Virus record (IMG/VR): IMGVR_UViG_3300010885_022465
Coordinates: 532-64,531 of that record
Reading direction: 5' to 3' (one strand)
Length of the DNA stretch: 64,000 nucleotides
From: a virus
Taxonomy: Duplodnaviria > Caudoviricetes
Shown: positions 1 to 64,000 of the stretch, piece after piece
How positions within the stretch are numbered: position 1 is the first letter of the stretch
Layout: every line of letters starts with the position of its first letter
Program-made: the position numbers and the translations under genes
Notes under the pieces: generated by a model
The model's input: the letters and a program-made list of their open reading frames with translations, nothing else
What the model was told of the DNA's origin: nothing
Databases searched by the model: none

Positions 1-48
1 CACCGAGTTATAACTCTGTACTGGTTAGTAAAATGTACTGTGTACGTG

Positions 49-56
49 CAAATATA
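49..56 (-). promoter_or_regulatory. Bacteroidota -7 promoter element firing leftwards out of the window
   Basis: CAAATATA on + is TATATTTG on -, matching the TAnnTTTG consensus. Confidence 0.55.
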
Positions 57-100
57 TATTTTTTTTTCTTGCAATCACTTGTCAGTTTAATTAAAGTAAT

Positions 101-108
101 TATATTTG
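101..108 (+). promoter_or_regulatory. Bacteroidota -7 promoter element
   Basis: TATATTTG directly before a hairpin/terminator leader. Confidence 0.7.
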
Positions 109-111
109 TAA

Positions 112-205
112 CAGATAATAAGAGTATCTGACAACTTAGGACATTTGCCGAAAGGCTAATATATAACCAAAAGAAAAACCCTGTACTCTTATTACAGGGT
201 TTTTT
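112..205 (+). ncRNA. Promoter-proximal leader RNA: 5' hairpin, GNRA hairpin, intrinsic terminator with complementary loop
   Basis: CAGATA-ataagag-TATCTG (112-130); GCC-GAAA-GGC (147-156); AAAAACCCTGTA-ctcttat-TACAGGGTTTTT (174-204); the two 7-nt loops are exact complements. Confidence 0.6.
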
Positions 206-209
206 GTTT

Positions 210-430
210 TATACCCTATTCCAAATAAAGCAGGTCTTAGCCTGTATGACAAGGCTCAACTAACTCAAAAGGAAAGTCGAACATCTTAAATTATAGGTAG
301 TACTTTCGTAAACTTGTGTGCCCTGTAAGCCGAACGACAAACTCAAAAACTCAACTGAAGCAGTTATGGTGATGGTCAACAGTTATCTTTTATCTAAGGG
401 GATAAGGGGTAACTTGTTTTTCATCACCTC
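210..430 (+). ncRNA. ORF-free structured region ending in a long G-U-rich hairpin
   Basis: GGTGATG...CATCACC closes an irregular hairpin at 368-428 with several G-U pairs valid on +; smaller hairpins near 231-258 and 354-366. Confidence 0.4.
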
Positions 431-481
431 ACTTTAAATCTAAAAATCTAACAAAAGCAGTTATTAGTTAATAATGTTTTC

Positions 482-489
482 TATATTTG
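482..489 (+). promoter_or_regulatory. -7 promoter element, probably leaderless transcript
   Basis: TATATTTG 4 nt before the GTG at 494. Confidence 0.55.
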
Positions 490-493
490 TCTA

Positions 494-847
494 GTGAAAA
501 ATAACAGATTAGAAGACATAATCAATAAAGGCAAGGAACATTTTATTGCTAAATTTTTTGTCATGACTTCTATTTTGAATTCCGATGACCATGCAGTAGA
601 GTATCAAGTGTTCTACAAGAGTAAAGGAAAAGGCAGATGGAATCCTCAATGTATTGAATACTCTAACTTGCAATATATTGTTTTAAAGCAGTTTGAGGTA
701 TTTTACTTGAGAGATATATTCGATAATAATTATGAAACAATAGTTTTTAATGAACACGGAAAAATCTACACGCATAAAGAAATAGGATTTAACAAAGAAG
801 GAATCATTCCATTAAAAAACCAAGTAACACTTTTTGAAGATGAATAA
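494..847 (+). CDS. hypothetical protein
   Basis: 117-aa ORF behind a promoter. Confidence 0.6.
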   Translation: MKNNRLEDIINKGKEHFIAKFFVMTSILNSDDHAVEYQVFYKSKGKGRWNPQCIEYSNLQYIVLKQFEVFYLRDIFDNNYETIVFNEHGKIYTHKEIGFNKEGIIPLKNQVTLFEDE

Positions 848-1004
848 AGGGGGTAAAGTTATCGTGAATAAAGATTATGTTGTTGCATGGGAATTTGATA
901 AACAAGAAATTCAAGTTACTTTGATAAAAAATGAAACAACTATCGGTTGGCTTTACGATGAAATAATTGAAGATAACGTTTTGCAACTAACCGATGAGCT
1001 GTAA
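840..1004 (+). CDS. small hypothetical protein (54 aa) reading into the attC-like hairpin
   Basis: ATG overlapping upstream ORF end; MNKGGKVIV...NVLQLTDEL. Confidence 0.45.
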   Translation: MNKGGKVIVNKDYVVAWEFDKQEIQVTLIKNETTIGWLYDEIIEDNVLQLTDEL

Positions 1005-1047
1005 CAAACACAGTACTTTTCAGCTTATTGGTTAATTGCTGTTAGCA
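971..1047 (+). mobile_element. attC-like recombination site
   Basis: Imperfect palindrome from TAAC (974) to GTTAGCA (1041); inner arms AACCGATGAGCTG / CAGCTTATTGGTT. Confidence 0.5.
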
Positions 1048-1074
1048 CCAGTTTTTAATTTTAAATTTAAGTAT

Positions 1075-1338
1075 ATGATAAAATGGATTGAAAGATATAG
1101 TTTCACGGATGAATCTGATGAAATGGGGAGATGGGCAAGAATGGGTGTAGTTAATGGAATAACAATTTGTTGGATTACAAGGGTAAAACATAAATATTGC
1201 ACACATATGTATTTACCAACAAGACTAAGTGATTCACCTCATGAAGTTCAAGTGTTAGATACTTTTGAAGATGCTAAAGAATTTGCATACAATAAACTAA
1301 GAGAATTTGAAGTTAAATTCAACGGTTCTACTTGTTAA
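1075..1338 (+). CDS. hypothetical protein in a cassette-like unit
   Basis: ATG at 1075 after A/T-rich leader; flanked by GTTAGCACCAGTT / AATTGGTGCTAAC. Confidence 0.6.
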   Translation: MIKWIERYSFTDESDEMGRWARMGVVNGITICWITRVKHKYCTHMYLPTRLSDSPHEVQVLDTFEDAKEFAYNKLREFEVKFNGSTC

Positions 1339-1396
1339 TTGGTGCTAACGTGGTATAGGCGCAATAACTTCCCGTATTGATAGAACGCAAAACAAG

Positions 1397-1427
1397 AAAG
1401 CCCTGACGTAATATCAGGGCTTTTTTT
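1397..1427 (+). terminator. intrinsic terminator between convergent genes
   Basis: AAAGCCCTGA-cgtaata-TCAGGGCTTTTTTT. Confidence 0.8.
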
Positions 1428-3462
1428 ATTTATCTAATATTCTAAGAACTTTTCCAGTAGAATCCACTAGAGCTAGTTTCATCCTGTAGTTGGTCTCTTT
1501 ACATTGCACATACCTTTTGAATGTCTTCACCTCAGCCTTAGCCTGTTTAATGTTCTCGGGTTCATACCTTGAATAACATTGAGCATTTATGTATGAGAAC
1601 ACAATCGCGAATATGCAGTCATCATAATCGTACCTAGCATCCGCTGCCTGGTATCTTGTTTGTCTATGTGAGCTTGCAGCTTTCAAATCTTTCTCTACGA
1701 ACGTCTTTAGTTGCTCCCAAAACCATGGAATATTTATTTGTTCGCCATACCCCTCTATTAACTCTTCTAGTTTTGCTAATATACGTGGCGCTGTATTCAC
1801 TTTATTGGATATACCAAACCATTTACCACCATGTGTTTTTAAGTACTCAGGAAGCGATGAATTTGACGTAAATTTGTGCTTAAATCCTAACATTTCCTGG
1901 AAATCTATGTGCATATCACCGATGTTATTCTCCACTAATTCCTTGATTCCACCCCTATTTTCTTGGTCATAATACAAAGATTGCAGTAAAACTTGCAGAT
2001 ATGTCTCTTTAAATTTCTTTTCTCTATGAAAAACTACCGATGCTACGGAGTTTGTTAGGGAATCCCATACGGCACTACACATTTTTGAGTGTCCTGTCTC
2101 TGAATTGATGGGGTCAGTACCTTGATAGAACCTATGTACCCAGCATTCTTTAGCTGGTGGGTGAGTTATTACTACTGTTGAGGTCATAACGTGGTCTCTA
2201 TCTCCTGTGCTCATCCATTTAGCCCCTATAATTCTATATGGAACGTATGAATCAGGTGTAGGTTGCAGTACATCGAATATAGGTTCGAAGTATCCGTAGT
2301 CAATAGGAACTTCCATACCATATATTTGATGCAACCTGTCATTACAATAGTTTACAGGAACAAGAGTTTTTGATTTACGCAAGAACATATCGTCAATGGT
2401 AATTGGGTATGCCTGGTGAAACTGAACTTTAGCAATCTCTCCCTGTCTTGTGCCTTCTTGTGCCTTGTATGCTTTAATCTCGTTATTAATAAACTTATCT
2501 GTCACCCCTCTTCGTGCATATGCGTTAAAGAACAATGGTATAATTCCATACTTAAAGTTTCTTTTCTGCCATTCGGATAAACACTGCTTAAACTCGGACT
2601 CAAATACTGAACCCCCTTTGTCCATCTCTCCACCTGTACCCCAAGCCATGAATTGTTGTTGCATTATCATCTCGTCTTGTTCAGGGTCGTACTTAAATAG
2701 TGCAGGTCTACCTTCACGCATCATCTCACCAAAGATTTCAAACAATCCAATCTCATCGACAAACACGCATGACGGAGAACCCCCATTGATTGCTGTGACG
2801 CTAGGACTATCTACCTGAAACATTGAAGCACCCCCTTCATCTTTACCTTTCTTGTCCCCTTTTTTCTCCATGTTCATTAATGAAGCTGTCCAGTTCTTTA
2901 CTTCTTGAGACATAAAGGCTGGTAGTTTTGTGAACGCCCACTTTACTTTATCACGAAATATTTCTTCCCCCTTGTCTTTGGAGTGGGTAATGAATTTTAT
3001 GAAGTATGATTTGTTTAGGTTTACGCGTTTCATACCTGCTAGGCACATGGTAGTTGTAAATCCAATCTGACGAGCCTTACCAATCATTGTTGAGTATCCG
3101 CAGTCGTATAGGAATAACAGTATCTTTTGTGCATCCCATGCTTGGTATTTAAGTTTACCATCTAGCGCAGTCTGTTCTTTTATCCATCCGTATTTATTGC
3201 AGAAGTATAGTGTGTTGTCATTACATTTCTGTATCTCATCCTCTAGCCATTCTATCTGTTCGGACTCTGTGTTGAAGTCTTGAATTTCCGTTAGGTCATC
3301 AAGCAACTGTTCTGCATGTAGGCAATATGTTTCAAAAGGTTCGTATGTTGTTCTGTACTGATACCCTCTATTCATGGAGTCTATCCATTTTATGAATTCT
3401 TCAGGATAGTCAAATTGTTTATGTGATGGATACCAGTCTGTTGTTTCTAGTTGTTTAGTCAT
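1426..3462 (-). CDS. terL: terminase large subunit
   Basis: Walker A GKARQIGFTT, Walker B VFVDEIG, coupling motif GTG, nuclease motifs GTDPIN and DDCIFA. Confidence 0.9.
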   Translation of the reverse strand: MTKQLETTDWYPSHKQFDYPEEFIKWIDSMNRGYQYRTTYEPFETYCLHAEQLLDDLTEIQDFNTESEQIEWLEDEIQKCNDNTLYFCNKYGWIKEQTALDGKLKYQAWDAQKILLFLYDCGYSTMIGKARQIGFTTTMCLAGMKRVNLNKSYFIKFITHSKDKGEEIFRDKVKWAFTKLPAFMSQEVKNWTASLMNMEKKGDKKGKDEGGASMFQVDSPSVTAINGGSPSCVFVDEIGLFEIFGEMMREGRPALFKYDPEQDEMIMQQQFMAWGTGGEMDKGGSVFESEFKQCLSEWQKRNFKYGIIPLFFNAYARRGVTDKFINNEIKAYKAQEGTRQGEIAKVQFHQAYPITIDDMFLRKSKTLVPVNYCNDRLHQIYGMEVPIDYGYFEPIFDVLQPTPDSYVPYRIIGAKWMSTGDRDHVMTSTVVITHPPAKECWVHRFYQGTDPINSETGHSKMCSAVWDSLTNSVASVVFHREKKFKETYLQVLLQSLYYDQENRGGIKELVENNIGDMHIDFQEMLGFKHKFTSNSSLPEYLKTHGGKWFGISNKVNTAPRILAKLEELIEGYGEQINIPWFWEQLKTFVEKDLKAASSHRQTRYQAADARYDYDDCIFAIVFSYINAQCYSRYEPENIKQAKAEVKTFKRYVQCKETNYRMKLALVDSTGKVLRILDK

Positions 3463-3549
3463 TTTACGATTGTAATGTAGTATTTAATTAAGGCAAATGA
3501 AAATATTCCTATTAAGACGAGTATCATCATCAATTCGTCCTCAGGGTCT

Positions 3550-4098
3550 TTATTCATCATCTTCCATTGGATTGTATTCCGTGCTACCATCTAGTGCTTG
3601 TTGCTCCATAGCCTTATACGAAGTTACGCATAAAAACAATTTTTTCATTGTTCCTTTGTATAGGTGTATAGGGTTTACCATGTATATCCTATGGTTTTTT
3701 ACTTTCTCCATTCGTATAACATCTTCGACTAGTAGCTGTTTGATTGCTGCTTGAGCATACCTACTACTTACCCCTGTGCATTTTATGATGTCTCTAATTC
3801 CGTATCCTTTGACTTGGTTTCCGTAGTTCATTACACGCGCAAAGAAACGCAATATTCGTAGCGACGATGGCGTTAGTTTTTCCTGAATATTTATCCCCTC
3901 CTGGAATGTTACATAGTACTTTAGTTTCTTTCGTTTGTTTATGGAGTTAATTATTTCTGTTGCTTGTGACTCATACGCTTCGGCAATTTTTACAAATTCA
4001 CCTTTTGCGTTTTTCATGTATAAGTCAAAGTCTTTCTGTCTTGTTGCTGCTATCCTATCGGCTTCTAGCAATAACATATCGAATACTATATCTGTCAT
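3550..4098 (-). CDS. RepL-like winged-helix DNA-binding protein (possible small terminase or regulator)
   Basis: HTH IRDIIKCTGVSSRYAQAAIKQL and YMVNPIHLYKG as in RepL-type proteins; next to terL. Confidence 0.6.
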   Translation of the reverse strand: MTDIVFDMLLLEADRIAATRQKDFDLYMKNAKGEFVKIAEAYESQATEIINSINKRKKLKYYVTFQEGINIQEKLTPSSLRILRFFARVMNYGNQVKGYGIRDIIKCTGVSSRYAQAAIKQLLVEDVIRMEKVKNHRIYMVNPIHLYKGTMKKLFLCVTSYKAMEQQALDGSTEYNPMEDDE

Positions 4099-4547
4099 TA
4101 TTTTCCTGGTTTATGATTTGGGTTTCCTGACCAAAAGGCATCGCACGCTCTATCAAACTTCGGCATTACACAAGATGTCAATAGTGTCAATAGTGTCAAT
4201 AGTGTCAACTTGGAAAGTATTTGTGTTACGTTGTATCTAATTTTCCTTAGTCTCCCTGTTCGTTGTTTATGTTCTTCGTTTACCATGAACAATGCGCTAT
4301 TTAGAAATCTCTCAAATTCCTTTATGCTCATGTTTCCTTTGAGTTTGTTACATTCTCCGCAGGCTACTACTTTGTTATCGTTACTAAGTTTACCTCCCCT
4401 ACTCTTTGGGTACAGGTGGTCGACAGTTCTTGAATGTACGTCTAACTCCCTTAGGCAATATGCACATACGGAAAGGTTTACTCCTAGCTTACTAAATTCG
4501 TGTTCCATTTTGTTGTTCATGTACGTGGTCAATATATTTTCTTGCAT
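4098..4547 (-). CDS. HNH endonuclease
   Basis: CAYC...TVDHLYPKSRGG...N...ACGECNKLKG. Confidence 0.85.
   Translation of the reverse strand: MQENILTTYMNNKMEHEFSKLGVNLSVCAYCLRELDVHSRTVDHLYPKSRGGKLSNDNKVVACGECNKLKGNMSIKEFERFLNSALFMVNEEHKQRTGRLRKIRYNVTQILSKLTLLTLLTLLTSCVMPKFDRACDAFWSGNPNHKPGK
4176..4208. repeat. 9-bp tandem repeat, (TGTCAATAG)x3 plus partial copy
   Basis: Read directly; encodes LTLLTLLTLLT in the HNH C-terminus. Confidence 0.9.
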
Positions 4548-4926
4548 CTGCTTTGCTCATTAGTACTGCTGTATGTTTATTTTTTTTCATCCAGTCATTT
4601 ACTAGGTGGTATGTATCTGCGTGGTGGTTACTTTTCTTCTGTTCAGTGTATAGCACGGACAGGGTATCTTCGTTTGTGTGGTCGAACCATTGTTTATTTA
4701 CGTACACATACTGTTGTGTTTTATATCCACCAAAATCATTCTCTACAACTCTAGTTCCGAATATTGTTTTCACGTATCCATAGTCTCTTATGTCATCATG
4801 TAGTTTTGCTTCATGATACATTTTCTCTCCTTTAAGATTTGTCACATCTAAATATTCAAATATTGTTTTGTTGTTAGCTCCAACATACAATACAAAATCA
4901 TTCTCCTTAAAATCTACCTTTATCAT
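4492..4926 (-). CDS. hypothetical protein
   Basis: 144-aa ORF in coupled minus-strand operon. Confidence 0.65.
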   Translation of the reverse strand: MIKVDFKENDFVLYVGANNKTIFEYLDVTNLKGEKMYHEAKLHDDIRDYGYVKTIFGTRVVENDFGGYKTQQYVYVNKQWFDHTNEDTLSVLYTEQKKSNHHADTYHLVNDWMKKNKHTAVLMSKADARKYIDHVHEQQNGTRI

Positions 4927-5168
4927 TAATCTAATCTTTTAAATCCGTTATTAGTTAGTGTGAATCTAGCTTGTCCATTCACCCATGTATTCCCTTCTAC
5001 GTTTACCATCCCTGTCTGTCTAGCTACGTCTAGGTACTTCTCCATATTGATACCCTCCCCCTTATGAAAATGCTCTACTAATCTAATTAGTAATCTACAC
5101 TTCTCATCGGGAAAACAATCCTTATTGATAATATCCATTATCTCTTTCTCTAATATTGCAGCACTCAT
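4926..5168 (-). CDS. hypothetical protein
   Basis: 80-aa ORF, stop/start overlap with neighbour. Confidence 0.6.
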   Translation of the reverse strand: MSAAILEKEIMDIINKDCFPDEKCRLLIRLVEHFHKGEGINMEKYLDVARQTGMVNVEGNTWVNGQARFTLTNNGFKRLD

Positions 5169-5341
5169 ATGTATTTTAGTTGTTTAGGTTTACTACTCAA
5201 AAGAACTGTTACACATAAGAAAGATAACTCTATCTCATATACTCTACCATCAAATCTTGGATACCTATTAAACAATACACTAGGAATAAGATACCATGCC
5301 TGTAGGTTATACCATGCATCTAACTTAACATTTCTTTTCAT
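5165..5341 (-). CDS. small hypothetical protein (58 aa)
   Basis: MKRNVKLDAWYNLQAWY...; ATGA overlap with next gene; promoter at 5375-5382. Confidence 0.45.
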   Translation of the reverse strand: MKRNVKLDAWYNLQAWYLIPSVLFNRYPRFDGRVYEIELSFLCVTVLLSSKPKQLKYI

Positions 5342-5374
5342 ATTACTTGCTTTATATTAAAAAATTTAGTATTG

Positions 5375-5382
5375 CAAATATA
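5375..5382 (-). promoter_or_regulatory. -7 promoter element for packaging operon
   Basis: CAAATATA = TATATTTG on -. Confidence 0.6.
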
Positions 5383-5467
5383 ATACAATTTACATGTAAA
5401 AAACACATTTCCTCAAAAGTTTGTACGCATAAATACAAAGCAAATTGTCACCACAAAAAGCAACACT

Positions 5468-6072
5468 AACTTATTGACAATCAACTACATAACTCCCCGT
5501 GCTATATATGTTCCTTTTGGATAGTCCTTAATGGCTAGTATGAGTAATCCCATTACGAATGCCCATATAGATGCAGTCCTAGAGCTCTAATCAGGTACCA
5601 ATATGTAAAACATACCCCTCCCCTTTTTAAAAACATCCTTACGTAACTCACTGGTAATTAGGTAAATTTTTGAAATACGTCTGTGGGTTTTTTGTGAAAA
5701 ATATGCGGTACGTCTGTGGGGGGCTTACTCGACCACATGTATCCCCCACCTCCTTCAACCGAAAACCGAACATTCTGATTATCAACACTTTACGATCGTG
5801 TTTTTCTGCTTTTCACCCTTAATTATTTGATTCTCACACACTTACACACTACCTAAGTTGTTCACAGGTGTTAATTTATTGATACTCAGTTAGTTGAGGG
5901 TGTTTAGTGGTGTGTTACCCCCGCCGAAAATTCACCTTATTTCAGTACTTTTGTGGCTACTTTTTTACCTTATTTTGTCCCGTTTTTGCCTGTTTTTTGG
6001 GTACTTCTGAAATTATTTTCACTTTTTTTAAATTATTTTTTATCGTCATATATCCTTGATTTTCAGTTTGTT
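5468..6072. repeat. Array of palindromic AA-N5-TGA-N3-TCA-N5-TT boxes
   Basis: TGA at 5475, 5776, 5828, 5880, 6057 plus a degenerate copy at 5652; three copies exactly 52 bp apart. Confidence 0.7.
5676..5720. repeat. 12-bp direct repeat TACGTCTGTGGG x2
   Basis: 5676-5687 and 5709-5720. Confidence 0.85.
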
Positions 6073-6140
6073 ATCCTCATGTACGCGCGCGCGAATCCAA
6101 CTTCAATTCAAATTAAATTTTCAAATTAGAATTTATATAG

Positions 6141-6148
6141 TATATTTG
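6141..6148 (+). promoter_or_regulatory. -7 promoter element at start of early arm
   Basis: TATATTTG with AT-rich upstream region. Confidence 0.7.
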
Positions 6149-6151
6149 TCC

Positions 6152-6702
6152 TGTCCCTCAGTCAAAACAACGACACACAACAGGGCACCACGCTTGCATC
6201 GGTAGGGTGGTTATAGATAAAGGTTTGTGTATGGTACGCTGTACATATAACGAATATAGGAAATTGCTATGCACGAACTGACAGAAAAGGTTATGTTGCT
6301 TAGGGTGGATAAGTATGTTCGGACTTGAAATAAGGTTTACGAATTTGTTGGCAAAACGACAAAGCAACCGATATTATTACGTGTACATGGGCGTTTAGGC
6401 GTGTACGTTCCCTAGGGAACACGTGTATATAGTGTAATATTAGGACTTTGTGGCAAGAGGGTGCAAAACGTAAATTATGGGGTGCAATTATTAAGGTAGG
6501 GATACCACACTAATAACGTGTGAATTGTGCGAAGTAAAGGATATAAGGCAATATTGAGTAATTAACACAATTACGTGAAATATAGTACGACTTTACTTGA
6601 AAAAATGTTTCTTGAATTTCTTATATAGTTGGTTTACTGAAGAGTACAAAAGTACGAAACGAACGTGTGAATAATAGTAACACGTTCGTATAAACCTATA
6701 AA
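6152..6702 (+). ncRNA. Candidate large structured ncRNA or 5' leader (~550 nt)
   Basis: No plus-strand ORF of 60 aa or more; hairpins 6187-6211, 6226-6247, 6344-6363, 6407-6420, 6495-6506 (GNRA), 6659-6689; crossing long-range pairings. Confidence 0.55.
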
Positions 6703-6712
6703 ATTATATATC

Positions 6713-7192
6713 ATGAAAGCAAGTATCAAAACATTACAAAGTGCAAACAATGCGTTGAAAGCTGAAAATAAAAGTTTCAGTGGTGCACTTAATGACATTA
6801 AAAAGTTCTACACAAAAGAGGACAAAGTAATGGCAAAAGTTTTATTTCCCGAAAAATTCTCTAAAGAGTGGGAACAAAAAGCATGTAGTTATTTGAGTGA
6901 AAAACCACAATTACCTACAAAAAACAACCCAAACGGGTTAAGTAAAAAACAACTATACCTAAATTCTGAAAAATACAGATTAGAGTTATTGAGAGAAGAA
7001 TTTGAGGCACACGCAATGTTTGAAACGCATAGAGACGAACAAGACGTGGAACAAGCTGAAAAATTAGCTCAAAAAATTACCAATGAAATATTAGAAAGTG
7101 CAGTGTACAAGGACTTCCTTAAAACGAAGAGATACAACTTCTCTCCGTATGCAGTGGGAATGCTAGCACACGCTATGCAAAACAAAAAATAA
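6713..7192 (+). CDS. hypothetical first early protein
   Basis: 159-aa ORF with typical A-rich leader AAATTATATATC-ATG. Confidence 0.8.
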   Translation: MKASIKTLQSANNALKAENKSFSGALNDIKKFYTKEDKVMAKVLFPEKFSKEWEQKACSYLSEKPQLPTKNNPNGLSKKQLYLNSEKYRLELLREEFEAHAMFETHRDEQDVEQAEKLAQKITNEILESAVYKDFLKTKRYNFSPYAVGMLAHAMQNKK

Positions 7193-7234
7193 GTAAGACG
7201 GTCTAACGAGGGGGTTCGACTCCCCCTCTTACTT
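7191..7234 (+). ncRNA. tRNA-like mini-element (acceptor stem, D-loop-like linker, T-arm; no anticodon arm)
   Basis: AGTAAGA-cggtctaacga-GGGGG-TTCGACT-CCCCC-TCTTACT. Confidence 0.55.
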
Positions 7235-7255
7235 CTAATCATTAAATTATACAAC

Positions 7256-7504
7256 ATGAAAAAGTATGCAGGAATGTTATTCTGCATGGCGTTATTGTCA
7301 TGCAGTAAACAAAAAGTAATGTACAAATATGAGTACACTACACCAAAAAGTGTAGAAATAGGTGTAAAAAGTTCGCATCTAGGTGACTACGACCACATGA
7401 CAAGTGGACAATTGGAGGCAGAAAGACTGCACCAAAGAAAATTAGTAAGTATAAACTTTCACGAAGTAGTGTTACATGACACTATGTACGTGTACAATTA
7501 TTAA
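7256..7504 (+). CDS. putative lipoprotein
   Basis: MKKYAGMLFCMALLSC signal peptide with lipobox. Confidence 0.65.
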   Translation: MKKYAGMLFCMALLSCSKQKVMYKYEYTTPKSVEIGVKSSHLGDYDHMTSGQLEAERLHQRKLVSINFHEVVLHDTMYVYNY

Positions 7505-7508
7505 AATT

Positions 7509-7697
7509 ATGGGAATGGTAGTAGCAAAAGTATTACTAGGTACAATGGGAGTATTGTTCCTAATGGCATTAATTGCGTATGTATGCAATGAAATAGATAA
7601 AGACCTAGCGACAAAACGTCGCTTGAAAAAGTGGAAGAAGTCACAAGAGCCACGTGTGATAATAGATAATGAGTGGGTAAAATGGACACAAAAATAA
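7509..7697 (+). CDS. small membrane protein
   Basis: Hydrophobic N-terminal helix then basic tail; start placed at the ATG after the upstream stop. Confidence 0.55.
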   Translation: MGMVVAKVLLGTMGVLFLMALIAYVCNEIDKDLATKRRLKKWKKSQEPRVIIDNEWVKWTQK

Positions 7698-7703
7698 ATA
7701 ATC

Positions 7704-7916
7704 ATGAAACTATACAATGTAATAGCAAAAATAGATTCGACTGTCGCTATCTATGAAAAAGTAACAACTGCAGATTGGAGTAAGTACTCAGAAACAGAAA
7801 AACAAATTGCGTTGAAGTATATAAACATACCTATCAACACGATAGAACTATTGAAATACGTACGAAATGCGTATCATCAGAATATAAAGAAATGGAGTAA
7901 AATAACTATTAAATAG
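7704..7916 (+). CDS. hypothetical protein
   Basis: ORF in early operon. Confidence 0.6.
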   Translation: MKLYNVIAKIDSTVAIYEKVTTADWSKYSETEKQIALKYINIPINTIELLKYVRNAYHQNIKKWSKITIK

Positions 7917-7923
7917 TAAAGTC

Positions 7924-8412
7924 ATGGAAATTAAGAAAATGTCAGGGAGATACGTGCGTATTGCTCCCGAGTATATTACTCATGAAACACGTGAGTACGT
8001 TGAATTAGAGGATGGGAATACCTCATGTAGATTCGAAGATACAACTGACAAAGATTGGGAAGAGTTTTGCAAATATCACAGGAGCAAACCATATAAAGAA
8101 GAATGCGTATACGTAAATCGTAATGGAGCATGCTTTAGTGACCCATACGAAGTATTCAAAGTAGTTGACGAGTTTTATGGTATAGATATGTTTAGGCATA
8201 CAGGTAATAATCCGTTCACAATAAACGAAGAGACGTTACTCAATGATTGTAAACACCAACTAATCATAGGAAATTATGGTAGCACTTGGTCTGCTGACTA
8301 TTTCGAGGTAGTTAAAAAAGTAGAAGAGACAAACATAGAGCATCTACCTATGGGTGTAGTTCAAGAAATCAAAACAATCTCGTGGGTGCGAGATGAAGAG
8401 TTTTATCAATAA
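7924..8412 (+). CDS. hypothetical protein
   Basis: 162-aa ORF in early operon. Confidence 0.7.
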   Translation: MEIKKMSGRYVRIAPEYITHETREYVELEDGNTSCRFEDTTDKDWEEFCKYHRSKPYKEECVYVNRNGACFSDPYEVFKVVDEFYGIDMFRHTGNNPFTINEETLLNDCKHQLIIGNYGSTWSADYFEVVKKVEETNIEHLPMGVVQEIKTISWVRDEEFYQ

Positions 8413-8435
8413 CCAATCACTATGACAATAAAAAA

Positions 8436-8702
8436 ATGGAAAGGCAAAGGTGGACAATGGAAGAACTCAATGCATGGGATGCAGAGGGGTTCACGGAACA
8501 ACAAATAATGGCTATATGTAAAGAGATATATCCCGTCGGAGAATTTGCTGCGGGTACATACGGCGGGTATGTAGCTCAATTAGAGCCACAAACATGGATA
8601 GGTGACCCTTTCAGACTGTTTGTAACAACAGGGCAAGGTCTATGTTACGACATAGAAAAAGAAGTAGGATACAGGTTTCAAAGACCTTATTATATGTTGT
8701 AA
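8436..8702 (+). CDS. hypothetical protein
   Basis: 88-aa ORF. Confidence 0.6.
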   Translation: MERQRWTMEELNAWDAEGFTEQQIMAICKEIYPVGEFAAGTYGGYVAQLEPQTWIGDPFRLFVTTGQGLCYDIEKEVGYRFQRPYYML

Positions 8703-8712
8703 ATTATAAATC

Positions 8713-8880
8713 ATGAGTACATACAAAGCAAGGGTAGGCAGTATCACCCTGTATGTTGTCGCTGAAGGAATAGCAGACGCGTATAAAAGAGTAGAGCCGT
8801 ATTATAGAGGGCAAACAATCGTCATTACATCCACGAGAAAGAGATGTGTAAAACAAAAACCATTATTCACATGGAACTAA
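8713..8880 (+). CDS. small hypothetical protein (55 aa)
   Basis: AAATTATAAATC-ATG leader; MSTYKARVGSITLYVVAEG... Confidence 0.5.
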   Translation: MSTYKARVGSITLYVVAEGIADAYKRVEPYYRGQTIVITSTRKRCVKQKPLFTWN

Positions 8881-9043
8881 ATGTAAATGAATTAATGTAC
8901 GAACATGGGTACATAGATTACCTTACGTACTTAAAGAATCAACAAAGTGGTAAGTAGAATATTATTGGACTTAGTCCTATTATTAATCATGGGTTTGTCA
9001 GCTACCCTTATAGGCTGTATCATTATTTAATAAATTATATATT

Positions 9044-10525
9044 ATGGAAAAAACTTGGTTAGGCAGCGAGATGCTGCTATGGATTGCAGACAAATCAATT
9101 CAAAAATCGTTTGTTGCTCAGTGTAGAAGCACTGCAATGGATAGAAGTTATCAGTCTTTTCATGACCTTATTAACTCCAATCTTACATGGGCAACTACAG
9201 TAGAGGGTGGAGAGTTTTGGAGAGACATGTCACGAAGAAATGACACACCCGACTATGTAAATATTGACGGTGAACAAGTACATATATCTTTAGTGGTAGA
9301 GTTCTCAGAGCATTCAAGAAGAGCAGGCGAGAGAACGCATATAGGTGACCTTTCTTGCGCTGAATGTATAGAGTTAGGCGAATGGTTTGAGTTAGACGAA
9401 CTAGAGTCTGTAGTTGATAGATACGGAAATCATCAAAGCTATATATCTTCTCACTGGTTAGAGGACGGCGACGGAGATTACGTAATTACAATCGAAGGAG
9501 ATTATATACACAGAAACGACGCTATATCAGCACAAGCTAATGATAAAGAGGCGTTTTACCCTTCAAGAAACAGAGGCGAATGCGTTAAGTCCGACAGAGA
9601 TGACAGATGGTTTACTAGTCCAAGAGTCGCTAATGATTTTGACTACTATTGGCGTGACCACGTTCAAGATTACATCCACCTTGATGAAGATGATTTTAAC
9701 GAGCCTGAAGAAGAAGATTCAGAAGATGCTAGAGAATACAACGCAGGATACCACAACCTTAATAGGACATGGAAAACACCTACCGCAACAAAATTCACTG
9801 TAGGCTTTGAGATAGAGAAAGAGGATAACGAGCTAGCGTGTAGGTATCACTATCAGGACTTGTATAATCGCACACAATGGTGCAAGGAACGTGACGGCTC
9901 ACTAGATGACAATTCAGGCTATGAGTTAGTATCACCTGTACTTGATTTATTCACTAATCAGCTAGAGGTAGAGCTTAAAGACGAGGCTATTCGTGAGCTA
10001 ATCAATGCCGAGTACTGCACATCAACATGCGGTGGTCACATCAATCTAGGTTCAAGCGAGTATTCTCCCGAAGAATTGTTCGAGGGTATGTCTGCTTTCT
10101 ATCCTTTATTGTATGCAATGTATCCTTACAGAATTAGTAAGAATTATAGCAAGGCAAAAAAGAAACATGAGTACTACCAAAAAGAAAAGTATTCTGCTAT
10201 CTATATGCGTGACCAAGTATTAGAGTTCAGAATCTTTTCAGGTGTTAAGAATGTAGAGCAACTTGTTTGGAGACGTGACTTGATTCGCATATTCTGCGAC
10301 AACATCAACAAGTCAGAGTCAGACGTACTACGTATGCTTATCGAGCATCGTAGCAAATTGTACAAACACTTACGCAAAGTGTACAGCCAAGAGACTTTGA
10401 TTGACAAGACTGAATTGTTTATCAATCACGTTCGTGAATGGAACAACAAAAAGTTGCCTGCAATTGACCGCGAGCAACTTAAGAGAGACAAAATCATCGA
10501 CAACAATGCAGATAAAGCTGCTTAA
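9044..10525 (+). CDS. putative amidoligase (COOH-NH2 ligase, phiEco32-type) with acidic N-terminal extension
   Basis: GFEIE, RDGSL, GYELVSPVL, CGGHINLG and LEFRIF motifs. Confidence 0.8.
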   Translation: MEKTWLGSEMLLWIADKSIQKSFVAQCRSTAMDRSYQSFHDLINSNLTWATTVEGGEFWRDMSRRNDTPDYVNIDGEQVHISLVVEFSEHSRRAGERTHIGDLSCAECIELGEWFELDELESVVDRYGNHQSYISSHWLEDGDGDYVITIEGDYIHRNDAISAQANDKEAFYPSRNRGECVKSDRDDRWFTSPRVANDFDYYWRDHVQDYIHLDEDDFNEPEEEDSEDAREYNAGYHNLNRTWKTPTATKFTVGFEIEKEDNELACRYHYQDLYNRTQWCKERDGSLDDNSGYELVSPVLDLFTNQLEVELKDEAIRELINAEYCTSTCGGHINLGSSEYSPEELFEGMSAFYPLLYAMYPYRISKNYSKAKKKHEYYQKEKYSAIYMRDQVLEFRIFSGVKNVEQLVWRRDLIRIFCDNINKSESDVLRMLIEHRSKLYKHLRKVYSQETLIDKTELFINHVREWNNKKLPAIDREQLKRDKIIDNNADKAA

Positions 10526-10555
10526 TTAAATTATAAACTATTAAAATTAAATATC

Positions 10556-11521
10556 ATGTGTATAGCAATAATGAATGGATTCAAAACGACACTCAAAAAG
10601 GATTGGGTTCGTAACTCTTGGGAAAACAATGGCGATGGCGCAGGTCTGCTATGGGTAAACGACGGCAAGTTAGAAATCTTTAAAGAGATGACTACGTTCG
10701 ACACGTACTACAATAAGTATATAGAAGTACGCAAAGAGTTTCCAAAAAGTAATATATTACTACACTTCCGTATCTCAACACACGGCAAGATTAACTCGAC
10801 CAACTGTCATCCTTTCTTGGTTGATAAGACTATGGGATTCATACATAATGGTATGATTCACCAAGTAGAACGCAACACAGAATTCAGTGACACGTACATG
10901 TTCAACGAGCTTATCCTTAAGAAGTTACCAAAAGGATTCGAGAAGAATGTTGCAATGCAAGAGTTGTTACATAGCTACATCGACAGCAGTAAGTTAGTGT
11001 TCTTAAGTAACAAGAACGAGCCTACGATTATCAACGAAGAAGCAGGTCACTGGGTAGGTGACACGTGGTTCAGTAACTCATCATACAAACAGGTTAACTC
11101 ATGGGTTGACTACGGAGGGACAAAGAAATCAAAGTCAGCAGTTGGCTATGCCTCTCAAGGTTGGTACGGAGGCACAAGCTATGCTACGTCATGGGATAAA
11201 ACAAGTACATATACATCTAATGCTTATGTTGATGCTAAGATTACAAGTCACACATGTACAGGTTGCAAAGATTATCTATATGAAGATGAGGTACTTGACG
11301 GTATGTGTTCGTACTGCATTGAGGAAGCGGCAATGCACGAATTGGAAGACGTTAAAGAGTACTCGATAGCTGATGACTTAACTACGTATGAATGTCAATG
11401 CGACGGCTGCGACTCATTAAAGATTACAAAATGGAACGTTGCTTACTCTGCATCATTATGCAAGACTTGCGACGACTCATTAATAGAGACGGAACAAGAA
11501 CTTTACCCAAAGTACTACTAA
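10556..11521 (+). CDS. class II (Ntn) glutamine amidotransferase with C-terminal CxxC motifs
   Basis: N-terminal MC, NGDGAG, HFRISTHG, NCHPF, HNG, SDT; CxxC pairs at the C-terminus. Confidence 0.85.
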   Translation: MCIAIMNGFKTTLKKDWVRNSWENNGDGAGLLWVNDGKLEIFKEMTTFDTYYNKYIEVRKEFPKSNILLHFRISTHGKINSTNCHPFLVDKTMGFIHNGMIHQVERNTEFSDTYMFNELILKKLPKGFEKNVAMQELLHSYIDSSKLVFLSNKNEPTIINEEAGHWVGDTWFSNSSYKQVNSWVDYGGTKKSKSAVGYASQGWYGGTSYATSWDKTSTYTSNAYVDAKITSHTCTGCKDYLYEDEVLDGMCSYCIEEAAMHELEDVKEYSIADDLTTYECQCDGCDSLKITKWNVAYSASLCKTCDDSLIETEQELYPKYY

Positions 11522-11600
11522 TCAATCACTATCACATGTTAAAATTAGAGTACTTCATCATAGCTGCAATACTTTTATTATTGTGGTTTTTATAAAACAC

Positions 11601-11626
11601 GGCAGGGCTTCGGCTCTGCCTTATTA
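11601..11626 (+). terminator. GC hairpin with UUCG loop (terminator or processing site)
   Basis: GGCAGGGC-TTCG-GCTCTGCC-TTATT. Confidence 0.6.
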
Positions 11627-11634
11627 AACTAACT

Positions 11635-11922
11635 ATGAGTTTATATACAGACTACAGAGACGAAATATTATCATTACTAAACAATCACGACTGGGGTATA
11701 GGATGCAATAAAATGCCCGATATGGATATAATTGGTCAGTTTGAATTGGAAATTGATATGCTAACAGAAGGCAAGCTACTTAACTACATTAAAACTCTTG
11801 GAGAGACTACGGAAAACTATACAGACAAAGTTTCTTTCTATGAGAATGTAATTACAAAATACTGCCAACATAAGATTAAAACTGAAGAAAGTTTAAAGTT
11901 TTATTTTCAATTTTATTTTTAA
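11635..11922 (+). CDS. hypothetical protein
   Basis: 95-aa ORF. Confidence 0.6.
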   Translation: MSLYTDYRDEILSLLNNHDWGIGCNKMPDMDIIGQFELEIDMLTEGKLLNYIKTLGETTENYTDKVSFYENVITKYCQHKIKTEESLKFYFQFYF

Positions 11923-11952
11923 TATTAATATTAATTTCTTAACTTTACACCT

Positions 11953-12174
11953 ATGTTTACAGAGAAAGAGTTGACCACTTTAAGCGAGCAAGGGCTCGAA
12001 ATGAGAGTACGAACAAGCTACTACATTGTGCCTGCTGGGTGCAGTGATTTAGATGAGTACGCAATGCATGAATCAGTTAATTCCCCTAATGATTTAGAGG
12101 TAGCTGCCATGCGAGTAATTAACAAAATGAATATCCTATTAAATGAGGATGAATATAAACGACAATGCGAGTAA
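11953..12174 (+). CDS. hypothetical protein
   Basis: ORF 5 nt after TAACTTTA promoter-like element. Confidence 0.6.
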   Translation: MFTEKELTTLSEQGLEMRVRTSYYIVPAGCSDLDEYAMHESVNSPNDLEVAAMRVINKMNILLNEDEYKRQCE

Positions 12175-12422
12175 GACAAAATGTAAAAGGAATCAAAGAC
12201 CTAATGGGTCAGTTAACTCAGTCTGAGTTAGCTAAAGAATTAATAGACAGAGAAGCTAGTGGCAATTGGTATTCTCACATGAATGTAAGTAATCTTATTC
12301 ATGGTGTTACCATACCTAGAAACCCGTCTGTACTATTAGTACTAGCAGACATCTTTGAGGTGTCTATTGAAGAAATGATTAATAGATATAGTTATGAGGA
12401 AAGTAATAGCAGTAAGGTTTGA
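12165..12422 (+). CDS. XRE-like helix-turn-helix protein
   Basis: LTQSELAKEL...VSNLIHG...LLVLADIFEVSIEEM. Confidence 0.7.
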   Translation: MRVRQNVKGIKDLMGQLTQSELAKELIDREASGNWYSHMNVSNLIHGVTIPRNPSVLLVLADIFEVSIEEMINRYSYEESNSSKV

Positions 12423-12831
12423 CGGAGTACTAGGAAGAAGTGCTTCATCAATTACTCCAGGCAAGGTGTATCCTTTGGTAGTTCCCGTTTACGAAAATGT
12501 TCCATACGGAAGGGCTATGCTTAATGGATGTGAGATAACCGTTACGTTTAATAGGGAATCAGCTCATCTTGGAGGTAAAAAATGGACATTGATATACGAA
12601 GATGTAGGAACAATCATAATCTCCAACGAGAACACAATGTTTCTGACGGACTTAACGCTTGGTAAAGAGTATAAGATAGAAGGGATGGACGATGAAATAG
12701 TAAAGATTAAAAATGACGCTCAGACTGAGGTGCATTTAAAAATTAATTCACGCGTAACATTTTACATAATAATAAATAATCAAGTAATAAATAATAAAAA
12801 GTATGAACACACAAGAACTACAACAGCTTAA
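12394..12831 (+). CDS. hypothetical protein with duplicated beta-rich unit
   Basis: ITPGKVY / LTLGKEY repeats. Confidence 0.6.
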   Translation: MRKVIAVRFDGVLGRSASSITPGKVYPLVVPVYENVPYGRAMLNGCEITVTFNRESAHLGGKKWTLIYEDVGTIIISNENTMFLTDLTLGKEYKIEGMDDEIVKIKNDAQTEVHLKINSRVTFYIIINNQVINNKKYEHTRTTTA

Positions 12832-13414
12832 CATTTATCAAAAGCTACACCTAATCCAAGAAAAAATTATTGGATTAAAGAAAGACAAGAAGTCTTTTAG
12901 TTATGAGTATGTAACAGGGACTAAAATCCTAGGGTTTATAAAGCCCCTAATGAATGAGCTAGGACTACTGCTCAAGCAAGAGGTAGTATCTATAGAGAAT
13001 ACTCGTATGGATTATCAAGCAAAGAACGGAGCTAAGACAGAGGTGCTATCAAAAGTAATGATGAAGTTCACATGGATAGACGTTATGACGGGTGAAATGG
13101 ATGAGAATTCATTTGGTGCTAATGGTCAGAATGACTTCGAGAAAGGTTTGGGTTCAGCCTTAACGTATGCCGAGCGATACTTCTTACTTAAGTATTTCCA
13201 TATTGCTACAGACGAGGATGATATAGACAACCCTGAAAGACGTACATCTGCACCAGTTATACCTGCGTTCGCTGAAGAAAGAATAAGCAAGGCTATCACA
13301 GCTAATGCCGAGCAAAGTGTTCTCGACGGCAACGGAACTAAATGGAACTTAACTGCAGAACAAATTGTAACATTGCAAAATTCAATTAAAGAAAAAGCAG
13401 ATGAATCCAAATGA
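12803..13414 (+). CDS. erf: ERF-family single-strand annealing protein
   Basis: KGLGSALTYAERYFLLKYFHIATDEDD signature. Confidence 0.85.
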   Translation: MNTQELQQLNIYQKLHLIQEKIIGLKKDKKSFSYEYVTGTKILGFIKPLMNELGLLLKQEVVSIENTRMDYQAKNGAKTEVLSKVMMKFTWIDVMTGEMDENSFGANGQNDFEKGLGSALTYAERYFLLKYFHIATDEDDIDNPERRTSAPVIPAFAEERISKAITANAEQSVLDGNGTKWNLTAEQIVTLQNSIKEKADESK

Positions 13415-13943
13415 CATCAAGCACGATGATTCTATAGCGATAGTTAGAATGTGCATTAAGATGAGCGATTGTCTTAATGAATACGACGACCTAGAGTATC
13501 TTAAAAGTATCAAGAAAAACAAAAGGTATAAACATGAGATACGTCGTGCGATAAACGATTGGGGTAAAGAGATTGATGTATTTTCATCAAGATTTTTAAT
13601 TCCTTTTGCTCAATCAGACGAGAAAACCTGCGTAGAACTGACTACATACTTTCGAGACTTATCAGATAGCATTAAGTTTAGAACTGAAGAAGAGACGAGT
13701 ATATTACTTATCTACGCAAAGTGCGCTTCAATACTAATAGACATATCTCCAATGGAATACACTGACGAACTTATTCAGATGGTAGTTAAGAAAACGTATG
13801 CAGTCCTTCACACTATAGAAACAAAATGGATGCAGGGCATTCAGTTAGTTACTAACGATGGCTACGACATGAAGCAAATAATCATTGGCTTCAATCAGCT
13901 TGGTAGAAAAATAATGTATAATAAACCTACGGAAGATGAGTGA
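13401..13943 (+). CDS. hypothetical protein
   Basis: 180-aa coupled ORF. Confidence 0.7.
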   Translation: MNPNDIKHDDSIAIVRMCIKMSDCLNEYDDLEYLKSIKKNKRYKHEIRRAINDWGKEIDVFSSRFLIPFAQSDEKTCVELTTYFRDLSDSIKFRTEEETSILLIYAKCASILIDISPMEYTDELIQMVVKKTYAVLHTIETKWMQGIQLVTNDGYDMKQIIIGFNQLGRKIMYNKPTEDE

Positions 13944-14322
13944 TTTTAATGTTGGAGATAGAGTTGTCTGTATTGACGACTCTAAACCAAAAGATTTTAA
14001 ACCTCATCACTTCCCTAATTGGGTAGTACAAGACGAGATTTACCACGTAAGAGCAATCCTAAACAACGATGACATAGTTCCTGGTGTATTGCTTAGGGAG
14101 ATTAAAAATCCTATGTTATTCATTCCTTTAATCAACGAGCTTCAAGAAGGGGCATTTAGAGAAACAAGATTCAGCCTATTGAAGTCTGCGCAAATGATTA
14201 TGGAAACTGAAGAACATTCTGCTGAAGTGTTTAAGAGGTGGAAACAAAAACAAAAACAGAAATATGAAAACAATTACATCAACAATGCTTTTGTGGGTAG
14301 CACTCACGAGCCTAACAGCTAA
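13936..14322 (+). CDS. hypothetical protein (FNVGDRVVCIDD N-terminus)
   Basis: Common phage SH3-like N-terminal motif. Confidence 0.65.
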   Translation: MSDFNVGDRVVCIDDSKPKDFKPHHFPNWVVQDEIYHVRAILNNDDIVPGVLLREIKNPMLFIPLINELQEGAFRETRFSLLKSAQMIMETEEHSAEVFKRWKQKQKQKYENNYINNAFVGSTHEPNS

Positions 14323-14611
14323 AGACGTTCACTATCACATGATTTCTTGGTATGGAAAACCATTTCATGGCAGATACACTAAGTCAGGTGAAATATTTGA
14401 TATGTACAAATTAACCTGTGCATCAAATACTTACAAGTTCGGAACTAAATTAAAAGTAACAAACCCTGAGACAGGTAAAAGTGTAGTGGTAAGAGTTAAC
14501 GATTCAGGAGGTTTTTCTAAGATTAAATTAGATTTATCTATGGAAGCCTTCAAGCGTATTGCAGACCTACAAAGAGGATGCATAAAAGTAACAATTAAAG
14601 TATTAAAATAA
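14264..14611 (+). CDS. rlpA: RlpA-like double-psi beta-barrel lytic transglycosylase with signal peptide
   Basis: SWYGKPFHGRYTKSGEIFDM...TCAS...FGTKLKVTN...VVVRVND...LDLS; hydrophobic N-terminus. Confidence 0.85.
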   Translation: MKTITSTMLLWVALTSLTAKDVHYHMISWYGKPFHGRYTKSGEIFDMYKLTCASNTYKFGTKLKVTNPETGKSVVVRVNDSGGFSKIKLDLSMEAFKRIADLQRGCIKVTIKVLK

Positions 14612-14616
14612 TAATT

Positions 14617-14835
14617 ATGAGTAGAATATTAGTAGAATACAATCCTGTAATGTCGCTTCGAGCGTATGACATTATTAGAGACGCTGTAAGCCCATCAATG
14701 ATAGCTGACGATGGAAGCACATGTCAATACGAAATTGATATGGTTGCCGAATGCTTAGGAGATAATGACCTTATTGCAGATTTAAACGCAATTGACGGGT
14801 TAAGATTAGAAGGAGTAAGTTACATAGAAATTTAA
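14617..14835 (+). CDS. hypothetical protein
   Basis: ORF in operon. Confidence 0.55.
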   Translation: MSRILVEYNPVMSLRAYDIIRDAVSPSMIADDGSTCQYEIDMVAECLGDNDLIADLNAIDGLRLEGVSYIEI

Positions 14836-14837
14836 TC

Positions 14838-15029
14838 ATGAAACATATATTATTAATGGGAAAGGTATTATACATAACATCATTAGTCTTTACAATGGTG
14901 TTCTTACTAATGTTTATCATACATAGAGATATGCAATCATTCAAAGAGTTTGCAGTTACATTTATTATAAGCGTTGTGTTGCTGTTAGCAGTTGTAACAA
15001 TAGAAATTTTAGAAGAAATTAAAAAATGA
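14838..15029 (+). CDS. small two-helix membrane protein
   Basis: Two hydrophobic segments. Confidence 0.55.
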   Translation: MKHILLMGKVLYITSLVFTMVFLLMFIIHRDMQSFKEFAVTFIISVVLLLAVVTIEILEEIKK

Positions 15030-15106
15030 TTGTAGCCAAACTAATCCTGGCAATCATTGTAGCTACATTGTTTTCACTTCTTTATACATACAATAAATAA
15101 TAAATT

Positions 15107-15298
15107 ATGAGGATACATTATTCAAAGCATACAAGCAAGAGCGCAATACTTGATGACTACGCACAAAACGTACAAATAATCGAAGCGCTGACAGAACAAA
15201 TGGATAAAATAAAAGTTAAACTTAAAACCTTAAAGTCTGACAATCAGAACATTAACAAGACATATCAAAGGAGATATGGAGAGAGTATAAACAATTAA
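15107..15298 (+). CDS. hypothetical coiled-coil protein
   Basis: ORF with A-rich leader. Confidence 0.55.
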   Translation: MRIHYSKHTSKSAILDDYAQNVQIIEALTEQMDKIKVKLKTLKSDNQNINKTYQRRYGESINN

Positions 15299-15308
15299 AC
15301 AATAAATT

Positions 15309-16064
15309 ATGGAGACAATTAAAATTAGATGCTCAAGCATCGGTAAGATTATGACTGGAGCTACACAAGTAGGACTTACAGCAAAACAAGAAGAAACTTT
15401 AGCAGGCTTGTTAGCAAAGATTAAGCTAACAGAAAGACAAGCAGAAGAACGCGACAGATTGATTGCAAAACGTGACGCTAAGCCCGAACTATCAGTAGGT
15501 GCTAAAACTTACGTAGAATCATTGGTTAAGGCAAATTACTTGATGTATGAGGGTGCGCAGTTATTCTCATCTAAGGAAACGCAGAAAGGATTGATGGTAG
15601 AAGACGCTGCAATCTCTTTCTTGTCTGACTTTTACTTCGATGAATACAAGAAGAATGATGAGTATTTCTCTAACGAATACATTCATGGAACGCCCGACAT
15701 CGTGCACAATAAAATCATTAAAGATGTTAAGTGTCCTTGGTCAAAAGCTACGTTTCCTATTACATTGAAAGATGCAATAAACACGGACTACGAATGGCAA
15801 GTAAGAGGTTACATGTGGCTAACAAATTCTGACATGGCAACAATAGAGTACACATTGATGGATACTCCTGAAGAGCTATGCAAGTACGAAGACCCTTTGC
15901 TTCATCAAGTATATTACCTACCTGCTGAAAAAAGAGTATTCCAAGTAGTGTATCTACATGACCAGGAAAAACAAGACATGATTAAGACGCAGGTAGAAAT
16001 GTGTCAGCAATACGCAAAAGACTTTTACGATTTAATTACAGACAATCAATTACAGCAATTATGA
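15309..16064 (+). CDS. YqaJ/lambda-exonuclease-like nuclease
   Basis: RCSSIGKIM, KGLMVE, GTPDIV, DVKCPW, YEWQVRGYMWL. Confidence 0.85.
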   Translation: METIKIRCSSIGKIMTGATQVGLTAKQEETLAGLLAKIKLTERQAEERDRLIAKRDAKPELSVGAKTYVESLVKANYLMYEGAQLFSSKETQKGLMVEDAAISFLSDFYFDEYKKNDEYFSNEYIHGTPDIVHNKIIKDVKCPWSKATFPITLKDAINTDYEWQVRGYMWLTNSDMATIEYTLMDTPEELCKYEDPLLHQVYYLPAEKRVFQVVYLHDQEKQDMIKTQVEMCQQYAKDFYDLITDNQLQQL

Positions 16065-16267
16065 AAATCAAACACTATTTAAACAGAAACAAATATATTC
16101 AGCAAAACGTCACACTAGGCAAAGGAAAGTATGCTAACAGTTCTATCGCAGAGTTGGATACGCAATACATATCATACGCACTAGAAACGTTTAACCTTGA
16201 TGACGGCATGCGATATGTTCTTGCGCAAGAATTAGACAAACGATGTAATTTAAAACAATTCATTTAA
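16061..16267 (+). CDS. hypothetical protein (GKY motif)
   Basis: LGKGKYANSSIAELDTQYI; ATGA coupling at 16061. Confidence 0.55.
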   Translation: MKIKHYLNRNKYIQQNVTLGKGKYANSSIAELDTQYISYALETFNLDDGMRYVLAQELDKRCNLKQFI

Positions 16268-16275
16268 TCACTATC

Positions 16276-16539
16276 ATGAGCAAAAAATCAAATGTAACTG
16301 ACAGGTCAAAGTTAGACCCAAGCATTGCAGAAGAAGCAGAAGTAATAGAAAAACTAAAAACGCTACCAAAGATTAACTATGAAGCGTATATGGAACTATT
16401 CAAGTCAGGACAAATAGAAAGGTTTATAAAGTTCAAACACCCTAAAGTAATCTTCTTTGACGAAGAGACGGGTATGTTCTGTTACTACAATCCTTACTAC
16501 AGAAAAATATTAAAATGTGCTGAATGGAAATCTGAATAG
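16276..16539 (+). CDS. hypothetical protein
   Basis: 87-aa ORF. Confidence 0.6.
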   Translation: MSKKSNVTDRSKLDPSIAEEAEVIEKLKTLPKINYEAYMELFKSGQIERFIKFKHPKVIFFDEETGMFCYYNPYYRKILKCAEWKSE

Positions 16540-16549
16540 AATTTTTTAT

Positions 16550-16657
16550 TATATTTGCAATGTAGTTCGCTCTCACAATATAGAACAAAAAAATTAGTAT
16601 ATCCCTATTTAACGAGTAACGATGTGAGAGCCGTGAAAATTAAGTAGGGTTTTTTTA
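16550..16657 (+). ncRNA. Promoter plus leader RNA with complementary-loop terminator upstream of replication operon
   Basis: TATATTTG (16550); GTTC-gctctcacaatata-GAAC; terminator CCCTATTTAA...TTAAGTAGGG-T run carrying TGTGAGAGC, the complement of GCTCTCACA. Confidence 0.65.
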
Positions 16658-16699
16658 TCACTAAATTTTGCGTGTTTTTAAATAAAATACGAATAGACT

Positions 16700-16897
16700 A
16701 TGGATGACGTAAAGTTATTGTTCTTAGGAACAAAAGAAACAGACACCAATCAAGTATCGCTAGAATTATTTGCAACAAACAGAAACACTGTTATGATTAC
16801 AATGGAATCTGATGGTATCCAGTTAATGGAAGTAAGTAAGCAGACTGCAATAAGACTAAGCAAAGAGCTTAAAAAACAAATAGCTTTACTAGATTAG
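16700..16897 (+). CDS. hypothetical protein
   Basis: First ORF after the leader. Confidence 0.65.
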   Translation: MDDVKLLFLGTKETDTNQVSLELFATNRNTVMITMESDGIQLMEVSKQTAIRLSKELKKQIALLD

Positions 16898-16899
16898 CC

Positions 16900-17643
16900 A
16901 TGGAAAAGATGCAATGGTTTAAGTTCTCAATTTCCGAATGGAAGATGGGGAAGATTCAGAAGTGCACCAAAGAAGCTAAGTCAGCCTTTATGGAGTTGTG
17001 TTGTTTGTATTGGATAAATGAAACCAAACTTTCTATTGAAGATGCAATTATCGAATGCGATGAAGAGAACTACAGAAATTTATTATCTAAAAAAGTAATC
17101 AAGGAAGTAGATGGATTTATTAATATTTATTTTTTAGATGAACAGTTTGAAAATATACTAGAAAAATCTGTAAAGGCAAGAGAATCAGTAGAAAAGAGAT
17201 GGTCAAAACGTAATACGAACGTATTACAGTCGAATAACGAACGTAATACAAACGTAATACGACCGAATTACGAACGTAATACAGAAGAGAAGAGAAGAGA
17301 AAAAGAATATACTTTCGATTTTAAAAAATCTCTTTTGTCTTTAGGTTTTGATTCTGCTCTAGTAGATGAATGGCTGAAAGTTCGTAAGGCTAAAAAACTT
17401 ACTAATACACAAACAGCATTCAATAAGTTTGTAAAGCAAGTTGAACTTACAGGTGTAGATAAGAATTTAGTCCTAGAGAAATGTGTTGAGAAAAGTTGGG
17501 GAGGATTTGAAAGCTCCTGGATTAATCAATCTACATTTTCTAATGCTAAAGTAGAGGTTAAGATATTAGGTGTTACTGCTGACGGAGAAGAAGTCACAGA
17601 CCCTTTAGTGTTTCACGTGTATAAACAAATGGGTAAATTATGA
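16900..17643 (+). CDS. replication initiator (lambda O / replisome organiser type)
   Basis: MQWFKF N-terminus, internal iterons, C-terminal EWLKVRKAKK...EKSWGGF domain; upstream of helicase. Confidence 0.75.
   Translation: MEKMQWFKFSISEWKMGKIQKCTKEAKSAFMELCCLYWINETKLSIEDAIIECDEENYRNLLSKKVIKEVDGFINIYFLDEQFENILEKSVKARESVEKRWSKRNTNVLQSNNERNTNVIRPNYERNTEEKRREKEYTFDFKKSLLSLGFDSALVDEWLKVRKAKKLTNTQTAFNKFVKQVELTGVDKNLVLEKCVEKSWGGFESSWINQSTFSNAKVEVKILGVTADGEEVTDPLVFHVYKQMGKL
17207..17305. repeat. Replication origin: 11-bp-phased iterons AACGTAATAC plus purine tract
   Basis: Copies at 17207, 17218 (variant), 17240, 17251, 17273; degenerate at 17229, 17262; then AGAAGAGAAGAGAAGAGAAAAAG. Confidence 0.75.
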
Positions 17644-18605
17644 TACTACCATCAGGACATAGTAACGATTACTTGGTTGACTACAAAGATGGGAAGATAC
17701 AAAAGGGATTAGGTTTAGGTATTTCTTTTGATGAATACCTGCTATTCAAAAGAAGACAGTTGAATATTATATTAGGTCATGATAACGTAGGAAAGTCTTA
17801 CTGGTTTGAATGGTACATGCTAGCGCTAAGCTCTCAACACGATTTAAAGTGGACCATATGGATGGGAGAAAATTCATCAGGTCAAGTAATGAGAGATTTA
17901 ATTCAGATGTATTCAGGAAAACACTTCAAGGATTTATCTTACAATGAAATAAGAAAATATGCAATAAAGATAGAACATTGGTTTACGTTTGTATCAAACG
18001 CTAGATTGTATAAGCCACATGAACTGCTAGATATTTTCAATAGTACAAATGCAGATGGTTGTTTCATTGACCCTTTCACAGGATTGGATAGAGGAATGAC
18101 ACATGCAGATAACTACGAGTTTTTAAATACCACAAGGCAGTTTTGTAATCAAACAAACAAAACAGTTTATGTATCTACACACCCAACGTCAGAGTCAGGA
18201 AGAACAAGTATGCTTTACCCTGATGGACACATGTGGAAGGGACACCTTAGAGCACCAATGAAAGCTCACGTAGAAGGTGGTAAACCATTCCTTAATCGTT
18301 GTGATGATATGATTGTAATACATAGACTTGTTAAGCATCAAGACATGAAGTATAGCACCATGATTGATGTTGAGAAAATTAAAGATAGAGACACAGGTGG
18401 TCAGCAAACATCATTGAACGAGCCAATACTATTTGAGTTCAATAATGGTTTAGGATTTAAGTTAGGAGGTATAGATGCTATCAAAAGAGCAAGGCAAGAG
18501 CCTGAGCAAACGTCTTTGCAAGTTCCAAGTTATCCACCACCTGTGAACTTTTACGAAACAGGAAGACAGAGTAATGAATTTGAGGATGAAGATTGTCCTT
18601 TTTAA
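17640..18605 (+). CDS. DnaB/SF4-type replicative helicase
   Basis: Walker A GHDNVGKS, IDPF, STHP, KIKDR arginine-finger region. Confidence 0.8.
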   Translation: MILPSGHSNDYLVDYKDGKIQKGLGLGISFDEYLLFKRRQLNIILGHDNVGKSYWFEWYMLALSSQHDLKWTIWMGENSSGQVMRDLIQMYSGKHFKDLSYNEIRKYAIKIEHWFTFVSNARLYKPHELLDIFNSTNADGCFIDPFTGLDRGMTHADNYEFLNTTRQFCNQTNKTVYVSTHPTSESGRTSMLYPDGHMWKGHLRAPMKAHVEGGKPFLNRCDDMIVIHRLVKHQDMKYSTMIDVEKIKDRDTGGQQTSLNEPILFEFNNGLGFKLGGIDAIKRARQEPEQTSLQVPSYPPPVNFYETGRQSNEFEDEDCPF

Positions 18606-18616
18606 AATTAAAGATT

Positions 18617-18844
18617 ATGGGAAAGATAATATTAGAGTTTGACTCAGTAGAAGAATTTATTGAAGCTCAAGATGCAGTAAATGCTCACAGATGGAAAGGT
18701 ATATGTTGGGATTTAAACCAATGGTTTAGGTCAGAACTTAAATACAATGAAGACAACTTAAGCGAATCAGCTTACGATGCAATAGAGAAAGCATCAGAGA
18801 AGTTTCATGAATTACTAAATGACGAAGGATTAAAATTATTATAG
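18617..18844 (+). CDS. hypothetical protein
   Basis: MGKIILEFDS...; start placed at the ATG. Confidence 0.6.
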   Translation: MGKIILEFDSVEEFIEAQDAVNAHRWKGICWDLNQWFRSELKYNEDNLSESAYDAIEKASEKFHELLNDEGLKLL

Positions 18845-18845
18845 T

Positions 18846-19139
18846 ATGAACGAGTTAGAAATATTGCTTGCTCACAACTCGCTATCTGTATCTATTCAAT
18901 GGCTAACAACAAAGATTGGTGTCGCTGAAAGAAGACCCGAACAAAACAAAGAGCTAATAGAATCTATGCAGTATCAAGTTGCGCTTTTACAGCAAGCAGC
19001 AAGCACATTTAGAGGGCTGGAGAAAGAATTCCGAGTCAGTAGACAGAGAAACTGTGACCTTGAGTTTGTATCATTACAATACAAGATTAAGAATGACAAG
19101 TTAGAACAAGACAAACAAGATTTATTAAATTTAATATGA
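18846..19139 (+). CDS. hypothetical coiled-coil protein
   Basis: ORF in operon. Confidence 0.6.
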   Translation: MNELEILLAHNSLSVSIQWLTTKIGVAERRPEQNKELIESMQYQVALLQQAASTFRGLEKEFRVSRQRNCDLEFVSLQYKIKNDKLEQDKQDLLNLI

Positions 19140-19411
19140 CGTTACCATACAGGCAAAAACCATCAGTAGTTTCTATTCACATATTTAATCATTACGGGTT
19201 TAACGGAAGAGCGTCAACACTTGAGCATTTCGACATAACAGACAAAGAATTAAATGCTGTGTTAATTAAAAACATTGAGCCAAGACAACCTAATGAACGC
19301 GAATCAAAGTATCAGTATTCTCAAACAGAGGAAGAAATGCTAACAGAGTTTACGTGTACATACGATGAACTTAGCGAAAAAGAAAAAGTAATTTATAATT
19401 TAAAACCATAA
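19136..19411 (+). CDS. hypothetical protein
   Basis: ATGA coupling. Confidence 0.6.
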   Translation: MTLPYRQKPSVVSIHIFNHYGFNGRASTLEHFDITDKELNAVLIKNIEPRQPNERESKYQYSQTEEEMLTEFTCTYDELSEKEKVIYNLKP

Positions 19412-19414
19412 ACC

Positions 19415-19873
19415 ATGAGAGTAAGAAAAGAATACACAGCGCAAATAATGAATTGTTTAAATTCATTCAAAGAAGTACACAAATTAAATGGAGGTAAAGC
19501 AGTATTAAGTTTTACAAAGTTTGCACAGAACAAAGGTCTAGGTCCTTTTGAAGTACAAGCAATATTTAAGATGAAGTTAATTCAGTACGAAAAAAGAGGT
19601 TACTATACCTTGAGTTATGAGCAAGTAACAAAACAGCAGGCTAAAAAAGTTGATGCTGAAGCTAACAGGATGCAAAAGAAATATGTTGCCAATTACAACA
19701 AAAGAATGGCAGATAAGCAAACGCAAGCTGAGCCTTTACCTACAGCAAGTCTACCTGTGGTAGAAGGTAATATCGCTACAGTAGATTATATACCAAAAGT
19801 AAAACAGCCAGTAAAAGAACAAAGAAAAAAATCGTTCTCTATGTTGTGGGGAATGATTAAATTTGAATATTAA
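19415..19873 (+). CDS. hypothetical protein
   Basis: 152-aa ORF ending SMLWGMIKFEY. Confidence 0.65.
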   Translation: MRVRKEYTAQIMNCLNSFKEVHKLNGGKAVLSFTKFAQNKGLGPFEVQAIFKMKLIQYEKRGYYTLSYEQVTKQQAKKVDAEANRMQKKYVANYNKRMADKQTQAEPLPTASLPVVEGNIATVDYIPKVKQPVKEQRKKSFSMLWGMIKFEY

Positions 19874-19880
19874 TTAATCT

Positions 19881-19998
19881 AAAAGGTGAGTATCTACGAG
19901 CTAGATTGAGTGAATAAATTACGCGAGAACGGAATAAAAAACCTTATTCGGGGCTAAACTTTACACCAGGTCCTATTTACGCTGGGCTCACCTTTTTT
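19881..19998 (+). ncRNA. Intergenic multibranch RNA structure
   Basis: AAAAGGTGAG / CTCACCTTTT closing stem around three inner hairpins. Confidence 0.45.
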
Positions 19999-20011
19999 AA
20001 AACTAAAAATC

Positions 20012-20251
20012 ATGAAAGAAGAATACGATTACATAAACCCTGAACATTACAAAAATGGAGGGAAAGAAACAATACAAATGATGGAAGACATTTGGGGAGC
20101 TCAAGCATTAATCGCTCACTGCGAAATGACAGCTTTCAAGTACCGAATGAGAGTAGGGAAAAAACCTGACCAACCTGTTGAAAGAGACCTAGAGAAAGCT
20201 AAATGGTATGAAGACAAAGCTAAAGAACTTAAAATGAATAACCCTTTTTAA
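20012..20251 (+). CDS. DUF3310-like phage protein
   Basis: INPEHY...ETI...KYRMRVGKK...DLEKAKWY. Confidence 0.8.
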   Translation: MKEEYDYINPEHYKNGGKETIQMMEDIWGAQALIAHCEMTAFKYRMRVGKKPDQPVERDLEKAKWYEDKAKELKMNNPF

Positions 20252-20259
20252 TCACTATC

Positions 20260-20439
20260 ATGAAAATAGAACCACAACCAAAAAACTACACAATCAACAA
20301 AGAAATGATGTTCTTTAGTGAATGGGAAAAAGTTTCTTTGTCTGACCTTGAGCAATACTTTACGATAGAGGCGTTAGCATTGCTTATTAAAAACAATTAT
20401 ATAATTCGAGATTCAACATCTATTAAACCTAACAAATAA
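20260..20439 (+). CDS. small hypothetical protein (59 aa)
   Basis: AATCACTATC-ATG leader. Confidence 0.5.
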   Translation: MKIEPQPKNYTINKEMMFFSEWEKVSLSDLEQYFTIEALALLIKNNYIIRDSTSIKPNK

Positions 20440-20510
20440 CATGGAAGAGATTTACAATGAATTCGGAGAAGTAGGAGCTCCTAGTATTTACGAGATTACA
20501 AAAATTTATT

Positions 20511-20669
20511 ATGAAAATAACGACAGCAAAAATAATCCGAGAACTTGAAAAGAAAGGGTACGGAAGTAATTTCCTAAATGGAGATTTAGTACACGCACTT
20601 ATAGCGAATACTAGAAACGTAATCGATGAGATTCTAAAAGAACAAAAAGGCTTAACAATTAAAAAGTAA
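20511..20669 (+). CDS. small hypothetical protein
   Basis: MKITTAKIIRELEKKG... Confidence 0.45.
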   Translation: MKITTAKIIRELEKKGYGSNFLNGDLVHALIANTRNVIDEILKEQKGLTIKK

Positions 20670-20673
20670 AGTT

Positions 20674-20853
20674 ATGACAGCAGTAGAATGGTTAGAAAAA
20701 AGATTTATAGAAACAGAAGGTAATCTATATGAAGAAGATTTTATAAAAGCCAAAGAAATGGAATTAGAAAAATTACAACAAGCGTATGAAAGAGGATTAA
20801 ATGCCGCGAAACAATCTAATAATGAATTTGGCAGTATATTTAAAGAGTATTAA
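20674..20853 (+). CDS. small hypothetical protein (MTAVEWL...AKEME type)
   Basis: Motif common in flavobacterial phages. Confidence 0.55.
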   Translation: MTAVEWLEKRFIETEGNLYEEDFIKAKEMELEKLQQAYERGLNAAKQSNNEFGSIFKEY

Positions 20854-20857
20854 GACT

Positions 20858-21085
20858 ATGAAAAAATATTGTTTCACGTGTGGTAAACGATTACCACTTA
20901 TAATGTACCATAGAGATGATTCTAAATATCAATTAAAATCAAATAAGGGTAAGACTATCGAATGCAGATTTTGTACGCTTAAACGAAACTTAAACGATAA
21001 AGGGCTTATGAATAGAATAGATGGAAAATTTCAATTCGTGCCAATGACTAGGTTTGAAATAATTAAATACTTTTTTAAAAGATGA
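20858..21085 (+). CDS. CxxC zinc-binding hypothetical protein
   Basis: MKKYCFTC...CRFC. Confidence 0.55.
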   Translation: MKKYCFTCGKRLPLIMYHRDDSKYQLKSNKGKTIECRFCTLKRNLNDKGLMNRIDGKFQFVPMTRFEIIKYFFKR

Positions 21086-21252
21086 AATGTCCTAATTGCA
21101 AGAAAGAAACAAGTTGTGGATGCAATTCCTGTAAGGATAGACCTCACAGTTATGAGCGTAACGTTATGAAAGGAGACTTTATAACCTGTCCTTACTGCGA
21201 AAAAACAGAGCATTGCGACACCTGGTTAAACAATGAATATAAAGTATTATGA
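21082..21252 (+). CDS. small Cys-rich protein (56 aa)
   Basis: MKCPNC..CGCNSC..CPYC..HC; ATGA-coupled on both sides. Confidence 0.55.
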   Translation: MKCPNCKKETSCGCNSCKDRPHSYERNVMKGDFITCPYCEKTEHCDTWLNNEYKVL

Positions 21253-21530
21253 AACCTCAGATATACATAGCCAACATAACGGTTACAGCAACCACAAAGG
21301 TTAGAGGTAACAGAACTGATAGCTACGACTACAACATTGAATCGTATCCAATACTTCTTCTTCAAGGCAAAATAGCATCAAGCAAATCAGCAGAAAGAAT
21401 TTACACGAAAGTGTATAAAACATTTATTAATAAGAAGACATACGCTGACTATACGTTTCGTATTAAGAAGATTGATAAGGCAAAATATAGTTCAGAAATA
21501 AGTTATATTTTTGATAAAACTATACATTAG
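21249..21530 (+). CDS. hypothetical protein
   Basis: 93-aa ORF. Confidence 0.6.
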   Translation: MKPQIYIANITVTATTKVRGNRTDSYDYNIESYPILLLQGKIASSKSAERIYTKVYKTFINKKTYADYTFRIKKIDKAKYSSEISYIFDKTIH

Positions 21531-21574
21531 TGACAACAAAAATTTGTACATTTACTAATCTTAATTTATAAATT

Positions 21575-22276
21575 ATGGAAAAACAAATCATGCAAACACT
21601 TGAGTTTCAAAAAGGAGTTTTAGCTCCATTGCCTCAAGTACCAACTCTTCTTCCAAAAGCTAGAGCAAAGCTAAGACAAAACTTGTTACAGGAAGAAGTA
21701 ACAGAAATATCTACAGCAGTAGAAGACTGGTATCATCCAATAATGGATATTCAAAAACCAACGGAAGAAGAAACCTTAACAGAAGTTCTCGATGGTATCA
21801 TTGACTCCATATACATTCTTCTAGGTACTGCACATGAGTATGGATTGGCAGACAGATTAATCCTAGCATTTGATGAGGTACACAACTCAAACATGAGTAA
21901 GTTTGATGAGAATGGTAAAGCTATCTTTAGAGAAGATGGTAAGGTAATCAAAGGTGAAAGATACCGAGCTCCAAACTTAACTCAAATAATCAAGAAAGAC
22001 TTAACTGTTTTCAAAAGTGAAGCAGTTCAAGCATTAAACGAAGTAATTCAAAATGAACAAAAAGAGTTTATCAAAAAGGTTGACAACAAAATATTAGAGT
22101 TATTACCTAATGATAAAAAATTAAGCTGGGCATCGTTCGTTTCGTTATCTGAAGAGTTCTCAGAAATTATAGAAGTAAGTTATGACTTTTCTGACTTGTT
22201 GAATGGTAGAAAGGCTACCGTGACAATAGACGGAGAAACTAACGTAATCAAAGAGAACAACAACTTAGTAGACTAA
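21575..22276 (+). CDS. MazG-like / PRA-PH family NTP pyrophosphohydrolase
   Basis: LLQEEVTE, DGIIDSIYILLG, FDEVHNSNMSK, REDGKVIKG. Confidence 0.85.
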   Translation: MEKQIMQTLEFQKGVLAPLPQVPTLLPKARAKLRQNLLQEEVTEISTAVEDWYHPIMDIQKPTEEETLTEVLDGIIDSIYILLGTAHEYGLADRLILAFDEVHNSNMSKFDENGKAIFREDGKVIKGERYRAPNLTQIIKKDLTVFKSEAVQALNEVIQNEQKEFIKKVDNKILELLPNDKKLSWASFVSLSEEFSEIIEVSYDFSDLLNGRKATVTIDGETNVIKENNNLVD

Positions 22277-22671
22277 TGATTATCAAGAGAGCAAAGTACG
22301 GGAATACCAAAGTAATTGTTGATGGAGTTAAATTCGACAGCAAACTTGAATTATACCTGTACAATGCTCTCAAAAATAATGAACTTGATTTTGACTTTCA
22401 AGTAAACATTGAGTTAGTGCCAAAGTTTAGGTTTCAACAAGAAAATATTAGAGCAATAGGAATGAGAGTAGATTTCCTGCTACGACATAATCATAAAGAA
22501 ATTTTCATTGATACCAAAGGCTTTGCTACTTCAGATGCAAAAATGAAATACAAGATGTTAAAGTTTAAATTCAAAGACCAGCCAAGTACATACATCATTT
22601 GGCTCAAAACACAGAAAGATGTAAATGCTTTTATATTTAATTTAAAAAATAAAGATTATGAACCCAAATGA
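22276..22671 (+). CDS. DUF1064-like PD-(D/E)xK endonuclease
   Basis: KYGNTKVIVDGVKFDSKLE...VDF...IDTKG. Confidence 0.8.
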   Translation: MIIKRAKYGNTKVIVDGVKFDSKLELYLYNALKNNELDFDFQVNIELVPKFRFQQENIRAIGMRVDFLLRHNHKEIFIDTKGFATSDAKMKYKMLKFKFKDQPSTYIIWLKTQKDVNAFIFNLKNKDYEPK

Positions 22672-23062
22672 ATTATTAGAATTATTGAAAGGATTAGAAC
22701 ATGTTAACTCTGCGGAAGACATGGCAAAATTCTTAAAAGATTATAACAAAAAACAAAAAAAGAAAGAACAAGAAAAGTCAAAAGCAGAAGAGAAAGAAGA
22801 AAAGTATGTTGAATATTCAAGAAAAATATCAAAAGCTATAATTGAAATTCTAACAGATGAAAACAATCCTAACCATATTGATATAAATGAATTGTCACAA
22901 TATGATAATGGAGACCAATTTGTACACGCACTAGCAAACATAGCTCCTGCATATGTATTAGATGCAATCACAAATGACGATAGAGATGATGAAGATTCTA
23001 TCGACAGAAACACTAATTATTTACGATTAATTATTAAATATGCTAAACCAAGTAAAAAATAA
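22658..23062 (+). CDS. hypothetical protein
   Basis: 134-aa ORF. Confidence 0.6.
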   Translation: MNPNELLELLKGLEHVNSAEDMAKFLKDYNKKQKKKEQEKSKAEEKEEKYVEYSRKISKAIIEILTDENNPNHIDINELSQYDNGDQFVHALANIAPAYVLDAITNDDRDDEDSIDRNTNYLRLIIKYAKPSKK

Positions 23063-23270
23063 TAGCTTTGAAACCAAAGTTAATAAAGTAAAGGCACACC
23101 TTTCAAGCGCAGGAAGTATAACTTCTTGGCAAGCAATCTCTCTTTACAGAGCAACACGATTAAGTGCAATCATATTCAACTTACGAAAAAATGGTTGGAA
23201 TATAACATCGGTTCGCATGGAAGATGGAGAATCTAAATTTGTAAAATACATATACACAAAACAAATATGA
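23040..23270 (+). CDS. winged helix-turn-helix protein
   Basis: ITSWQAISLYRATRLSAIIFNLRKNGWNI. Confidence 0.75.
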   Translation: MLNQVKNNSFETKVNKVKAHLSSAGSITSWQAISLYRATRLSAIIFNLRKNGWNITSVRMEDGESKFVKYIYTKQI

Positions 23271-23689
23271 AAACAATCAACAGAGTAGAGCTAATTGCTC
23301 ACGTAGGAAGTATCGAATTTAGACAATTTGAAACAGGAAAAGAAATTTGCAACTTATCTGTAGCTACAAAAAATTCTTACAAAAAAGCTGACGGAGAATG
23401 GGCAGAGGATACAGAATGGCACAGATGTGTATTCGCAATTCCAAACCTCATCGAAAGAATGAGAAACGTAGCTAAAGGAGATTACGTAAGAATTGAAGGA
23501 GCTATCAGAACCAAAACCTGGAAGAACAAAGAAGGAGTTGAACAAGTGAGCAGAGAAATTACTTGCTTCCAATTTGATACTTTATCTAAGGCTGGGAATA
23601 AAGAAGAGGTATCTACTCCTGCTCCTGTAAAAGCAACAAGACCTAGCGCAGCAACAGTGTTAGATGAGCAAGATGATTTACCATTCTGA
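23267..23689 (+). CDS. ssb: single-stranded DNA-binding protein
   Basis: INRVELIAHVG, TEWHR, KGDYVRIEGAIRT, DDLPF C-terminus. Confidence 0.9.
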   Translation: MKTINRVELIAHVGSIEFRQFETGKEICNLSVATKNSYKKADGEWAEDTEWHRCVFAIPNLIERMRNVAKGDYVRIEGAIRTKTWKNKEGVEQVSREITCFQFDTLSKAGNKEEVSTPAPVKATRPSAATVLDEQDDLPF

Positions 23690-23703
23690 TTAAATTATGA
23701 ACC

Positions 23704-23943
23704 ATGGAAACCTATAAGTTAGACTTAAATTCTAAAGACATTGGTGAGATAGTAACAATCATCAGAGTTCATCGATTTAAACTAAGCCTTGAAGCCTTTG
23801 CTAAGCACTTTAAGATAACTGAAAGGTCGCTAGAATTAATTGAAGATGGTAGAGGGAATTCAGGTGTCGCTCTTTTGAAAAAGATAAAAGAAAAATATCC
23901 GAAATTCATTGACTTCAAATTGGAGGTAAAACTCAAGAAATAA
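23704..23943 (+). CDS. XRE-like helix-turn-helix protein
   Basis: LSLEAFAKHFKITERSLELIEDG. Confidence 0.65.
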   Translation: METYKLDLNSKDIGEIVTIIRVHRFKLSLEAFAKHFKITERSLELIEDGRGNSGVALLKKIKEKYPKFIDFKLEVKLKK

Positions 23944-23947
23944 CAAT

Positions 23948-23976
23948 AAGCCTGCGCAATATGCGTGGGTTTTTTT
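23948..23976 (+). terminator. intrinsic terminator ending the early/replication arm
   Basis: GCCTGCGCA-ata-TGCGTGGGT plus T run. Confidence 0.75.
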
Positions 23977-24004
23977 GTTTGTGTGACACTAAAGTTTTTG
24001 TTTG

Positions 24005-24012
24005 TATATTTG
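24005..24012 (+). promoter_or_regulatory. -7 promoter element for receptor-binding cassette
   Basis: TATATTTG just after the terminator, upstream of ATG 24034. Confidence 0.65.
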
Positions 24013-24033
24013 CTTAAACTAAAAACTAAAACA

Positions 24034-24573
24034 ATGTACGGAACAGTTATAATTAGTCGTTCGTATCGCGATAGAAATAACATAAGATTTTCTACTGATA
24101 ACGGAACTACATATACTGAATTACCTAAAGCAGGATTAATTTATGATGCTATTGCTAATGGTGTTAATAATACAATCCCTAATTCAGTAAATAAAAATCT
24201 ACCTGAAAAAAACTTAATGATTTTCACTTGGTCAGGAAGAGAAAATTTTAGATTAAAGTTTGATTGGAAAAAATCAAGTATCAATGGATATTCATCCATA
24301 AGTATAGCTCAAGCATTGTATAACATGCAAAATTTATTGGCAGAAAATATATCTTCAGTTCAATATCATTTCACAGCTGGAACGCATAGTATTGGAATGG
24401 ATTTCTTGGTTGCAGTTGGAATTATAGTTAACACAGGGACTATTATTATTGATGGTGCTAACCCATTACCTGCTGGAACTTATTTATTCAATGCTCCTAC
24501 AGGTAGTTATTTAAATTACAAAACAATAACACTAACAGGTAATGCAGATATTATTTACGAATTTATTTCTTAA
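24034..24573 (+). CDS. putative structural/adaptor protein
   Basis: Start placed at ATG 24034 (MYGTVII); first gene of the cassette. Confidence 0.6.
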   Translation: MYGTVIISRSYRDRNNIRFSTDNGTTYTELPKAGLIYDAIANGVNNTIPNSVNKNLPEKNLMIFTWSGRENFRLKFDWKKSSINGYSSISIAQALYNMQNLLAENISSVQYHFTAGTHSIGMDFLVAVGIIVNTGTIIIDGANPLPAGTYLFNAPTGSYLNYKTITLTGNADIIYEFIS

Positions 24574-24575
24574 TC

Positions 24576-25466
24576 ATGAATATCATATATCCAGGAGGAA
24601 TTCCAACATCCGATAAAGGCGTGGCAAATGGAGTAGCTACATTAGATGCAAACGCTTTAATTCCTATTTCTCAAATTCCTCCTTCTGCACTTGAAAGATT
24701 GGTTGTTGTAGCGAATCAAACGAGTAGATATGCTTTAAATAACTCTCAAGCTCAAAACGGGGATACAATTAAGCAAACAGATACAGGTGCTTTTTATTAT
24801 GTTATTGACGACACAAATCTTGCAAATTCAAGTGGTTATTCTATTTATACCGCTGGAACTGCTTCATCTGTTGCGTGGTCAGGAATCACAGGTGTTCCTA
24901 CCCCTGTAAGTACTTTAACAGGAACAAACACTGGAGACCAAGATTTAAGTTTATTAGCTCCAAAATCTTCACCTACATTTACTGGTACAGTTACAAGTCC
25001 TGCAGTAATTTTAAGTTCAGAAACAGCTTCAACAATTGCTAGTTTTGACGCTTCAAAAAATGTAAAATCATTAAGTACGGCAACTTATCCAAATTTAACT
25101 GAATTAAGTTATGGTAAAGGTGTTACAAGCGCTATTCAAACGCAAATTGATAATAAATCTGATAAAAACTTAACCATTAATAGACAAGCAGCATCTTACA
25201 TATTAGTTGCTGCTGATAACGGGAAGTTGATTGAAATGAACGTAGCAACAGCAAATAGTATCACTATCAACAACTCTTTGTTTAGTGCAGGTAATCAAAT
25301 TGTAATTTCTCAATATGGAGTTGGTCAAGTTAGTTTTGTTGCAGGAAGCGGAGTTACTATTCGTTCTGCAAGTGGAAAATTAAAATTAACAGGGCAATAC
25401 TCAATGGCTACAATTATTGCTATTTCAGCAACAGAGTTTTACTTATCAGGAGATTTAACGGCTTAA
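24576..25466 (+). CDS. tail fibre-like protein
   Basis: KGVANGVATLD motif, SPTFTG, C-terminal Bacteroidota fibre domain (QYGVGQV...LSGDL). Confidence 0.7.
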   Translation: MNIIYPGGIPTSDKGVANGVATLDANALIPISQIPPSALERLVVVANQTSRYALNNSQAQNGDTIKQTDTGAFYYVIDDTNLANSSGYSIYTAGTASSVAWSGITGVPTPVSTLTGTNTGDQDLSLLAPKSSPTFTGTVTSPAVILSSETASTIASFDASKNVKSLSTATYPNLTELSYGKGVTSAIQTQIDNKSDKNLTINRQAASYILVAADNGKLIEMNVATANSITINNSLFSAGNQIVISQYGVGQVSFVAGSGVTIRSASGKLKLTGQYSMATIIAISATEFYLSGDLTA

Positions 25467-25468
25467 TT

Positions 25469-26953
25469 ATGATAATTTCTATAATAGGAGTAATTTGCGC
25501 AAAAGCAAGCGCGGCTGTTAGTTCGTTACTAACTGGTTTATACGCTGTGTATAAAGCTGAATCAAACGCCTTAGCTAGTTTAACAACTAATTTGTACGCT
25601 GTTTACAAAGGTGAATCAAATGCAAATGATTCATTAGGTGCATATAATGGAACGGCACAAGGTGGATTAACATATACAGCTGGTAAGAGTGGAAATGCTT
25701 TTACATTTAATGGCATAAATAGTCGCATTGATTTACCAACTGCTTCTTTTAATTCACTAACAACAGATTTTTCAGTTAGTGCTTGGACGTTATTTCCAAC
25801 AGGTTATATTGGCACTGATGCTATTCCTATTTTTAATAATATGAGTGCTACATCTTGGTTTGCTGGTGCTGGTGGTTTTTGGGTTACATTTTTTGGGGAT
25901 GTTATACAATTTAGAATTGGGGATAAAAGTACAGCGCCTATTCTAACGTACGCTACTGCTGTTTCAATGGGTTATAACACGTTTTTTCACATTGCTGTAA
26001 CACGTTCAAGTGGCAGAAGTAGAATCTATCTAAACGGAACACTAGTAGCTAGTAATACTGATGCCGTCAATCCAGTGTATTACACAAGTGGTGTGAATAC
26101 AACTACACCAACAATAGGAGCAATTAAAATGCCTAATGGTGTACAAGATAGTTATTATGCACCATCAAATACAAAAATAGATGAGTTAAATATTTGGAAC
26201 AAAGAACTAACAGCAACAGAAGTAACAGATTTATATAACGCAGGAACAGGCAAGTTCTACCAAGCAAATGCTTTTTATTCTACAATAGTAAACGATTCAC
26301 TAGGCACATATAACGGAACTGCACAAGGTGGATTGACTTATAGTGCTGGTAAGAGTGGAAATGCTTTTACTTTTAATGGCACAAATGCTTATGTAAGTTT
26401 GCCTACTAATCAATTTAATTTCACTGGGGACTTTACTATTTCGGCATGGGTTAATATAAGTGGGCTTTATATTAGCTCAAATGCCATACATCTTATGGTA
26501 AATTTAAATTGCGATGGTGCATGGTTTCAAAATCTAAAAGGAATATGGTTTCAGATAGCTAATCAAACATTAGCATTAAGTTTATTTAATAGCGGAACTG
26601 CGAATGATGTTACTTGGAACGACACTACTGGAAGTATAATTAAAAGTGGTTCTGGATGGTTTCATGTTGTTACCACAAGAAAAGGTGGTACTGGAAGTAA
26701 GATATATTTGAATGGTGTATTAAAAAATTCAAACACTAACACACTAGATGCTAACTTTCATACAAACTATCAAACGCCAGCAATAGGCAATAACAGAATT
26801 TTAAATCGGTCTGGCGCTGTAGCTACGTCTGATGTTTATGCACCAGACGGAGTTTTAATAGATGAGTACAACGTATGGAATAAAGAATTGACATCAACAG
26901 AAGTAACAAATTTATATAACGCAGGAACAGGTAAGTTCTACCCAACATTTTAA
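25469..26953 (+). CDS. double LamG/concanavalin-like receptor-binding protein
   Basis: Two copies of GKSGNAFTFNG...F(S/T)(V/I)SAW...IYLNG...IDE..WNKELT. Confidence 0.8.
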   Translation: MIISIIGVICAKASAAVSSLLTGLYAVYKAESNALASLTTNLYAVYKGESNANDSLGAYNGTAQGGLTYTAGKSGNAFTFNGINSRIDLPTASFNSLTTDFSVSAWTLFPTGYIGTDAIPIFNNMSATSWFAGAGGFWVTFFGDVIQFRIGDKSTAPILTYATAVSMGYNTFFHIAVTRSSGRSRIYLNGTLVASNTDAVNPVYYTSGVNTTTPTIGAIKMPNGVQDSYYAPSNTKIDELNIWNKELTATEVTDLYNAGTGKFYQANAFYSTIVNDSLGTYNGTAQGGLTYSAGKSGNAFTFNGTNAYVSLPTNQFNFTGDFTISAWVNISGLYISSNAIHLMVNLNCDGAWFQNLKGIWFQIANQTLALSLFNSGTANDVTWNDTTGSIIKSGSGWFHVVTTRKGGTGSKIYLNGVLKNSNTNTLDANFHTNYQTPAIGNNRILNRSGAVATSDVYAPDGVLIDEYNVWNKELTSTEVTNLYNAGTGKFYPTF

Positions 26954-26956
26954 ACT

Positions 26957-27190
26957 ATGAAAGTAAGACAATTAACACTAGAACAAGCTCAAATTTTGAC
27001 AGGAAAGGTATGGGGTTACCAAGGTCAATTATTCAACCCTCAAACAGATGCAAATGGTAAAAAATTTATTTCAAATGAAGAAGTAAACGGATGTACTTTA
27101 CAACAAGCGGAATCGATTCCATGTGATGCGTGGTTGTTGACATTACCCGAAATTGACTATAATCCTGTAGTAAGTGAAATGCCATTATAA
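26957..27190 (+). CDS. small protein after LamG gene (possible partner or chaperone)
   Basis: FNPQTDANG...ISNEE...WLLTLPEIDY. Confidence 0.6.
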   Translation: MKVRQLTLEQAQILTGKVWGYQGQLFNPQTDANGKKFISNEEVNGCTLQQAESIPCDAWLLTLPEIDYNPVVSEMPL

Positions 27191-28554
27191 TGAATATTAT
27201 ATATCCAACAACAGCAGACCCGAACGCAATCTCTTCGATTAATTATGGAAATATCATTTATGTAGACCCTACAAATGGTAATAACGCAACAGGATTAAAG
27301 AATAGATTAGACAAACCATTCTTGGATTATAGTTCAGCAAAAAATACTGCTGTATCAGGCGATGTAATCTATATGAGAAAAGGAACTTATCCTGATACAG
27401 TATATGAATTAAAACATTTGGTAGATGTTTACTGCGAGCCAGGGGTATTTCTTCTTGGTGGATTCTCTAATTTATCTAATACCGTTACAGTAAAAGTATT
27501 TGGTTACGCTAATTTCGGAAATTCAGCTCAACCAGCTTTGCGTGTAGATGGCAATGCTGACATCAGTTTTGAATTTGATAGAATAGATGGAATTAGAACT
27601 TATGGAATCCAAGAGGAGTCTAATGATACTGTAACTTTAAAAGCAAAAGGTAATTACATTAACTGTAGTACTCCTATTAGAGTAAGGGGAGGGTATAAAA
27701 CTGCAGTAATAGAAATATCTCAAATGATTTCAGCTTATGGTTTGTATGCAGTGCGTCTTGGTGCTTCAAGTTTAAATCCTCTTGTAGGTGTAATAAGTGT
27801 TTCTTGCCCTATTATTGAGGCTACAGGTTCGGGATTCGGAAGAGCTGCTATTCTTTTAGCAGAAAACTTATCTACTATTGCTGGACAGAACCACAAGATA
27901 TTTATCAAGGCTGATGTCATAAGAATGACTAACCTAACAATGACAGAAACAAGACCTGATATTATTTCGGCTGCTGTATGGCATAGAGGAGGACATAACA
28001 TTGAGATAACTGCAAACTTAGAAGGTAATGCATGCTTAGGAGTAGACGCTAATATAATGGCAGGTTCTTACGTAACAGGTACTATGGTGATAAAAGGCGA
28101 TGTATCTTCTAACATTGAATGTGTAAGTGCAAACTGTAAATTTACAAATGGTAATGCGTGGGGAACTGTTGTTTTCAAAAATGGATTGATAAAATCATTA
28201 GGACAAGGAGCATCAGGAGCTGTAGTAGAAACAGGAAATACTTGGAATTATGTTTCAGGTGGTACAAATGGAAATTTACAATTTGTAAATTGTACTTTAT
28301 ACAATGCAGGAACTGACGGAAAAATTGTTCAGCATGATATTCCTAATGCAGCTACAGATAAAAATATTTATTTTTACAATTGTATCGCATTCACAGAGGG
28401 CACAGGAGGTTTCTTTGCGAGTTCAGTACAGGCTACTAAAAAAATTGGATTACATAATGTTAGAAGTAACAAACCACTTGATAGTATGGTAACTGACCCT
28501 TTCTCACCTACAGGACTTACAGTAGATACAAATTTAGTAATACCTAAAACATAA
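27190..28554 (+). CDS. beta-helix (pectin lyase-like) tailspike
   Basis: IYVDPTNGNN...KPF...GDVIYMRKGTY followed by Gly/Asn-rich beta repeats. Confidence 0.7.
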   Translation: MNIIYPTTADPNAISSINYGNIIYVDPTNGNNATGLKNRLDKPFLDYSSAKNTAVSGDVIYMRKGTYPDTVYELKHLVDVYCEPGVFLLGGFSNLSNTVTVKVFGYANFGNSAQPALRVDGNADISFEFDRIDGIRTYGIQEESNDTVTLKAKGNYINCSTPIRVRGGYKTAVIEISQMISAYGLYAVRLGASSLNPLVGVISVSCPIIEATGSGFGRAAILLAENLSTIAGQNHKIFIKADVIRMTNLTMTETRPDIISAAVWHRGGHNIEITANLEGNACLGVDANIMAGSYVTGTMVIKGDVSSNIECVSANCKFTNGNAWGTVVFKNGLIKSLGQGASGAVVETGNTWNYVSGGTNGNLQFVNCTLYNAGTDGKIVQHDIPNAATDKNIYFYNCIAFTEGTGGFFASSVQATKKIGLHNVRSNKPLDSMVTDPFSPTGLTVDTNLVIPKT

Positions 28555-28558
28555 AAAA

Positions 28559-28888
28559 ATGGCAGAACTTAGATTAGAATTATTATTATCTCCTGTTGAA
28601 GAGATAAGTATTTTCAACAGCGACACAGAAATAAAAGTTAGTGATTTTTCAGAAACTCAATCAGAAGTGTTTAACGAATTCGTAGCCTTTACTGGTGAAG
28701 ACTTTGCAATTATAAATAATATTCTTGATGAAGATATTGTTGTATATTGGCATAAGCCTTTCAATTGTGATGAAGATTACTCTATAGATGCATTTTACAA
28801 CAGAGTATCTTTTGATTATGATTCCTTAACTGAAAGTGAAAAAACTATAGTAGATTCTTTCATAGACCTTATCAAGTCAATAAGATAA
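28559..28888 (+). CDS. acidic hypothetical protein (possible spike chaperone)
   Basis: 109-aa acidic ORF after tailspike. Confidence 0.6.
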   Translation: MAELRLELLLSPVEEISIFNSDTEIKVSDFSETQSEVFNEFVAFTGEDFAIINNILDEDIVVYWHKPFNCDEDYSIDAFYNRVSFDYDSLTESEKTIVDSFIDLIKSIR

Positions 28889-28904
28889 TAATTGAAGGTA
28901 AATT

Positions 28905-28940
28905 AAAAACCCCTAGTAGTTAGTTCTGCTAGGGGTTTTT
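28905..28940. terminator. bidirectional intrinsic terminator
   Basis: AAAAACCCCTAGTAG...CTGCTAGGGGTTTTT between convergent operons. Confidence 0.85.
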
Positions 28941-28941
28941 C

Positions 28942-29223
28942 TTATTTAAAGAACTTGTGTTTTTTATCAGCTCTATTTTTACTTTGAGCTTGAACGATTA
29001 CTTTTTCTTTGCTTTGATGTGCGAGGTCTTTACCATCATGGTTACCATAAGTACCCATCTTTCTGTTTAAGGCTCCTAGAACGCTTCTGTATTTACGTCT
29101 AGCAGATGTAGAATGATACTTAGTATCGTATTCTTCTTTCTTGTCTCTAGCTTCAGGGTGTTCATGGTAATACTTTGCAGTCTTACTTTTACCCTTGAAG
29201 ATACCTGCTAATTTATTTCTCAT
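28942..29223 (-). CDS. small basic protein (degenerate HNH-like)
   Basis: DGKDLAH...SKNRA; very basic. Confidence 0.6.
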   Translation of the reverse strand: MRNKLAGIFKGKSKTAKYYHEHPEARDKKEEYDTKYHSTSARRKYRSVLGALNRKMGTYGNHDGKDLAHQSKEKVIVQAQSKNRADKKHKFFK

Positions 29224-29224
29224 A

Positions 29225-29854
29225 TCACCACTCTTTTAGTAAAACGTATGTTGTTCGTGCTTGGTTTTTAAAGTAAGTGTTTATCATTTGCAAATGTTTC
29301 TGCTTATCATTAACAACCTGACAACCTGCTGACCAATCCCCAATGTTCTCTTGCAACCCTTTAAAGTTATTGTCATAAGTAGCCGCGTGGAAATTGATTC
29401 CATATCCAGCACCTTTAATAGGAGTTCCTATCTCTTCAGATTTTCCGTCCATATCTCCATCACGATACACTAAAAAGTTTCCTACCTGTCTCAATGCAGG
29501 CATTTTGCCCATGTGAAGACCATAAGTCCAAACATCGTAATACCATTCGTTAGATTTAACAATAGCTGCGCCTGCTCTATTGTATTTCAAAAACCCTCCA
29601 TTCAAAACAGGAGCCCCAGGATTCGTAGTTCCAGTAGTCATGGTTAAAAACCTATCTCCTTGAAAAATATAAAACTTGTCGTCAAACTTATTCGTTTCGT
29701 CTTCCAAACTTCTAATCCCTACAATATAATAACCATTAGGAATTACCTTGAATGAAGGCAATGATTTTATTTTCTCTAGTATCTCAACGTCCGTCAAGTT
29801 TCTTACATTACTTTTGCTCATTTTCTTCTTCGTTAGATTCGTAACCATCTTCAA
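29225..29854 (-). CDS. putative endolysin (L,D-transpeptidase/YkuD-like active-site motif)
   Basis: GINFH...WSAGCQV; next to holin-like gene. Confidence 0.6.
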   Translation of the reverse strand: MKMVTNLTKKKMSKSNVRNLTDVEILEKIKSLPSFKVIPNGYYIVGIRSLEDETNKFDDKFYIFQGDRFLTMTTGTTNPGAPVLNGGFLKYNRAGAAIVKSNEWYYDVWTYGLHMGKMPALRQVGNFLVYRDGDMDGKSEEIGTPIKGAGYGINFHAATYDNNFKGLQENIGDWSAGCQVVNDKQKHLQMINTYFKNQARTTYVLLKEW

Positions 29855-30026
29855 CTGTCAATTGACTCAATGCTGTAATCACAGTTCCTGCAGTGATTAA
29901 AACACCACCTACTGGTGGGAATGGCGCAACTAATGCTCCACCGATAGCACCTAGCACTACACCAATTCTTTGTACTTTCTTCCAAAACTTTGGAGTAGGA
30001 GCACTAATTCTTTCTAATAATTTCAT
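29808..30026 (-). CDS. holin-like membrane protein
   Basis: APTPKFWKKV followed by two hydrophobic segments. Confidence 0.65.
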   Translation of the reverse strand: MKLLERISAPTPKFWKKVQRIGVVLGAIGGALVAPFPPVGGVLITAGTVITALSQLTVEDGYESNEEENEQK

Positions 30027-30027
30027 G

Positions 30028-30792
30028 TTAAATGTATTTTATGTTTTTAAGTTTTCCATTCATCTGTTCAAATGAACGTATTCCGTCTTTCGGAATTAAG
30101 CTGACTGAGACGCTTATCAATTCATAGACAGCTAATGTTCTAGCGAAGTTAGTTTGATGAAAGCTAGAAGCAAATATAGCGTTAATCCTATCGTTTATAC
30201 TTCTTCTAGTTTCACTTCTCCATTCTTCAAATAAAGTAACAACGTACTCAGCATCCCTCTTAGGTAATCCTTTATTTATAAAATGAGCTTCAGCTTCTTT
30301 GCAGTAATTATCTACAACAATAGATAAATGTCTCATGATTACTTGCTTCAACTCATCTCTCTTAGGGTCGTGCGTAGCGTCTAACACATCTATCTGATTA
30401 ATCAAAACATTCATGCTGTCTTTAATCTCATCAAGCATAATATTAATAAAGTCATGAAACACCTGCGTCTTAACCTCATCTCCATCAAACCTATGGAACT
30501 TAATAGCACTCCTAACATCTTCAATGACATTAAACAAATCATGGGAGTTTAAATCCTGAAATGTAAGTTTCTCAACTTCTAAGTGAATTGTCGTAGTTTT
30601 TTTTGGGAAAACTTCCTTTTTATTCCTTTTAAAAAGAGGAATTGTAACTACAGAAAGTTTGATTGTTTTGATTTGTTCTACGATTGTGTCCTTAAAAATA
30701 TAAAGAATCACTATCATAAACATCAGTAAGAAAGTAAGATGCGGAGACAGCTCACCAAATTTGCTTGTAAAAGCCTCTAATATATCGCTCAT
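30028..30792 (-). CDS. membrane-anchored lysis-cluster protein
   Basis: N-terminal TM helix plus soluble domain. Confidence 0.6.
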   Translation of the reverse strand: MSDILEAFTSKFGELSPHLTFLLMFMIVILYIFKDTIVEQIKTIKLSVVTIPLFKRNKKEVFPKKTTTIHLEVEKLTFQDLNSHDLFNVIEDVRSAIKFHRFDGDEVKTQVFHDFINIMLDEIKDSMNVLINQIDVLDATHDPKRDELKQVIMRHLSIVVDNYCKEAEAHFINKGLPKRDAEYVVTLFEEWRSETRRSINDRINAIFASSFHQTNFARTLAVYELISVSVSLIPKDGIRSFEQMNGKLKNIKYI

Positions 30793-30821
30793 TGTTAAGT
30801 TAGTTGTGATGCTAAAATAAC

Positions 30822-30851
30822 AAAAAAAAAGCCTGTATTACTCTACAGGCT
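30822..30851 (-). terminator. intrinsic terminator
   Basis: A9-GCCTGTA...TACAGGC-T on +. Confidence 0.7.
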
Positions 30852-31002
30852 CAGTTTCTTCTTGTTTTTCGGGAGCAGTTACGAATTGTGACGCTACGTT
30901 GTTAAATGACGTTAAGATTGTCATTACTTCGTTTGCATTGTAAACTCCCTTTTGAACTCCTCTATCTATTGCTTCATAGATAATTCTCAATGATTCTTCC
31001 AT
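30838..31002 (-). CDS. small hypothetical protein (54 aa)
   Basis: MEESLRIIYEAIDRGVQKGVYN... Confidence 0.5.
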   Translation of the reverse strand: MEESLRIIYEAIDRGVQKGVYNANEVMTILTSFNNVASQFVTAPEKQEETEPVE

Positions 31003-31073
31003 AAAATGTTTTTTTTGTAAATATACAAATATGTTGCGTTCAAATTACAAACACACAATAATTGTTATTTAAT

Positions 31074-31316
31074 TTATAATTCAAATTGATTTCTAACTTC
31101 TAATGGAACATTCTCCATTTCTTGAAATTTATCAAAAAGTAAAGGAGTCATCTCCGCAATAAAAGATTCCATCTCAGCAATAGCTTCAGCTTCACTGTCA
31201 AAAATTTTATATGTTGCTATATAGTTTTCAATTAACTGACTTGAAGGTTTTAAGCAAACATTTGCTTGTAAATCTTCTTCAATGATTGTTGTTGGTATTA
31301 GTATAAACTGTTCCAT
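31074..31316 (-). CDS. acidic hypothetical protein (possible fibre chaperone)
   Basis: Follows long tail fibre. Confidence 0.6.
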   Translation of the reverse strand: MEQFILIPTTIIEEDLQANVCLKPSSQLIENYIATYKIFDSEAEAIAEMESFIAEMTPLLFDKFQEMENVPLEVRNQFEL

Positions 31317-31321
31317 AATTA

Positions 31322-34300
31322 TTATATTGAATAAACACCTAATTTAATTAAATCAAATTGTCCTGTATTGGTAACAGAAGTAATTGACATACATCTAGTA
31401 GCAAAGAAGTTTAGTCCTTGAGAAGTTAAAGGTAAATTTGTTGAAACTGTTCCAGTTGCAATTGCTCCAGTTTCTTTATTTATTACTTCATAATTTACAT
31501 CTGTAGACATAGGTGCATTATACAATTGAATACTATATACAGTTGTTGAAATAGCTCCAGCTGTTCTGTTGGCAGGAAAGTTAACACCTAAATCTACTTT
31601 CGTTGCAGTACCACTTCCGTCATTATGGAATATTTGCAAGTTAGCATCTCCAACTTCAGAGCCTACACCAATAATATTTAACAATGTACTTACCAAAATG
31701 TTAGATGCACTTCCGTAGTTCAAGTCAGTAGTAACACCACTCATCCCGTAAAATTGCTGACAACCTGCAGAAAATGCCGTGTCTGAAATATTAAAATCAC
31801 ACACAAATCTAAAACCTCCATGAAGGAACCATAATAACGCAGAACCTCTTGTTCCAGTATATCTACCACCTGAAACAACTGAAGCAAAATATCTCAATCT
31901 TACTTGTTTTGTAGCAAAGTTAGTTGATGCAACAGATTGAGCGGAAGTCGACGCAGATGAAGACATGACAACACCGCCATCAGAAATAACAGTTGTAGAG
32001 TTGTTGTTGATGTTAATTCCTCTATATGTTTCGTCGGCTTTAAAAGATGGTATAAACGAAGATGGTATATTTAAAGTATTTCCAACTAATGTAGCTTCTC
32101 CTGAACCTGTAGTGGTAACTGCTAATCCTGTATCCGCAACAGACATTGTAGCCCAGTTTGCATATCCATTAGAACCATCTACGCATTTTAAAAATTTTCC
32201 TAAACCTTCTGTTCCATCTATTAATTGTAAGGCATAATTATTTGTTGCATCGACAGCAACAAATCTTCCTCCAATATTAGTTACTGCACCATAAGACATT
32301 ATTCCAGCTAGACCATAAACACCTACATTAGTTGCATTATCATACGCGTAAAATTCACCTCCTATTGATGTTGCTAATGCTCCATTCCCATTTGCTGTTC
32401 CTCTTACACCATTTGTGCCAAGAAAATCACCTCCAAATCCATTTACTTTCACAGACCTTCCGAAGATACCATGTAGCACACTCGCGCTGCCAGTTACTGA
32501 AAGCATATAGTTAGCTGAAGGAGCTGTACCAATTGCTACTGTAGTTCCATTATCTTGAATTAAACTATTTCCAATAGTACCGCTAGCAGTGAATTTACTA
32601 ATATAATCAGTAGTTCCTGAACCACCTATCTTGCTATTAAATGTAGTCCAGTTTGCAGAACTTAATGCTCCCCTATTAGTAGCAGATGCAGTAGGTAAGT
32701 TAAATGTATGTGTTGTTCCAACTGAACTAATTGCAAAATCTGTACCTGTAGTACCTACAGCTAAGTTTTGAACTTGAGCTGTTAAGCCATTTAAAGCTGT
32801 TAATCCAGTTGAAAATGTAGTTATTACCTTACAAAGATGACTGTCCTCTGTATGTAATGTTATAGTTCTACCACTATGTGTTACATAAATACGAACAGCT
32901 AATCTATCTGTAACTAATAATGTTGTTTGTGGAACAGCTAAAGCAGTAACATATAAATCTATTGCAGTACCATTTGTTATTCCTTCAGGAGTTGCTGAAT
33001 TGCTTGCAATTAAAGATAGTGTAGTTCCATTCCATTTATATAATTCAATATAAAAAGAAGGTGTACCACCACCACTTGAAGCGCTAAAATAAGTTTCAAA
33101 ATTCCAATTTCCTGCAGGTATTTCTAATAAACCTGGTACACCAGCATCTGTAATAAATGATTGAATATAACCGTCTGCATTTATTGTAAAATCTGTTCCA
33201 GCACCCAATATTGGTGTTCTATCCATTTCTCTAAAGGCAACACCACCAAACGTTCCTTGTGAAACTGAGCCGTTTAAATAAAATGTTAATGATGAACCAC
33301 CACCAGTTGATAACGGAAAATTAGCAAGTGTACCGTCACCTCTAACATATTGAGCTGTTGTTCCTGAACCTGTAACTGCAATAGTTCCTGAAGATGTAAT
33401 TGGAGAATTGGAAACCGTAAACGCTGAAGGCATTGATAAACCTACACTAGTAACAGTTCCGCCACCATATTGAGGTATGTTTAATGTATTTCCAACTAGA
33501 GTGGCTACTCCAGATGTTCCAGTAGTAGTAAGAGTTATTGAACCTTGTGCACCAATATCAGATAGCATCTCGGCACCTGTTCTATATTTTATAACCCCCG
33601 AATCACTGACTAAAAATCTATCAGTGTCAGTTGTTGCGTTTGCTATAGTAGATATTTTTATATTTCCGTTTACTTCTAATTTAGTACCTGGTGTTATAGT
33701 TCCTATACCAACATTACCACTAGCTGCAATAGTCATTACACTTGTGCCCCAATTTCTGAAATCAAATAAAGGTCTTGTTGTAGCTGGCGCAAAAGCTGTT
33801 GTAGCAGACCTAAACGTCATAATAGGATTAGAACCAGTGTCGTCAGATGCCGCAATATATCCTGTTAAGTTTAATGCCTGTTGATTAGAACCTGTTATTT
33901 GATTACCTACCAATGCAGGAATAAATACGCCATCTGTATTTGAATAATTTTGAATAACAAATGTAGATGAAGAATCACTAACTTGAAATGAAGCAATGTT
34001 TTCTCCTGCAGATGGAGTAGCTGTTGATTTAACAGTAAATGCAGCACTTGCAGAAGATGGGACAAAATTAATACCAACTTGCCCTGTGCTATTAATGCGC
34101 ATTCTTTCAGTTCTTGATGAACCTGCGCCTGTTGCAAAAGTAATTGCTTGTGGAAGAACATTTGTTGATACAGCACCATCTACAAGAAAAGTAATACCTG
34201 CTGTTGTTAAATTAGTTGTACCGTCATGTCCTGCTCCAACTAATGAAAATGTATTATCTCCACTTATTACTGCTGTAGGGGTATCCAACGTACCACGAGA

Positions 34301-35290
34301 ACGTGTAGCTTTAAATACACCTCTATTTCCTACGGAGCTTCCTGAAGATATAATGTTAAATCCAGGTGCCGTTTCTTCAGCAGAAAGAGTTATATAGTCT
34401 GAAGTATATAAAGTATTACTTATAGTTTTATTAACGGAAGATATATGTAACGGAGATATTGGAGTTGTTACACCTATACCTGTATTTGTTCCTGAGCTGT
34501 ATATATTACTATTTCCTAAAGTGCCTGAAGCTGTAAATTTAGGTACATAATTTGTTGTCCCTGAACCACCTACTTTACCGCTAAACATATTCCAATCTGC
34601 AGAAGAAAGTGCACCTCTATTTGTTGCTGATGCTGTAGGAATGTTTAATGTAATTACAGGAGTTGTAGTTCCTGTTGCTACACTTGAGTTTACATCTGTA
34701 CCTGTAGTTCCTAATGTCAATGCAGATACTGAAGTAACCGTTCCTGTAGCGGCGGTAGTTTGAATACTTCCATTTGGAAATCTTAAACCTGTCGCATTCA
34801 CCTCCATTGAAGATGGGAGTGTATTGTCTGTTATGGTTAATTTATTGTATTCTAATAAACCAAATATTGTTGACGCTGTATTTTGAACCCCAAAGTATGA
34901 AGAAGACATTTCGGTATTATAAATACCATTGTCTGCTATAATGCTATTTATTCCGATATTTACATTTGCAGTAGCTCCTGTATAAGGTACGTAAACTCCT
35001 GGAGTTGTACCGCTTGCGTCTATATTCACGGTTACATCATTTCCTATCACGGAAGCAGTTACTCCTGCGCCAGTAAAATTTAATGAAGAAAGATTAGAAG
35101 TTAACGAAGAACCTTCATCTTTAACTGCTATAGGATTAGAACCGCTAATTAAACCATTTATTTGAGAATTAAAATATTCTAAAACATAATTTAATGTCTT
35201 TCCGTTAGGAACAACAAGGTTAGTAAACGTAGCGTCAACTACATTTACTTCGCTTGTTTTTAATTTTTTAGAACAATTTATCTCTCCCAT
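31322..35290 (-). CDS. long tail fibre protein
   Basis: G/T/S-rich; GNVGIGT, ERMRI and repeated PTASATNRGALSS modules. Confidence 0.85.
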   Translation of the reverse strand: MGEINCSKKLKTSEVNVVDATFTNLVVPNGKTLNYVLEYFNSQINGLISGSNPIAVKDEGSSLTSNLSSLNFTGAGVTASVIGNDVTVNIDASGTTPGVYVPYTGATANVNIGINSIIADNGIYNTEMSSSYFGVQNTASTIFGLLEYNKLTITDNTLPSSMEVNATGLRFPNGSIQTTAATGTVTSVSALTLGTTGTDVNSSVATGTTTPVITLNIPTASATNRGALSSADWNMFSGKVGGSGTTNYVPKFTASGTLGNSNIYSSGTNTGIGVTTPISPLHISSVNKTISNTLYTSDYITLSAEETAPGFNIISSGSSVGNRGVFKATRSRGTLDTPTAVISGDNTFSLVGAGHDGTTNLTTAGITFLVDGAVSTNVLPQAITFATGAGSSRTERMRINSTGQVGINFVPSSASAAFTVKSTATPSAGENIASFQVSDSSSTFVIQNYSNTDGVFIPALVGNQITGSNQQALNLTGYIAASDDTGSNPIMTFRSATTAFAPATTRPLFDFRNWGTSVMTIAASGNVGIGTITPGTKLEVNGNIKISTIANATTDTDRFLVSDSGVIKYRTGAEMLSDIGAQGSITLTTTGTSGVATLVGNTLNIPQYGGGTVTSVGLSMPSAFTVSNSPITSSGTIAVTGSGTTAQYVRGDGTLANFPLSTGGGSSLTFYLNGSVSQGTFGGVAFREMDRTPILGAGTDFTINADGYIQSFITDAGVPGLLEIPAGNWNFETYFSASSGGGTPSFYIELYKWNGTTLSLIASNSATPEGITNGTAIDLYVTALAVPQTTLLVTDRLAVRIYVTHSGRTITLHTEDSHLCKVITTFSTGLTALNGLTAQVQNLAVGTTGTDFAISSVGTTHTFNLPTASATNRGALSSANWTTFNSKIGGSGTTDYISKFTASGTIGNSLIQDNGTTVAIGTAPSANYMLSVTGSASVLHGIFGRSVKVNGFGGDFLGTNGVRGTANGNGALATSIGGEFYAYDNATNVGVYGLAGIMSYGAVTNIGGRFVAVDATNNYALQLIDGTEGLGKFLKCVDGSNGYANWATMSVADTGLAVTTTGSGEATLVGNTLNIPSSFIPSFKADETYRGININNNSTTVISDGGVVMSSSASTSAQSVASTNFATKQVRLRYFASVVSGGRYTGTRGSALLWFLHGGFRFVCDFNISDTAFSAGCQQFYGMSGVTTDLNYGSASNILVSTLLNIIGVGSEVGDANLQIFHNDGSGTATKVDLGVNFPANRTAGAISTTVYSIQLYNAPMSTDVNYEVINKETGAIATGTVSTNLPLTSQGLNFFATRCMSITSVTNTGQFDLIKLGVYSI

Positions 35291-36465
35291 TAGTATTTAA
35301 TAATAAAGTTAATCCCAAGGTAAGGCTGCATAAGTGAAATAGCTGTGTTTGCCGAATTATTATTATCTACAGTGATTCCAGTAGTAGCATTTAAAATTGC
35401 AGTTGTATGTGGTTCCGTGGTTGCGGGAAGAAGTGGCGATAGAGAGGAAACAGGAAATGATGAGGAAGAAACTACAAGAGCACCTAGAGTACTTATACCA
35501 GTATTACTTACGGCTATATTATGTTCATGTCCATTATCTGTAATAGGGTGCATATGTTGAGGTAGCTCCTGCTCTTGAATTGTTTTTAAAGAATCACCTG
35601 CAGCGTCAGCTAAATTAATATACGTTGATGAACCAGGAACTGAACCTGTCCCAATAGGAACCCTACCATTAAAATTAGGTAACTGGAAATCACCTACACC
35701 TACACTTCCGTAATTAAAAGTACTTCCTATTACAGCATATAAATCAGGGTAATTTGCAATAGGAAGAACATCGCCATTACAAGGTAGCCACCCTCCTAAA
35801 GGAGCTTCCGTTGATGCATACATTTGAATGCTTCCAACAGGAATAACGTCAAAAGGAGCATCAAGACCTTTCTTAACAAAAGAAACTGTATATTGCTTGT
35901 TAGTATCAAATGTAGAATTTGCAGCTAAAAGAGTAACAGCAAATGAGTACATTGGGTCGGAATAATTAAATTGATTAACAGTGTAAATACCAAATTTTGT
36001 ATTATCGTCTACCTGATGAACCTGTATAATGTCTCCTATAGTAATGGCTCCTAACCAAGCACTAGCATTTCCTGTAGCACCATTTACACCTGCATATCCT
36101 GTTTTTGAAGTTTTGTTAAAATTCCAGGCAGTAACAGACTGAAAACTTGTATTAGGAGATTCAGAGTCAAATCCACCAGCAGTAAGGGGACCATTTGAAC
36201 TATCCCAAATAAGAGAATTTGAACCAGCATTACCTCTATCTCCAGCAGTTCCAGCAGTTCCAGCAGTTCCTTGAATACCTTGAGGACCTTGAGCACCTTG
36301 AGCACCTTGAGGACCAGTAAGGCTAACCATGCCTTCATCTATAGCCTCAAGAACATCATTTAATGTAGCATCAGCAGATACTAATATATTTGTGAAATTA
36401 GCATCTACACAGGTAATTTCTGATGTGCAAAAATTTTCGCAATCGTTACAATCGTTACAACTCAT
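35290..36465 (-). CDS. collagen-repeat / tail-collar domain fibre protein
   Basis: GPQGAQGAQ repeats; PVGSIQMYA...GWLPCNG...YPDLYAVIG...LPNFNGRVPIG; MQPYLGINFIIKY. Confidence 0.85.
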   Translation of the reverse strand: MSCNDCNDCENFCTSEITCVDANFTNILVSADATLNDVLEAIDEGMVSLTGPQGAQGAQGPQGIQGTAGTAGTAGDRGNAGSNSLIWDSSNGPLTAGGFDSESPNTSFQSVTAWNFNKTSKTGYAGVNGATGNASAWLGAITIGDIIQVHQVDDNTKFGIYTVNQFNYSDPMYSFAVTLLAANSTFDTNKQYTVSFVKKGLDAPFDVIPVGSIQMYASTEAPLGGWLPCNGDVLPIANYPDLYAVIGSTFNYGSVGVGDFQLPNFNGRVPIGTGSVPGSSTYINLADAAGDSLKTIQEQELPQHMHPITDNGHEHNIAVSNTGISTLGALVVSSSSFPVSSLSPLLPATTEPHTTAILNATTGITVDNNNSANTAISLMQPYLGINFIIKY

Positions 36466-36686
36466 TATTTTGTAATTTTATTTGTTAAACATGATACCTC
36501 ATCCATACCATAATCTTCATCATTCAGATTATTTAAAAATGTAAGTATAATAAAGTCCTTATAAAGACATGCCCATCCAGTACCCGTAGGCTTCGTTCCG
36601 AACATCTCTTCATTATATTTCGCTACAACGTTTTTGTAATAACGTGTACGAGATTTTAAGTATTCCTGTCTATTAACACGCTGCAT
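36465..36686 (-). CDS. hypothetical tail protein
   Basis: Coupled ORF in tail operon. Confidence 0.55.
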   Translation of the reverse strand: MQRVNRQEYLKSRTRYYKNVVAKYNEEMFGTKPTGTGWACLYKDFIILTFLNNLNDEDYGMDEVSCLTNKITK

Positions 36687-37431
36687 CGCAATCGCAATTT
36701 TTCTTTAACATATCTACCATTTTTTTTACAGCTTCCCAGTCATTATCACAAGAAGCAATATCTAACGCTTCCATAATAACCTGTAGTTTCATTGCCGTGT
36801 TGAAATCTTTGTTTTTAATCTTATCCTCGCAAGGATTAGATACAGTACCACAAAAAGCATTGTAAATAAAATCTCTGTAGCATCCCATTATCTTACGGCA
36901 TAACACGACTAACTTTGCTGTAACAGAATATCTAGTTAAGTCTGTTGATGTAGTGATTGTGTATTCTTCCCAATATCCAGGGTCTAATAAATCTCCAGGC
37001 ACATGATTACCTCCATCTAAGATGCTTTTCCATAATTTACCATTGCTAAAAACAATAGCTTTATTTTTCTTAATGTATGTAACATCTGATTGCCAAGCAG
37101 GGAAATTATACAATTGAATAGTATAAATTCCATCTTCATCTGCAGAATCAAATTGATAATCAAAGTTAATGATTCCAGTAGGAGACAAAGTTGTAATTAC
37201 CTCATCTCTAGCTTCTGTGGATAAAGAACTATACACGTATTGCTCTCCGTCAGGTCTTGTAACTATGATTTTTCTGTATCCAAAAGCATTATCATATCCT
37301 GATGGAGCAGGAACTATAGCTGTTAGCTTATGACCAACGGTTGTGTTGTCCCAAATTGAATCATCTGAAAATGAAATCTTTTGGCAATCACAATCTGTTC
37401 CTGTTATTGTAAGTATAGTATTGTATTGCAT
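36673..37431 (-). CDS. putative tail/fibre-attachment protein, Cys-rich ends
   Basis: 252 aa; AWQSDVTY...LWKS...W CBM-like segment; promoter CAAATATA at 37446. Confidence 0.6.
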   Translation of the reverse strand: MQYNTILTITGTDCDCQKISFSDDSIWDNTTVGHKLTAIVPAPSGYDNAFGYRKIIVTRPDGEQYVYSSLSTEARDEVITTLSPTGIINFDYQFDSADEDGIYTIQLYNFPAWQSDVTYIKKNKAIVFSNGKLWKSILDGGNHVPGDLLDPGYWEEYTITTSTDLTRYSVTAKLVVLCRKIMGCYRDFIYNAFCGTVSNPCEDKIKNKDFNTAMKLQVIMEALDIASCDNDWEAVKKMVDMLKKNCDCDAAC

Positions 37432-37475
37432 TTTTAACGTTTTTACAAATATAAGTTATTAATCATTATTATCAT

Positions 37476-40400
37476 TTAGAAGTCGCTTTTGAAATCATTT
37501 CCAAAATCACTTTTAAAATCATTTCCAAACTCACTTGAAGACCTTGCCTTTCTTCTTACTGTAGTATTTATTCCCATTTTACGGAGAGCTTTGTTTCTTT
37601 CTAAATTGTATGCTTTATCCTCTTGTTTTTGTTCAGCTGTTTTTGGTTCAGCTTTCCCTTTAAGGATTTCATTTTGTTTTTGACTAGAAATTGCCGTAGG
37701 ATTACCTTGTCTTAATTGCTCAAGTAAATATTCTCTTTTATCTTTCTGAGTTAAACTATTGTCTTTTTTATCAGGTTCTTGAACACTGAAACCGTAAAAA
37801 GACATCAAATTTAAAGCAGTACCTAGAATCTTCTGTTGAGTAGAACCTTCTTCATAAATAGGATTATCCATATTGGTCATAAAACTTTCAATAAACAACG
37901 GCATAGTTAAATCAATAGCTAATTGTTTTTTATCTAATTTTTCTCCTGTATTTTTTCTTTGTAAGAAATCAATGGTTTGATGGGTAATTGGAGCAGTTTT
38001 ATTTACAAAGTAATCTATAAAAGGAGTTGCCCATATTTCATTGTCTCCAGGTGTATTGTAGTTTATAGCTCTTCCTGATTGAGTTACTTTTTCTTCAGTT
38101 ACAAGCCTAGCAATAGCTCTTGGCAACATAAATATACCTCCTGACAAATCGATAAAAGTATCTCCTATTTTTAATTGACCAAAAACAGATGATGTAGGAT
38201 TAAAAGATATTCCTAAATTTTTATTTCCTATGTATTGTTTATCAAAAGTTCCTTTTCTTGCAGCTTTTTTAGCATCAGTCTCGTCTTCAGAGCTTCCACC
38301 AACACCGATTGCAATTGCTCCAGTAACTAATCCAATTATAGAAGCCTGACCAGCCATGTAATAAAGTATTTCTTTTTGAGCGTATCTTCTAGCTGCACCT
38401 TTAGGAACATCTAATCCAAAACTAATCATTCTTCTTCTTGAAGCCATAAGTTTAGTAGAGAAAAATACTCTCGACATTATTCCAGCTAATTCTTTGTTTG
38501 CAAAAACATTGGACTTACCTCTACCTGTCATTGTATTTATAGCTTGAGAAACGCCTTTTAACGTTGTAATTCCTTCTTTAGTTCTAATGTCAAAAGTAGG
38601 GTCTAAAGAAAGCATGTTATAAGCGTCTGTAAAGGCATTAATTCTTTGCAAGTTCAGATACCCTGAATATGCAGCTTCGGAACGTTTAAGTAAGTTTAAC
38701 CCTCTATTTTTAGATGATGTAACACCTTTGACATATCTTCCAAAATTTAATTTTTCTCCAAATAAAGGAACTGAATTTAACATTTGAGTACCAAAATATT
38801 CTTCTTCTTGCTTGGTAGAGTCTGTTATTTCTAATTTAGATTCCATCATTAATCCCCATAAAGGATTGTTAGCTTTTTGTTCAGCGATATATAAATCTAA
38901 TAATTCAGGTTTCCATGCGAATTTATGCATCAATCCAAAAGATTGAATTTCTCTTTTTACAGCTCCTTCATTTTTACCTAATAGCTCTCTTGGAATAGCA
39001 GATACTATTCTTACCCATCCTTGACGATACGGAGCAGATAAATCGACCATTGCTTTTAATCCCTTAGGAATTGAAAATGCATTTAAAATTGCTTCCGTGA
39101 ATTTTTTTGTATCTGAATATTGAGCTTTTTTTATTTTTTCAAGCCTGTACTGAGAATCATCTTTTATTTGTTCTAATTCAATTTTCTTTTGTGTTATTTC
39201 ATCATCAAGATATAGTCTTTTTTTAACAGGTTCAGGCATCTTAAATGTCTTACGCGCCATATCTACTTCAGCTTTATGTAAAGCGCGTATATTTGTAGTT
39301 GGAGTTATATTGTAAGATTTTAAAATTTTCATTACATCAGACGCAGAAATAGCCTTTGCTTTAATTGCATCTACATAATTACCATTTTGAACAGCAAGAG
39401 ATACTTCTCCAAAATTATTACCATTAGACTGCTCGTTTGTTAAAAAATGTTCAGGCTTGTCATTACCTAACAAATCTTTATCTTTATTAATAACGCTTGG
39501 TATGTCTAAATCATAAATTTGTTTGTTTGTTGCTTTGTATTTTCTAATTCTTTCTCCAAGTGTTTTTTTAACTTGGTCAAGTTTTTTAGCGTCAATTCCT
39601 GCTTGTTCTTCAGGAGTTAGTTCCATTCTATCCAATAAACCTTTCAATTCATCCTTGAGTTCTTTTTCTCTTGGAGTTATTTCTCTTTGTTCTCCCGACT
39701 GAGGGAAAGGTCTTTTTTTGTTTTCAGCATCTTCAATTTTTGATTTTGAACGAAGAATTGCTTTAGCTCTTAAAAATGCTTTATCTAATTCATCAAGAGA
39801 AGTAAATGTTTTTTCTCCATATCCACTAATTAAATCTGCAATTTCTCTATCTGTACGAACTATACCATGTTCAGACTCAAGATTTGACTTTATAGCTGTT
39901 ACTAAATCTTCAGGTTCAGTTATGCCTTTCTCAATGAATTGCATAATATAATCTTTAGTAAGATTTAATTTATCGTTCTTATCTACTGTTGGTTTAGTTT
40001 TTCCGTTGCCATCTCCTGACATTCCAGTAGAACCATCCCCAACAATTCCAGTTGTTCCGCTACCTACTTGTCCAGTTGTGCCACTACCTTCCTGTCCTGT
40101 ACCTTGATTTTTTTTAGATTCCTCAAGTTCTTTTTTAAGTTTTTCAATAGCGCTTGATACGCCTTCATTTGTTTCAGCTTCAGATAATTTTTTTTCTAAT
40201 TCTGCTTTTTCTTTTTGAAGTTGATTATATTTTGCTTGAATATTTACAAGTTCTTTTCTTTCATCAACAGTTAATGTTCTGTTTAATAATTTTTCTTCTA
40301 GTCTTACTTGTCTACCAAAATCAAAGTCATCACTTACTAAATAATCAAATAAACGAAAAGATGAACTGGTAGCTCTCCTTGTTGCTGCTGATATTAAAGC

Positions 40401-42020
40401 AATATTTTTATCTTCTCTCTCCCATTCTTTATTTTTTTCTTCGTAATCTTTCCAAAGTTCATGAGCTTCTTCATTTGTCATTTGTTTTTTAGCTTCATGA
40501 TATTTGTCGGCACTTTCTTTGATTTTGTCTGAAATATATTTTTTATATACAGCAACTCTAGCAACTTCATTAGGTTGTAATAATACATACTTTCCAGCTT
40601 CAGCATCTACAGCTCTAGCAGTAATAAAATCACTTACAGCTTTTCTATTGCCTTCATCTTGAAGGTGTTCTATTGCGTCTTGAAACAGTTGTTTATCTGA
40701 ATATGTATTTCCATTGTCAGATTCTTGTTCTGCTTCTTTTTCAAAACCTTCATAAAAATTAAAAGCATTTCTACTTCCTAAACCTGCGCCCTGACCATAA
40801 GTTTTTTCACCTTCAATTTTTTCCTGTTGAGCAATAACTTTTTCTAAGTCTAATTCTAGTTCAGCTAATTGAGCGTCAGTTAATTCTCCTAATTTAGTGT
40901 AGTTGTCAATAGTATCTTTACGAGCTTCTCTAATAGCATCACGTATTTTATATTTTGCATTAACTACTAAATTATTTACCCTTCTTTCAAATGCCTCTCT
41001 AATGTTCTCAGGTATAAGGTAATACGCAGCAAGTATTGAAGACTTAAGAGTGTTTTCTTTTTTGATAGCTTTCTCTGCAGCTTTATTGTTTTCAGTTAAT
41101 TGTTTTTCTTTTACAGCTAAAAATTCTTGAATATCTTTAGCTTCTTGCATCGTCATTTTACCTTCACCAATTAAATGGGTCATGTAATCTCCTAATGTCT
41201 TGAAAGTGTATGGTTCTTCTTTTGTGTCTATTTCTGAATTTATTACTTCCGTTGAAGTTATTTCTCCTTCTGCATTTGTAGATGTAATAGTCTTACTTGT
41301 TTTTACAGTTTCTCCTTTACTTGGGAATATGGTAATAGGCTCGTACCCTGAAAGTCTAGCATTAGTCCACTTACCAAGTAAGTCTTTTGGTTTCCAAGAC
41401 ATTTTATCAGCAATAGCTTGAGACGCTTCAGATACTTTTGAATCAGAAAATTTAACTTTTCTATCATGTTCGTTTACTTGTCTTTCAGGAACATAGTCAG
41501 GAATTTTTAATTCAGTAGGTCCTGATACTTGAGCAGCATAAAACTCACCTGTTTTTTTGTTTTCTCTAATTGCAAAGTCTACTTCTTTTTTAGTTCCAGG
41601 ATGTTTAGCTTTAAATGTTTTATTCATAGGGTCTACCTGACTAACCGTAAACTCCATCCCTTTAGAATCTTTTAATTTTTCACCTAATTGAATTGGGTTA
41701 GGCTGTTTTGTCTCTGCAGTAGGCTCAGGAGTAGTCTGTTCTTGTTTAACTTCAGCTTTTGGTTTAGCTGTTTTTTTAACTGGCTTTTTTTCAGCAACAG
41801 GTTGTTCAGTTTTAACTTCAGGTTCAGGAGCTTTAAACAAACTTTTTATTTGTTCAGATTGTTGTTTTTCCTCTTCAGTTAATTGAATAGGTTTTACATT
41901 AGCAGTAGGTTTTACCATTCCGTCAGTTACGTAATCCTGCAATAATCCATCTTTCAATTTCATTTTCAGCGTGTCCTCGGTCATCCAAGTACCACCTACT
42001 AAGTAATGTTTACAATCCAT
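37476..42020 (-). CDS. large internal virion (ejection/cargo) protein
   Basis: 1514 aa, helical, hydrophobic segment near C-terminus; position after nozzle and pilot-like genes. Confidence 0.65.
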   Translation of the reverse strand: MDCKHYLVGGTWMTEDTLKMKLKDGLLQDYVTDGMVKPTANVKPIQLTEEEKQQSEQIKSLFKAPEPEVKTEQPVAEKKPVKKTAKPKAEVKQEQTTPEPTAETKQPNPIQLGEKLKDSKGMEFTVSQVDPMNKTFKAKHPGTKKEVDFAIRENKKTGEFYAAQVSGPTELKIPDYVPERQVNEHDRKVKFSDSKVSEASQAIADKMSWKPKDLLGKWTNARLSGYEPITIFPSKGETVKTSKTITSTNAEGEITSTEVINSEIDTKEEPYTFKTLGDYMTHLIGEGKMTMQEAKDIQEFLAVKEKQLTENNKAAEKAIKKENTLKSSILAAYYLIPENIREAFERRVNNLVVNAKYKIRDAIREARKDTIDNYTKLGELTDAQLAELELDLEKVIAQQEKIEGEKTYGQGAGLGSRNAFNFYEGFEKEAEQESDNGNTYSDKQLFQDAIEHLQDEGNRKAVSDFITARAVDAEAGKYVLLQPNEVARVAVYKKYISDKIKESADKYHEAKKQMTNEEAHELWKDYEEKNKEWEREDKNIALISAATRRATSSSFRLFDYLVSDDFDFGRQVRLEEKLLNRTLTVDERKELVNIQAKYNQLQKEKAELEKKLSEAETNEGVSSAIEKLKKELEESKKNQGTGQEGSGTTGQVGSGTTGIVGDGSTGMSGDGNGKTKPTVDKNDKLNLTKDYIMQFIEKGITEPEDLVTAIKSNLESEHGIVRTDREIADLISGYGEKTFTSLDELDKAFLRAKAILRSKSKIEDAENKKRPFPQSGEQREITPREKELKDELKGLLDRMELTPEEQAGIDAKKLDQVKKTLGERIRKYKATNKQIYDLDIPSVINKDKDLLGNDKPEHFLTNEQSNGNNFGEVSLAVQNGNYVDAIKAKAISASDVMKILKSYNITPTTNIRALHKAEVDMARKTFKMPEPVKKRLYLDDEITQKKIELEQIKDDSQYRLEKIKKAQYSDTKKFTEAILNAFSIPKGLKAMVDLSAPYRQGWVRIVSAIPRELLGKNEGAVKREIQSFGLMHKFAWKPELLDLYIAEQKANNPLWGLMMESKLEITDSTKQEEEYFGTQMLNSVPLFGEKLNFGRYVKGVTSSKNRGLNLLKRSEAAYSGYLNLQRINAFTDAYNMLSLDPTFDIRTKEGITTLKGVSQAINTMTGRGKSNVFANKELAGIMSRVFFSTKLMASRRRMISFGLDVPKGAARRYAQKEILYYMAGQASIIGLVTGAIAIGVGGSSEDETDAKKAARKGTFDKQYIGNKNLGISFNPTSSVFGQLKIGDTFIDLSGGIFMLPRAIARLVTEEKVTQSGRAINYNTPGDNEIWATPFIDYFVNKTAPITHQTIDFLQRKNTGEKLDKKQLAIDLTMPLFIESFMTNMDNPIYEEGSTQQKILGTALNLMSFYGFSVQEPDKKDNSLTQKDKREYLLEQLRQGNPTAISSQKQNEILKGKAEPKTAEQKQEDKAYNLERNKALRKMGINTTVRRKARSSSEFGNDFKSDFGNDFKSDF

Positions 42021-42495
42021 TTCCTATCTCTTGGTCAAATACTATAACGTTATCTCCTGTAATTGCTAATCTTGCAAGTAAATCTCCATATTCTCCTACA
42101 GCTTTAACTTGAATTTTAATCATCTCTAATATGATGTTTTCACATCTAGAAGGTACTTCTTCTTCAACACTTTCGTAATATTCTAAAAGATTTAATTCCA
42201 TTTCGTATGCTTTTTCAAACATTTCGTCGATAGTTTCAATGTCTTCGTCTTGTTCTTCTAATGCTGGCATACAAATACGAACTCCCATATCATTTAGGAA
42301 TTTTGCTAACTTTTCAAAATGTTCGTTTTCATCTTTAGCTTCTGCTAAGAAAAATTTCTCACATCCAAACAATCCTTTCATTCTAGCTATGTTAGCCAAA
42401 TGTTCATATGTTTGTGAAGCAAGTTTCTCAAAATGACCTGCTTGGTTGAATAACTCTATTTCTTCAGGTTTTAGTAATTCTTTCATTATTAGCAA
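42010..42495 (-). CDS. ferritin-like protein
   Basis: Ferroxidase pattern E-x6-Y...FFLAEAKDENEH...E...Q. Confidence 0.8.
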   Translation of the reverse strand: MLIMKELLKPEEIELFNQAGHFEKLASQTYEHLANIARMKGLFGCEKFFLAEAKDENEHFEKLAKFLNDMGVRICMPALEEQDEDIETIDEMFEKAYEMELNLLEYYESVEEEVPSRCENIILEMIKIQVKAVGEYGDLLARLAITGDNVIVFDQEIGNGL

Positions 42496-45400
42496 TCTTT
42501 AGTTTTTAATTTTAGTTGTTCAACTATGGACTCAAAGTTATCATTAATTTCGTTAATATCATTCATTTCACTTTGGTATTGTGCTTCAAACTTTTTGTTT
42601 TTAACAGGGTTTTTACCTATTTGTCTTTTCTCGTGGAATGGGTTATTTTCCGTTACATCAAGCAAAGGTAAAGCCTCTAATTTTTTATTTTCTATTTCTT
42701 GTTTTCTTTCTTGAACTTTTGTGTCATCAGAAAGAACAGTTTTTGTTTCTTTAACTACAGTTGGAGTATCGTCTACTTGAGCATTTGTTTTACTTGTTGC
42801 AGGCTCAGTGGTGGATTGTACTCCTTCACCTTGTCCTGTTTGCGTACTTGACTCAGCTGTAGATTGAACGTTTCCATCAGTAGGAGTATTTGTTGACGTT
42901 GTGCTTTCATTAGTTTTTAATGATTCAATTTTTGCATCATACTCTGCATTTATTTTGTCAAGTTCTTTAGCATACTCAGGTTGTCTTTTTTCTCTTTCTA
43001 AACTTGCTTGTTCCTCATTGTCTGTATCAACTTTTTGAAATTTAGTAGAAAGTTCATTTATTGCTAAATCTCTTTCGTTTTCAATATCTTCAATTGTTTT
43101 TCCGCTTACCTCTTTGGATGGCTCTTGAACCACTCCACTTGTTTCAGTCGCTTGACTGCCTGTTTCTTGGACAGGTTGTTCTTGGATAGATTCTTCAGGT
43201 GTTCCGACTTCACTTGGTATCCCTGCTTGGTTTTGATTATCATTAGTTTCAGTATTAACTTGTTCTTCTTTTTCCCTTGAAGTTAATTCAGGCTCTGTAG
43301 TTGTAGGTTCTGTAGTAATTTCTTTTGATTCAAACTCTTGGTTGACCACTTCAACCGTACCGCCTTGAATTTGCTCCTCAGTAACTTTTTCTCCAGTCAT
43401 CTTCTCTACGTTAGCCTGAATGTTTTTAATGTCATTGTGAGCGTTAGGATTGACCTTCATGTAGATTTGAGCTAGCGCAGTTTTCTGTGGTAATGTAAGT
43501 TTTGCTTTTTCTGCAAAATCTAAGAAAGCATTAGAGTTAAAATACTCTTTACCTACTTGCTTATTAAATAGATTCCATGCGTCTGTTGATATTGCAGTTG
43601 AAGATTTTTCTCCGTCCTCCATATCAAAATAAACATGAGTAGCTGTAGGATTAGATTTAACTACGATTTTCTTAGTAACACCTATACCACCTTTAATACT
43701 TCCAAATAATGCAGAAGTAAACAAAACTGTTGCAGCTTGTTGTCCATCTCCATATCCTTTAGCCCAATCATTTCCTTCAACAATATTTGTACCTGTAACC
43801 TCAACATAAGTTTCAAGCATCTCATGGTGCATTTCACCAATCTTACCAGCTTCTTTTATTTTGTTTACGTAGTTAGTTAATTCATCTGCAGATGTAAAAC
43901 CTTTTTTACGCATAAAAGCTCCGACTACATTTCTTTTGAAAAATTGATTACTAGACATATAATCTATAACCTTTTTTCCTATAACATTGTCTAGCTGCTT
44001 CATTATTAATCCACCTGTTAATTCAGCTCCAGTAGAAATTAAACTACCTCCAAATGATTTCGCTACAGCTTCAAGTTCTCCTTCATGACCTTTTTCCATT
44101 TGTGCAATAGCATCATCCATAACTCCTGCGTGAAGCGCAACCATTGTTTCATTTACATTCTGTTGTTTTCTTTCTTTAAGAGAAGCAACAGTTCCTGGTT
44201 GAGCCGCTGTAGTTAAAAAAATTCTAGCCAATCCATTAGAACCTCTAGAAGCCATATTCATTACTTGTTGCGTAAACTTTACGGTTTCAGGATTAAGCAA
44301 TGCAGCACCTGCATTAGTTACAGCTTTAGATGAATCAACAATCGCATTAACAGCCATTCTTTCTCCTGCAGATTTTACAGAAGACTTTGCAAGAATTTCA
44401 GACGCTCCTGTAAAAGTTAAATTTAAACCTCCTTCAATAAATGCTAACTCTGACATTATAGATAAAGTTTGACCTACACCTGTACCTAATCCGTGAACAA
44501 AAGAAGTAGGAGTAAAATTATCAAGAGTTCCTTTTATTGTTTTTGTTAAAAGTAATCCTGCATCAGCTCTACTTGCTGTTCCATTGCTATAGTTTTTAGC
44601 TGCTTTAGAAAGTCTATCAGCGTCATAACTTCTAATTATACCTCCAATAAACGGAATGTCCGCTTCTGCAAAACCTTTAACAAAAGAGCTAAAAGTATTT
44701 TGTTCGTTTTCAGGTCTATCAATACCATCTTGAACTACTTCTAATTGATGTTTCCATTTAGCATATCTCTCATTATGGTAAGCATCTTTACCTAAAGTTG
44801 TCTCTAGGTATTTCATGTTAGCTACAATCTCTGCTTTAGAATCTTCAAGTATTGCTTTGTATTGAAATACATTTCCTTTTTCATCAGAAATTGCATCGTA
44901 GTTTGAGTAAACTCTAAATTTATCGTGTGCAGCTTTACTAATTAAATGAGAATAAACAGCCATGTCTTCAGATGTTTTAGCCCTCAATGGACCTGTCCAT
45001 TCTGTAAAATGTTTGTTTAATCTTTCTTCTTCATTCTTTGGAGTAGGAACGCCTGTGCCTGCAAAAAACTCTGTAGAATCAGCAACGTGCTTATTCCAAA
45101 GGTTTTCAGTCATTACCTTTTTTGTTTGGTAATCAGCTTTTTTATACGCAGTAGATTCCTGTAAAGCATCAGTAGAATTATAAACATTGTATTGAGCTAA
45201 ATATCCTGATTGTCTTTCAAGTTTTTTTAATCCTGTGGTATAGTTTTTTTGTAAATCTCTGACACACTCATCTCTCAAGCTAGCAGCCATAGAAATTTGC
45301 GCTAATTGAGTTTGTTTGTTTAAGTTATCAGTTTCTGTTTTTAAATGGTCTGTGTACGCTTTATTTAATTCTTTGTATTCAGGAATTGCACTTAACTTTC

Positions 45401-47519
45401 CTTTTAGTTCTGTTGACAATGATTGTCTTTGTTCAGCACTTGCGCTCATCATTTTTTCATTATACTCTTGATATAATGATTTAATTTGAGGATTTGATTC
45501 ACTCAATGATTTAATTGATGTATTGTAAGATTCTTTTGCTGAAGATTGTATGTTTGCTAATTCGGATTCATACGTTTCCTTCATCTTTTTTTCTTGCTCA
45601 ACTTTTTTACCTGTGTAAAAAGGCAAAGTATTTCCAGTTACATCTGAAAGTAAATCAGTTTTCTTTTCTTCTAAGTTTTTATTATCAATAGCAATAATCT
45701 CTTGGGCTTTTACAAGACCATATTGATTTTTTGATTTTGCAACTTTTGATAATTGAATTTCAATTGCATCTTGATGTAACTCAAGAATATCTTTTCTTGT
45801 ATTTTCATCAACAATATAGTTTGCTTTTGGATTACCACCACGAAGCATTAAATCTAATTTTTTGTCATTGACTACTCTATCTCCAGTAGTAAGTTCTGCT
45901 TTTATAAAATCATTATACTTAGGAGACATAATGTAATCAACAACTCCTTTAACTTTTGCAGAGTATTTTGCATCATAGGTTACGCTACCCATTTCACCTG
46001 TATATCGGTTGTATTGAGCTTCACTTCCTTTAATTACATTTTTTGCTTTATTTGTTAAATTAGCTTCTACTTGTTCACCTACGGTTTTTGGTTGAATAGG
46101 CGCAGGTTTTTCTAGTTCAGCAAGCATTTGTTTTCCTTGCTTATTAATTCCGTAAACAGTTTTTAAAAGTGTTTTTGTATTTGTTCCAAGGAAATTAGAA
46201 TAATCACCAGCTAAAGGATGTGCATTTCCAAGTAACATTTTTGCACCAAAATTACCTTTTGCTTCGTTTTCTTTTGCTTGCTTTTGAAGTTTAGAATTAT
46301 CAAAACCTTTTAATACTTCCTGTAATTTTAATTTTTCTTCGTTAGTAAGAATACCTCCGTTTTTAATTCTTTGCTGAACCTCAGGAGTAACTACTTCGTT
46401 AATACCACGAACAACAGCTTTTAAATTTACTTTTTCAATTTCTTTCTTTTCATCAATAAATTCAACAGTTCCTTTAACAGCATTGTAGATTTCTTTATCT
46501 GTAATAGCTTGCATAGCTTGGAATGTTCTATTCCCATTATCAATTGCTATTGTTGGTATATTATCTTCCTTTGGTTTATTTTCAGTAGCATATACAGTAG
46601 AGTAATCTTTTGGTTTAAATGCAGCTTTTATTTCAACTGGTTCTGAGCCTTTTGACTTTGAAGTAGCTATTTCATTTTGTACAACGCCATCTTTAATAGT
46701 AACTGTTTTTTCAACTCCATTCTTATCAGTTATAACTCCAATACCATTTCCTTTTCCGTCTTTAACGTTTCCTACATAATGCGTTCCATCAGGAACTTTA
46801 ACAGAACCTACTCCAGTTAATTGTCCTTTATCATCATATCTTCCTGATGTTTCAGTTCCGTCAACTAATGTATATGTTCCTTCTGTAGGTTTTCCATCTT
46901 CTGTAACACCATTGAATTCAGAATCACCAATAGTTTGAGTTCCTACTTGCTGTGTTTTAATTTCAGGTTGTATTTCAGTTATTTCAACTGGATTAACTTC
47001 AGGCGTGATAACAGGTTGATTTATACCTACAGGTGGAGCTATAGCTTCTATAGTTGTCGCTTCAGAGCCACCTTCTTTTTTGTCTTTGCTGTTATCAATA
47101 TCTAAACCATTAAAGAAAAACAAAGGGTCAGTTTCATCTGTTACTTCTTCCTTTTTAGTATCATCATAATAAGTAAGCTCTTGTTCAGTTTCACCATTCT
47201 CATTATTAATATGACCATAGTCAATAGAATCAAAAGAATATATATCAATAGGGTCAGGTATTTCAGCAACCTCAGGCGCAGGAATTTCATTAGTTGCTTC
47301 AGAAGTAATAACTGGAGCAGCTGGAGTCTGCATATTTACAACAGGAGGCTCAGTTACTGTAGGTTGTACAGGTACAACAGGTACAACAGGTACAACTGGT
47401 TCAACAGGTGCTTGTGCAGTTTCTTCCTGTTTAACAGGTGTTATATTTGCTTTAAAATCTTCAGGTTTTGCAGTTGCTTCAACTCCTCCTGTTTGTGTGC
47501 TTGTAACGTCTACATTCAT
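42489..47519 (-). CDS. large internal virion (ejection/cargo) protein with MORN-like repeats
   Basis: 1676 aa; disordered P/T/E-rich ends, YVGNVKDGKGNGIG repeats, Gly/Ala-rich helices. Confidence 0.65.
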   Translation of the reverse strand: MNVDVTSTQTGGVEATAKPEDFKANITPVKQEETAQAPVEPVVPVVPVVPVQPTVTEPPVVNMQTPAAPVITSEATNEIPAPEVAEIPDPIDIYSFDSIDYGHINNENGETEQELTYYDDTKKEEVTDETDPLFFFNGLDIDNSKDKKEGGSEATTIEAIAPPVGINQPVITPEVNPVEITEIQPEIKTQQVGTQTIGDSEFNGVTEDGKPTEGTYTLVDGTETSGRYDDKGQLTGVGSVKVPDGTHYVGNVKDGKGNGIGVITDKNGVEKTVTIKDGVVQNEIATSKSKGSEPVEIKAAFKPKDYSTVYATENKPKEDNIPTIAIDNGNRTFQAMQAITDKEIYNAVKGTVEFIDEKKEIEKVNLKAVVRGINEVVTPEVQQRIKNGGILTNEEKLKLQEVLKGFDNSKLQKQAKENEAKGNFGAKMLLGNAHPLAGDYSNFLGTNTKTLLKTVYGINKQGKQMLAELEKPAPIQPKTVGEQVEANLTNKAKNVIKGSEAQYNRYTGEMGSVTYDAKYSAKVKGVVDYIMSPKYNDFIKAELTTGDRVVNDKKLDLMLRGGNPKANYIVDENTRKDILELHQDAIEIQLSKVAKSKNQYGLVKAQEIIAIDNKNLEEKKTDLLSDVTGNTLPFYTGKKVEQEKKMKETYESELANIQSSAKESYNTSIKSLSESNPQIKSLYQEYNEKMMSASAEQRQSLSTELKGKLSAIPEYKELNKAYTDHLKTETDNLNKQTQLAQISMAASLRDECVRDLQKNYTTGLKKLERQSGYLAQYNVYNSTDALQESTAYKKADYQTKKVMTENLWNKHVADSTEFFAGTGVPTPKNEEERLNKHFTEWTGPLRAKTSEDMAVYSHLISKAAHDKFRVYSNYDAISDEKGNVFQYKAILEDSKAEIVANMKYLETTLGKDAYHNERYAKWKHQLEVVQDGIDRPENEQNTFSSFVKGFAEADIPFIGGIIRSYDADRLSKAAKNYSNGTASRADAGLLLTKTIKGTLDNFTPTSFVHGLGTGVGQTLSIMSELAFIEGGLNLTFTGASEILAKSSVKSAGERMAVNAIVDSSKAVTNAGAALLNPETVKFTQQVMNMASRGSNGLARIFLTTAAQPGTVASLKERKQQNVNETMVALHAGVMDDAIAQMEKGHEGELEAVAKSFGGSLISTGAELTGGLIMKQLDNVIGKKVIDYMSSNQFFKRNVVGAFMRKKGFTSADELTNYVNKIKEAGKIGEMHHEMLETYVEVTGTNIVEGNDWAKGYGDGQQAATVLFTSALFGSIKGGIGVTKKIVVKSNPTATHVYFDMEDGEKSSTAISTDAWNLFNKQVGKEYFNSNAFLDFAEKAKLTLPQKTALAQIYMKVNPNAHNDIKNIQANVEKMTGEKVTEEQIQGGTVEVVNQEFESKEITTEPTTTEPELTSREKEEQVNTETNDNQNQAGIPSEVGTPEESIQEQPVQETGSQATETSGVVQEPSKEVSGKTIEDIENERDLAINELSTKFQKVDTDNEEQASLEREKRQPEYAKELDKINAEYDAKIESLKTNESTTSTNTPTDGNVQSTAESSTQTGQGEGVQSTTEPATSKTNAQVDDTPTVVKETKTVLSDDTKVQERKQEIENKKLEALPLLDVTENNPFHEKRQIGKNPVKNKKFEAQYQSEMNDINEINDNFESIVEQLKLKTKDC

Positions 47520-47520
47520 A

Positions 47521-49368
47521 TTAATATACTTTTGCTGCTCCCATTTGAGAAGATGTAGCTTTATGGTTTAATAAATTTGCTTTTTCGTATTCTTCACCGA
47601 TAGGTTTAGTAATTGTAAATGTACTATTTGAAACAATAGGCTCTTGAGTATATACACCTGGACTGTTAGGGTCTTCTACTTTTTTATACCCAGTGACAAT
47701 TTTTGCTTTTTGAATAATCATAGTTGTCACATCGCCATGTTTTCCTTCTCCAGCTAATTCTAAAGGTATCCATTTTCCCGAAGAAGAACGAACAAAGTGA
47801 CCTACTTCTTCAGAAACAACAACAGATTTTCCAGCTTTGTTTTTTAATGCTAATTTAGCATCTTCATAAACAGATTTATTATCTTTTATGAATTTTGGTC
47901 CATTTACTTTATCTTGTCCTTTTGCATAAATTTGTTCAGTACTTAAAGTGTAAAATTTACCATCTCCACCTTTCATTGTTATTCCAGCTTGATTAGTAGA
48001 CCAAGTACCTTTATTGTTTGTAGGCTCTCCAAGCTGAATAGTTGTGTATCCGTTATTTTTATTTGTAGGAAATTGTTTCATATAGCTAGTGTAATCAGCT
48101 TTACGTTTTGTTGCATCTTCAGTTTGAGCAAAAGACACTACTCTATTTTTATCTGTAACTCGTTGTTCAACTTCTCCGTAATAATTATATTTATCATCTT
48201 GATGTTTCATCCAGGCAAGGTTATCACTAAATCTCGCAGACTCACCTGACTCAACTAATGATTTTTCTTTTTGTAATTTATCTCCATTTGCCTTATCAGC
48301 TTCCCATTGATTACTCTTGAATTTAACCCATTTATCATGCTCAGGAGTTCCGACAGGAGCGTCAGGATTACCTGCGTTGTATAGTTTATGGTCGCGAACA
48401 TATTGAGCAAGACCTTGTTCATGAGCATCTCTGTCCATAAATTTATCTGTAACGCTCAGTTTCTCTAATTTACTATAAGTTCCTTTTGGTGCTTTTCTGA
48501 ATTCTTCGTTTTTTACTTCTCTAACAAATCTATTAAGATTTTCAGCAGTAGACCAACCTTTAAGATTATCGTAAGTTTGTATCCTATCAGCAAAATCAGT
48601 AGCCTTAAATGTTCCGTTTATAATTCCATTCGCAACGTGCTCTGCATTAAGATTACCTGTAGCTGTCATGTATTCTTGAGCAAACTTAGCGTCTTCAGGA
48701 GATATAATTAAATCACCTTTTTCAGCGTCTTTTTGCATTTTTAGAATACGTTCATGAGTAGTCAATGTGCTTCTACCTTGTTCATCAAATCTACGCATTG
48801 TATTTATGTACTCAGGGTCTTTAAGTAGAGCTTCGTAATTATTTCCGTACTTTTTAGCCATTTGTTGAGAATACAACATTGCTCTGTCGTTAATTTCACT
48901 TACAAATTGAGGAGCAGCAGTAACTTTAAAACTTTGAACTTTTTGTCTAGCAATTTCTGCATTTTTTGCTTTTGTATAAGCCTGTTGAGCTAATTCTTTT
49001 TTTCTAGCTTCAATAACAGCCATAGGAGCTACATTTGTAGAACCTACTAATGCAGAATTAAAAAACTTTCCTTGGTGATAACCTTGAATAACATTTTGTT
49101 CTAATCCAGGGTAAAAATCAGCATTAGTTAATTTATCTCCTGTTGGAGCTGTAGGAGTTATGTAACTTGCAGGGTCAAAAAAATCATTGTTTTTTTGTAT
49201 TTGTTCAGCAACTTTAGCAACTCTTTTTTGTTCATCTACAGCGTCTTGAGCATCTGCAACCGCGGAAGTTTCATTAGCTACTTCTTCAGTAGTTTTATTT
49301 GATTGACCTGTAATTACCTTTAAAACAGTGTTTGTATTTACTTGGTTTTGAATATCTTCTGTTGCCAT
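47521..49368 (-). CDS. internal virion protein
   Basis: 615 aa within ejection cluster. Confidence 0.55.
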   Translation of the reverse strand: MATEDIQNQVNTNTVLKVITGQSNKTTEEVANETSAVADAQDAVDEQKRVAKVAEQIQKNNDFFDPASYITPTAPTGDKLTNADFYPGLEQNVIQGYHQGKFFNSALVGSTNVAPMAVIEARKKELAQQAYTKAKNAEIARQKVQSFKVTAAPQFVSEINDRAMLYSQQMAKKYGNNYEALLKDPEYINTMRRFDEQGRSTLTTHERILKMQKDAEKGDLIISPEDAKFAQEYMTATGNLNAEHVANGIINGTFKATDFADRIQTYDNLKGWSTAENLNRFVREVKNEEFRKAPKGTYSKLEKLSVTDKFMDRDAHEQGLAQYVRDHKLYNAGNPDAPVGTPEHDKWVKFKSNQWEADKANGDKLQKEKSLVESGESARFSDNLAWMKHQDDKYNYYGEVEQRVTDKNRVVSFAQTEDATKRKADYTSYMKQFPTNKNNGYTTIQLGEPTNNKGTWSTNQAGITMKGGDGKFYTLSTEQIYAKGQDKVNGPKFIKDNKSVYEDAKLALKNKAGKSVVVSEEVGHFVRSSSGKWIPLELAGEGKHGDVTTMIIQKAKIVTGYKKVEDPNSPGVYTQEPIVSNSTFTITKPIGEEYEKANLLNHKATSSQMGAAKVY

Positions 49369-49372
49369 TTTG

Positions 49373-50182
49373 TTATATTAAACTTGAATTAGATAAAGCA
49401 TTACCTGTTGAGTATGGGTTTCCGAAAAGATTCATTGAACTTTGTTGTAAGCCAAACCGATTTCTAAGAGCAGGTTTCTTGAATTGAACTAAATTAGAAT
49501 TACTTAGTACATTGCCTGTTGAGTATGGATTTGGAAGGTATTTACTTCCAGTCCCATCAATATTATCTGTATCTGAGCTATATACTTCATTAGGGCTATT
49601 TGTTGTTATTGAATTTTTTCCAAGCTCAGGAATTTGAGTCAATAATGCATTTGTATTTGCTGATAAATTTTTAGAATCATTTTCTGCAGTAACTTTTGCT
49701 TGGTCATACATAACCCCTTGAATATCTAATTTTCTTTGAGCTATATCATTGATTGACTGACTTTGTTTATCAGCATACATTCCTTCCATTTGTTGACTTT
49801 GTTGATTTAACCCAAGAACTCCTTTTAGGTAAATGCTTTTTATGCCTGCAACATCTGTACTTGCTCCACCAAACTTAAAGGCATTTCTCAACGCTTCTTG
49901 TGTAGTAGATTGCAAATCAGCTCTTTGATATGCTTGTGCAGTCCCTGTTTGATACGCTGTACGCATACGCGCATAGTATCTTTCCATTGCTTGTTGCTCT
50001 GGGTCAACTAATGGAGGTAATAAAGATTTAGCTTTATCTTTTTTATTTGCGCCATATATACCTACTCCTGCTCCTACTACAGCTCCTATTAAAGCTCCGT
50101 AAGGACCTGCAGCTGCGCCTGTAGAAGCTCCTGATATAGTAGAAGATAGTATTGCACCTCCGTTATCATCTAAATAACTCAT
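49373..50182 (-). CDS. pilot/ejection protein
   Basis: GASTGAAAGPYGALIGAVVGAGVG N-terminus and Gln-rich helices, typical of podovirus ejection proteins. Confidence 0.65.
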   Translation of the reverse strand: MSYLDDNGGAILSSTISGASTGAAAGPYGALIGAVVGAGVGIYGANKKDKAKSLLPPLVDPEQQAMERYYARMRTAYQTGTAQAYQRADLQSTTQEALRNAFKFGGASTDVAGIKSIYLKGVLGLNQQSQQMEGMYADKQSQSINDIAQRKLDIQGVMYDQAKVTAENDSKNLSANTNALLTQIPELGKNSITTNSPNEVYSSDTDNIDGTGSKYLPNPYSTGNVLSNSNLVQFKKPALRNRFGLQQSSMNLFGNPYSTGNALSNSSLI

Positions 50183-50208
50183 AATATTTCTTTTTTCAAA
50201 TTTAACAA

Positions 50209-53200
50209 TTATTTCAACACTTTAAACTGAACCATGGTAGCATTTATGGTAAAGTCTTCATTAGTGTCATTTTCTATTCTAAACAATACAACTCTTCCCT
50301 GTTGTCTTAAATGCGGAGCTAATGCTTTTCGAGGTATGTAACATTCATATCCTCCGTAATCTTTTATGGAATAAGATATTGCATCTGAATCAACTGTTGA
50401 AGAAACTATTCCATTTATGTAATTTTCATAGTCATCAAAGAAAAGAATTCTGTTTGGCTTATGATTTGAGTTTACGCGTATTCTAATGAACTCTTTTGAG
50501 TGATATAATACATCGGGTTCATATCTTCCTTGCTTACCAGTAGAAACGCCTGTAACGGAAGTTACCATTAATTTACCATCAACTATGTTTCCTTCACCTA
50601 ATCTAAATGTAGCTCCACCTCTCATTCCGTAAAGTTTATTTGCTATAGATAAATATTTATCATAATTGTAAGATGCTCTACATTGAAGCGCTTGTTGAGT
50701 TACGCCATAAATTAATGAGCTAGGCAATAAGTCAGAGCTTCCTTGAGCAAAAACACTTTCATCAAATGTCATGATGTATTCTTTTGTTAAAACATTAAAT
50801 ACTCCTGACATTTTAGTTTCAACGTTTTTTCCAATGTAAGGAATAACTCTATTTTTATATATCTCTTGAAATCCTCCTTTCTCGCTCAAAAACTCTATTT
50901 GATTAGACGCAAGAGCATATACCCCTGTATCATTAAAAAAGAAAAGAGCATTGTTGTATTCAGCCCAACTTCTCCAATACTCATCAGTCATCCCAATTGT
51001 TTGAGTAAGCCATAAATAATCTATAGCCCCTTTATTAATGGTACTACCTGAGAAAAGCTCTTCAGCATTAATATCATTAATTATACGCTTATCTGCAATT
51101 ACTAATGCTATTCCATTTGAAGTTATTGCATATAAGTTTTGACCTTTTTTGTCTGACATAGCGCTCCAGGCAAATTTAATCTCTCCGTTATTGTCAGATA
51201 AATCTAAAATATTGGATACTAAAAATGTCTTTGTGCTTGGACTGTTTTGTTCATTTACATTTTTTTCTTCTGACCATGCAATACGTGTAGGGTAATGTGT
51301 CTGTTCTTCAAAACCTATCTTTGGAACACTCGTAAATAATCGTAAGTTATTTTTATTTACGTAATCTTGATTGATTGTTTGTATGTATTTAAACCCTCCA
51401 CGTTTCCAATAATCTTGCTCACTACCATAAGTTACAAAATATTGAGGGTCTACATTTCCGTTATTTGGATTATCATTGTCCCATGCGTATGGTCTAGGAA
51501 CGTAATTTTTTAGAGGATAGAATTTGCTTAGACTGTTACGTATAGAAGGCTCTGCTTCAAAAGCAAAACATAAAGGAACTCTAGTTTCAGCTGTAAACAT
51601 ACAGATTAATTGACGTATATATTCAACAAAGAATATACTCGCTGTCATAAGGTCTGGGTCACCTGCGTCGCTTACGTCGAAATACTGAATCATACCTGGT
51701 GATTTCCCATATTTTTGATATGGAAATTGTTGTGATGGAATCCTAAATCCATCAGTGTAAGGAAAAGTATTATTTATTCCTTCAGCATCAATATGAGCCC
51801 AAATACATTCATTAACATAAGTATCACCTCCAAATACTCTGCTAGGTATTCTATTGTCGTACATTACGTAAATAGATTCGCTTGGCTTAGGTATGAATAA
51901 ATTTATATTATAATTTGAGTCAAATTGTTCAAATATTAATTCGTAATTTCTCTGTAGCGATTCAGTATTAGTAGGTGAATTGTCTTTGTACACTCCGTAA
52001 ACTTTTTTATCTAAAGGACTTGATTGATAAAAACCATTAGTAGTTATATCGGTAAGAATTACATTTATTTCAGCTGTAGTTTTGTATGTTATATTTAACC
52101 AAGGTTTAGAATCTCCTGAAAGGTTCTCAACGTGTACGTATCTATCAATTGAATAGTATGAATTAAAATTATTGTCTGCATTTTGAAACGGTTTATTTAT
52201 GCAGTCTTCCCATCTTTCAGAAATCAAAGGAAATGAAGATGTTGTTTGTGTTGTTATAGTTCCAATTAAAGATTTATTTTTTTGAAAATGACCTGTGCTT
52301 GTATATTCGGTGATTGTTTCATCTGAAACGTCAGCAGTATTTTGAATCAAATTAACAACATAAACAGGACTAACACCTGCAAGCTCATGATTGTAAATTC
52401 TATCACTTAAAGTAAGTCTTGAGTAACTCAATAACCCAGGTCCAACCAAAAAACTCGTCGCTGCCTCTATGTCGAAAATCTGTTTAGTTGTAACGTCAAC
52501 ATCAGATGTTGAGCCGAACCATGAATTGTACTTAACGTGTCCAGTGTATTCTGTAGGGTTTATGGTTCCGTCTTCTTTTAAAACCCTAAAAAAAGAAATC
52601 ATATCAATATTTCTATCCAAATAACCTGAAATCTGTCCTCCTGCATTTACGCTAGTCCGTCCTGAGTAACATTCAGAGAAAAACCCCATGGCAGATACTA
52701 TCTCTAGTTGAAATGAAGAAGGAGTATCATATAATTGATTTAAACTTATTGTATCTAATTTTTCTAAATCAGGGAAATAAACATGGCAAGCATCATCATT
52801 TGAAAAATTATACATTGCTAAACCTTGAGCGACAACTCTTTTTGCAGGTTTTGTTTTAACAATAGAAAAACCTGAGAATCCTGCAGGAATTTCAATGTCT
52901 TTTACCGCAATTCCTAATGAATAATAATCAAGACCAAATGCTTTAGGAGCATAAGCAAAAGGTAGGGTATTATCGTAATCATTAATATAATATGCCGCAA
53001 GGTTTGGTTTTCCAAATTCAAATGAACTATCATTTTGATTGGTAGGATGAACAAGTGCTGTATCGCCATTATCGCAAATATTATAACTTAAAAAACCAGG
53101 TCTAGAAACAGCATTCTCGTGGTCAAATACCTCGTGAGTTAATACTGCTGTTCCATTTTTATCGTTTTCAGGCATAGCTGTTACAGCTCCTTCATAAGAA

Positions 53201-54615
53201 GTTCCTTTACTATCCGTTAAAGATAATGGAGACCTTCTATTTGGGTGTTGGTATGAATACTTGTTATTTGGATTTCCTGTAGGAAGTGGAGTTACATAAG
53301 TTGGAGAGCCATTATTATCATAAAGCAATATTCCATAACCTTGTCGCTCACCTCGCATAAACGATTTGTACATCGCTGCATTATAAGCATTACTATGCCC
53401 TTCTTTGTATAGCTTTTGAATTGTAGGAAATATATAGCTTTTTGTAGTATCTAAATTTAATTCATCAATAATATCTTTTGATTTATACTTTAAATTCATT
53501 AAGTATAATCTTTTATTGTAGAATCGAATAGATTTAGCGGCAACAATACTTGTTACATCTAAATTAGCCTCTGTATAAGTAATAGAAGTCATTGCGCTTA
53601 TTTCAGATTGTCTATCTATAAACGAAAATATTCCAACACCAAAAATACTACTTATGTCGTAAGTATGTATAATATAAGAAATTGGAGGAGTATCTATCGT
53701 TGCTCCTGACTGCCAACAATGACGGATAATTTCAATACTCGCAAAAGCATTGTTATTTACAAAGCGTAATTTAATATATGGAGCAAAAGTTGAATTTACT
53801 GAAATATCAGGATTTGCAGAAATTAAATTCTGACTAAACAATGGGGAGTGACTATTCTTGTTGATTATAACAGGAATTAAATCAGTTAATGGAGAAAATG
53901 AAGAGAAATCTCCTGAAGCACTTACATATCTGTACGAATAAGAATATTGACCAACAGGAAGTCCTGCAGAACCAATGACCGTAGCTCCATTTGGATTTGA
54001 ATTTACTAAATCAATAAACTGAGGCTTATACAGACTTGCTTGAATAGCTATTGTATATTCACTTAAATTAAAAAATTCAAAATACTTTTTTGTATTATAG
54101 GAGTCAATTAAATCTTGTAAATTAAAAGTCATAGGTTGAGAATAGAAATCTGTAATGTAAAATTCACCGCCTAAAATACTTTGATTTTTATCGTATTGCA
54201 AAGGTTTATCATGATACACAGGGAAATTAACAGACATCAAACATATGTCTCCATCAATACGAATAAAAGAAGGTTCTGACGGGTTTTTAGAAAATGTAAA
54301 ATTATCTTTACTACACCATATTTCTACAATATGTCCGTTAATAGATTGTGTCATCACACAACTATAATTGATAAAATTTATTGTTGATGGATTAGATTGA
54401 TTTGTATAATCCCTTGTATCTATTGCAGGGTAAAATCCACTTTCACCACCTATATGAGTTTTCCCTAAGTTATCTCCATCTTGAGCTAAAGACCTCATAT
54501 TCAATGAGTCAGCATGAAATCCTTCAGGTAATTCGCTTATTAATTCTTTACTTACGTCAGAGTTTACACCTTTGCTGTAATTTTTAACGTCATATTTTCC
54601 GTGTTGTTGTTTCAT
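50209..54615 (-). CDS. tail nozzle/muzzle protein
   Basis: 1468 aa beta-rich; KSFMRGERQGYGI, FGGDTYVN, RIAWS motifs reminiscent of crAss-like tail proteins. Confidence 0.6.
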   Translation of the reverse strand: MKQQHGKYDVKNYSKGVNSDVSKELISELPEGFHADSLNMRSLAQDGDNLGKTHIGGESGFYPAIDTRDYTNQSNPSTINFINYSCVMTQSINGHIVEIWCSKDNFTFSKNPSEPSFIRIDGDICLMSVNFPVYHDKPLQYDKNQSILGGEFYITDFYSQPMTFNLQDLIDSYNTKKYFEFFNLSEYTIAIQASLYKPQFIDLVNSNPNGATVIGSAGLPVGQYSYSYRYVSASGDFSSFSPLTDLIPVIINKNSHSPLFSQNLISANPDISVNSTFAPYIKLRFVNNNAFASIEIIRHCWQSGATIDTPPISYIIHTYDISSIFGVGIFSFIDRQSEISAMTSITYTEANLDVTSIVAAKSIRFYNKRLYLMNLKYKSKDIIDELNLDTTKSYIFPTIQKLYKEGHSNAYNAAMYKSFMRGERQGYGILLYDNNGSPTYVTPLPTGNPNNKYSYQHPNRRSPLSLTDSKGTSYEGAVTAMPENDKNGTAVLTHEVFDHENAVSRPGFLSYNICDNGDTALVHPTNQNDSSFEFGKPNLAAYYINDYDNTLPFAYAPKAFGLDYYSLGIAVKDIEIPAGFSGFSIVKTKPAKRVVAQGLAMYNFSNDDACHVYFPDLEKLDTISLNQLYDTPSSFQLEIVSAMGFFSECYSGRTSVNAGGQISGYLDRNIDMISFFRVLKEDGTINPTEYTGHVKYNSWFGSTSDVDVTTKQIFDIEAATSFLVGPGLLSYSRLTLSDRIYNHELAGVSPVYVVNLIQNTADVSDETITEYTSTGHFQKNKSLIGTITTQTTSSFPLISERWEDCINKPFQNADNNFNSYYSIDRYVHVENLSGDSKPWLNITYKTTAEINVILTDITTNGFYQSSPLDKKVYGVYKDNSPTNTESLQRNYELIFEQFDSNYNINLFIPKPSESIYVMYDNRIPSRVFGGDTYVNECIWAHIDAEGINNTFPYTDGFRIPSQQFPYQKYGKSPGMIQYFDVSDAGDPDLMTASIFFVEYIRQLICMFTAETRVPLCFAFEAEPSIRNSLSKFYPLKNYVPRPYAWDNDNPNNGNVDPQYFVTYGSEQDYWKRGGFKYIQTINQDYVNKNNLRLFTSVPKIGFEEQTHYPTRIAWSEEKNVNEQNSPSTKTFLVSNILDLSDNNGEIKFAWSAMSDKKGQNLYAITSNGIALVIADKRIINDINAEELFSGSTINKGAIDYLWLTQTIGMTDEYWRSWAEYNNALFFFNDTGVYALASNQIEFLSEKGGFQEIYKNRVIPYIGKNVETKMSGVFNVLTKEYIMTFDESVFAQGSSDLLPSSLIYGVTQQALQCRASYNYDKYLSIANKLYGMRGGATFRLGEGNIVDGKLMVTSVTGVSTGKQGRYEPDVLYHSKEFIRIRVNSNHKPNRILFFDDYENYINGIVSSTVDSDAISYSIKDYGGYECYIPRKALAPHLRQQGRVVLFRIENDTNEDFTINATMVQFKVLK

Positions 54616-54618
54616 TTT

Positions 54619-54795
54619 TTATTTGCTTTTAAATAAAGATGGAATTTTATTTAACTTTTTTTTTCTTTTTTCGCAACCACAATCTTCCTTACCAAGAACG
54701 TTTGCTAAGGATTTTGCTGCCTTATCTAATCTTATAGATTTTGCGACAAAAGCTACATCGTCTCCAAGACCTCTTCTTATTGCTGAATATCCCAT
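54619..54795 (-). CDS. small protein with GLGD...DCGCEKRK motif
   Basis: Motif recurrent in flavobacterial phages; start placed at ATG 54795. Confidence 0.55.
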   Translation of the reverse strand: MGYSAIRRGLGDDVAFVAKSIRLDKAAKSLANVLGKEDCGCEKRKKKLNKIPSLFKSK

Positions 54796-54805
54796 TTTTA
54801 TTGTT

Positions 54806-55087
54806 TTAACAATTCCATTTTCGCAAAGAAAGAGCTTTTCTTGTTGGTCTTCCTTTTTCATCTTTCATTGGTCCAGGCATTCCTGACATCCTTGCGCAAA
54901 AACTTTTTCTTCTTTTTGCTGCAGCGCTATCAGGCTTTAATTTTGATGGTGGTGTTGTAACAGCCATTTTTAAATGACTACCAGGATTTTGTCTTCTATA
55001 AGAAGCAACTCCTTTTGCGTTTAATCCACCTGAAGGATTCTTACCTTCTTTTCTCTGCCAAGCAGCTGTTTTATGTTTTCCTTCCAT
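54806..55087 (-). CDS. small basic conserved phage protein (DUF6321-like)
   Basis: AAWQRKEGKNPSGGLNAKG...RRKSFCARM...LRKWNC. Confidence 0.7.
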   Translation of the reverse strand: MEGKHKTAAWQRKEGKNPSGGLNAKGVASYRRQNPGSHLKMAVTTPPSKLKPDSAAAKRRKSFCARMSGMPGPMKDEKGRPTRKALSLRKWNC

Positions 55088-55088
55088 A

Positions 55089-55862
55089 TTACTTATGAAT
55101 CATGTTAGAAATGTACTCTTCCATAGATGTTTTTTCAGATGTATCCATTGATTTAACACGCTTACGTGCTTTATTCCATGAACCACCAACTAAATCATTT
55201 AATCTGCTGTATGCGTCGTTCCAAAGTATTCTGAATTTACGTGGGTCACGAGATTTCATAGCATTGTAAAATCTTTCTTCAACGTAATCGTTTACTGCTC
55301 TTTCAAAAAATCTAGGAACTACAGGTAAGTCACCAATCTCACCACCCATACTATTATAGACAATTCTAATATTTTCGTAGTTCAAACAATCTCTACTTAA
55401 CATGATTATTCCGTTAATGGTATTGTAATAAAATTTCTGACCTGCAAAACCAATGTAATTAGCATTTCCCATAATTCGTTGGTTCGGCTGAAAAATATCA
55501 GAACTTTGACTACCATCATCTTTAACTCGAGACGTATATCCTTCACCACTAGATTGATTGTTAAAGTTTCTTTTCCAATAAACTACTTGACTTTTTTGAG
55601 GAGAACATAATCCACCGTGATACAAATATATTTCACGAATATTAAACGTTCCCTTTGGCATTGGCAATTGCAATGTTTTAGGAACTTCAATGTCTTGTTG
55701 TAGCTTTCCCCAAAAAGTATCAAAAGATAATTCTTGTAATGCATCTTGTATTCTTGATATGTACCACCCTTTATTAAAACCACTTCTAAACTCTGTATCA
55801 TTCAAAGTAGAAGTTATCTCCGCTAAAAGATGGTCAACTGATACGTAATCGTTTGAATTCAT
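55089..55862 (-). CDS. tail ring/adaptor protein
   Basis: Position and size (~250 aa) in a series of three similar genes. Confidence 0.55.
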   Translation of the reverse strand: MNSNDYVSVDHLLAEITSTLNDTEFRSGFNKGWYISRIQDALQELSFDTFWGKLQQDIEVPKTLQLPMPKGTFNIREIYLYHGGLCSPQKSQVVYWKRNFNNQSSGEGYTSRVKDDGSQSSDIFQPNQRIMGNANYIGFAGQKFYYNTINGIIMLSRDCLNYENIRIVYNSMGGEIGDLPVVPRFFERAVNDYVEERFYNAMKSRDPRKFRILWNDAYSRLNDLVGGSWNKARKRVKSMDTSEKTSMEEYISNMIHK

Positions 55863-55871
55863 AGCTTATTA

Positions 55872-56603
55872 TTATTCAGTTTCTTGTTGTTGTTGCTGTT
55901 GTGCTTGTTGACGAGTTCCTGGAACTTGAGGGATTGAGCCTTTAGCTTCATCAGAACCATCATTCTGTCTTTCATCAGGAATCATTAAAATCATTCTTCC
56001 TAACTGAAGTACTTGAGTAATTACATCCAATACTAATTCATCAGGTAATGGAATTTCATCATCTAAACTTGGAAGTCGATTAGGATTTAATGTAGATAAA
56101 ATAGATATTTCTAAATCTGTAATTGGCAATTTATCAACTCCAAGCAAATATAATCTATCAACACTTACATCATCTACTGTTTGACCTACTCTATAAAAAT
56201 AAGGGTTTTCAGGTTTAGGTTTTGTGTATTCATCTAAATACAAATGTTGTACTTGTTTAGAAAATGTAGGTTGAAAAAATACTTGAGCAAATGAATATCC
56301 ATTACAATCATCATTATCTTCAAGATTATAACAAATGTAATTAACTCCTTTTTGAAAAGGCAAATCAATTATTTGTGTTGGAAGGTCAATAAATTTTCTA
56401 CCTTTTATATCTTTTTGTATAGGAACAGAAGAATATGTAGAAGTAAATAAATCTGTATTTGTTACAGGATAATGTTGAGCTCTAAGTTTGTTTGCAACAA
56501 CCATAACCCAATATACAATTTGAGCAAACGTAATGTCAGCATCATCAAATGTTTTTTTCAGGGATTTTTCAAGGTCGTATGCGACGTAACGATATGTTGC
56601 CAT
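55872..56603 (-). CDS. tail ring/adaptor protein
   Basis: LDDEIPLPDELV motif; promoter CAAATATA at 56626. Confidence 0.55.
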   Translation of the reverse strand: MATYRYVAYDLEKSLKKTFDDADITFAQIVYWVMVVANKLRAQHYPVTNTDLFTSTYSSVPIQKDIKGRKFIDLPTQIIDLPFQKGVNYICYNLEDNDDCNGYSFAQVFFQPTFSKQVQHLYLDEYTKPKPENPYFYRVGQTVDDVSVDRLYLLGVDKLPITDLEISILSTLNPNRLPSLDDEIPLPDELVLDVITQVLQLGRMILMIPDERQNDGSDEAKGSIPQVPGTRQQAQQQQQQETE

Positions 56604-56646
56604 AAGTATATTTATTAATCAATAACAAATATACAAAACAAAACCT

Positions 56647-57399
56647 TTATATTACATTAAGTAATAACTGCATATCAGCTTGAGTAGCTGTGGTAATTGT
56701 AGTGCCATCTCCTTGTTTGTAAGCAATATATTGCAATGCCTTATTAAATAGCAATTGAAACGTAGAACTAGGGAATTCTATATTGTCATTAATTGTAGTA
56801 ATTGGAACAGGTTTCTTAACCCAAAATACTGCTACAAACTGATTAGGTATAGCTGGTCGTATTTCTATTTCTTGAGAAACATTGCCTGCATTATTATCTG
56901 TATGATTGTATGGAGATAAATAACAATATCTTTTTAAAACAGTAGCTATTGAATTTCCACCGTATCCAGCTTCAAATGGATTGTCTTTATTTCTTGACCA
57001 TTCTTCAATTGTAAGACGTTTACAATCTTCAGTTGAGTTGATATACTTCTTGTCAGGTCGATAAGCGCTGTTAGTTAATAAAACCGTAGGAGCAGGTACA
57101 CCTGTAGTTCCGACAGTTGGTAATGGAAACACTGAAAGTATTGTCCAAGGTTCTGTTGGAAATGTTGTTAAACTAACGCGAGAATAATTGTTTGTTTGAA
57201 ATATTCCTGAATAAGCAATATCTCTGAAAAATTCTTCACCTAATTTATCACCACCTAGAGTTAAGTTGACAACCGACGTTAACCAGTTAATAGCCGCATT
57301 AATTGCAGGTATATAATCTAAGTCATCTCTGTAGTAGTCAGAGCCTTCTGCGTCTAACGCAAACGCTAATTGTTTTCTTAACTCTAGTGCTGAAATCAT
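56647..57399 (-). CDS. head-tail adaptor/ring protein
   Basis: AINAA...IRPAIP...IEFP...ALQY pattern. Confidence 0.55.
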   Translation of the reverse strand: MISALELRKQLAFALDAEGSDYYRDDLDYIPAINAAINWLTSVVNLTLGGDKLGEEFFRDIAYSGIFQTNNYSRVSLTTFPTEPWTILSVFPLPTVGTTGVPAPTVLLTNSAYRPDKKYINSTEDCKRLTIEEWSRNKDNPFEAGYGGNSIATVLKRYCYLSPYNHTDNNAGNVSQEIEIRPAIPNQFVAVFWVKKPVPITTINDNIEFPSSTFQLLFNKALQYIAYKQGDGTTITTATQADMQLLLNVI

Positions 57400-57405
57400 C
57401 TTTTA

Positions 57406-58161
57406 TTAAATTGCAGAAGGAACAATAATTCTATTGTCTTCTATTTTTGAATTTCTTAACTTTTTATTCAATAACTCTTGATGTTGCTCTTCGTTTTTCT
57501 TAGCAATAACAGTAGTTAATGTTTTTCTTAACTCAGTAACATCAGTTGAAATTGGAATACCTTCTAATTTACAACGAGAAATAACTGCGTGGTCAGAAAA
57601 ATTATTTACTATATTGCTTGATTGAACCAATCTTTGAGCCCAAGCAGCATCAATATTCTGAACCGTATTCATATCTTCAAAAATCTCATATCCAAAAGCA
57701 GAACATTTTCTTAACCACTCAGCAGTTGATTTAGAGTTAGTTACATGTGATGCTACAGAAATAATTTTTTCACCATTACTTGTACGAGTTCTTGAACGCA
57801 ATACATTTGAAAATTTAATTTTTCCATGAGGAGGAACAGTCTCTACTCCACGAATTTTATCTCCAAAAATTGAATATTGAGATGCAAACACAAAAAATGT
57901 TGCAGGTTCATCCATATAATCATCAAACAATTCTTTTTCAGATAATGGTTCACCTGAAGTTCTACTAACTGGAGCAGTCGTAGTAACTTGCTTCAATCTT
58001 TCTTCCCATCGTGCATTTTGCTCTTCTAATAATTTGTACACTTCTTCCATTGAAATTGAAGGAGATGAAATGTCTTTTTTTGCTGTAGGTGTTTTTACCT
58101 CTGTGCGTTCAACAACCTTTGTTGGTTCTTCTTGAGCGTCTTGTACTTTTTCTATTGCCAT
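57406..58161 (-). CDS. hypothetical protein downstream of capsid
   Basis: 251-aa ORF. Confidence 0.7.
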   Translation of the reverse strand: MAIEKVQDAQEEPTKVVERTEVKTPTAKKDISSPSISMEEVYKLLEEQNARWEERLKQVTTTAPVSRTSGEPLSEKELFDDYMDEPATFFVFASQYSIFGDKIRGVETVPPHGKIKFSNVLRSRTRTSNGEKIISVASHVTNSKSTAEWLRKCSAFGYEIFEDMNTVQNIDAAWAQRLVQSSNIVNNFSDHAVISRCKLEGIPISTDVTELRKTLTTVIAKKNEEQHQELLNKKLRNSKIEDNRIIVPSAI

Positions 58162-58177
58162 TGTTATTTTTTAAAAT

Positions 58178-58208
58178 AAAAAGGGTAGGAAGAATTAACT
58201 CCCTACCC
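58178..58208 (-). terminator. intrinsic terminator after major capsid gene
   Basis: GGGTAGGGA...TCCTACCC-TTTTT on -. Confidence 0.7.
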
Positions 58209-58219
58209 GATTCGAGTTA

Positions 58220-59458
58220 TTATAGTTTTACATCAATTGATGCACAAGCTAATGGATTGTTAAATTTAACCCCCATGTTTGAGTCAACGTAAACTTCACC
58301 AAAACGTTTTGGAATACCATCAGCTAAAGCTAAAGTATCACCTGAACGCTCACCCCACATTTGAACACGTTTCATGTTCTTCATGTCTAAGATTGCGATA
58401 CGGTTTTGGAATTCAGCTGGGAAAGATGCAGTATCTTCAAATCGTTTGTAAGGACACAATACGATACGAGAAGAACCAATGTTGATTTCTTTCAAGTTCA
58501 ACAATGCCATGTCATTTTGAGGCTCGTAACGAGTGTGCTCGTTTTTGTAAGCTAATGACAATTGACGGTGTAATGTAGGAGTCATGAACGCCATACGAAC
58601 TGCACCATATTGACCATATTCAGAAGCTAATACCGCTTCCTCGAATGCATCAACCAAAGTTGTAGATGTAGCTTGAATTTTTGGAGAACCAGCTTCTAAC
58701 ATAGAAGTGTAAACACCACCTGTAGTTTTTGCTGGAGTTCCGTTAGCAGTTTTTACTTCACCTTTTGAACCATTCCAAAATGCATTGGACATGTCAATTC
58801 TGTGTTGTTCAAACAACTTGTCACGCTCCATAGAAAGGAAGTTAGAAGTTGTTCCTGCATTACGCATTTTGTGTAATTCTACTTCACCGTAACGGATAGC
58901 ACGGTTGAATAATTGAATGTAGTTAGAACGCTCAATTGTAGACATACGGAAGTATTGTGCGAAACCTTCAGAACCATCGTGGTCAACTGTAGAAAGGTTA
59001 GCCAATAAATCGTTTGCAGCTACTGCAGGCAAAGATTTGTTTACATAAGGAGTAACAGTGATTGTCAACAAAGTTGAATCAAAATCAGTAATTACACCTT
59101 TGTAGTTTCCTGGGTAAACAACAATCATGTTTGTTGATACGAAATCCAAAGAAGCAACAGAGATAACTTGAGTTGCAGGGTAAGATACTGCAGCAGCAGA
59201 AGCAGTCGCAACAATCGCCTCACGTTGATAAGTAGATTCTTGGAAGAAGAACTCATCAGAAGGATTGCTTTCAACCTCTTGTTGGTTAAGGAAAGATAAA
59301 TCTAAGAACTGCTGTGGTGCAGCGTCAAAGATTAATTTGTTAGTCATTTTCTGAACTAACGTTGACACTCCGTGTCCGTAGTTAGCTGCGTACTGAGAAC
59401 CTACCGAGTTTAAGTTCGCGTTGCTAAATCTACCTGAGTTGATGTTTTGTGTAGGCAT
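58220..59458 (-). CDS. major capsid protein
   Basis: 412 aa, biased codons, RSNYIQLF...NAFWNG...TTGGV pattern; follows scaffold and portal. Confidence 0.8.
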   Translation of the reverse strand: MPTQNINSGRFSNANLNSVGSQYAANYGHGVSTLVQKMTNKLIFDAAPQQFLDLSFLNQQEVESNPSDEFFFQESTYQREAIVATASAAAVSYPATQVISVASLDFVSTNMIVVYPGNYKGVITDFDSTLLTITVTPYVNKSLPAVAANDLLANLSTVDHDGSEGFAQYFRMSTIERSNYIQLFNRAIRYGEVELHKMRNAGTTSNFLSMERDKLFEQHRIDMSNAFWNGSKGEVKTANGTPAKTTGGVYTSMLEAGSPKIQATSTTLVDAFEEAVLASEYGQYGAVRMAFMTPTLHRQLSLAYKNEHTRYEPQNDMALLNLKEINIGSSRIVLCPYKRFEDTASFPAEFQNRIAILDMKNMKRVQMWGERSGDTLALADGIPKRFGEVYVDSNMGVKFNNPLACASIDVKL

Positions 59459-59488
59459 CGTGTTTATTTGTTTTTAGTTAAACCTTAT

Positions 59489-60667
59489 TTATACGTAAGG
59501 GTCATTTTTGAATGCGCTCATTCCTGATAAATGCGCCACAGCCGATAAATCAGGTTTGTCGTTCCCTTGGGTTGACTTCTGTTTTCTTATCGTCTTTGGG
59601 CTGGAATCAACAATTCTCATATTCGCCTCACTTTCTCCTTGTCTTTTCGCCTTACCTGTCGCAGATTCAACTATTTTATTACCATATAATGCGTATGCAA
59701 GTCTTTCGGCTGCATCTTCATTATAAGTACCATCCTCATTTATAAATAAGTTATCGATTCTTCCCTCAACCAAGACCGAACGAATTTTTCCTAATTCGCC
59801 CTTACTGAAGTTGGGGTACTTCTTTGTAAGAGATTCCACGGAAAGCGTAGCACTTTGTTTCACGGCTTGAAATCTGCCCTTCTCCTTAGTTTCAATACGC
59901 TCACGTTCCTTCTCAATCGCAACTTTTTCTTCATTGAAGAATCGTTTAGTTGTCTTCGCTAACATACGTAATTGTCTGTCATACTCTGCAGATGTGATTT
60001 CTCCTGAATCCAAGTCATCTTGTAATTCTTCGAACTCATCTTTCAAGTAGTGCTGAACAAGTCGATTTGAGTCTTGCTTCTCAAAGGAGTCGTCATAATT
60101 CAGTCTTTTTGATTCCTGGAAAAATTCTTTCCAATCCTCATTCTCAGCCCAAGCAGAAACAACGTCTTTAATTTCTTTTGGCATTGAACCCAAGTCTTCC
60201 AAAATTGCATTGTAGTTTTTTTCTACTTCTGCTTTTTCTTGCGCTTGTGTTCTCCATGCATCCACACTTCCAAAGAACTTCTCTACGTCGTCAATTCCAT
60301 ATTTTGATTTAACTAACTTGTTTAACTCTTTCGGTACTTCAAAGTCAATTTTAACTTCTTTTCCTTTTTTAGTTTTTTTTGTTAATCCAAAAACATCTGA
60401 ATCATCTTCTTCTTCCTCCTCTTCAGAATCATTTTCAAATTCTTCTTCTTCCTCTTCTTCATCGTCTGATGATTGTGCTTGACCACTTATAGAAGCTATC
60501 AAGTCTTTATACTCATCTGATTCTTTAAACTTAGGGTCGATACTTGTAAAGTAATCAATTTGTCTTTGCAACCCTTCATCTGTGAATTCAGCCTGAGTAT
60601 TTTGAGCTGAATTATTGTTCTCAAGTTCTTGAGCAATTTTTTCAGCTTCTTTCTCTAGGTTATCCAT
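59489..60667 (-). CDS. capsid scaffolding protein
   Basis: Acidic coiled-coil protein between portal and capsid. Confidence 0.7.
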   Translation of the reverse strand: MDNLEKEAEKIAQELENNNSAQNTQAEFTDEGLQRQIDYFTSIDPKFKESDEYKDLIASISGQAQSSDDEEEEEEEFENDSEEEEEEDDSDVFGLTKKTKKGKEVKIDFEVPKELNKLVKSKYGIDDVEKFFGSVDAWRTQAQEKAEVEKNYNAILEDLGSMPKEIKDVVSAWAENEDWKEFFQESKRLNYDDSFEKQDSNRLVQHYLKDEFEELQDDLDSGEITSAEYDRQLRMLAKTTKRFFNEEKVAIEKERERIETKEKGRFQAVKQSATLSVESLTKKYPNFSKGELGKIRSVLVEGRIDNLFINEDGTYNEDAAERLAYALYGNKIVESATGKAKRQGESEANMRIVDSSPKTIRKQKSTQGNDKPDLSAVAHLSGMSAFKNDPYV

Positions 60668-60722
60668 ATATATATTTATTTGTTGCTAAAATAAACATTT
60701 TTTTAATATAATCAACCACTTA

Positions 60723-62921
60723 CTATTCTGTAGGTGGCTGACTACCTTGTTTCATGCTTTCTTTTAAAGCTATTTTTTCTAATTCTCTTTGATGAGACAT
60801 TTCATCGCTCACTCCCTGCTGTTCTTTTTGATATTGGTCAACAGCTGCTATTCCTTGTAATTGTTGCTGCGCTTGCGCTTGTTGTTGCTGTCGCATCTGA
60901 CCTTGCATGTCATCCATTTTGTTTTGTGCCATTACTTTGTTTTTAGTATGTACACGTAATGCGGCTGCAATGTTTTCAGGGTTAGCTCTACCAAATAAGT
61001 TTGCAAAAACAGTTTGGTCAATTAAGCCACCTTGAAGTAAAGTAAACAATAATTGATTTCCTTGTTGGATTCCTTGCTCTTTAGTTTCAGAACGTTTAAT
61101 GAATATTCTAAAATCTTGAAGCATGTGGTTTTTAGAAAGATTAATATTCATCAATCCTTTATCACCAACAATAGAAGTTAATTTTCTAGGGTTATCTATG
61201 TATATTGCTTTACCTACCGTAGCCATGTGTTCGTATGCTTGTTGTAGTATTGAAGTAATACCCCAATAGAATGGTTCTTGAACAAGAGAACCTCTTTGTA
61301 TCTGAGCTTCGATTACACCCACTAAAACATCTCCTCCACCCTGAGTTCCAGTCATGGCTTCGTTAACTCCTGTAACGTCTTGTATGGACTTCTGAACCTG
61401 GTCAATAACTTGGAACATCTGTAATGTACCTTGACCTAAATTTGTTCCGTATGTTCCAATAGCATTTTGCACTGAACCTACTCTATCTGTATCTACGAAG
61501 ATTGGTTTAGATGCATTAATATTTCTCATTAAGTCAGCTTCACCATCTCTCTCGTCAATTGCAGATTTTGAGATTACAGTACCTGTACCACGCATATTAC
61601 TCATGTGGGATTCAATTACAGATAATGTTCTGTTCAAGAATCTTTGTGGGTCAATAACGTCATCTAATGGAGTTAATACTTCACCTCTATCGTAAACCCA
61701 TGTATATACTTTGTATGGGAATTTTACGTTTGATGGGTCGTATAAGTTTCTTTCTTGATATGGAGTTACACCAAACTCAAGAACAATGTCGTGACCTACA
61801 CCTACTCCAACTTCTTCTTTTGGAATAAAAATACAATAACGTTCAACATCTCTAAATACAACGTGTTTCTTTTTATCTCCCATGTCCTCCTTGTGTTTCT
61901 CAGTAGGTGGGTCAATCAAATCTTTATCTGTGTATTCGGAGAAATTCTCATTATTAATAACTGAGTAGTATGGAGCTTGATTCTCATCAAGTACCCATCC
62001 ATATTCACATTTTTCAACATCTTTCCAGTGCATTTCATAAACAGGAATTTTACCACCTTTAAGTGTAAAGATTCCGTTCATGATTCTATGGATACCTTTA
62101 TTGTCATTTTTTCCGTACTGCTCGATTGCAGCTTTTTCTTCAGGAGAAAGTTTTTGGTATCTTTCAAAAATTGTAGGAGCATCTAAGTAATACCATTCAC
62201 CCATAAACTCAGCATCAGAGAAATCAGGCTTTAACGCTGACATATCCCAAATAAAAAATAATGGATTTAAGGCTTCTGCTTTGTATAGCTCATTATGTTC
62301 GTATCCTTTGTAGATACCCATACCTGATAACGCAAGAGAGCGAGTTAACTGAACTTTTAATTCGTCAATCCTTACATCATTAGCTATGAATTCAATAAGG
62401 TTATTAATATCACCCTCATATCTTTCTTCCCAAATGTTTTGGAAAATTTCTTCAGTTTCTTGTGGCGTGTCTCCAATTGGAAGATTACGTTTGATTGTAT
62501 CTTTCATGAATGGAAAGGCTTCAGCAACCTTCTCAAATCCTTTAAGCTCTGCTAATTCTTTTTCTCTTTCATTGATTACGAAATCAGAAATACAAGTTGC
62601 TTTTGCATCGTATGCTAATCGAATGGCATTCCCAACAAATTGTTGTACCATTGGTTTAATGATGTTCTTTGTCCATTTAAGACGATTACGAATATCTCCT
62701 GATTCATCTAAGAAAAAAGATTCAACATCTTCATCAAATATCCATTGACCTTCTCCACCTTTGTAGAAAGACCAATTCAATAAACATTTGTTTATGTAAT
62801 TTCTATACATATAGTTGCTCATCGTAGACAAGCAATACTTCGCAAATCTTGCGTGATAATCAGAGTCCTTTTTCTCGGTTAATCTGTTTGGTCTTGTTAC
62901 AACTGAATTGTATAAAAACAT
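60723..62921 (-). CDS. portal protein
   Basis: 732 aa; NIIKPMVQQFVG, DPQRFLN, VTGVNEAMTG, Gln-rich C-terminus (P22-like). Confidence 0.85.
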   Translation of the reverse strand: MFLYNSVVTRPNRLTEKKDSDYHARFAKYCLSTMSNYMYRNYINKCLLNWSFYKGGEGQWIFDEDVESFFLDESGDIRNRLKWTKNIIKPMVQQFVGNAIRLAYDAKATCISDFVINEREKELAELKGFEKVAEAFPFMKDTIKRNLPIGDTPQETEEIFQNIWEERYEGDINNLIEFIANDVRIDELKVQLTRSLALSGMGIYKGYEHNELYKAEALNPLFFIWDMSALKPDFSDAEFMGEWYYLDAPTIFERYQKLSPEEKAAIEQYGKNDNKGIHRIMNGIFTLKGGKIPVYEMHWKDVEKCEYGWVLDENQAPYYSVINNENFSEYTDKDLIDPPTEKHKEDMGDKKKHVVFRDVERYCIFIPKEEVGVGVGHDIVLEFGVTPYQERNLYDPSNVKFPYKVYTWVYDRGEVLTPLDDVIDPQRFLNRTLSVIESHMSNMRGTGTVISKSAIDERDGEADLMRNINASKPIFVDTDRVGSVQNAIGTYGTNLGQGTLQMFQVIDQVQKSIQDVTGVNEAMTGTQGGGDVLVGVIEAQIQRGSLVQEPFYWGITSILQQAYEHMATVGKAIYIDNPRKLTSIVGDKGLMNINLSKNHMLQDFRIFIKRSETKEQGIQQGNQLLFTLLQGGLIDQTVFANLFGRANPENIAAALRVHTKNKVMAQNKMDDMQGQMRQQQQAQAQQQLQGIAAVDQYQKEQQGVSDEMSHQRELEKIALKESMKQGSQPPTE

Positions 62922-62922
62922 A

Positions 62923-63495
62923 TTATTTCATTACGTCATTAATATTAACCAACACCTCTGTCTTGGTTTTTCTATTCACTACTTTTGCTCCAAATGAGGT
63001 TTCTAATGTTGCAACCATTTTAGGTAAAGAATCATGTGCTTTAATCAAAAGGTCAATGTACTTTTTTCTTTCCTCAATGTCCAATTCATCAATTGGAGTT
63101 TGCAATATTATTATCTCATTCAATGTATCAAACATATATTGAGAAAGTAGCTTTGCTTTTAACCTGTACTCAGGATTAAATGCCGCCATTCTGTTTATGC
63201 CTAATTCAACTTCTGTAGGTATCTTTCCCTCACCGATTGCTCTTAGGTCTTCTTTTCTTTCCCAAGCCTTTCCATATACAATGGTTAGTGCTCTTTTGAT
63301 TTTTGCTGTTCTTGGTAGCATTGTATATATTGGAGAGGTTCTATTACCTATTAACCAACATAATCTTACTAGCTTTGGGTTCTTTAAATCTTTGAACTCT
63401 TTTATCTCTGCTAGTTCAGGATACTCTAGTAGTAAATCCCTATCTGTGCTTAATCCAAAAATTACTAAATCAGCTTCTTCTGTTTCTTTTGCCAT
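62923..63495 (-). CDS. hypothetical protein, probably leaderless
   Basis: 190 aa; TATATTTG (63500-63507) 4 nt from ATG. Confidence 0.7.
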   Translation of the reverse strand: MAKETEEADLVIFGLSTDRDLLLEYPELAEIKEFKDLKNPKLVRLCWLIGNRTSPIYTMLPRTAKIKRALTIVYGKAWERKEDLRAIGEGKIPTEVELGINRMAAFNPEYRLKAKLLSQYMFDTLNEIIILQTPIDELDIEERKKYIDLLIKAHDSLPKMVATLETSFGAKVVNRKTKTEVLVNINDVMK

Positions 63496-63506
63496 AAGAC
63501 AAATAT

Positions 63507-63537
63507 AAAAAGAATAGGGGATATTTCACCCCTATTC
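63507..63537 (-). terminator. intrinsic terminator
   Basis: GAATAGGGG...CCCCTATTC with T run on -. Confidence 0.75.
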
Positions 63538-63545
63538 AATATTAA

Positions 63546-64000
63546 TTACAAAGAAGGAATAGCGAAGTATTTAGCAACTTCAGTACCAACTGTAGCTAAG
63601 TTAGCAACAGAAATAGTACCAGCTAAAATACCATCTAATGCAGTTTCGTAGTTTGTAGAACCTGAACCTGTTGTGTAGTTAGATGCTTCGTAAATAACTG
63701 AATCAACATTTTTGAATACACTTAATCCTGATACAGCATTGTGTTTAACCAATTTTCTGTGACGGATTACGTATCTGTTGTAAGTTCTTCCAGCTAAAGA
63801 TTTACCAACAGCTTGTAACTCAACTTCAGAGATTGTTCCTACAGGAGCAACATAAGCAGTTGCATCAGCATAAGTAGCACCTGAATCAGAGAAAACAGCT
63901 TGGATAGCACCAGCATCAGCAGAAGCAGCTAAGATGTCTAATGTAGAAGTTGTTCCGTTGATAGAAGCAGTAACACCAGCTTCAGTATCAGCATTGATAA
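63546..64000 (-). CDS. partial structural protein (open to window edge)
   Basis: Frame open to 63998 (INADTEAGVTASINGTT...); A/T/S/G-rich, biased codons, own terminator. Confidence 0.65.
   Translation of the reverse strand, partial: INADTEAGVTASINGTTSTLDILAASADAGAIQAVFSDSGATYADATAYVAPVGTISEVELQAVGKSLAGRTYNRYVIRHRKLVKHNAVSGLSVFKNVDSVIYEASNYTTGSGSTNYETALDGILAGTISVANLATVGTEVAKYFAIPSL

What the first reader, a model, noticed from the sequence alone, without database searches (positions are those of the whole stretch)
101..205. Kissing-loop terminator, copy 1: 5' hairpin loop is the exact complement of the terminator loop
Seen: after a TATATTTG promoter the transcript folds CAGATA-[ATAAGAG]-TATCTG, then a GAAA hairpin, then a terminator AAAAACCCTGTA-[CTCTTAT]-TACAGGGTTTTT. 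The two 7-nt loops are perfect reverse complements, and the match extends to AATAAGAGTA/TACTCTTATT, which would invade both stems. Inference: a self-contained attenuator or small RNA in which the 5' end locks or disrupts its own terminator. I do not recognise it as a named riboswitch class.
Basis: partly seen in the sequence, partly recalled or inferred. Interest (0 to 1): 0.75.

Follow-up and report, generated by a model that had tools for sequence, protein, structure and literature searches.

The report
Phage RNA with covarying kissing loops
A small RNA unit of a freshwater phage starts with a hairpin whose loop base-pairs with the loop of its own terminator hairpin, and relatives keep this match while the loop letters change completely, so the pairing is real and selected.

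Summary
A TTG-N19-TATATTTG promoter (79-108) is followed by hairpin H1 (112-130), a GAAA hairpin (147-156) and a terminator hairpin T1 (173-205). The H1 and T1 loops are exact reverse complements. The match runs 11 nt (116-126 with 184-194).

Six homologues were found in uncultured-phage and metagenome contigs. In all 7 sequences the two loops are complementary, with 6 different loop pairs: ATAAGAG/CTCTTAT, GTAAGAG/CTCTTAC, GTAGTAG/CTACTAC, CCGATC/GGTCGG (one G.U), ATACCAG/CTGGTAT and CTGGAAC/GTTCCAG. Non-cognate loops do not pair. G.U pairs place the structure on the promoter strand.

The module is not self-contained. It is always fused, with no promoter motif in between, to a more conserved structured RNA of about 260 nt (window about 206-465) that matches no Rfam family.

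Two phages with 97-99% identical portal-like and terminase proteins carry unrelated H1-to-T1 cassettes. Phages with unrelated terminases share the downstream RNA.

Best reading: a new phage non-coding RNA whose 5'-terminal hairpin kisses the loop of an internal, probably leaky, terminator. The data do not settle whether this locks the fold, gates read-through or acts in trans as a lineage-specific address. No second copy was found in the window.

The parts
79..108 (+). Promoter P1: TTG (79-81), a 19-nt spacer, then the -7 box TATATTTG (101-108). The predicted transcription start is about 113.
   Evidence: Sequence. The -7 box is present in 7 of 7 homologues. TTG at 18-19 nt spacing is present in 4 of 7. 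The box lies at -12 to -5 in Flavobacterium (passage of PMC9723704).
112..130 (+). H1, the 5'-terminal hairpin: stem CAGATA/TATCTG, 7-nt loop ATAAGAG (118-124).
   Evidence: The stem sequence is nearly invariant in 7 homologues while the loop is hypervariable. H1 starts 3-5 nt after the -7 box in 7 of 7.
116..126 (+). 5' partner of the loop-loop pairing: TAATAAGAGTA, that is the loop plus 2 stem bases on each side.
   Evidence: (11-nt complement).
131..146 (+). Single-stranded linker holding the conserved motif UUAGGACAUU.
   Evidence: Invariant in the window, L019 and L020; partly kept in L037 and L023.
147..156 (+). GNRA-tetraloop hairpin GCC-GAAA-GGC.
   Evidence: A GNRA loop with a covarying stem is present in 5 of 7 homologues: GAAA, GAAA, GCAA, GUAA, GUAA. 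It is absent in L035 and L036. A natural variant changes A151 to T, giving GUAA.
173..212 (+). T1, an intrinsic-terminator hairpin: 12-13-bp stem, loop CTCTTAT (187-193), then the U-tract TTTTTTGTTTT.
   Evidence: Stems covary and a U-tract is present in 7 of 7 homologues. The A-tract that would make it bidirectional is present only in the window, L035 and L036.
184..194 (+). 3' partner of the loop-loop pairing: TACTCTTATTA.
206..465 (+). Downstream conserved structured RNA ('RNA2'). Helices: 239-243/252-256; 291-297/322-328; 300-303/318-321 with an invariant loop CUUUCGnnAACUUGUG; 368-374/422-428 enclosing the hairpin T2 (379-417). Direct repeats AAGCAGTT lie at 358-365 and 455-462.
   Evidence: RNAalifold on 7 sequences: 60 pairs, 15 with compensatory changes. 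Coordinates. 77-98% nucleotide identity among all homologues. No Rfam match.
49..56 (-). Divergent -7 box TATATTTG for the leftward operon, which holds a 281-aa protein of unknown family and then the portal gene.
   Evidence: record 580-587, which is window 49-56. Gene start.

Best explanation
The element is the 5' module of a previously undescribed phage non-coding RNA gene. The gene has its own promoter and sits like a 'moron' (an independently transcribed insert) at a boundary of the head and packaging module.

Transcription starts at or within one base of H1, so H1 is a 5'-terminal hairpin. H1's 7-nt loop forms a Watson-Crick loop-loop ('kissing') helix with the 7-nt loop of T1, a canonical intrinsic-terminator hairpin about 60 nt downstream on the same RNA. 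This closes H1, the GNRA hairpin and T1 into one compact three-hairpin fold.

T1 is an internal and probably leaky terminator. Termination would give an RNA of about 95 nt. Read-through would give an RNA of about 350 nt that carries the conserved downstream domain.

Shown: the pairing partners, their covariation, the strand, the fusion to the downstream RNA, and the replacement of the H1-loop-to-T1 stretch as a cassette.

Inferred: that the contact is intramolecular, that T1 terminates partially, and that the contact serves fold or stability and sets the outcome at T1.
For: 1. Covariation. All 7 homologues have complementary H1 and T1 loops, with 6 distinct sequence pairs.
   - Cognate loops form 7 bp, or 6 bp with one G.U in L023. 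Non-cognate combinations form at most 4 bp, except the near-identical window/L019 pair. Duplex energies are -10.5 to -16.5 kcal/mol for cognate loops. They are -5.7 or weaker for non-cognate ones, again except window/L019 (-7.8 and -10.5) and one L020/L019 combination (-6.1).
   - On alignment A8 the kissing helix has 5 of 7 pairs changed on both sides and 88.9% of cells paired, even though L023 and one column of L035/L036 are out of register. The whole structure is 89.0% paired against 76.5% in shuffles (0 of 500 reach it). Slid controls give 28-47%.
2. RNA level and + strand. G.U pairs occur in H1, in T1 and in the L023 kiss. A natural variant changes C112 to U, turning a C-G pair into U.G. 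The -7 box is conserved in 7 of 7 homologues. The middle hairpin keeps a GNRA loop over covarying stems in 5 of 7.
3. H1 is 5'-terminal. It begins 3-5 nt after the -7 box in 7 of 7, and the box lies at -12 to -5 in Flavobacterium (PMC9723704 passage).
4. T1 looks like a terminator in 7 of 7: a G+C-rich stem base followed by a U-tract.
5. No + strand TAnnTTTG lies between T1 and the downstream RNA in 7 of 7. In L023 the spacer between them is almost absent.
6. One 232-nt contig from a lake metatranscriptome library spans window 130-361, across T1. This is weak evidence, because it is a contig and DNA carry-over is possible.
7. It is not a gene leader. In L023, L035, L036 and L037 the next gene is a convergent terminase.
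Against: - No experiment or raw-read data shows the RNA's ends, so the 95-nt and 350-nt species are inferred.
- A nested-structure energy model cannot score kissing. It rates an extended 9-12-bp H1:T1 duplex, which would break T1, as about equal to the two hairpins in 5 of 7 homologues. It is the minimum-free-energy fold in L019 and L037 and also in L020 when the longer stretch is folded. A switch is therefore as compatible with the data as a static lock.
- The H1 stem is conserved in sequence rather than covarying. This suggests something also reads its sequence, such as a protein or a promoter-proximal DNA site.
- Sequence alone cannot tell intramolecular from intermolecular pairing.
- There are only 7 homologues, and three of them (window, L019, L020) share a related cassette.
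Confidence: 0.5

Rival explanations
1. Co-transcriptional switch (cis antiterminator). The H1 loop captures the T1 loop as it emerges. The helix then extends into the tops of both stems to 9-12 bp, which cannot coexist with a closed T1. This lets RNA polymerase read through into the conserved downstream RNA. Whatever modulates H1 (a protein on its conserved stem, temperature, or the RNA's own product) would set the ratio of short to long RNA.
For: - The downstream RNA has no promoter motif of its own in 7 of 7 homologues, so it depends on read-through of a strong terminator.
- The complementarity extends beyond the loops: 11 nt in the window, L019 and L020; 9 nt in L035, L036 and L037; 8 nt in L023.
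- The extended duplex is within about 2 kcal/mol of the hairpin state in 5 of 7. It is the minimum-free-energy fold in L019 and L037 and also in L020 when the longer stretch is folded.
- A contig from an RNA library bridges T1.
Against: - The complementarity is centred on the loop. It leaves the G+C-rich base of T1 untouched, which makes a poor antiterminator design.
- In the window and L023 the hairpin state is favoured by about 9 kcal/mol.
- The extension beyond the loops follows automatically from the two hairpins having the same closing pairs, and is not significant on its own.
- No ligand-binding aptamer is recognisable.
Confidence: 0.2
2. Trans-acting, lineage-specific 'address'. The two loops pair between molecules, not within one. 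Either the terminated short RNA acts on nascent transcripts of the same allele, or the RNAs join head-to-tail into dimers or rings as phi29 packaging RNA does. In the first case the result would be an RNA-based self or immunity control like P4 CI RNA with seqA/seqC, or like P1/P7 c4 RNA.
For: - The loops are hypervariable while the flanks are conserved. L036 and L037 have portal-like proteins 97% and terminases 99% identical, and downstream RNA 98% identical. Their H1-loop-to-T1 cassettes cannot be aligned.
- A natural variant of the window's own phage has 131-233 replaced by diverged sequence of the same length.
- Precedents seen in passages: pRNA loops (PMC4201828); P4 CI RNA pairing with seqA and seqC on the same transcript to cause termination (PMC4825925); the variable specificity loops of c4 (PMC5320573).
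- The RNA always lies next to packaging genes.
Against: - Cassette replacement can be explained by recombination at the conserved flanks, without selection for diversity.
- The RNA is shared by phages whose terminases show no detectable similarity, which argues against a pRNA-like part of a specific packaging motor.
- No Rfam match to pRNA or C4.
- A 34-52-nt linker makes intramolecular pairing easy, and that would compete with pairing in trans.
- The 10-mer has no other target in the phage genome.
Confidence: 0.15
3. A DNA-level feature. The two 7-11-bp arms are inverted-repeat binding sites for a protein, or the ends of an invertible segment. H1's conserved stem would be a palindromic operator over the transcription start.
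For: - The H1 stem half-sites CAGATA/TATCTG are conserved in sequence around a free 7-bp spacer, at +1.
- Inverted repeats bound by one protein would also change in concert.
Against: - Each arm sits exactly in the loop of its own covarying hairpin.
- G.U pairs fit only the + strand RNA.
- Phages with 97-99% identical neighbouring proteins have unrelated arms, and no variable DNA-binding gene lies beside them.
- The four runs laid showed no strand-changing joint.
- The arms are too short and too close (57 bp) for known invertases (recalled).
Confidence: 0.05
4. Chance: an ordinary terminator and an unrelated nearby hairpin.
For: For the single locus, 3 of 100 shuffles of the window produce some pair of hairpins with loops complementary over 7 nt.
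Against: Six different complementary loop pairs occur in 7 homologues, and non-cognate loops do not pair.
Confidence: 0.02

Closest known systems
   Same: A phage-encoded RNA carrying two loops that are complementary to each other. The pairing is kept across relatives although the letters differ (passages of PMC4201828). It is encoded in a phage with packaging genes nearby.
   Different: pRNA loops pair between molecules and use about 4 nt (recalled). pRNA has a three-way junction closed by a 5'/3' helix. No Rfam match here. One partner here is a terminator hairpin. The RNA is shared by phages with unrelated terminases, and the loops differ between phages with 97-99% identical portal-like and terminase proteins.
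P4 immunity (CI RNA pairing with seqA and seqC) and P1/P7 c4 antisense RNA
   Same: Complementary segments lie on one and the same phage transcript. In P4 the pairing causes premature termination (passage of PMC4825925). In c4, variable loops set target specificity and differ between related phages together with their targets (passages of PMC5320573).
   Different: Those RNAs are processed out of a leader and act on other sites of the operon they control. Here the partner is the loop of the terminator itself, no processing is shown, there is no Rfam C4 match, and in 4 of 6 cases there is no downstream gene.
Antisense kissing systems: ColE1 RNA I/RNA II with Rop, R1 CopA/CopT, pT181/pIP501 attenuation (recalled)
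   Same: Fully paired 7-nt loop-loop helices. Loop letters define specificity. In pT181-type systems, kissing decides whether a terminator forms.
   Different: Those partners are transcribed from opposite strands of the same DNA, so they are complementary by construction. Here both loops are on the same strand, and no antisense promoter motif is conserved.
Intramolecular kissing loops of riboswitch aptamers, such as purine L2-L3 (recalled)
   Same: A loop-loop contact within one RNA organises a multi-hairpin fold upstream of, or together with, a terminator.
   Different: Riboswitch loops are conserved in sequence and help build a ligand pocket. Here the loops are hypervariable, form a plain Watson-Crick helix, and one of them is the terminator loop.
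OxyS-fhlA: the terminator loop of an sRNA used for kissing
   Same: Exposed bases of an intrinsic-terminator loop take part in a kissing complex (passage of PMC11979758).
   Different: In OxyS the partner is another RNA, an mRNA. Here the conserved partner is a hairpin of the same transcript.

Membership tests
Intrinsic (Rho-independent) terminator | G+C-rich stem, short loop, followed directly by a U-tract | tested here: met
   T1 has a 12-13-bp stem, a 7-nt loop and UUUUUUGUUUU. The stem and U-tract are present in 7 of 7 homologues.
Intrinsic (Rho-independent) terminator | Transcripts end in the U-tract | not testable with these tools
   Only contigs were available, which cannot show RNA ends. 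One RNA-library contig runs across T1.
Loop-loop (kissing) RNA interaction | Two hairpin loops with contiguous Watson-Crick complementarity | tested here: met
   7 bp in 6 homologues and 6 bp with one G.U in L023.
Loop-loop (kissing) RNA interaction | Compensatory change of the two loops among relatives | tested here: met
   6 distinct loop pairs. 5 of 7 pairs changed on both sides. 0 of 500 shuffles reach the observed covariation score.
Loop-loop (kissing) RNA interaction | Physical formation of the complex, within or between molecules | not testable with these tools
   Needs probing, native gels or a solved structure.
Riboswitch or transcription attenuator | A recognised ligand-binding aptamer | tested here: not met
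   No Rfam family at gathering score. At E up to 10 there were only sub-threshold hits driven by the terminator. No hit in 3 homologues.
Riboswitch or transcription attenuator | An alternative pairing mutually exclusive with the terminator | tested here: inconclusive
   The extended H1:T1 duplex is within about 2 kcal/mol of the hairpin state in 5 of 7 homologues. It covers only the top of T1.
Riboswitch or transcription attenuator | Lies in the 5' leader of a regulated gene | tested here: not met
   In 4 of the 6 homologues where the downstream side is visible, no co-oriented gene follows and the next gene is a convergent terminase.
phi29-type pRNA (Rfam RF00044; accession recalled) | Match to the family model, that is a three-way junction with a 5'/3' closing helix | tested here: not met
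   No Rfam match of any kind.
phi29-type pRNA (Rfam RF00044; accession recalled) | Co-variation with a specific portal and packaging ATPase | tested here: not met
   The same downstream RNA occurs with unrelated terminases. Different loops occur with 97-99% identical portal-like and terminase proteins.
C4 antisense RNA / P4 CI RNA | Match to the Rfam C4 model; processing from a leader; target sites elsewhere in the controlled operon | tested here: not met
   No Rfam match. The 10-mer has no other site in the genome. Processing is not testable here.
Antisense-RNA pair (ColE1, R1, pT181, type I toxin-antitoxin par) | A convergent or overlapping antisense promoter, and for par a toxin reading frame | tested here: not met
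   No conserved minus-strand TAnnTTTG within 420 nt; single unshared matches occur in 3 of 7. The A-tract that makes T1 bidirectional is present in only 3 of 7. Indels of 1 and 8 nt in the downstream region exclude a conserved reading frame.

The most novel reading that the evidence does not exclude
The hypervariable, self-complementary loop pair is a lineage-specific RNA 'address'. The short RNA released at T1 would recognise only transcripts or RNAs carrying the same allele, through loop-loop kissing. It would thereby control read-through into a conserved effector RNA that very different freshwater phages share. That would make it an RNA-only self/non-self or immunity device, with alleles exchanged as cassettes between otherwise 97-99% identical phages.
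Probability: 0.15. Interest if true: 0.85.

Novelty: new variant of a known kind. Interest (0 to 1): 0.72.

Why it matters
- Covariation of a tertiary loop-loop contact this clean is uncommon: 6 unrelated 6-7-nt loop pairs in 7 sequences, each matching only its own partner.
- One partner is the loop of an intrinsic terminator. I found no description of such a cis arrangement in the papers searched (listings). Those searches do not cover subscription journals.
- The module heads a structured RNA of about 350 nt that matches no Rfam family. That RNA is 77-86% identical in nucleotides between phages whose terminases are unrelated. Many lake and river metagenome runs also hold a small share of the sampled words of window 1-5000. 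Only 4 runs were laid on the sequence, and 3 of them covered this region.
- This points to an RNA acting on something common to the hosts, carried as an independently transcribed insert.
- The loop pair gives a simple experimental handle: loop mutants and compensatory double mutants can test termination control, RNA stability and possible allele-specific interaction. It is also a natural set of orthogonal kissing pairs for RNA engineering.

Tried and rejected
- Exact-stem search for T1 in IMG/VR gave 16 loci. None has homologous flanks, judged by eye.
- A combined H1+T1 stem pattern gave 0 hits.
- GenBank phages gave no DNA or protein match.
- The single-protein search for loci found none.
- Two further IMG/VR patterns added only unrelated hits: 9 of 11 and 2 of 4 stretches.
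- The bacterial genome collection gave 0 hits with the RNA pattern and 0 with the protein alignment.
- Covariance model R1, built from 3 sequences, did not find or correctly align the diverged L023 module. L023 was therefore placed by hand from the sequence. The 7-row MAFFT alignment A8 leaves L023, and one loop column of L035/L036, out of register, so the counts are conservative.
- Bidirectional-terminator or antisense-RNA idea: dropped. The upstream A-tract is present in only 3 of 7 homologues, and no conserved minus-strand promoter motif exists.
- Small ORFs in the region: dropped, because of indels that are not multiples of three.
- A GAAA tetraloop receptor in T2: the CUAAG motif is not conserved.
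- The terminator at 30830-30851 resembles T1's stem but simply ends a small ORF.
- Run X3 laid nothing, and X24 left parts of the stretch uncovered. Neither is taken as evidence.
- Supplementary files of papers were not consulted.

Full report
**What is there**

The window is bases 532-64531 of a 64,531-bp virus record with a 120-bp terminal repeat, so the record is probably circularly permuted. The finding lies in a 510-bp gap without genes. To its left, on the minus strand, a 281-aa protein of no known family opens an operon that also holds the portal gene. To its right are three small plus-strand ORFs, and then a convergent gene for a 678-aa terminase-like protein.

The gap holds three exact TATATTTG motifs, the Bacteroidota -7 box: one pointing left (window 49-56), one at 101-108, and one at 482-489.

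- TATATTTG at 101-108, preceded by TTG at a 19-nt spacing;
- H1, CAGATA[ATAAGAG]TATCTG, at 112-130;
- GCC-GAAA-GGC at 147-156;
- T1, a 12-13-bp hairpin with loop CTCTTAT and a U-tract, at 173-212.

The complementarity runs 11 nt, 116-126 against 184-194.

**Is the single locus beyond chance?**

Only moderately. The fold is clearly better than shuffled sequence: z = -3.9, and 0 of 200 shuffles fold as well. The 10-mer occurs only at these two sites. Of 661 perfect-stem hairpins in the window, this is the only nearby pair with complementary loops.

However, 3 of 100 shuffled windows also contain some pair with 7 complementary loop bases. Rfam has nothing: 0 matches at gathering score in the whole window, and only sub-threshold hits driven by the terminator at E up to 10. 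No tRNA was found.

**Relatives**

GenBank phages gave no match. The 281-aa protein has 9 relatives in the large protein collection, at 89-40% identity.

An alignment of these proteins found two IMG/VR contigs at 50% identity, L019 and L020. Both carry the element at the same place and on the same strand relative to that gene. Conserved blocks of the downstream sequence then served as search patterns. These gave one metagenome contig, L023, and three more IMG/VR contigs, L035, L036 and L037. Other patterns and other collections added nothing.

**The loops covary**

| Source | H1 loop | T1 loop |
|---|---|---|
| window | ATAAGAG | CTCTTAT |
| L019 | GTAAGAG | CTCTTAC |
| L020 | GTAGTAG | CTACTAC |
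| L023 | CCGATC | GGTCGG within AGGTCGGA (6 bp, one U.G) |
| L035 and L036 | ATACCAG | CTGGTAT |
| L037 | CTGGAAC | GTTCCAG |

(Loops.)

In a register-free comparison of all against all, cognate loops form 7 bp, or 6 bp in L023. Non-cognate loops form at most 4 bp, apart from the window and L019, which differ by a single pair.

On the 7-row alignment the kissing helix has 5 of 7 pairs changed on both sides and 88.9% of cells paired. This holds even though L023 and one column of L035/L036 are out of register. The whole structure is 89.0% paired against 76.5% in shuffles (0 of 500 reach it). Sliding the partners by 1-3 columns gives 28-47%.

T1's stems also covary. The middle hairpin keeps a GNRA loop (GAAA, GAAA, GCAA, GUAA, GUAA) over changing stems in 5 of 7 homologues. 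G.U pairs in H1, in T1 and in the L023 kiss fit only the promoter strand. A natural variant in a lake run turns C112-G130 into U.G and changes GAAA into GUAA. This is RNA structure under selection, not chance.

**Anatomy of the transcript**

The -7 box is present in 7 of 7 homologues. In Flavobacterium psychrophilum the box lies at -12 to -5 (passage of PMC9723704). H1 starts 3-5 nt after the box in all 7, so H1 is the 5'-terminal hairpin of the RNA.

T1 has a G+C-rich base and a U-tract in 7 of 7. The upstream A-tract that would make it bidirectional is present in only 3 of 7, so T1 works on the plus strand.

**The module is not alone**

In all 7 homologues T1 is followed by about 260 nt that are better conserved than the flanking proteins: 77-86% nucleotide identity between lineages and 97-98% within the L035-L037 group. 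RNAalifold finds 60 pairs there, 15 of them with compensatory changes. They include a hairpin with the invariant loop CUUUCGnnAACUUGUG (window 300-321) and a helix GGUGAUG/CAUCACC that encloses the second terminator-like hairpin, T2.

No Rfam family matches this RNA in the window or in three homologues. No plus-strand TAnnTTTG lies between T1 and this RNA in any of the 7. In L023 the spacer is nearly absent. The simplest reading is one transcription unit with T1 as an internal terminator.

One 232-nt contig from a lake metatranscriptome library covers 130-361, across T1. That is a weak hint only, because contigs show neither RNA ends nor strand, and DNA may be present in the library.

**Genomic setting**

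In L023, L035, L036 and L037 the unit is followed by a convergent terminase large-subunit gene (phrog_38). In L035-L037 it is preceded by a portal-like gene whose stop lies 4 nt before the -7 box. It is therefore not a gene leader.

The window's terminase-like protein shows no similarity to that of L036 (E = 3.7), yet the downstream RNA is 78% identical. The RNA thus moves between unrelated phages, and it sits at boundaries of the head and packaging module with its own promoter.

**A replaceable cassette**

L036 and L037 have portal-like proteins 97% identical and terminases 99% identical, and downstream RNAs 98% identical. The stretch from the H1 loop to the end of T1 cannot be aligned between them. 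A variant of the window's own phage in a lake run has 131-233 replaced by diverged sequence of the same length.

Both loops travel together in this cassette, between conserved flanks: the promoter plus the H1 5' arm on one side, and the U-tract plus downstream RNA on the other.

**Mechanism**

What is shown: the two loops are selected to pair, on the RNA, on the plus strand.

What is inferred: I take the contact to be an intramolecular kiss that closes H1, the GNRA hairpin and T1 into one compact 5' domain. T1 would act as a leaky terminator, giving an RNA of about 95 nt and a read-through RNA of about 350 nt (confidence 0.5).

A switch is the main rival (0.2). An extended H1:T1 duplex of 9-12 bp, which cannot coexist with a closed T1, is within about 2 kcal/mol of the hairpin state in 5 of 7 homologues. 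It is the minimum-free-energy fold in L019 and L037 and also in L020 when the longer stretch is folded. The downstream RNA also needs read-through. Against the switch, the pairing is centred on the loop and spares the strong base of T1, and the hairpins win by about 9 kcal/mol in the window and L023.

A trans or 'address' role (0.15) would explain the cassette diversity. It has precedents in pRNA, in P4 CI RNA and in P1/P7 c4 RNA (passages). But recombination at the conserved flanks explains the diversity as well, and sharing of the RNA between unrelated packaging machineries speaks against a pRNA-like part.

A DNA-level reading (0.05) fits only the sequence conservation of the H1 stem. That conservation remains unexplained and may mean that a protein reads the stem.

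**Comparison with known systems**

It works like known kissing-loop systems, but it meets the membership criteria of none:
- No Rfam model matches.
- There is no antisense partner.
- There is no aptamer.
- In most cases there is no downstream gene.

Paper searches for a cis kiss between a 5' hairpin and a terminator loop listed nothing of the kind (listings). These searches cover only open-access papers and preprints.

**Verdict**

The functional consequence is still open. The element is a new variant of a known kind, and it heads an undescribed phage RNA. Interest 0.72.

Noticed in passing
window 206-465 (also L019, L020, L023, L035, L036, L037): A conserved structured RNA of about 260 nt follows T1. 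It shows 77-98% nucleotide identity, has 15 compensatory pairs and an invariant loop CUUUCGnnAACUUGUG, and matches no Rfam family. Phages with unrelated terminases share it. It may be the more important discovery.
   Followed up: partly
window 340-365 and 444-462: Two direct repeats (..CAAC..AAGCAGTT) flank the T2 domain. They change in concert between lineages: AGGTAGTT twice in L023 and AAGTAGTT twice in L035-L037. This suggests one common partner for both.
   Followed up: no
window 131-146 and 21083-21096: The conserved single-stranded linker of the 5' module (UUAGGACAUUU) is exactly complementary over 11 nt to the first codons of a small cysteine-rich ORF (ATGAAATGTCCTAATTGC...). Matches with up to 1 mismatch occur at chance level (7 found, 7.7 expected), so this is only a lead for a trans target.
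   Followed up: partly
window 7186-7236: A tRNA-like minihelix: a perfect T-arm (GGGGGTTCGACTCCCCC) enclosed by an 8-bp stem (AAGTAAGA/TCTTACTT). Neither ARAGORN nor Rfam calls anything there. It could be a tRNA remnant, an attachment-site relic or a tRNA-like element.
   Followed up: partly
window 17207-17294: A run of 11-nt tandem repeats (AACGTAATACG-like), arranged as 33-nt units. It resembles iterons, the repeated sites of a replication origin.
   Followed up: no
window 3550-4098 (-): The 182-aa protein just upstream of the terminase-like gene has a weak RepL-type domain (Pfam PF05732, E = 3.7e-05). It may be the small terminase or another DNA-binding protein.
   Followed up: no
window 1-56 and record bases 516-531 (L001): The leader of the leftward 281-aa gene is also strongly conserved in L019 and L020 (GTACCGAGTT..CTCTGTAC..), more so than the protein itself (50% identity). 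It may be a second regulatory RNA element.
   Followed up: no
window 494-847 (+): The first small ORF probably starts at GTG 494, only 5 nt after the third TATATTTG, judging by homology of its N-terminus with the L019 ORF. It would be leaderless, or else translated from the long read-through RNA.
   Followed up: partly
L035 and L036, between H1 and T1: Their cassette carries an extra TATATTTG inside the module and a non-GNRA middle hairpin (GTTGT-CCTTAA/T-ACAAC).
   Followed up: no

Follow-up and report, generated by a model that had tools for sequence, protein, structure and literature searches.

Between a divergently oriented operon and the first plus-strand genes of this virus lies a stretch in which no protein of ordinary length is encoded, and the question raised by the locus is what the early transcript carries ahead of its first reading frame and how that segment might be separated from the message. 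The window, by which we mean the whole 64,000-nucleotide stretch analysed here, is the complete 64,531-base IMG/VR record minus its first 531 bases; the record has terminal repeats. Its minus strand encodes the portal, the large terminase, an HNH nuclease and a RepL-like small protein, and its plus strand encodes Erf, an exonuclease, an O-like initiator and a DnaB-like helicase. As no RNA polymerase gene was recognised in the window, transcription by the host is assumed. Sequencing runs that hold related sequence are freshwater or lake samples, going by their labels. The divergent zone, free of open reading frames (ORFs), spans positions ~5342-6712 (~1.4 kb), between the minus-strand operon and the plus-strand genes that begin at 6713. 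A sequence-only reading had proposed that 6141-6702 encodes a large, highly structured RNA, made as the first early transcript from a promoter that is followed by no plus-strand ORF. The absence of such an ORF is borne out: the longest on the plus strand within 6141-6702 has 27 aa, the other short frames of the region being one of 25 aa on the same strand and a TTG-started one of 69 aa on the minus strand. Every complementary segment quoted in that reading is also present in the DNA where it had been placed.

Promoters of the Bacteroidota type carry a TAnnTTTG box shortly upstream of the transcript start. The box TATATTTG at 6141-6148 on the plus strand, which we take to be the -7 element of such a promoter, is the only one near the plus-strand genes that faces them, and it agrees with the earlier proposal of a promoter ahead of the stretch. 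Transcription would be expected to start a few bases downstream, at ~6153-6156. In related loci (L008, L017, L028/L026 and L014/L011) an equivalent box heads ORF-free leaders of 205-481 nt, with a similar A/T tract upstream and A/C-rich first ~30 transcribed bases. On the minus strand a copy at 5375-5382 precedes the start of the divergent operon (5341) by 33 nt, and a copy adjoins the first minus-strand gene in the zones of 13 of 16 relatives. Over the window the motif is slightly enriched (116 occurrences against 96.7 +/- 9.8 in shuffles, 5 of 100 of which reach 116). Near relatives, ~87-93% identical, occur in public runs, and two DNA and two metatranscriptome runs were compared, all as contigs, from which neither the ends of an RNA nor its strand or level can be read. 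One RNA contig of run X19 begins 52 nt before the equivalent of 6209, ~15 nt after the box, whereas a DNA contig of run X3 extends further upstream; the start of the X19 contig near the box is a weak hint of a transcription start.

At the other end of the region, plus-strand positions 6631-6696 form a candidate type I hammerhead ribozyme, recognised by sequence, descriptor scan and folding. Stem I (GGUUUA/UAAACC, 6 bp, 6631-6636/6691-6696) is open, and it is followed by the core segment CUGAAGA (6637-6643), a 4-bp stem II capped by the loop AAAA (GUAC-AAAA-GUAC, 6644-6647/6652-6655), the GAAA segment (6656-6659) and a 10-bp stem III (ACGAACGUGU/ACACGUUCGU, 6659-6668/6680-6689) capped by an 11-nt loop. 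None of the three stems contains a mispair. The cut is predicted after A6690 (H17), between A6690 and U6691, 22 nt before the start codon of the first early gene, p159. Perreault et al. (PMC3088659) define a hammerhead by the core C3 U4 G5 A6 N7 G8 A9, G12 A13 A14, A15.1, U16.1 and H17 (not G), together with standard pairs next to the core at 10.1-11.1, 1.1-2.1 and 15.1-16.1. All 13 core positions are present here (CUGAAGA 6637-6643, GAA 6656-6658, A6659, U6689 and A6690), the adjacent pairs are standard (G6644-C6655, U6691-A6636 and A6659-U6689), and 6631-6696 conforms to that definition on both counts.

The motif recurs at comparable places. A strict descriptor gave four matches in 665,523 bases (the window and the related loci L003, L010 and L025), all on the early-gene strand, and 0, 0, 1, 0 and 0 matches in five shuffles. 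Among the four, stem II reads GUAC/GUAC, GCUU/AAGC, GUCU/AGAC and GCUA/UAGC, so that every variable pair covaries; position 2.2/1.2 of stem I is U-A in the window and A-U in the other three; and stem III is unrelated in both sequence and length. Before their first early genes, L003 and L018 carry the order GGUUAA-CUGAUGA-hairpin-GAAA-hairpin-GUC-UUAACC, and the hammerheads of L018 and L020 are a U4-to-C variant. Type II and type III hammerheads were not found by descriptors in the window or in 55 related loci, nor was a tertiary contact between stems I and II identified in the 6631-6696 element. When isolated, 73 nt fold into the three-way junction as both the minimum free energy (MFE) and the centroid structure (z -3.44, 1 of 200 shuffles). 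The Rfam model Hammerhead_1 (RF00163) aligned the core in a 106-nt search with 20.6 bits (E 0.0049). The score stays under the gathering threshold of 34 owing to the short stem III that the model assumes, and the alignment misassigns the 3' half of the element. No match to RF00163 at 6631-6696 was returned by 1.9-kb and whole-window searches; this silence says little, since 0 of 11 other loci with the same stem-I subfamily reach the gathering score and the model is therefore insensitive. The 10-bp stem at 6659-6689 described in the sequence-only reading is thus real, but as stem III of the hammerhead and not as a separate hairpin. For this reason, and because no U tract follows it, a terminator was rejected for 6659-6689.

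By motif, recurrence and position, 6631-6696 is a complete type I hammerhead, whose cleavage we infer. A hammerhead at this 3' end implies that a leader RNA would be cut off the p159 mRNA, instead of being the product of a free-standing gene with an end of its own. In the mechanism that we propose, an early transcript would start from the host-type promoter marked by the box at 6141-6148, with its first ~540 nt non-coding; the hammerhead would fold in the 3' part of this non-coding segment and cut its own strand after A6690. One product would be a ~537-nt structured RNA with a 2',3'-cyclic phosphate at its end and hammerhead stems II and III still attached. The other would be the early mRNA, with a 5'-OH and, before the p159 AUG, a 22-nt unstructured A/U-rich leader (UAAACC..., 6691-6712), the counterpart of the 24-nt leaders that follow the hammerheads of L003, L010, L018 and L025. 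We consider it probable that a structured early RNA is detached from the mRNA in this manner, through the hammerhead at its 3' end.

The hammerhead itself is an element of an ordinary kind. A degenerate pattern for its stem-I subfamily, in which stem I and the core are held constant from the outset, matched at least 120 IMG/VR stretches, and the matches listed comprise 147 instances in 120 loci. Among these listed matches, the cut is followed at a distance of 18-26 nt by an ATG opening an ORF of 30 or more codons in 125 of the 147, and at 16-45 nt in 138, with none in the remaining 9; the distance in the window is 22 nt. The gap from the upstream ORF to the ribozyme has a median of 0 nt and quartiles of -6 to +4 (136 instances among the matches listed). 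The ribozyme thus typically begins at the preceding stop codon, which makes the subfamily ordinary phage punctuation. Only 17 of those 136 listed instances follow at least 300 nt that lack a same-strand ORF, and the window is a minority case in which the hammerhead closes a long non-coding leader.

A second kind of element occupies the same position. A tRNA-like minihelix at 7192-7233 on the plus strand lies 22 nt before the start codon at 7256. Its T arm, closed by a canonical T loop (GGTTCGACTCC), stacks on an acceptor-like stem of 7 bp, and (C/U)UAAC and then an A/U-rich tract come next. The window holds a single copy of the T-loop word, where 0.03 would be expected. Minihelices stand where the hammerhead would be in L010, L017, L021/L051 and L023 (twice). 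Over all sources 26 acceptor-plus-T-arm elements were found, 41-76 nt long and without an anticodon arm, none of which ARAGORN calls a tRNA, and an ORF starts 19-25 nt downstream in 15 of them. The best reading is that hammerhead and minihelix may be interchangeable processing 'punctuation' placed ~20-25 nt before start codons, with host RNase P or RNase Z as the presumed nuclease for the minihelix. In mitochondria, tRNA punctuation works in such a way that tRNA-processing enzymes define the mRNA ends. The minihelices in the window, L010, L017, L021, L023 and others resemble organelle punctuation in their position, and the available part of the account of t-elements describes tRNA-like structures between coding regions of organelle transcripts (PMC1920247). 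Unlike the t-elements of that account, the minihelices belong to a phage early operon, have no anticodon arm and swap with a ribozyme.

What the hammerhead would release here is harder to place. The body of the leader (6154-6630 on the plus strand, its start taken from the expected transcription start) is free of ORFs and belongs to no known family; conserved blocks at 6209-6338 and 6507-6630 alternate with variable, covarying hairpins. The plainest account of it, which we consider unlikely, is that the body is a mere long 5' untranslated spacer, that the hammerhead trims the message to a short 5'-OH leader, and that the hairpins stabilise the precursor or arise by chance. The prevalence of subfamily members that are pure intergenic punctuation agrees with this account, and so does the lack of homologues of the body beyond its near relatives in the collections searched. 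Rfam gave no match at gathering score over the whole window and none at E<=5 for 6140-6640; blastn found no homologue in GenBank phages; and blastn, nhmmer and tblastx found nothing in 55 terminase (TerL) relatives or in the 120 hammerhead-bearing loci. Exact 20-22-nt patterns likewise had no match in viral or metagenome contigs.

Folding energy is also compatible with a spacer. The plus strand of the region folds better than shuffled sequence (z = -2.66, 0 of 100 shuffles as stable), as would be wanted of a structured RNA, but its coding neighbours do as well or better: the windows that adjoin it downstream have z = -2.7 to -6.2, and folding energy therefore does not single out the region. 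The long-range pairings stand at chance level. With no limit on distance, the region has 13 perfectly complementary 7-mers, where shuffled sequence has 16.1 +/- 5.5 and 219 of 300 shuffles reach 13; for this reason neither the three mutually crossing pairings proposed as pseudoknots nor the proposed closure of the whole domain by AGGTTT/AAACCT (6221/6692) carries weight. The AAACC at 6692-6696 pairs instead with GGUUU at 6631-6635, in stem I of the hammerhead. Complementary 8-mers within 60 nt number 4 against 0.6 +/- 1.1 (8 of 300 shuffles), a mild enrichment of local hairpins.

Against a spacer stands, first, the fact that the promoter could directly precede the gene, as it does 33 nt ahead of the divergent operon, and that ~480 nt are kept instead. 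The second argument is conservation. In the near relatives the conserved blocks are 6209-6406 and the sequence from 6507 onward; 6150-6208 (59 nt) is exchanged for 66 unalignable letters, 6407-6506 falls under the 80% identity bar, and 1-nt indels occur at 6333, 6368 and 6376. X3 has at most 15 differences in the 206 non-coding nt 6507-6712, and in the same contig 11 third-codon positions are changed over ~62 p159 codons. Conservation of the kind expected of a non-coding RNA is accordingly seen: the body blocks are more conserved in near relatives than the third codon positions of p159. The 18 body differences listed fall in phases 8/5/5, with no codon periodicity, in a table that is partial (101 further substitution rows and 5 indel rows lie outside the listed set).

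The third argument is covariation, which in the body concerns three short hairpins and was read by hand from 30-nt loose ends of contigs and from the partial table. Hairpin A (6187-6211, z -2.06) consists of 5 bp, a G bulge, another 5 bp with G-U pairs and a 4-nt loop. The loose ends of X19 and X2 show the same architecture in different letters: among the three sequences, 5 of the 10 pair positions differ on both sides and every pair remains intact, so that the helix suggested at 6187-6211 recurs as the same bulged 5+5-bp hairpin in two relative lineages. Hairpin B (GTTCC-CTAG-GGAAC, 6407-6420, pair probability 0.92), earlier noted as a palindrome, has the counterpart ATCCT-TAAG-GGGAT at the opening of a loose end common to X3, X13 and X19; it is kept there with two two-sided changes and one G-U. 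Hairpin C (6345-6362) is the inner part of the stem drawn at 6344-6363. In X3/X13/X19 it carries a two-sided change (6346 T>A with 6361 A>T) and a change from G-C to G-U (6360 C>T); its inner five pairs are kept, but its outermost and loop-closing pairs are lost in these relatives. Two changes, 6344 T>G and 6346 T>A, break a competing MFE helix (6308-6314/6343-6349). A further hairpin, GGTA-GGGA-TACC at 6495-6506, has a GNRA-type loop and a pair probability of 0.73.

The RNA runs cover the body too. RNA-library contigs of two studies span 6209-6406 and its flanks at word depths of 26 and 48, and p159 at 4.8 and 11.5, although depth ratios taken from contigs gauge expression poorly and DNA may be present in RNA libraries. 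The RNA runs have no contig over ~6525-6718, a segment that DNA contigs bridge; absence from contigs carries no weight.

A sister clade adds to the case for an RNA at this locus. A leader of 330-480 nt is common to L028/L030, L026, L056, L015 and, more distantly, L003, at the same locus. RNAalifold assigns it 89 pairs, and in 26 both partners have changed. Five aligned sequences form pairs in 95.4% of cells, where shuffles give 84.5% (0 of 500 reach the observed value); both partners have changed in 25 pairs, where shuffles give 11.3 (again 0 of 500), and slid controls pair 35-44%; these figures come from few sequences, in an alignment fitted to the model. The sister-clade locus holds a structured RNA with strong covariation. 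L003 joins the sister-clade body to a hammerhead 3' end, whereas L028-type leaders end in a different, stacked-hairpin domain, which shows body and 3' module to be separable units, and the covarying body persists when its 3' module is swapped, which counts against a spacer. Rfam searches with the sister-clade leader returned chance-level matches only.

Like the window leader, the sister-clade leader (modelled as R1, 331 positions and 76 pairs) is free of ORFs, belongs to the same size class and lies after the orthologous promoter and before the first early gene, and downstream of it, too, come a 3' module of the processing type and an A-rich (C/U)UAACC leader. Homology between the two bodies is not detectable: R1 found no match in the window with default filters, and with filters off its best hit, of 5.5 bits at 6684-6712, covers only the 29-nt tract before the ATG. 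The type of leader tracks the family of the first early gene. That the body in the window is kept, conserved and covarying argues for more than a spacer, and we regard it as most likely that the body is under selection as RNA, a functional early RNA that would be released by the cut.

It is a different matter whether this RNA is a free-standing, ornate gene product of the ROOL or GOLLD kind, with a 3' end of its own and perhaps a partnership with p159, as had been suggested; this seems to us very improbable. ROOL and GOLLD RNAs are often borne by phages or prophages and often lie near tRNAs, and they, like OLE, HEARO and group I/II introns, are families represented in Rfam. Kinship with these families found no support: an Rfam search of 5500-7400 at E<=10 returned none of them, nor did any other threshold used. 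The likeness lies in a phage-borne RNA of similar size, with many hairpins, a GNRA loop among them, and presence in RNA libraries, and in the basic character of p159 (pI 9.2). The available sections of PMC12286853 describe ROOL and GOLLD as large ornate RNAs of several hundred nt with many helices and a function that is not known, and the window RNA is similarly several hundred nt long and rich in helices. It differs from them in being an mRNA-joined, ribozyme-ended leader. No terminator precedes p159, the 3' hairpin being hammerhead stem III; the proposed pseudoknots are at chance level; and p159 matches no RNA-binding family.

A function at the level of DNA, as a replication origin, a packaging (cos) site or a cluster of operators, is less probable still. 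It would suit a 1.4-kb divergent zone without ORFs in which the GC skew switches sign, with an HNH-TerL packaging module nearby and a similar zone kept in relatives. The structural evidence is nevertheless strand-specific. The stems of the conserved hairpins include G-U pairs and a T-G wobble that exist on the plus strand only, so that they fit only a plus-strand RNA; the minus strand has no folding advantage over shuffles (z -0.91); and the hammerhead is confined to the strand that faces the gene. Furthermore, the conserved blocks next to the HNH gene in relatives lie at the other end of the zone. Least credible of all are decayed early genes or small unannotated proteins, since every short ORF on either strand, including those of 27, 25 and 69 aa, is broken in relatives by the three 1-nt indels and the 59-to-66-nt replacement, the listed differences show no third-position bias and tblastx against the 55 related loci was empty.

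If the body is a functional RNA, the question becomes what it does. Our best guess is that it would act in trans, as a host-takeover or anti-defence RNA, because sister phages have unrelated RNAs at the same locus. Antitermination by a put- or nut-like element was considered and judged less likely, as the ribozyme cut would untether an element that acts in cis. We entertain tentatively, as a possibility short of an expectation, the fuller proposal that the body represents a new class of large structured phage RNA, made first in infection, freed by a hammerhead, encoded in a hypervariable 'RNA slot' and acting in trans on the host. Were this true, the slot would hold unrelated structured RNAs in the way that anti-defence protein genes are swapped in early regions, and the body could be a decoy or sponge against a host defence or RNA-processing system. 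The interchangeable modules would then reveal the purpose of many phage hammerheads, namely to give messages defined 5' ends ~20-25 nt before their start codons. Should the body act in trans, uncultured freshwater phages would have yielded a new class of phage RNA.

Hammerheads are common in phage genomes, and earlier work on them provides the closest comparison. In the available sections of Perreault et al. (2011; PMC3088659), phage and prophage hammerheads are intergenic within polycistronic transcripts, some of them in tandem and flanking genes. A halovirus hammerhead precedes the first ORF of an early polycistronic transcript, with a mapped 5' end no more than 3 nt from the cut, and the purpose of the phage ribozymes is stated there as not known. 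The core and three-stem architecture of those examples is the same as that of the window hammerhead. The differences are that the window hammerhead follows ~480 nt of conserved, structured non-coding RNA in place of a gene, and that the near-fixed stem I of its subfamily (GGUUWA/UWAACC), the 18-26-nt spacing to the start codon and the alternation with minihelices do not appear in those sections. A limited search of the literature found no description of an arrangement of promoter, structured RNA, hammerhead, leader and gene. It is the long RNA upstream of the ribozyme that is without a known relative. The locus offers a testable order of promoter, long conserved structured RNA, hammerhead, 22-nt leader and first early gene, and the stereotyped spacing, the replacement by minihelices and the retention of a body point to mRNA 5' ends made by ribozymes and to a released early RNA.

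The first early gene encodes p159 (6713-7192, plus strand), a basic protein of 159 aa that matched no family. Searches of viral and metagenome contigs yielded no homologue, and an atlas search gave nothing above chance level. The first-gene family of the relatives, which itself has no Pfam or PHROG match, aligned with p159 by hhalign over 31 columns (E 0.017, probability 2.7%), which is suggestive at most of a weak shared motif. Fifteen of the 22 p159 differences listed in relatives lie at third codon positions. The p159 contig of X13 starts at 6719.

The leader locus of the sister clade is occupied by a different RNA, which was found at the position equivalent to the window leader in five phage contigs: L028 (6474-6965), L026 (4119-4598), L056 (394-877), L015 (537-1021) and L003 (5913-6175), on the minus strand of the locus in each. 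This conserved leader RNA is 330-480 nt in length and its covariation is strong, with two-sided changes at 25-26 pairs. Searches against Rfam returned no match for the RNA, and we regard it as a candidate new RNA motif. The first early proteins of the window (p159, 159 aa, encoded at 6713-7192) and of L003, L017, L018, L026 and L028 are all small and basic (pI 9.2-10.0), and no family was assigned to them by Pfam or PHROG. What p159 shares with the first-gene family of the other five is limited to a weak ANNA-K...SFS motif and, at the C terminus, a similar FS-Y-V-ML motif.

The hammerheads form a subfamily whose stem I (GGUUWA/UWAACC) is nearly fixed and which is widespread in viral contigs (at least 120 IMG/VR loci). 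Its members begin at the stop codon of the upstream gene, and a UAA is contained in stem I itself. They often occur in tandem, with five copies within 3.8 kb in L121, for example, and four in L129. On 11 loci bearing this subfamily, the gathering score of the Rfam type I hammerhead model was not reached. In two relatives, L018 and L020, the hammerhead preceding the first early gene (~6070-6136, minus strand) carries C rather than U at core position 4; this variant may be weakened or inactive. Within the window, hammerhead stem III has as its 5' strand the second copy (6662-6672) of an exact 11-mer, AACGTGTGAAT, whose first copy lies 147 nt away at 6515-6525; the window holds no other mismatch-free copy.

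A tRNA-like minihelix was identified at 7192-7233 of the window, where it separates the stop codon of p159 from the gene that follows (ATG at 7256). It consists of an acceptor-like stem of 7 bp, a linker of 11 nt and a T arm with GGTTCGACTCC, a word that occurs once in the window against 0.03 occurrences expected. ARAGORN called no tRNA at this site. In a near relative from sequencing run X3, an unaligned contig tail starting at 7193 retains the T loop, while the stem differs. Acceptor-plus-T-arm elements of this same kind, 41-76 nt or more in length, are present both in relatives and in other phage contigs that bear hammerheads, ~20-25 nt upstream of early-gene start codons, which is the spot occupied elsewhere by the hammerhead. 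Lying on the early-gene strand throughout, they were located in L010 (~6374-6441), L017 (~5335-5391), L021 (870-933), L023 (two, at 1407-1448 and 1972-2047), L051 (6362-6425) and L148 (four copies).

The strongest folding of the neighbourhood was recorded at 7050-7500, with z-scores of -4.1 to -6.2 on both strands; this interval takes in the minihelix as well as a hairpin of 9 bp at 7265-7288, which lies within the beginning of an 82-aa ORF. The other half of the divergent zone (5342-6140) is rich in T, contains short direct repeats as well as a (CG)4 tract at ~6086-6093, and is conserved in near relatives (a contig from sequencing run X2). In the zones of more distant relatives, conservation is best in the ~500 nt proximal to the HNH gene. 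This half of the zone, or its HNH-proximal part, could be a site for packaging or regulation.

A separate motif was encountered in L017, where the Rfam DUF805b RNA (3298-3330, minus strand) scores 47.4 bits, exceeding the gathering score, directly upstream of a homologue of the 493-aa protein of the window. Words resembling it precede the homologue of the same protein in L018 and L008.

What the first reader, a model, noticed from the sequence alone, without database searches (positions are those of the whole stretch)
16550..16657. Kissing-loop terminator, copy 2, gating the replication initiator/helicase operon
Seen: same architecture as 101-205 with unrelated sequence. TATATTTG, then hairpin GTTC-[GCTCTCACAatata]-GAAC, then terminator CCCTATTTAA...TTAAGTAGGG-T run whose apical loop holds TGTGAGAGC (16623-16631), a 9-nt exact complement of 16569-16577. 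Two sequence-independent instances in one genome argue against chance. Inference: a phage RNA-switch class that controls read-through into replication genes, loosely analogous to antisense/kissing control of plasmid rep genes.
Basis: partly seen in the sequence, partly recalled or inferred. Interest (0 to 1): 0.8.

Follow-up and report, generated by a model that had tools for sequence, protein, structure and literature searches.

The report
Phage leader RNA with kissing-loop terminator
A short leader RNA of phages that infect Flavobacteria, placed between a promoter and the replication genes, folds so that its 5' hairpin loop base-pairs with the loop of its own terminator; the pairing is kept through many compensating mutations and matches no RNA family I could find in Rfam or the paper searches.

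Summary
At 16550-16657 a Bacteroidota-type -7 promoter box is followed by a small 5' hairpin and an intrinsic terminator. The terminator's apical loop (16623-16631) is the exact 9-nt complement of the hairpin loop (16569-16577). Copy 1 (101-205) has the same design with other letters.

It is not chance. The same unit sits upstream of the initiator gene in 20 of 23 related loci. It also occurs in a second family next to the terminase gene and in three cultured phages (Polaribacter P12002L, Flavobacterium morran9-1, Tenacibaculum Gundel_1). More than 25 different loop pairs stay complementary. In the covariation count, 0 of 500 shuffles reached the observed score, and no Rfam family matches.

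The unit always lies 4-45 nt before a first ORF, or before a conserved non-coding stretch for copy 1. The ORFs are O-like initiator/helicase operons, HNH endonuclease genes and others. I therefore read it as a promoter-proximal leader/attenuator that gives a compact ~95-nt RNA plus a read-through mRNA.

The loop-loop helix never overlaps the terminator stem, so it is more likely a clamp on the fold than a classical antiterminator. What it does to termination, RNA stability or action in trans is not shown. It is a new variant of leader-terminator control, and cultured phages make it testable.

The parts
16550..16557 (+). -7 promoter box of the Bacteroidota sigma-A type (TAnnTTTG)
   Evidence: The exact 8-mer occurs 19 times in the window against 6.6 expected, and 0 of 100 shuffles reach 19. 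The consensus letters are invariant across 15 aligned homologues. In Flavobacterium the box spans -12 to -5 (PMC9723704, passage read), which puts the start at about 16562.
16565..16586 (+). 5' hairpin P1: stem 16565-16568 / 16583-16586, 14-nt loop
   Evidence: The hairpin alone is marginal, -0.9 kcal/mol. All 3 counted stem pairs show changes on both sides among 11 homologues (helix 1).
16569..16577 (+). segment A: the 9 loop bases that pair with the terminator loop
   Evidence: 6 of 9 pairs show compensatory double changes (helices 2-3). The duplex is -14.2 kcal/mol.
16587..16602 (+). A-rich single-stranded linker (16 nt)
   Evidence: A/U-rich linkers are present in all homologues.
16603..16649 (+). 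intrinsic terminator hairpin: lower stem 16603-16612 / 16640-16649, inner stem 16619-16621 / 16632-16634, 10-nt apical loop
   Evidence: Energy is -11.1 kcal/mol, or -7.7 for the lower stem alone. T16608.G16644 is a wobble on the + strand and would be an A.C mismatch on the other strand.
16623..16631 (+). segment A': apical-loop bases complementary to 16569-16577
16650..16656 (+). run of 7 T (U-tract) ending the ~95-nt RNA
16657..16699 (+). 43-nt leader between terminator and first ORF; holds a near-box with one T too many at about 16663-16671
   Evidence: It is conserved with L016 and L018. A second promoter here cannot be excluded.
16700..18605 (+). downstream operon: 65-aa ORF (16700-16897), O-like replication initiator (16900-17643) with an 11-nt iteron array at 17207-17294, primase/helicase-like protein (17640-18605)
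   Evidence: ORFs; phrog_6451, phrog_678, phrog_18375; iterons.
101..205 (+). copy 1: box 101-108, hairpin 112-130 (loop 118-124), linker with a small hairpin, terminator 174-204 (loop 186-192), T-run 200-205
   Evidence: (z = -3.99). Its orthologue in L218 keeps the stems and has 3 compensatory double changes in the 7-bp loop-loop helix.

Best explanation
The element is a promoter-proximal leader RNA that acts in cis as a transcription attenuator, in phages of Flavobacteriia. Shown: a host sigma-A type -7 box; a 5' hairpin (in one subfamily the 5' end itself); an intrinsic terminator 4-45 nt before a first ORF; and a conserved 7-10 bp helix between the 5' loop and the terminator's apical loop. 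Inferred: RNA polymerase starts about 5 nt after the box. Most transcripts end at the U-tract and give a compact ~95-nt RNA whose two ends are tied together by the loop-loop helix. A fraction reads through into the operon, here the small ORF, the O-like initiator with its internal iteron origin, and the helicase-like gene. The helix lies strictly inside the terminator loop and never overlaps the stem, so both can coexist as a kissing-loop pseudoknot. I therefore take it to be a clamp that stabilises the leader fold, not a competing antiterminator. In the long-looped versions such as this one, the terminator hairpin alone is weak (-11.1 kcal/mol, with a 27-nt apical part) and the loop-loop duplex is the strongest helix (-14.2). 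There the clamp would raise termination. In all versions it would bury the 5' end and harden the structure that abuts the start codon. Expression of the operon would then depend on leak-through, or on something that prevents the clamp. That last step is speculation.
For: Conserved pairing. (1) 20 of 23 loci found with the initiator protein carry the unit upstream. (2) 24 of 63 unique flanks of a leader motif carry it, and 23 of those 24 have the loop complement. (3) Among 35 unique promoter+terminator units, 26 have an exact complement of 7 nt or more between the 5' part and the terminator loop. This compares with 25 of 1130 non-cognate combinations and 262 of 7000 shuffled loops. (4) In terminase-linked loci, 18 of 44 units have such a complement. 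(5) In the official count on 11 homologues, the covariation score is 0.473 against 0.187 for shuffles (0 of 500 reach it) and 0.09-0.15 for slid partners. 19 of 25 pairs change on both sides. (6) Two near-identical alleles, L002 and L003, differ inside the RNA only by two compensatory double changes. (7) Window copy 1 and L218 differ by three compensatory double changes in a 7-bp helix.

RNA on the + strand. The box is conserved. G.U pairs are present. No box lies on the minus strand between 16314 and 17256.

Leader position. ORFs start 4-45 nt after the T-run, and in the endonuclease and terminase-side families there is no room for another promoter.

Coexistence. The complement always lies within the loop. 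Ordinary terminators in the same window have 3-12-nt loops, against 27 nt here.

RNA-library contigs. Two runs from two studies bridge the terminator into the ORF (records 3 and 10). DNA carry-over is not excluded.
Against: No experiment shows termination, read-through or any effect of the helix. In copy 1, L218 and the terminase-side family the terminator stem is strong on its own (-13.8 kcal/mol for copy 1). The loop emerges only a few bases before the 3' half of the stem, so there the helix can hardly influence the termination decision, and a role at the level of the finished RNA is more likely. In some homologues the linker is only 11-13 nt (L015, L018, L019), which may be too short for all helices to coexist; that would favour competition rather than a clamp. 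L048 has lost the partner segment, and L250 has a mismatch in the helix. In the window itself a near-box after the terminator could drive the operon independently. A self-contained clamp offers no obvious regulatory input.
Confidence: 0.45

Rival explanations
1. Dual-function, self-addressed riboregulator. The short terminated RNA acts in trans, through one of its complementary loops, on nascent or read-through transcripts from the same promoter. It would change their termination or translation. Each operon carries its own loop code.
For: The complementarity needed for pairing within one molecule serves equally for pairing between molecules. Copies within one genome carry different loop pairs: the window's two copies, and L008, L019, L023 and L068. 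L002/L003 and window/L218 differ almost only in the paired loop bases. Precedents: the P4 CI RNA pairs with seqA and seqC in the leader of its own replication operon and causes premature termination; short IsrK acts on the read-through isoform from its own promoter (both from passages of PMC4825925).
Against: Pairing within one molecule should out-compete pairing between molecules wherever the linker is long enough (copy 1 has 46 nt). No third complementary site exists in the genome. Across 11 type-A homologues the paired loop segments are no more variable than the rest (54-60% against 46-65% identity), so there is no general sign of diversifying selection on an address code.
Confidence: 0.2
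2. RNA-only antiterminator or licence. The loop-loop helix forms before the 3' half of the terminator stem is made and hinders its closure, sterically or by tension in a short linker. Polymerases that made a correctly folded leader would then read through.
For: Nested alternatives are nearly isoenergetic for copy 2 (-14.2 against -13.3 kcal/mol), and the RNAfold centroid is the long-range helix. Linkers of 11-16 nt in several type-A homologues look short for a straight stack of about 28-32 bp (geometry is my own estimate). RNA-library contigs cross the terminator. HK022 put RNA is a precedent for RNA-only antitermination after early phage promoters (recalled, not read here).
Against: The complement never overlaps the terminator stem, unlike classical antiterminators. 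Families with long linkers and strong short-looped terminators (copy 1, L218, L237) cannot work this way. A terminator that is always defeated in cis has no evident use.
Confidence: 0.15
3. Stand-alone small-RNA gene. The ~95-nt RNA is the product, the single-stranded linker is its seed, the loop-loop helix only makes it compact and stable, and the downstream genes have their own promoter.
For: The promoter-hairpin-linker-terminator layout is the usual small-RNA layout. The window has a near-box after the terminator. Copy 1 is not followed by an ORF. A conserved motif follows the terminator in about 24 related loci and could be a separate control site.
Against: In the endonuclease and terminase-side families the ORF starts 4-20 nt after the T-run, with no space for a promoter. 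The unit always points toward, and abuts, a first ORF.
Confidence: 0.1
4. Processing site. Hairpin stem, loop-loop helix and inner stem stack into 16-20 bp of near-continuous duplex that a double-strand-specific RNase (RNase III type) cuts. This would open the terminator loop and mature the mRNA.
For: Summed helix lengths are 16-20 bp in the parsed elements. Kissing complexes of plasmid antisense RNAs are known RNase III substrates (recalled).
Against: There is no direct evidence. Copy 1 and the terminase-side family lack the inner stem.
Confidence: 0.05
5. Not an RNA feature: chance, or a DNA-level inverted repeat such as protein half-sites or an origin hairpin.
For: A 9-nt complement within 100 nt is not rare on its own, and the element sits near a replication module with iterons.
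Against: Controls. More than 25 different complementary pairs occur at homologous places. G.U pairs occur on the + strand only. The box and the T-run are strictly associated. Half-sites about 45 bp apart do not fit a dimeric protein.
Confidence: 0.02

Closest known systems
Phage P4 immunity: CI RNA with seqA/seqC in the leader of the replication (alpha) operon (as summarised in PMC4825925, passage read; original papers not read)
   Same: Complementary segments are encoded on the same strand, in the untranslated leader of a phage replication operon. RNA-RNA pairing is linked to premature termination.
   Different: P4 CI is cut out of the leader and acts in trans on two flanking targets, in a temperate satellite. 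Here there are two segments only, placed in a 5' hairpin loop and in the loop of an intrinsic terminator. No processing is known, no integrase is found, and no Rfam match is found.
IsrK of the Gifsy-1 prophage (PMC4825925, abstract and passages read)
   Same: One promoter gives a short terminated RNA and a read-through mRNA. A leader terminator lies ahead of phage genes.
   Different: IsrK pairing opens a ribosome site in trans. No pairing between a 5' loop and a terminator loop is described there.
Plasmid antisense attenuation and copy control by kissing loops (pT181, pIP501, ColE1 RNA I/II, R1 CopA/CopT; recalled; PMC3753616 and PMC4872101 seen as search listing and abstract only)
   Same: Loop-loop helices of 6-9 bp control or accompany termination ahead of replication initiator genes. 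The loops act as specificity codes.
   Different: In those systems the partner is a countertranscript from the opposite strand, so complementarity is automatic. Here both partners are on one transcript at two DNA sites and must co-evolve. No minus-strand promoter box is present.
Lambda nutR-tR1 ahead of O/P, PR'-tR' 6S RNA, and HK022 put RNA (recalled; Q antitermination described in a passage of PMC4825925)
   Same: A promoter-proximal RNA element plus a terminator gates delayed phage genes, including O-type replication genes. There are two or more sites per genome.
   Different: nut and qut sites are bound by phage proteins and are conserved in sequence between sites. put hairpins are not known to pair with a terminator loop.
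OxyS-fhlA and other small RNAs that use terminator loops (PMC11979758, passages read)
   Same: The exposed bases of an intrinsic terminator loop take part in a kissing interaction.
   Different: Those act between molecules, on an mRNA target.
   Same: A phage-encoded ~100-nt RNA with two complementary loops that covary among relatives.
   Different: pRNA loops pair between molecules to build a ring on the packaging motor. There is one gene per genome and it is not a leader. No Rfam match was found here.

Membership tests
Any Rfam 15 family | Match at or above the family's gathering score | tested here: not met
   There are 0 matches in the whole window and 0 in 12 related loci, 82 kb in total. 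With permissive E-values only sub-threshold terminator-like hits appear: the best is 17.8 bits against a gathering score of 39 for copy 2, and 27.5 against 60 for copy 1.
P4 CI / P1-P7 c4 type same-strand antisense RNA | Antisense segment flanked by two complementary target segments; processed RNA acts in trans | tested here: not met
   Only two complementary segments exist, and no third copy with 0 mismatches is found in the genome. Processing is not testable here.
Countertranscript-driven attenuation (pT181/pIP501 type) | Promoter on the opposite strand that gives an antisense RNA over the leader | tested here: not met
   No -7 box lies on the minus strand between 16314 and 17256. The sigma-70-type hit at 16576-16548 is not the promoter type of this phylum.
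Classical terminator/antiterminator attenuator or riboswitch expression platform | The alternative helix overlaps the 5' half of the terminator stem | tested here: not met
   The complement lies inside the terminator loop in all parsed elements. In copy 1 it can extend 2 nt into each stem.
Riboswitch | Conserved unpaired nucleotides that form a ligand pocket across the class | tested here: not met
   Across the subfamilies only the helices are shared, and the compact versions (copy 1, L074, L023) have no spare loop bases. This is a judgement from alignments, not a binding test.
Intrinsic (factor-independent) terminator | G+C-based stem directly followed by a run of T | tested here: met
   The stem has 10 pairs with three G-C pairs at its base, followed by 7 T. 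Termination itself was not tested.
Bacteroidota sigma-A promoter | TAnnTTTG box at -12 to -5 | tested here: met
   The box is at 16550-16557 and 101-108. It is enriched in the window and its consensus letters are invariant in homologues. Its position relative to the start site is taken from PMC9723704. The start site was not mapped here.
Kissing-loop complex | Two hairpins whose loops form a Watson-Crick helix that stacks on the stems | tested here: inconclusive
   Complementarity and covariation of both stems and of the loop-loop helix are met. The paired segment starts right after the 5' strand of P1 and ends right before the 3' strand of the inner stem. Whether pairing occurs within one molecule or between two, and the 3D geometry, cannot be tested with these tools.

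The most novel reading that the evidence does not exclude
Each operon leader makes its own small RNA that carries both halves of a private loop code. Once the terminated RNA accumulates with genome copy number, it pairs in trans with nascent leaders from the same promoter and shifts them to termination. That would be a sense-encoded, self-addressed counterpart of plasmid countertranscript copy control. It would time the shut-off of the initiator/helicase genes and of transcription across the iteron origin, with loop codes that keep co-infecting relatives and the phage's other leaders orthogonal.
Probability: 0.15. Interest if true: 0.85.

Novelty: new variant of a known kind. Interest (0 to 1): 0.7.

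Why it matters
Regulatory RNAs of phages that infect Bacteroidota are almost unknown, although these phages are abundant in lakes and oceans. This motif is well supported by covariation and occurs several times per genome. It precedes replication modules and homing-endonuclease genes, and it is present in at least three cultured phage-host systems, so it can be tested directly. Pairing between the 5' hairpin loop (or the 5' end) and the apical loop of an intrinsic terminator did not turn up as a described design in Rfam or in my paper searches. Working out what it does would add a new way of building leader control. The natural set of more than 25 mutually distinct loop pairs on a common scaffold may also be useful as orthogonal parts for RNA circuits. 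It also shows that at least one annotated small CDS (gp042 of phage morran9-1) probably covers an RNA element.

Tried and rejected
- Rfam searches at gathering and permissive thresholds found nothing.
- MAFFT alignments put some loops out of register. L010 and L016 are off in A2, and L046, L086 and L092 in A3. The official count therefore includes two misregistered rows and understates pairing. A3 was not counted.
- A loose two-hairpin scan gave 180 mostly AT-rich false positives and was dropped in favour of the strict scan.
- Relatives of ORF 494-847: none.
- A third complementary site in the genome: none.
- Diversifying selection on the loops: not supported overall.
- Tyrosine integrase: none. 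Serine recombinases were not searched.
- Metatranscriptome contigs are read-sized and of low depth. They cannot show starts, ends, strand or level, and uncovered parts mean nothing.
- The genome-contig scan gave only one phage-like contig binned with a Flavobacterium MAG, plus one weak hit. That is weak host evidence.
- Among cultured relatives, Arctus_1 has no intergenic space upstream of the initiator gene and RAP44 has no such unit there.
That comparison rests only on the loop sizes printed.
- Literature searches found no description of this design.

Full report
**What the window is.** The window is bases 532-64531 of a 64,531-bp IMG/VR virus record with direct terminal repeats, rated complete.
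- The Bacteroidota -7 promoter box is enriched: the exact 8-mer of the finding occurs 19 times against 6.6 expected, and 0 of 100 shuffles reach 19.
- The nearest named relatives of the replication genes are phages of Polaribacter, Flavobacterium, Tenacibaculum, Leeuwenhoekiella and Riemerella.
- One related contig is binned with a Flavobacterium MAG.
- No tyrosine integrase is found.
- Genes around the finding are an exonuclease (15309-16064), two small ORFs, then the element. After it come a 65-aa ORF (16700-16897), an O-like initiator (16900-17643) and a primase/helicase-like protein (17640-18605).
- The initiator ORF holds an array of 11-nt iterons at 17207-17294, as in lambda-type origins.

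**The observation.**
- The box is at 16550-16557.
- Hairpin stem 16565-16568 pairs with 16583-16586.
- Terminator stem 16603-16612 pairs with 16640-16649 and includes one G.U pair.
- An inner 3-bp stem is formed by 16619-16621 and 16632-16634.
- Seven T follow at 16650-16656.
- Positions 16623-16631 are the exact complement of 16569-16577.
- Copy 1 (101-205) has a 6-bp hairpin with a 7-nt loop (118-124), and a terminator whose 7-nt loop (186-192) is its full complement.

In Flavobacterium the box occupies -12 to -5 (PMC9723704, passage read). Transcription should therefore start near 16562 and give an RNA of about 95 nt with the hairpin at its very 5' end.

Of 25 terminator-like hairpins in the window, three have a box within 130 nt upstream. 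Two of those three are the two copies, with 9- and 7-nt loop complements, and the third has 5. Thermodynamic folding alone is unremarkable for copy 2 (z = -0.31) and good for copy 1 (z = -3.99).

**Comparative evidence.**
- With the initiator protein I fetched 23 related IMG/VR loci. Twenty carry the box, a 5' hairpin or segment, and a terminator whose apical loop is complementary to it, with different letters from locus to locus. The other three (L021, L022, L024) show none in the region seen.
- A conserved motif that follows the terminator in many of these loci retrieved 79 loci with 63 unique flanks. Of these, 24 carry the unit and 23 of the 24 have the complement. L048 has a truncated terminator without a partner.
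- A strict scan (box, then a G+C-based stem and T-run within 140 nt) over the window and loci L002-L102 found 35 unique units. Of these, 26 have an exact complement of 7 nt or more between the 5' part and the terminator loop. The controls gave 25 of 1130 non-cognate combinations and 262 of 7000 shuffled loops.
- With the terminase protein I fetched 55 more loci. The same scan found 44 unique units, 18 with a complement of 7 nt or more; the two in L266 are doubtful. These include the orthologue of copy 1 in L218. They also include a further subfamily in which the predicted first transcribed bases themselves pair with an 18-24-nt terminator loop.
- On an 11-sequence alignment the official count gave 79.3% paired cells against 64.4% in shuffles, and a covariation score of 0.473 against 0.187 (0 of 500 shuffles reach it). 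With slid partners the score was 0.09-0.15. In all, 19 of 25 pairs change on both sides, including all 3 pairs counted for the 5' hairpin stem, 6 of 9 for the loop-loop helix and all 3 for the inner stem. Two rows are out of register, which lowers the figures.
- L002 and L003 differ inside the RNA only at two adjacent bases of each partner, and both changes are compensatory.
- Window copy 1 and L218 keep the hairpin stem and differ by three compensatory double changes in the 7-bp loop-loop helix.
- Counter-examples are L048 (partner lost) and L250 (one mismatch).

**Cultured phages.**
- Polaribacter phage P12002L has one such unit, with an 8-nt complement, in the unannotated gap upstream of its replication protein. 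The start codon lies 4 nt after the T-run.
- Flavobacterium phage morran9-1 has one, also with an 8-nt complement, upstream of its small ORF, initiator homologue and primase. It overlaps the annotated 47-aa CDS gp042.
- Tenacibaculum phage Gundel_1 has one, with a 9-nt complement read by eye, upstream of its replication protein.
- Leeuwenhoekiella phage Arctus_1 has no intergenic space there, and Riemerella phage RAP44 has no such unit.

**Context.** The unit always points toward, and closely precedes, a first ORF.
- In the window the gap is 43 nt to the 65-aa ORF.
- In L019 and L023 it is 6-13 nt to the initiator or another ORF.
- In L023, L068 and L008 it is 4-5 nt to ORFs with the N-terminal motif of NUMOD4/HNH homing endonucleases. 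That label is my recognition; the P12002L record annotates similar genes as HNH homing endonucleases.
- In the terminase-side subfamily it is 10-20 nt to a conserved ~100-aa ORF.
- In these short-gap cases there is no room for another promoter, so the ORFs can only be transcribed by reading through the terminator.
- Copy 1 and its L218 orthologue are instead followed by a conserved non-coding stretch of about 210 nt that ends in a second strong terminator at 381-414.
- In the window's copy 2 a near-box with one extra T lies just after the terminator, so an independent promoter cannot be excluded there.
- Contigs from two metatranscriptome runs of two studies bridge the terminator into the ORF (16575-16744 and 16615-16843). 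Such libraries can hold DNA, and contigs show neither ends nor strand.

**How it probably works.**

*Shown:* a conserved RNA-level helix between the 5' loop and the terminator loop, in a promoter-proximal leader.

*Inferred:* the unit is an attenuator that yields a short compact RNA and a read-through mRNA.
- The complement always lies inside the terminator loop and does not overlap the stem. It is therefore not a classical antiterminator, and all helices can in principle coexist as a kissing-loop pseudoknot.
- For copy 2 the 5' hairpin (-0.9 kcal/mol) and the inner hairpin (+0.9) are marginal. The terminator is modest (-11.1, or -7.7 without the inner stem), and the loop-loop duplex is the strongest helix (-14.2).
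- Ordinary terminators in the window have 3-12-nt loops, against 27 nt here.
- I therefore favour a clamp that stabilises the leader fold. It would help long-looped terminators to work, tie down the 5' end, and harden the structure next to the start codon.

*Against a single such role:* copy 1 and the terminase-side units have strong stems and would terminate without help. Some homologues have 11-13-nt linkers that may not allow all helices at once, which would turn the helix into a competitor of the terminator.

*Other readings:* the same complementarity would also allow pairing between molecules, as in P4 CI RNA or IsrK (PMC4825925, passages read). Copies in one genome always differ in their loop pairs. 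However, the paired segments are not more variable than the rest of the RNA overall. Because read-through here would also cross the iteron origin, the unit may influence the origin as well as initiator supply. That point is speculation by analogy with lambda, which I recall rather than read.

**Comparison with what is known.**
- No Rfam family matches.
- Five full-text searches found no description of a 5' hairpin loop or 5' end pairing with the loop of the leader's own intrinsic terminator. Most subscription journals and all supplementary files were out of reach.
- The closest systems by function are P4 CI/seqA/seqC, IsrK, plasmid countertranscript attenuation with kissing loops, lambda nut/tR1 and PR'/tR', HK022 put, and terminator-loop kissing by OxyS (PMC11979758, passages read).
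- The element fails the defining features of each of these that I could test (see Membership tests).

**Verdict.** This is a real, conserved and apparently undescribed leader RNA design in phages of Flavobacteriia. The structure is strongly supported. The regulatory meaning is open but directly testable in cultured phages.

Noticed in passing
window 17207-17294: An array of about eight 11-nt direct repeats (iterons) lies inside the O-like initiator ORF. It is probably the replication origin, 550-640 nt downstream of the leader terminator.
   Followed up: partly
window 206-414: A non-coding stretch of about 210 nt follows copy 1. It is conserved with L218 and ends in a strong 14-bp terminator (381-414). 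It has no Rfam match and an unremarkable fold (z = -0.25). It may be a non-coding RNA reached by read-through of copy 1.
   Followed up: partly
window 5380-6712: A 1.3-kb region without ORFs of 80 aa or more lies between divergent gene blocks. It has -7 boxes at 5375-5382 (minus strand) and 6141-6148 (plus strand) and G+C-rich patches. Its function is unknown.
   Followed up: no
L002-L098, just after the terminator (e.g. L002 about 2760-2800); window 16657-16699 has a second version: A leader motif of about 30 nt between the terminator and the small ORF is conserved at the DNA level, even where the upstream RNA element is of a different type. It could be an operator, an alternative promoter or a translation signal. 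It is unexplained.
   Followed up: partly
L276 (MN812219.1) 14157-14300: The annotated 47-aa hypothetical CDS gp042 of Flavobacterium phage morran9-1 overlaps the promoter box and the whole leader RNA. It is probably not a gene.
   Followed up: partly
L222-L270, about 80 nt upstream of the promoter box: Long pyrimidine-rich CT-repeat tracts precede the promoter of the terminase-side leader family.
   Followed up: no
L003 from 217, L012 from 511, L005 from 1526: A second kind of short promoter-plus-terminator unit has a 6-nt terminator loop and no loop complement. Not every promoter-proximal terminator in these phages has the kissing design.
   Followed up: no
L023 640-1167; L068 2-430 (minus strand); L008 from about 5140: HNH/NUMOD4-like endonuclease ORFs each have their own promoter and kissing-loop leader. 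The start codon lies 4-5 nt after the T-run, which suggests tight control of these selfish genes.
   Followed up: partly
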